From NCBI GenBank assembly GCA_965644315.1, contig CBFFRQ010000129.1:1-8129 (forward strand): DNA of 8,129 nt, in the 5' to 3' direction. Positions 1 to 8,129 of the stretch are shown here, piece after piece. The DNA is from Caecitellus pseudoparvulus (lineage: Eukaryota > Protista > Bigyra: Bicosoecida). A program made the translations under genes and the position numbers. Every line of letters begins with the position of its first letter. Positions within the stretch are counted from its first letter, which is position 1. The notes beneath the pieces are model-generated. The model saw only the letters and a list, made by a program, of their open reading frames with translations. It made no database searches and was not told where the DNA came from.

Positions 1-1
1 C

Positions 2-3000
2 AAGGCTGTAGCAACTGATCCTGGCCTGCGGGGCCAGCTTCCACTGGACACCATGCTGTTTGTGCTGGGGCAGTTTGCATCACTCTCTGCAGACGTCCCT
101 GACGGCTACTTGGAGGAATTCCGTTGCATGATGTCTTCAGCCTTCCTGGCTTGCTTCCAGTGGATCCTCCCTGGCTGTGAGGGCAGCTTTGGCTCAGATG
201 CAGCGAAGCAGACAGTCATCCGTGCAATCTTGTTCATGGAATCGGGCACCCCCTTGACCTTGCCGGGAAGGGAGGCACCAGTAAGCTTATTGCGGCTGCT
301 AAACAAAGATGCACCGAGTGCGCTGCCATGTTTGGCAAGGGTGCAGCTGCTGAGCCAGTTGCACACTCACCCTGGTTTCAGTGAGCAGCTTGCACAAGTC
401 TCGTTCGAGACAAGCAGTGCCACGTTCATGCCGACTGCCCTTGGTATTGCTCTGTCACGCCAGGTTGCAGCGCTGTACGGGTGGGAGGTTGCGCATCTCA
501 AGACCCATGCTTCTTACGACTTGCTCGTGTGGATGCTTGCGAAGCACACTTCTGAGCACGTCCTTCGCATCGGACCCACAAACACATGCCCGCTGGAGCC
601 GGCGGCTGCTGAAGTACTGTCCTCCAGACATGCGGATGCGCGGTCACCCCTAGACAAGGCCAGGTTTGCTGCACAGAGCTTGGTGTTCTGCGAACTGCTT
701 GCTGCAATGCTCGGATCGAATCCAGATCACGAAAGTATTCGTGCACGGCCTGTGAAGGAAGCAATGAAGCGGCTCCAAGGGGCCAGTCCTGCATGGGGTG
801 CAGTGGTCATGGCGCACATCGCAGGCTCAGAGAGGGGATACGACCGCCTAACCAGAGTTCTGGCACATGAAAGCGTTCTGAAGGAGTTGGGTCTGGAGGC
901 CTGGCACTTGGCTTCTTTTGCTGAAAGCTCAGAGGAAGCAAAGGCTGCGTGCACAAAGTTCATTTCAGTTTCTTTGTCTTCTGATGAATTTGTTGAAGAG
1001 CTTAGCGCCCTTCTGAAGGCGTGCAACTCTGAAGCATCGGCTCTGCGTCCCGCCCTCGGTCGCTGTGCCGCTGGCTTGAAGAGCCACCGCTGCGCCCACT
1101 GGCTGACAAGCCCGACCACACAGTTTGTCCTCGGACTAGAAGCTGCTGCCGGCGACGCGAGGCTGAAAGCGAAAGAGGGAATGGAGCTGTCTGGGTCTCT
1201 CCTCGCAGGCGCGGTGCTCCACGAGCTTGTAGATGGCAAGTACGGCAACTCCTTGCACTTCGCCACCCACATCCCCGTCATGCTGTCGTTCTACCAGTGG
1301 TGCAATGAGGAGCTCGCAGGCAAGTTCACACGGGACGAGTGGAACATGCCAATGAAAGCTGTGTTGTCCAGCAAGAGGCTCGATCAAGTGGCAGTCGATG
1401 TGGGCAGAAAGAAGCTTGACGAGTTTGTGAGAAGTTGGAACTTGCTTCAAGCAGCATTTGGCATGTACGAAGCTGTGTGTGGCCACCAAGCTGAGCTCGA
1501 GCAGGGCATTCCCAGGCTTTCCATCGACAAAGAGGACGGCTTCAAGCAGCTCCTGCTGGGTGAGGCAATCAGTTTTCCGTTTGACGAGAGCGACAATGAG
1601 GGAGCTTTACCGTTGCGCATGCTCACAGAGCGTCTTGTCACGTCTCAGAACGCGATGATGGAGTTGGATGCAACAAGACAGCTGAGAGCGATGACAGCCT
1701 TGTCTGGCATCAATCGAGGAGGATGCTTGCTGGAAGCAACACACGGCGAGCGCTCCCTGATGCATGTTGCCAGCACGGCAGTCTCGTTCCGTGAACTTGT
1801 CATGCACACCGGGGAGGTCGATCCCTACGTTGATCAGGAAGAAGGCGAAGGCGCCCCTCTCTCACTCGTGGAGAAGCTTCGCCGACTCATTCCCTGCTTC
1901 TTGCGCTGGGAGGTGGATGTAGAGTACGACGATGTAGAGCCTGAACACGATTCTTCGTCTCTTGACCTTGACGAGCTCATTCGGCAACAGGCATTGGAAG
2001 CTGCACACAGGGCAGGACGAAGCACGCAACAGCTCATGCATGAACAAAAGTACAGCATCTGCCCGAACCCAGACTGCCAGCGCCTCATGGAGAGGACGAT
2101 GTACTGTGACGATGGCGTCTGTGGCCAGCACTCACATGAGAATGCCGCTGAGACTGCGAATCGGCTGAAAGACGAGAAGCAGAGCGGGAAGAAGCGTGGA
2201 TGTGGGGCAACGTTCAGCTACGAAGCTCAACGAGTACCGAAACCAAGGGCTGATGAGCCGCCACTGGATGTATTCCTGCCGGAGAAGTACAAGCTACGCT
2301 TGGACAGCGATGAGGCACGATCCAGTTGGGCCGCAGCTCAGGCAGGTGCTTCTGAAGGCTGCAAGGCATTTGCTTCTGGGCGCGTGGGCGTCGACTTTGA
2401 GAACTTGGCCCGCTTCTTACTCCCGCTGATCATGGGGGGGAAGATGCGCTTGGGCGTGTCTGACCTGCACGTCACGTTCAAATTGAAAGAAGAGGGTGGG
2501 CAAGCAGCGACCAGCAGCGTCAAGCCAGTTCTTGATGTTCCCGCGGGAACGGAGTCCAAGGAGGAGTCATGGTCTGAACAAGAGGAAGATCATGCAGAGA
2601 AAGAGCCCGAAGTTCCGGAAGTGTCTGAGGAGCAGTCCCTGCTTGAAGAAGCCCTGCTGCTCTGCGAGGAAGCTGGTGTTGAGTGGAAGGACAGCAAACT
2701 TACTGCTCTGTCGCTCACAGACAAGCAGTGGCGCGAACTCGTGCGCACTGCCACAGATTCCGTGAGGAAGCTGCTTGAGGAAGGCATTCTTGTTGCCAGC
2801 TTGAGAAGGAAGTTGTTCAATGGAGGCCCAGCACAAACATCACACAAACTCAGGCGACTGGCAGTGGGGAGCTACAAGTCCTTGGTGCGACACTTTCAGA
2901 AGCACCTAGCAAAGGCAAAATCTCACTGCGCTCTTCCAGATGCAATCATGGAAGTAGTAAACGAGCGCATGCGCTCCATTGAAGATATGTCAGCCGATGG

Positions 3001-4876
3001 AGATGCGAAGGTTGCTCTGAGTGACCTCAGCATGCTTAAACACCTGAGGGACGCACTCGCAGAAGCATCCGTCTCGTGGCTGTCCCAAAGCTCCTCAGAG
3101 TCGCTGCTGGCCGATAACCAATTTGTTCACGCAGCACTGTACGGAGAAAAGAAGCCAAAGATCTCCATGGCACACATTTTGCTGGGCATCACTCAGGCTG
3201 ACGGATCAGCCTCCGACGGAGTGCTTGTAGGCGCATTTGTTCCTGTCACCAACGCCATCCAGCAACTTTCTCAACGCCTTCGCACGATCTTGCAGGGCGT
3301 GGAAGATTTGAAGCGGAGTGACAGTTCTGGGGTGAACCCGCGCTGCAGATATGCTCCGAAACTCCTCTTTGCGTCAGACGCAAGCACACCAGACTTCTTG
3401 GACAGCGCACCCATCGGTCACGCCTTGGCAGCGGATGAGGCTCTGAAATTGGACGCACACAAGCAAATGCGGGAGCAAGAAAGGGAAGCTGCGCGCTTGG
3501 AGCCAACTGGAGGCCAAGCAATGCCCCAAGCGCAGTCACGCGGAGGGCAGGCCATGCCTCAACCAATGCGCACTGGGGGGCGAGGAAGCTCACATTTTCT
3601 CGGTGGACACCCACAGGCTGGGACAGCGGCCAAGAAAGAACAGCCGTTGCGTCGAATTGGTCAGTCTCCCGGTGAAATGCCGCTTGAGTGTGAGCAAGAT
3701 GTGATCGATGCTGTGGCGCAACTGAAGGCCTCTGCCTTGGCCTGTGGCACGCTGGACGACGAAAGCATGCACCTCGCTTCGCGTGTCCGGGAGGCTTTGG
3801 ATGGTGACCTGCGTGATGTATTATCAGACTTCAAGGTGATCGAGTTCACAAACGGCGTAGACGACCTTGTTGAGCAGCACGCGCCAAGCAGTGCTGGCCA
3901 GGAAAGCAAAGGCATCACACTCTCCCTGACTTTGCTTGGTGCGAGTGACCCAAGCTCGGACTCCTGCTTCTTGCGCAGTTCACAAAGAAGCAGAAGGATC
4001 AGGCTGGCAGATAGCATGCTGGAGTCCATCCCAGAGTTCCAAGCTGCGGCACTGAAGGGACTCAAGCAGCGCAGCCCTCCGAGTGAGCACTGCTTCATGC
4101 TCAAATGGGCTGGCATCACGACTCCAGTGGCCCTGAACGAAGCCAACTTTGCTGCATTCCAGACAGCTCTGCGCTCACCCAGCGAGAGTCGCTTCGGTGT
4201 GGGGGTGGTGAGCACGGATGCATGCATGCAAGCAGTTCCCCTATTGCTGCTCGGCCTGCCTGGCGACGGCCCAAGCGGGCGGGTGCTGGAGGCGCAAACA
4301 GAGATCAAGCTCGACATCCGCGTGCCGGTGGACGTGGGGACAATTTTCGACTTGGTGCACGTTCCAGCATCCTCTCGAGACAAGTTTATCGTGGAATTTT
4401 GCACCTCTGCCGGAACCAAGGCGCCTGGCAGCGACCTGTCCGGCGTGGTGCTGCAAAGCATCCACGTCCACCCAAGGCAGGCCTGCCATGTAGCCCTGTA
4501 CGTCGTAAGTGATATGGAGCAGGACATTCGGGCTTTGGAAACCTTGGGAACCCAACATGTTGGTGGCCGTGAGGTGTTGGCCGGCCCCATCGCGGTCCAG
4601 CTTGATCCAACTCAGACTTTTGCGGAGCAAGTGGCGGCCTGCTACGCGGCGGTGGGGCTTCCCGCTCCAGAAGACGACTCCATCATGGTGCTGCACGACG
4701 CTGACTGGATGGATGAAGAGTGGGATCCTGAAAAAGTGGAGTTGGGAAAGCACGTTGCAGTGGAGGTCGAGGAAGTACCGCACGCAATGCCACTCCCCGA
4801 CCCGCTGTGTGTGTGGGGAGGCAAAACGGTTGCGCTTGCGCGACCGACCATCGCGCTTCCAAGACACCAAGGGTGA
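2..4876 (+). CDS. Large RNF213/mysterin-like E3 ubiquitin ligase, C-terminal part (5'-partial; frame is open from the window edge, first in-window ATG at 53)
   Basis: Uninterrupted ORF of 1607 aa from ATG 53, and codons 2-52 (KAVATDPGLRGQLPLDT) are also stop-free. Ordered motifs LHFATHIPVMLSFYQW...FVRSWNLL...FP-x6-GALPLRMLTERLVTSQN...VASTAVSFRELV...LRRLIPCFLRWEV...VDFENLARFLLPLIMGGKMRL (nt ~1253-2452) parallel the RNF213 C-terminal series recalled as FLPEILALQ...FLSTWNKL...LP-x4-GLCATALVSYLIRLHN...VDAAEVTELHVI...LTPLILSNCQYQV...FDLEKIQRQIVSRFLQGKPRL. The CDS itself is near certain; the family call is a by-eye inference. Confidence 0.75.
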   Translation, partial: KAVATDPGLRGQLPLDTMLFVLGQFASLSADVPDGYLEEFRCMMSSAFLACFQWILPGCEGSFGSDAAKQTVIRAILFMESGTPLTLPGREAPVSLLRLLNKDAPSALPCLARVQLLSQLHTHPGFSEQLAQVSFETSSATFMPTALGIALSRQVAALYGWEVAHLKTHASYDLLVWMLAKHTSEHVLRIGPTNTCPLEPAAAEVLSSRHADARSPLDKARFAAQSLVFCELLAAMLGSNPDHESIRARPVKEAMKRLQGASPAWGAVVMAHIAGSERGYDRLTRVLAHESVLKELGLEAWHLASFAESSEEAKAACTKFISVSLSSDEFVEELSALLKACNSEASALRPALGRCAAGLKSHRCAHWLTSPTTQFVLGLEAAAGDARLKAKEGMELSGSLLAGAVLHELVDGKYGNSLHFATHIPVMLSFYQWCNEELAGKFTRDEWNMPMKAVLSSKRLDQVAVDVGRKKLDEFVRSWNLLQAAFGMYEAVCGHQAELEQGIPRLSIDKEDGFKQLLLGEAISFPFDESDNEGALPLRMLTERLVTSQNAMMELDATRQLRAMTALSGINRGGCLLEATHGERSLMHVASTAVSFRELVMHTGEVDPYVDQEEGEGAPLSLVEKLRRLIPCFLRWEVDVEYDDVEPEHDSSSLDLDELIRQQALEAAHRAGRSTQQLMHEQKYSICPNPDCQRLMERTMYCDDGVCGQHSHENAAETANRLKDEKQSGKKRGCGATFSYEAQRVPKPRADEPPLDVFLPEKYKLRLDSDEARSSWAAAQAGASEGCKAFASGRVGVDFENLARFLLPLIMGGKMRLGVSDLHVTFKLKEEGGQAATSSVKPVLDVPAGTESKEESWSEQEEDHAEKEPEVPEVSEEQSLLEEALLLCEEAGVEWKDSKLTALSLTDKQWRELVRTATDSVRKLLEEGILVASLRRKLFNGGPAQTSHKLRRLAVGSYKSLVRHFQKHLAKAKSHCALPDAIMEVVNERMRSIEDMSADGDAKVALSDLSMLKHLRDALAEASVSWLSQSSSESLLADNQFVHAALYGEKKPKISMAHILLGITQADGSASDGVLVGAFVPVTNAIQQLSQRLRTILQGVEDLKRSDSSGVNPRCRYAPKLLFASDASTPDFLDSAPIGHALAADEALKLDAHKQMREQEREAARLEPTGGQAMPQAQSRGGQAMPQPMRTGGRGSSHFLGGHPQAGTAAKKEQPLRRIGQSPGEMPLECEQDVIDAVAQLKASALACGTLDDESMHLASRVREALDGDLRDVLSDFKVIEFTNGVDDLVEQHAPSSAGQESKGITLSLTLLGASDPSSDSCFLRSSQRSRRIRLADSMLESIPEFQAAALKGLKQRSPPSEHCFMLKWAGITTPVALNEANFAAFQTALRSPSESRFGVGVVSTDACMQAVPLLLLGLPGDGPSGRVLEAQTEIKLDIRVPVDVGTIFDLVHVPASSRDKFIVEFCTSAGTKAPGSDLSGVVLQSIHVHPRQACHVALYVVSDMEQDIRALETLGTQHVGGREVLAGPIAVQLDPTQTFAEQVAACYAAVGLPAPEDDSIMVLHDADWMDEEWDPEKVELGKHVAVEVEEVPHAMPLPDPLCVWGGKTVALARPTIALPRHQG
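2060..2221 (+). other. Cys/His-rich Rcat(RING2)/IBR-like module within the large CDS
   Basis: CPNPDCQRLMERTMYCDDGVCGQHSH-x24-GCGATFSY follows the RBR Rcat pattern CPxC..IEK..GC.HM.C...(G)CG..FCW. The last Cys pair is absent, as in some variant Rcat domains. Confidence 0.55.
3509..3562 (+). repeat. Two in-frame copies of peptide GGQAMPQ (33-nt period) in a low-complexity linker
   Basis: gga ggc caa gca atg ccc caa (3509-3529) versus gga ggg cag gcc atg cct caa (3542-3562). Confidence 0.9.
3914..4213 (+). other. Possible PB1-like beta-grasp domain
   Basis: Order of elements ITLSLTLL / RSRRIRL / SIPEFQAAALKGL / FMLKW / PVAL / NEANFAAFQTAL / FGVGVV fits PB1 topology. The acidic OPCA (DxEGD) motif is absent. 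Confidence 0.35.
4484..4768 (+). other. Possible SUMO-like/ubiquitin-like domain near the C-terminus
   Basis: IAVQLDPTQTFAEQVAACYAAVGLP..SIMVLHDADWMDEEWDPEKVELGKHVAVEV aligns in register with SUMO1 (recalled) [55 protein letters not shown]; the last 30 residues need no gap. Confidence 0.45.
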
Positions 4877-4924
4877 CTTCATCTGCGAGCTTCCCATCTC
4901 TATTCAATACAATCTCTGTCATCT

Positions 4925-4938
4925 TTAGGTTAGGTTAG
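4925..4938 (+). repeat. Short variant telomere-like repeat TTAGG TTAGG TTAG
   Basis: Directly visible, ~50 nt downstream of the stop codon. Confidence 0.6.
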
Positions 4939-5180
4939 TCAGATGTAATGCATTTCACTTCCACACTTGTTCATGTGCGGTTCAGCTGGAGCTTCACAAT
5001 AGATGTTACAAACCGCTAGGCGGTCACTCACATCAGCATGGCTACCATTTTCATGGCTCTGCAACAAACACAGACTTTCGTCCGTTCTATATGTCGCCAT
5101 GTGCTAGGATACTTCAGTATCCGCTCCGGGTGGGAACGTCTTGTGAGTCCTGGATGGAGAACTTGTTTTGGTGGGGGGAC

Positions 5181-5646
5181 TATAAATCCATAATGAATTT
5201 ATGAGCGATATGTCTCAACTGCTGCCGCAGTTTGCGACTAAAAACAGATATATTTTTATACTATATCTATAATACTATTCTTAGATATATTTATATTATA
5301 TCTATAACACTTATTAGACCCTATCCCTATAAAACCAATCTCTTATAAACCCTTTACTATATTTTTTACTTACTTTTTACTACTATTTTATAAGTGTTAT
5401 CTTAAGGGTTATCACTACAATAAATAGAAATAATATAAAAAATATAATAAATATATATATATATATTTTTTCTGAGACTATTCTTAACACTTCATCAACA
5501 ATCAGTCAAAACAAAATTGAAGCAATCAACCATCCATCCAAACACCCTATTTTAGAAACAATCAAAGGAGGCGAAATGACAAAATAAAAAGATACATTCT
5601 AAATCACTTATTCATATATCATTTAACACTAAATCCATTATAACCC
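5181..5646. other. AT-rich subtelomeric island, non-coding
   Basis: Abrupt composition drop relative to both flanks (e.g. only 7 G/C in 5241-5300). No ORF in the track. Contains (AT)8 at 5451-5466. Confidence 0.85.
5246..5315. repeat. Imperfect ~35-bp tandem duplication, each unit a hairpin (AGATATA...TATATCT)
   Basis: agatatatttttatactatatctataatactatt (5246-5279) versus agatatatttatattatatctataacacttatt (5283-5315). Confidence 0.75.
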
Positions 5647-5670
5647 TTAGGGGGTTAGGGTTAGGGTTAG
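5647..5670 (+). repeat. Short internal telomeric tract TTAGGGGG TTAGGG TTAGGG TTAG, preceded by one inverted unit TAACCC (5641-5646)
   Basis: Directly visible; same orientation as the terminal array. Confidence 0.95.
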
Positions 5671-5745
5671 CTACTCAATGCATTGCAGATTGCCTCCATG
5701 CAGGCTACATCATGGTACAGCTTGGGCTTGGACATGTGGTGCCAC

Positions 5746-6289
5746 CTGCGCCACAACAGAATGCAGTGACACAGACACCACGACGGCACCGCTTGCACGG
5801 CTTTGCGACTAGCACAGACTCGTGTCCGTTGTATAAGTCGCCGTCTGTCTTGGCGCTTCAGCGCCCGCCCCGGTGGGATGGTCTTGAGGTGTAGGTCCAG
5901 GTCTCGGTCCACTCTTGTCTTGTCCGTCCAGTCCAGTCTCGTCCGTCTCGGTCCGATGTCCAGGGGTGGAGACCCGACTTGCTTGGCTTGGGTGGCGGTG
6001 TGGGCTGGAGGATATGGACTCGACACGGACTGGGTGTTGCTGAGATGCAAGCACACGACCCAGCCCGGCTGTCCCTTCGGCTCAGGTTTGGGGGCGGCCT
6101 CACAGATCTTGCTGCAAGTGCCTTCCCCTTCCACTGAGCCGAGTCCTGATGTGTTGGTATCGATGTTGGGTTGGTGATGGTGAGGTTGGGTTGGACTTTC
6201 CAATGTCCGATGTCAGCTATGTGCGTCGGTCGCGACACAAAGCTTCAGTCATGTGTGGCACAGGGAGTATGCCCCCACAGGTGACTTAC
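5746..6289 (-). other. Putative 544-nt spliceosomal GT-AG intron (phase 2)
   Basis: Consensus donor GTAAGT at 6289-6284, GCAG acceptor ending at 5746, low-complexity interior. Confidence 0.55.
5893..5961. repeat. Low-complexity GTCC/GTCTC degenerate repeat
   Basis: aggtccaggtctcggtccactcttgtcttgtccgtccagtccagtctcgtccgtctcggtccgatgtcc; GTCCGATGTC occurs at 5951-5960 and again at 6205-6214. Confidence 0.7.
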
Positions 6290-6590
6290 ATCAGGCGTCC
6301 ACCCATCTGCCCGATCGAGATGTGGGGCACATCCTTGACCTTGGGCAGGCGACCCTCGCCGTCTTCAGGCACCAGCCGCTTGAGGGGGTCCTTGACCTCA
6401 GCCTCCAGGGTGGCGGCCTGCTGTCGGGTCATCCGCCCATGAGGCATGGCCACCCTTGTGCCCTTGCCAGCGATGAGGGTCTGGGGGTGCATCGCGTGCT
6501 CAGGCAGGGGGAAGTCATCTCGGAGAGACTGGAGTGCCCCTCGAAGCCTGTCCCGGAAGGGTGCTGGACTGCCCGCCTCGGGTGTGGTCC

Positions 6591-8116
6591 GGTTAGGGTT
6601 AGGGTTAGGGTTAGGGTTAGGGTTAGGGTTAGGGTTAGGGGTTAGGGGTTAGGGTTAGGGTTAGGGTTAGGGTTAGGGTTAGGGTTAGGGTTAGGGTTAG
6701 GGTTAGGGTTAGGGTTAGGGTTAGGGTTAGGGTTAGGGTTAGGGTTAGGGTTAGGGTTAGGGTTAGGGTTAGGGTTAGGGTTAGGGTTAGGGTTAGGGTT
6801 AGGGTTAGGGTTAGGGTTAGGGTTAGGGTTAGGGTTAGGGTTAGGGTTAGGGTTAGGGTTAGGGTTAGGGTTAGGGTTAGGGTTAGGGTTAGGGTTAGGG
6901 TTAGGGTTAGGGTTAGGGTTAGGGTTAGGGTTAGGGTTAGGGTTAGGGTTAGGGTTAGGGTTAGGGTTAGGGTTAGGGTTAGGGTTAGGGTTAGGGTTAG
7001 GGTTAGGGTTAGGGTTAGGGTTAGGGTTAGGGTTAGGGTTAGGGTTAGGGTTAGGGTTAGGGTTAGGGTTAGGGTTAGGGTTAGGGTTAGGGTTAGGGTT
7101 AGGGTTAGGGTTAGGGTTAGGGTTAGGGTTAGGGTTAGGGTTAGGGTTAGGGTTAGGGTTAGGGTTAGGGTTAGGGTTAGGGTTAGGGTTAGGGTTAGGG
7201 TTAGGGTTAGGGTTAGGGTTAGGGTTAGGGTTAGGGTTAGGGTTAGGGTTAGGGTTAGGGTTAGGGTTAGGGTTAGGGTTAGGGTTAGGGTTAGGGTTAG
7301 GGTTAGGGTTAGGGTTAGGGTTAGGGTTAGGGTTAGGGTTAGGGTTAGGGTTAGGGTTAGGGTTAGGGTTAGGGTTAGGGTTAGGGTTAGGGTTAGGGTT
7401 AGGGTTAGGGTTAGGGTTAGGGTTAGGGTTAGGGTTAGGGTTAGGGTTAGGGTTAGGGTTAGGGTTAGGGTTAGGGTTAGGGTTAGGGTTAGGGTTAGGG
7501 TTAGGGTTAGGGTTAGGGTTAGGGTTAGGGTTAGGGTTAGGGTTAGGGTTAGGGTTAGGGTTAGGGTTAGGGTTAGGGTTAGGGTTAGGGTTAGGGTTAG
7601 GGTTAGGGTTAGGGTTAGGGTTAGGGTTAGGGTTAGGGTTAGGGTTAGGGTTAGGGTTAGGGTTAGGGTTAGGGTTAGGGTTAGGGTTAGGGTTAGGGTT
7701 AGGGTTAGGGTTAGGGTTAGGGTTAGGGTTAGGGTTAGGGTTAGGGTTAGGGTTAGGGTTAGGGTTAGGGTTAGGGTTAGGGTTAGGGTTAGGGTTAGGG
7801 TTAGGGTTAGGGTTAGGGTTAGGGTTAGGGTTAGGGTTAGGGTTAGGGTTAGGGTTAGGGTTAGGGTTAGGGTTAGGGTTAGGGTTAGGGTTAGGGTTAG
7901 GGTTAGGGTTAGGGTTAGGGTTAGGGTTAGGGTTAGGGTTAGGGTTAGGGTTAGGGTTAGGGTTAGGGTTAGGGTTAGGGTTAGGGTTAGGGTTAGGGTT
8001 AGGGTTAGGGTTAGGGTTAGGGTTAGGGTTAGGGTTAGGGTTAGGGTTAGGGTTAGGGTTAGGGTTAGGGTTAGGGTTAGGGTTAGGGTTAGGGTTAGGG
8101 TTAGGGTTAGGGTTAG
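6591..8116 (+). repeat. Terminal telomere (TTAGGG)n, 1526 bp (~254 units)
   Basis: Near-perfect array with the G-rich strand running 5'->3' toward the end. Two TTAGGGG variants at 6635-6648. Confidence 0.99.
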
Positions 8117-8129
8117 AGCAATACATAAA
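8117..8129 (+). other. Probable untrimmed Oxford Nanopore ligation adapter remnant (technical)
   Basis: AGCAATACATAAA matches 11/13 to AGCAATACGTAAC, the reverse complement of the adapter end ...GTTACGTATTGCT. Confidence 0.85.

What the first reader, a model, noticed from the sequence alone, without database searches (positions are those of the whole stretch)
1916..2389. RBR Rcat-like Cys module inserted into the RNF213-like core, with no RZ finger visible: possible swapped catalytic module
Seen: the blocks LRRLIPCFLRWEV (ends 1915) and VDFENLARFLLPLIMGGKMRL (starts 2390) are separated by ~158 aa containing CPNPDC-x9-CDDGVCGQHSH...GCGATF. As I recall them, the equivalent blocks in RNF213 are only a short loop apart. 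No RZ-finger motif (CxNGH..Y.IGECG..M...CxxC..IGG..H) occurs in the ~415 aa upstream of the first block, where RNF213 would be expected to carry it. Established: both the RNF213 RZ finger and the RBR Rcat work through a catalytic Cys thioester. Inference: this lineage may have replaced RZ with an orphan Rcat (no RING1 or IBR in the window), with the Cys of MYCDD as candidate nucleophile. I do not recognise such an E3 architecture as described.
Basis: partly seen in the sequence, partly recalled or inferred. Interest (0 to 1): 0.8.

Follow-up and report, generated by a model that had tools for sequence, protein, structure and literature searches.

The report
One-zinc Rcat-like module in RNF213-like giant
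A marine protist's giant RNF213-like ATPase lacks both zinc fingers that RNF213 carries (RING and RZ) and instead has, on flexible linkers, a cut-down copy of the catalytic domain of RBR ubiquitin ligases, which is probably its ubiquitin-accepting site but has not been tested.

Summary
Window nt 2-4876 encode the last 1624 aa of a giant protein; a full paralog has 6300 aa. Its AAA core matches RNF213 (phmmer E 1e-20). Residues 378-826 match human RNF213 4752-4979 structurally (VIA Z 9.9).

About 158 aa (nt 1916-2389) are inserted where RNF213 has a short hairpin turn. Pfam finds no RING and no RZ, although it finds both in a real RNF213 control.

The insert holds a helix plus a one-zinc module:
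- Its profile matches the genome's own RBR Rcat domains (hhalign 92%, E 6e-7), not their IBRs (4.5%).
- Distant homologs have the Rcat spacing C-x2-C-x9-C-x4-C.
- In an exhaustive fold search, 11 of the 15 chains with Z of 2 or more are RBR ligases, but Z is at most 4.

It is only half an Rcat, because the second zinc site is gone. C702, at the catalytic position, is kept in all 8 distant homologs and 3 of 5 paralogs; two paralogs have Ser. The module lies about 400 residues downstream of the RZ position, and related protist proteins have neither module, so "swap" is not shown.

Catalysis is inferred, not demonstrated. I rate this a new variant of a known kind, interest about 0.7.

The parts
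2..4876 (+). C-terminal 1624 codons plus stop of an RNF213-like AAA+ giant gene. It is cut at the contig start; the full-length paralog on C57 is one 6300-codon ORF.
1133..2479 (+). aa 378-826: domain that matches the last subdomain of the RNF213 E3 module (human 4752-4979, which holds R4810). It is interrupted by the insert.
   Evidence: VIA Z 9.9, 223 aligned, rmsd 4.3; hhalign aa 413-505 on RNF213 ~4772-4866, 69%, E 4e-5
1877..1915 (+). Flanking block 1 (LRRLIPCFLRWEV), the first strand of the hairpin that carries the insert.
1916..2389 (+). The ~158-aa insert relative to RNF213: low-confidence linker, helix, one-zinc module, conserved Pro-rich tail, low-confidence linker.
1958..2044 (+). 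aa 653-681: helix leading into the zinc module, with invariant R673 and Q676. It aligns with the linker helix before the Rcat of HOIL-1 (427-443) and before the IBR of Parkin (313-327).
2060..2203 (+). aa 687-734: zinc core. C687, C692, C707 and C734 are invariant in 12 of 12 sequences and are the inferred four zinc ligands. It includes a lineage-specific helix at aa 715-728.
2105..2107 (+). Codon of C702 (TGT), at the position of the Rcat catalytic Cys. The codon is TCT (Ser) in the C197 and C184 paralogs.
2231..2287 (+). aa 744-762: conserved tail R-V-P-x-P ... P-P-L-x-x-F-L-P (R744 invariant). Function unknown.
2390..2452 (+). Flanking block 2 (VDFENLARFLLPLIMGGKMRL), the return strand plus helix. 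It aligns to the RNF213 FDLEKIQ...GKPRL stretch.

Best explanation
The window encodes the C-terminal third of a giant RNF213-like AAA+ protein that has neither the RING nor the RZ finger of RNF213.

A mobile cassette is spliced into a beta-hairpin of the last E3-module subdomain, about 40 residues before the point where the RNF213 CTD would begin. The cassette has ~25-30-residue flexible linkers on each side. It consists of a conserved helix followed by a minimal Rcat-derived domain.

That domain is the first zinc lobe of an RBR RING2. One zinc is held by C687, C692, C707 and C734. A fifth, non-ligand Cys (C702) sits five residues before the third ligand, exactly where Rcat domains carry their catalytic cysteine.

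Most likely mechanism (inferred): an E2~ubiquitin docks on the large scaffold without a RING, as in RNF213. The tethered module swings in and C702 takes ubiquitin as a thioester. Ubiquitin is then passed to a substrate. The AAA core probably gates this step as it does in RNF213.

Shown here: the RNF213-type scaffold, the insertion, the absence of RING and RZ, Rcat-type sequence and fold, conservation, purifying selection, and presence in RNA libraries. Inferred: the zinc ligand set, thioester chemistry, E2 docking and the substrate.

My confidence that the module is Rcat/IBR-derived is about 0.8. My confidence that it is the active transthiolation site is about 0.5.
For: Scaffold: RNF213 PDB chains hit at E 1e-20; VIA Z 9.9 to RNF213 4752-4979; hhalign 69%, E 4e-5.

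Rcat ancestry:
- The module profile against six Rcats of this same genome gives hhalign 92%, E 6e-7, with the family Cys on the catalytic Cys; against the genome's IBRs it gives 4.5%.
- PF22191, which in this genome scores 40-58 bits on the C-terminal Rcat and 23 bits on the IBR, hits P0005 at 1.2e-4, P0008 at 2.8e-4 and P0004 at 3.6e-3.
- The best PDB sequence hits are the HOIL-1 RING2 and Ariadne-1 RING2.
- Distant homologs read CPxC-x9-GC[DE]xxxCG, and P0005 and P0008 keep the His at +2.

Fold: in an exhaustive VIA search only 15 of 48,161 chains reach Z 2 or more, and 11 of them are RBR ligases. Examples are Parkin IBR (Z 4.0, rmsd 1.9, 38 aligned) and HOIL-1 RING2 (Z 3.4, rmsd 2.8, 50 aligned).

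Conservation: four Cys are invariant in 12 of 12 sequences and C702 in 10 of 12. Omega is 0.14-0.23 in the zinc core against ~0.33 gene-wide.

No other Cys/His cluster exists in the C-terminal half of the full-length proteins.

Precedent: RNF213 docks its E2 through the CTD, its RING is dispensable, and its RZ is a flexibly tethered one-zinc domain with a free nucleophilic Cys (PMC12075652, PMC11549300).

RNA-library contigs cover the module.
Against: - Only half of an Rcat is present. All known active Rcats bind two zinc ions.
- No Pfam hit reaches the gathering score (best 22.3 against 27 bits).
- Structural Z scores are low (at most 4.0), and the top match is an IBR, which is non-catalytic.
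- In the window's own lineage the Gly before the Cys and the His at +2 are lost (YCDD).
- Two paralogs under purifying selection carry Ser at 702.
- The ~800-aa tail shows no sequence similarity to the E2-docking CTD of RNF213, so E2 recruitment is unexplained.
- The zinc ligand assignment could not be checked on coordinates.
- The complex prediction of the module with ubiquitin gave no verdict.
Confidence: 0.5

Rival explanations
1. The module is a non-catalytic IBR-like zinc ribbon. It would be a ubiquitin-, E2~Ub- or partner-binding or purely structural element. C702 would be conserved for structural reasons, possibly as a zinc ligand with C687, C692 and C707, leaving C734 for another role.
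For: The best structural match is the Parkin IBR 328-369 (Z 3.5-4.0). The window copy has the IBR-type CPxPxC knuckle. Pfam IBR gives a weak hit (E 0.057). The second zinc site and the His base are missing. Ser replaces C702 in two selected paralogs. No RING1 or recognisable E2-docking CTD is present.
Against: The profile comparison favours Rcat over IBR (92% against 4.5%), though the IBR profile had only 2 sequences. Distant homologs have the Rcat CPxC knuckle and the E[RK]xxGC[DE]H-type motif. The four invariant Cys are the ones homologous to Rcat/IBR zinc site 1, while the variable one is the catalytic-position Cys. That is the pattern expected if C702 is not a ligand.
Confidence: 0.3
2. 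The module is a generic small zinc ribbon unrelated to ubiquitin transfer (for example binding nucleic acid, lipid or glycan), and its resemblance to RBR domains is convergent.
For: All individual database hits are below curated thresholds. Z is at most 4 for a ~50-residue domain. Other protist RNF213-like proteins carry assorted unrelated Cys clusters.
Against: Independent methods converge on RBR domains only: hmmsearch against PDB, Pfam, hhalign, Foldseek, exhaustive VIA and Atlas. The exact x2/x9/x4 spacing and the shared GC..xC and C-x3-[FL] motifs are hard to get by chance.
Confidence: 0.1
3. The module is a strongly diverged RZ finger, the same domain as in RNF213 and ZNFX1.
For: Both are one-zinc domains with a free Cys between the ligand pairs, both are tethered by flexible linkers, and both sit on the same scaffold (PMC11549300).
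Against: The Pfam RZ model finds nothing here but scores 75-81 bits on real RZ fingers. Ligand order differs (C-x3-H ... C-x2-C against C-x2-C ... C ... C). The insertion point is ~400 residues downstream of the RZ position; in P0020 and RNF213 the RZ lies ~270-300 residues before the conserved domain that here precedes the module. hhalign links the module to Rcat.
Confidence: 0.03

Closest known systems
RNF213 (mysterin), vertebrate giant AAA+ E3 ligase
   Same: The dynein-like AAA core is shared (E 1e-20). The last E3-module subdomain is shared (Z 9.9 to residues 4752-4979; hhalign E 4e-5). Both have a small one-zinc domain with a free Cys on flexible tethers. RING-independent logic is plausible for both.
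   Different: This protein has no RING and no RZ finger. The Cys module belongs to a different family (Rcat-type) and sits at a different insertion point (equivalent to human ~4945, against RZ at 4483-4555). The tail after the module is ~800 aa and shows no sequence similarity to the 220-aa E2-docking CTD. The full protein has 6300 aa and there are five paralogs.
RBR E3 ligase Rcat (RING2) domains, closest HOIL-1/RBCK1 and Ariadne-1
   Same: The spacing C-x2-C-x9-C*-x4-C, the E[KR]xxGC motif, an acidic residue after the Cys as in HOIL-1 (GCD), a preceding helix, and the fold of zinc lobe 1 are shared.
   Different: The second zinc site is missing. An insert of 13-26 residues separates the third and fourth ligands. 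No RING1 or IBR is present in the protein. The His base is absent in the window lineage.
IBR domain (for example Parkin 328-377)
   Same: It is the best structural superposition (Z 4.0, rmsd 1.9 over 38 residues). The window has the CPxPxC knuckle and a GCG-x2-F motif like Parkin's.
   Different: An IBR has no Cys at the catalytic position and has two zinc sites. The profile comparison with this genome's IBRs is poor (4.5%).
RZ finger of RNF213 and ZNFX1
   Same: Functional analogy only: a one-zinc mini-domain with a free nucleophilic Cys, flexibly tethered, that takes ubiquitin from an E2 held elsewhere.
   Different: The sequence motif, ligand order and fold family are unrelated, and the Pfam RZ model is negative.

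Membership tests
RNF213-like AAA+ E3 family | Dynein-like AAA core with sequence similarity to RNF213 | tested here: met
   phmmer of the C57 paralog against PDB gives RNF213 chains at E 1e-20 in three stretches. The reverse search finds RNF213 orthologs. The window itself is cut before the core.
RNF213-like AAA+ E3 family | E3-module fold | tested here: met
   Only the last subdomain was modelled: VIA Z 9.9, 223 aligned, to 9jwg_A 4752-4979; hhalign 69%, E 4e-5.
RNF213-like AAA+ E3 family | RING domain in the E3 module | tested here: not met
   No Pfam RING and no Cys cluster was found in the 6300-aa paralog, P0001 or P0007. The control RNF213 scores 2.8e-7.
RNF213-like AAA+ E3 family | RZ finger (PF20173) with nucleophilic Cys | tested here: not met
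   Pfam is negative at E up to 1. Motif search is negative. The controls score 2.7e-21 and 4.7e-23.
RNF213-like AAA+ E3 family | C-terminal E2-docking CTD | tested here: inconclusive
   hhalign of aa 800-1624 against the RNF213 CTD finds nothing.
RBR Rcat (RING2) domain | C-x2-C-x9-C*-x4-C spacing with Gly before the catalytic Cys | tested here: met
   Met in all 8 distant homologs. The window lineage has x4 in the first knuckle and Tyr instead of Gly.
RBR Rcat (RING2) domain | Significant profile similarity to Rcat domains | tested here: inconclusive
   hhalign against six native Rcats gives 92%, E 6e-7 over 30 columns. The Pfam PF22191 best score is 22.3 bits, below the 27-bit cut-off. PDB hmmsearch gives E 0.25.
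RBR Rcat (RING2) domain | Second zinc site (C-x2-C ... C/H ... C/H) | tested here: not met
   No conserved Cys or His follows C734. The Phe-Cys of Rcat is Phe-Ser here, and only P0008 keeps a Cys there.
RBR Rcat (RING2) domain | Conserved catalytic Cys | tested here: met
   Cys in 10 of 12 aligned sequences, including all distant homologs. Ser in the paralogs on C197 and C184.
RBR Rcat (RING2) domain | His two residues after the catalytic Cys (general base) | tested here: not met
   The window has C-D-D. His is present only in P0005 and P0008.
RBR Rcat (RING2) domain | Preceded by RING1 and IBR in the same protein | tested here: not met
   No such domains were found by Pfam or Cys-cluster scan in the full-length proteins.
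RBR Rcat (RING2) domain | Forms a ubiquitin thioester | not testable with these tools
   This needs biochemistry. The complex prediction with ubiquitin gave no verdict.
IBR domain | Two zinc sites (C6HC) and no catalytic-position Cys | tested here: not met
   The module has one site only and a conserved fifth Cys. The fold of lobe 1 matches the Parkin IBR (Z 4.0), but the profile against native IBRs gives 4.5%.

The most novel reading that the evidence does not exclude
The RNF213-type AAA+ scaffold is a platform onto which evolution has mounted different tethered transthiolation cassettes: RZ in animals and some protists, and here a minimal single-zinc Rcat. This module would be the first Rcat shown to work with one zinc ion and without RING1 or IBR. 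That would define the smallest functional RBR catalytic unit and a new E3 architecture. Paralogs carrying Ser at the nucleophile position would be natural dominant-negative or oxyester-forming variants in a multi-copy, partly subtelomeric, possibly immune gene family.
Probability: 0.35. Interest if true: 0.85.

Novelty: new variant of a known kind. Interest (0 to 1): 0.7.

Why it matters
Cysteine-relay E3 ligases are few: HECT, RBR, RCR and RZ. How their catalytic modules arise and move between scaffolds is poorly known.

This family would show that an Rcat can be detached from RING1-IBR, pared down to a single zinc lobe, and grafted onto the RNF213 scaffold. RNF213 is known to dock E2 enzymes without a RING. 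That gives a natural experiment on the minimal requirements for transthiolation.

It also bears on whether the E3 function of RNF213 predates the RZ finger. Related amoebozoan, heterolobosean and ciliate proteins carry neither module.

The host domain is the one that holds the Moyamoya R4810 site. The Cys-to-Ser paralogs offer ready-made controls.

No paper in the searched library describes such an architecture. That library is incomplete.

Tried and rejected
- phmmer of the window protein against PDB found nothing.
- Word-indexed homolog searches around the module were blank or returned only the query. Homologs came only from the exhaustive HMMER search (7 hits).
- The search for related loci on metagenome contigs failed: the alignment was too diverse and a single-protein query found no relatives.
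- Complex prediction of module + Zn + this genome's ubiquitin gave no verdict (median ipSAE 0.31, mark 0.34, controls 0.00). It counts neither for nor against binding.
- hhalign of the 800-aa tail against the RNF213 CTD gave no match. The ESM Atlas feature search of the tail gave no usable hit.
- Whole-length hhalign of family against RNF213 is unreliable outside aa ~413-505.
- The diverged-RZ reading was rejected on motif order, a negative Pfam RZ result and a different insertion site.
- The intron or misassembly reading was rejected. The insert is in frame, conserved and selected, and no joints appear in RNA-library contigs.
- The RZ/module anticorrelation is 0 of 61 proteins with both. It rests on two clades, so it is not statistical evidence.
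- The terminal TTAGGG tract (from ~nt 6590) was kept out of all searches.
Full report
**What is in the window.**
Frame 2 is open from nt 2 to a stop at 4874-4876, giving 1624 codons. The window is the start of contig C129, so the gene is cut at its 5' end.

The genome (30.6 Mb, 215 contigs) holds four more copies at 84-87% nucleotide identity. The copy on C57 is a single uninterrupted ORF of 6300 codons. Earlier notes of this scan call the organism a marine protist.

Block 1 is aa 626-638 (nt 1877-1915) and block 2 starts at aa 797 (nt 2390). Between them lie C687 and C692 (CPNPDC), C702 (MYCDD), C707, H710, H712 and C734 (GCGATF).

**Is it RNF213-like?**
Yes.
- Pfam finds several AAA domains in the full paralog.
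- phmmer of its C-terminal 3333 aa against PDB sequences returns only RNF213 chains at significant E-values (about 1e-20, three collinear stretches in the AAA core).
- The reverse search with the AAA core recovers RNF213 orthologs. It also recovers a series of giant protist proteins from Mallomonas, Physarum, Pelomyxa, Naegleria, dictyostelids, Tetrahymena and Stentor.
- The window part alone has no sequence hit in PDB. However, an AF2 model of aa 378-860 (mean pLDDT 67.9) aligns to the human RNF213 E3 module, chain 9jwg_A residues 4752-4979. The scores are Z 9.9, rmsd 4.3 Å and 223 aligned residues, and the next unrelated hits have Z of 3.
- Profile-profile alignment independently puts aa 413-505 on RNF213 ~4772-4866 (probability 69%, E 4e-5).

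This is the last subdomain of the E3 module, the one that contains the Moyamoya R4810 site (mouse R4753; PMC7311170). It lies C-terminal of the RZ finger, whose zinc ligands are C4505, H4509, C4525 and C4528, with nucleophile C4516 (PMC11549300).

**Is there an insertion?**
Yes.
- The 449 model residues cover only 228 RNF213 residues.
- When the insert is deleted from the family alignment, both flanking blocks align to one contiguous RNF213 stretch in which their equivalents are about ten residues apart. That alignment has low probability (6.8%) but is collinear with the anchored part.
- In the model the two blocks are the two strands of a hairpin (E257-263 and E415-420).
- The stretches next to them have pLDDT below 50, which suggests flexible tethers.

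**Are RZ and RING absent?**
Yes.
- Pfam finds neither in the window, the whole C57 paralog, P0001 (6047 aa) or P0007 (5680 aa, Mallomonas).
- The same library scores the RZ finger at 2.7e-21 and the RING at 2.8e-7 in a primate RNF213, and the RZ at 4.7e-23 in a protist-type homolog.
- A scan for Cys/His clusters finds only one cluster in the C-terminal 1600 aa of these proteins, and that is the module itself.
- In RNF213 and in P0020 the RZ lies ~270-300 residues before the conserved domain that here spans aa 413-505. The corresponding window stretch has no Cys cluster.

**What is the module?**
The exhaustive HMMER search found only seven related proteins. All that cover the region carry the module.

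*Conservation.* Twelve sequences were aligned. C687, P688, C692, C707, G708, C734 and R744 are invariant. C702 is Cys in ten and Ser in two.

*Motif.* The distant homologs read CPxC-x9-GC[DE]xxxCG ... GCG ... RVP. This is the Rcat spacing C-x2-C-x9-C*-x4-C with the E[KR]xxGC signature. Two of them (P0005, P0008) keep the His at +2, and P0008 keeps a Cys where the second zinc site of Rcat begins.

*Sequence evidence pointing to Rcat:*
- A profile of the module against PDB sequences gives HOIL-1 RING2 (E 0.25) and Ariadne-1 RING2 among its few hits. The family Cys falls on the catalytic position.
- Pfam PF22191 hits P0005 at 1.2e-4, P0008 at 2.8e-4 and P0004 at 3.6e-3, all below the gathering score. 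In this genome's own RBR ligases PF22191 scores 40-58 bits on the C-terminal Rcat and only ~23 bits on the IBR.
- hhalign of the module profile against the six Rcat domains of this genome gives 92% probability, E 6e-7, over 30 columns. Against the two native IBRs that could be extracted it gives 4.5%. The IBR profile is thinner, so this contrast is indicative only.

*Structural evidence.* The module-only model has pLDDT 71.8, with 76-90 over the core.
- Foldseek returns almost only Parkin, RNF216 and HOIL-1 among its top hits, at weak E-values.
- An exhaustive VIA search of 48,161 representative chains finds just 15 with Z of 2 or more, of which 11 are RBR ligases. These include Parkin IBR 330-369 (Z 4.0, rmsd 1.9 Å, 38 aligned), HOIL-1 RING2 427-477 (Z 3.4, rmsd 2.8 Å, 50 aligned) and the RNF216 Rcat.
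- The ESM Atlas shape search also puts a Parkin cluster first.

IBR and Rcat share one fold, so structure alone does not separate them. The sequence profile and the fifth Cys do.

**What it is not.**
- It is not a complete Rcat. Nothing conserved follows C734 that could form the second zinc site.
- In the window's own lineage the first knuckle has x4 spacing (CPNPDC). The Gly before the Cys is Tyr, and the His at +2 is Asp.
- The invariant four Cys are those homologous to zinc site 1 of Rcat/IBR. The only variable Cys is the catalytic-position one. This is the pattern expected if C702 is a free, functional residue rather than a ligand. It is an inference, because I could not read model coordinates.

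**Paralogs.**
- The copies on C197 and C184 share a single TGT-to-TCT change that turns C702 into Ser.
- All copies are under purifying selection (omega about 0.33). It is strongest in the zinc core (0.14-0.23).
- The C184 copy is an intact 4689-codon ORF. The C197 copy has a frame break near its 3' end. Both diverge from the C57 type upstream of residue 1849.
- The Ser copies could be inactive, regulatory or oxyester-forming variants. They weaken, but do not refute, a catalytic role for C702.

**Expression.**
- Contigs from two RNA-seq runs of one organism cover nt 2066-2279, the zinc core, at about 96% identity. These may be one data set filed twice.
- Contigs from metatranscriptome libraries, which may contain DNA, cross both insert borders with 0-1 differences and no joints.
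- The insert is therefore not spliced out. Transcription is likely but not proven.

**Mechanism.**
RNF213 does not need its RING. The E2 docks on the CTD, and the flexibly tethered one-zinc RZ domain supplies the nucleophile (PMC12075652, PMC11549300). ZNFX1 uses an RBR-like relay from a Miz-bound E2 to its RZ (bioRxiv 10.1101/2025.10.14.682297).

On that precedent an "orphan" Rcat-type cassette tethered to the same scaffold is a coherent design. The insertion point corresponds to about 40 residues before the end of the RNF213 E3 module, followed in RNF213 by the loop that leads to the CTD (PMC7311170).

The weak points are these:
- The 800-aa tail here shows no sequence similarity to the RNF213 CTD.
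- I could not model the tail.
- A complex prediction of the module with the genome's own ubiquitin gave no verdict.

I therefore put about 0.8 on Rcat/IBR-type ancestry and about 0.5 on an active transthiolation site with C702 as nucleophile.

**Swap or gain?**
Among 61 RNF213-like proteins of 3000 aa or more collected here:
- 3 have the module only,
- 39 have RZ only,
- 19 have neither,
- none has both.

The counts come from few clades. The amoebozoan, Naegleria and ciliate relatives have neither module, and the conserved upstream domain in Physarum, Pelomyxa and P0015 is not followed by any Cys cluster. The module also sits at a different site than RZ. The data fit an independent gain in one lineage, whose only named member is the stramenopile Mallomonas, at least as well as a replacement.

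**Verdict.**
I found no description of this architecture in the searched literature. I class it as a new variant of a known kind, because known scaffold and known catalytic fold are combined and pared down in a new way. Interest is about 0.7.

Noticed in passing
window 4877-8129: The gene ends ~1.7 kb from a chromosome end. After it come a unique AT-rich spacer (~4880-5640) and a short internal telomere-type repeat (~5640-5670). A ~930-bp element (5652-6580) follows; it occurs in at least 40 copies at 98% identity, nearly all a few kb from contig ends. The TTAGGG tract then runs from ~6590 to the window end. This fits the telomere-associated retrotransposon arrays noted earlier in this genome.
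   Followed up: partly
window 1916-2389 versus flanks, five paralogs: Synonymous divergence between paralogs is 2-3 times higher inside the insert (dS 0.3-0.8) than in the flanking parts of the gene (0.1-0.3), while omega stays low. This suggests mosaic histories, for example gene conversion homogenising the flanks but not the module.
   Followed up: no
G000 C184:17767-41984 and C197:28847-52668 (loci L012, L019-L022): The two Ser-702 paralogs diverge from the C57-type gene upstream of residue ~1849. They are preceded by other long ORFs of ~500 and ~2630 codons that do not match the C57 N-terminus. The C197 copy has a frame break ~130 codons before the normal stop.
   Followed up: partly
P0016, P0018, P0020, P0023, P0067: Other protist RNF213-like giants carry different small Cys clusters near the C-terminus. 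Tetrahymena has a C-x2-C ... C-x2-C cluster and Stentor an RZ-like ...IGG..H remnant. Dictyostelids have C-x2-C pairs, and one ENA protein combines a U-box with an RZ finger. The scaffold may host varied zinc modules.
   Followed up: no
P0002 (NCBI CAE7878979.1, labelled Symbiodinium sp. KB8, 135 aa): This fragment is 75% identical to window aa 300-390. It is probably from a relative of this protist present in that assembly rather than from a dinoflagellate gene. P0004 is filed as 'archaeon' but is clearly a eukaryotic member of this family.
   Followed up: no
G000 C92:108890-109009, C30:55085-55198, C31:703974-704087 (L025, L026, L028): Several canonical Rcat domains of this genome lie in very long open frames (2639-4327 codons). 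The organism therefore also has giant RBR-type ligases.
   Followed up: no
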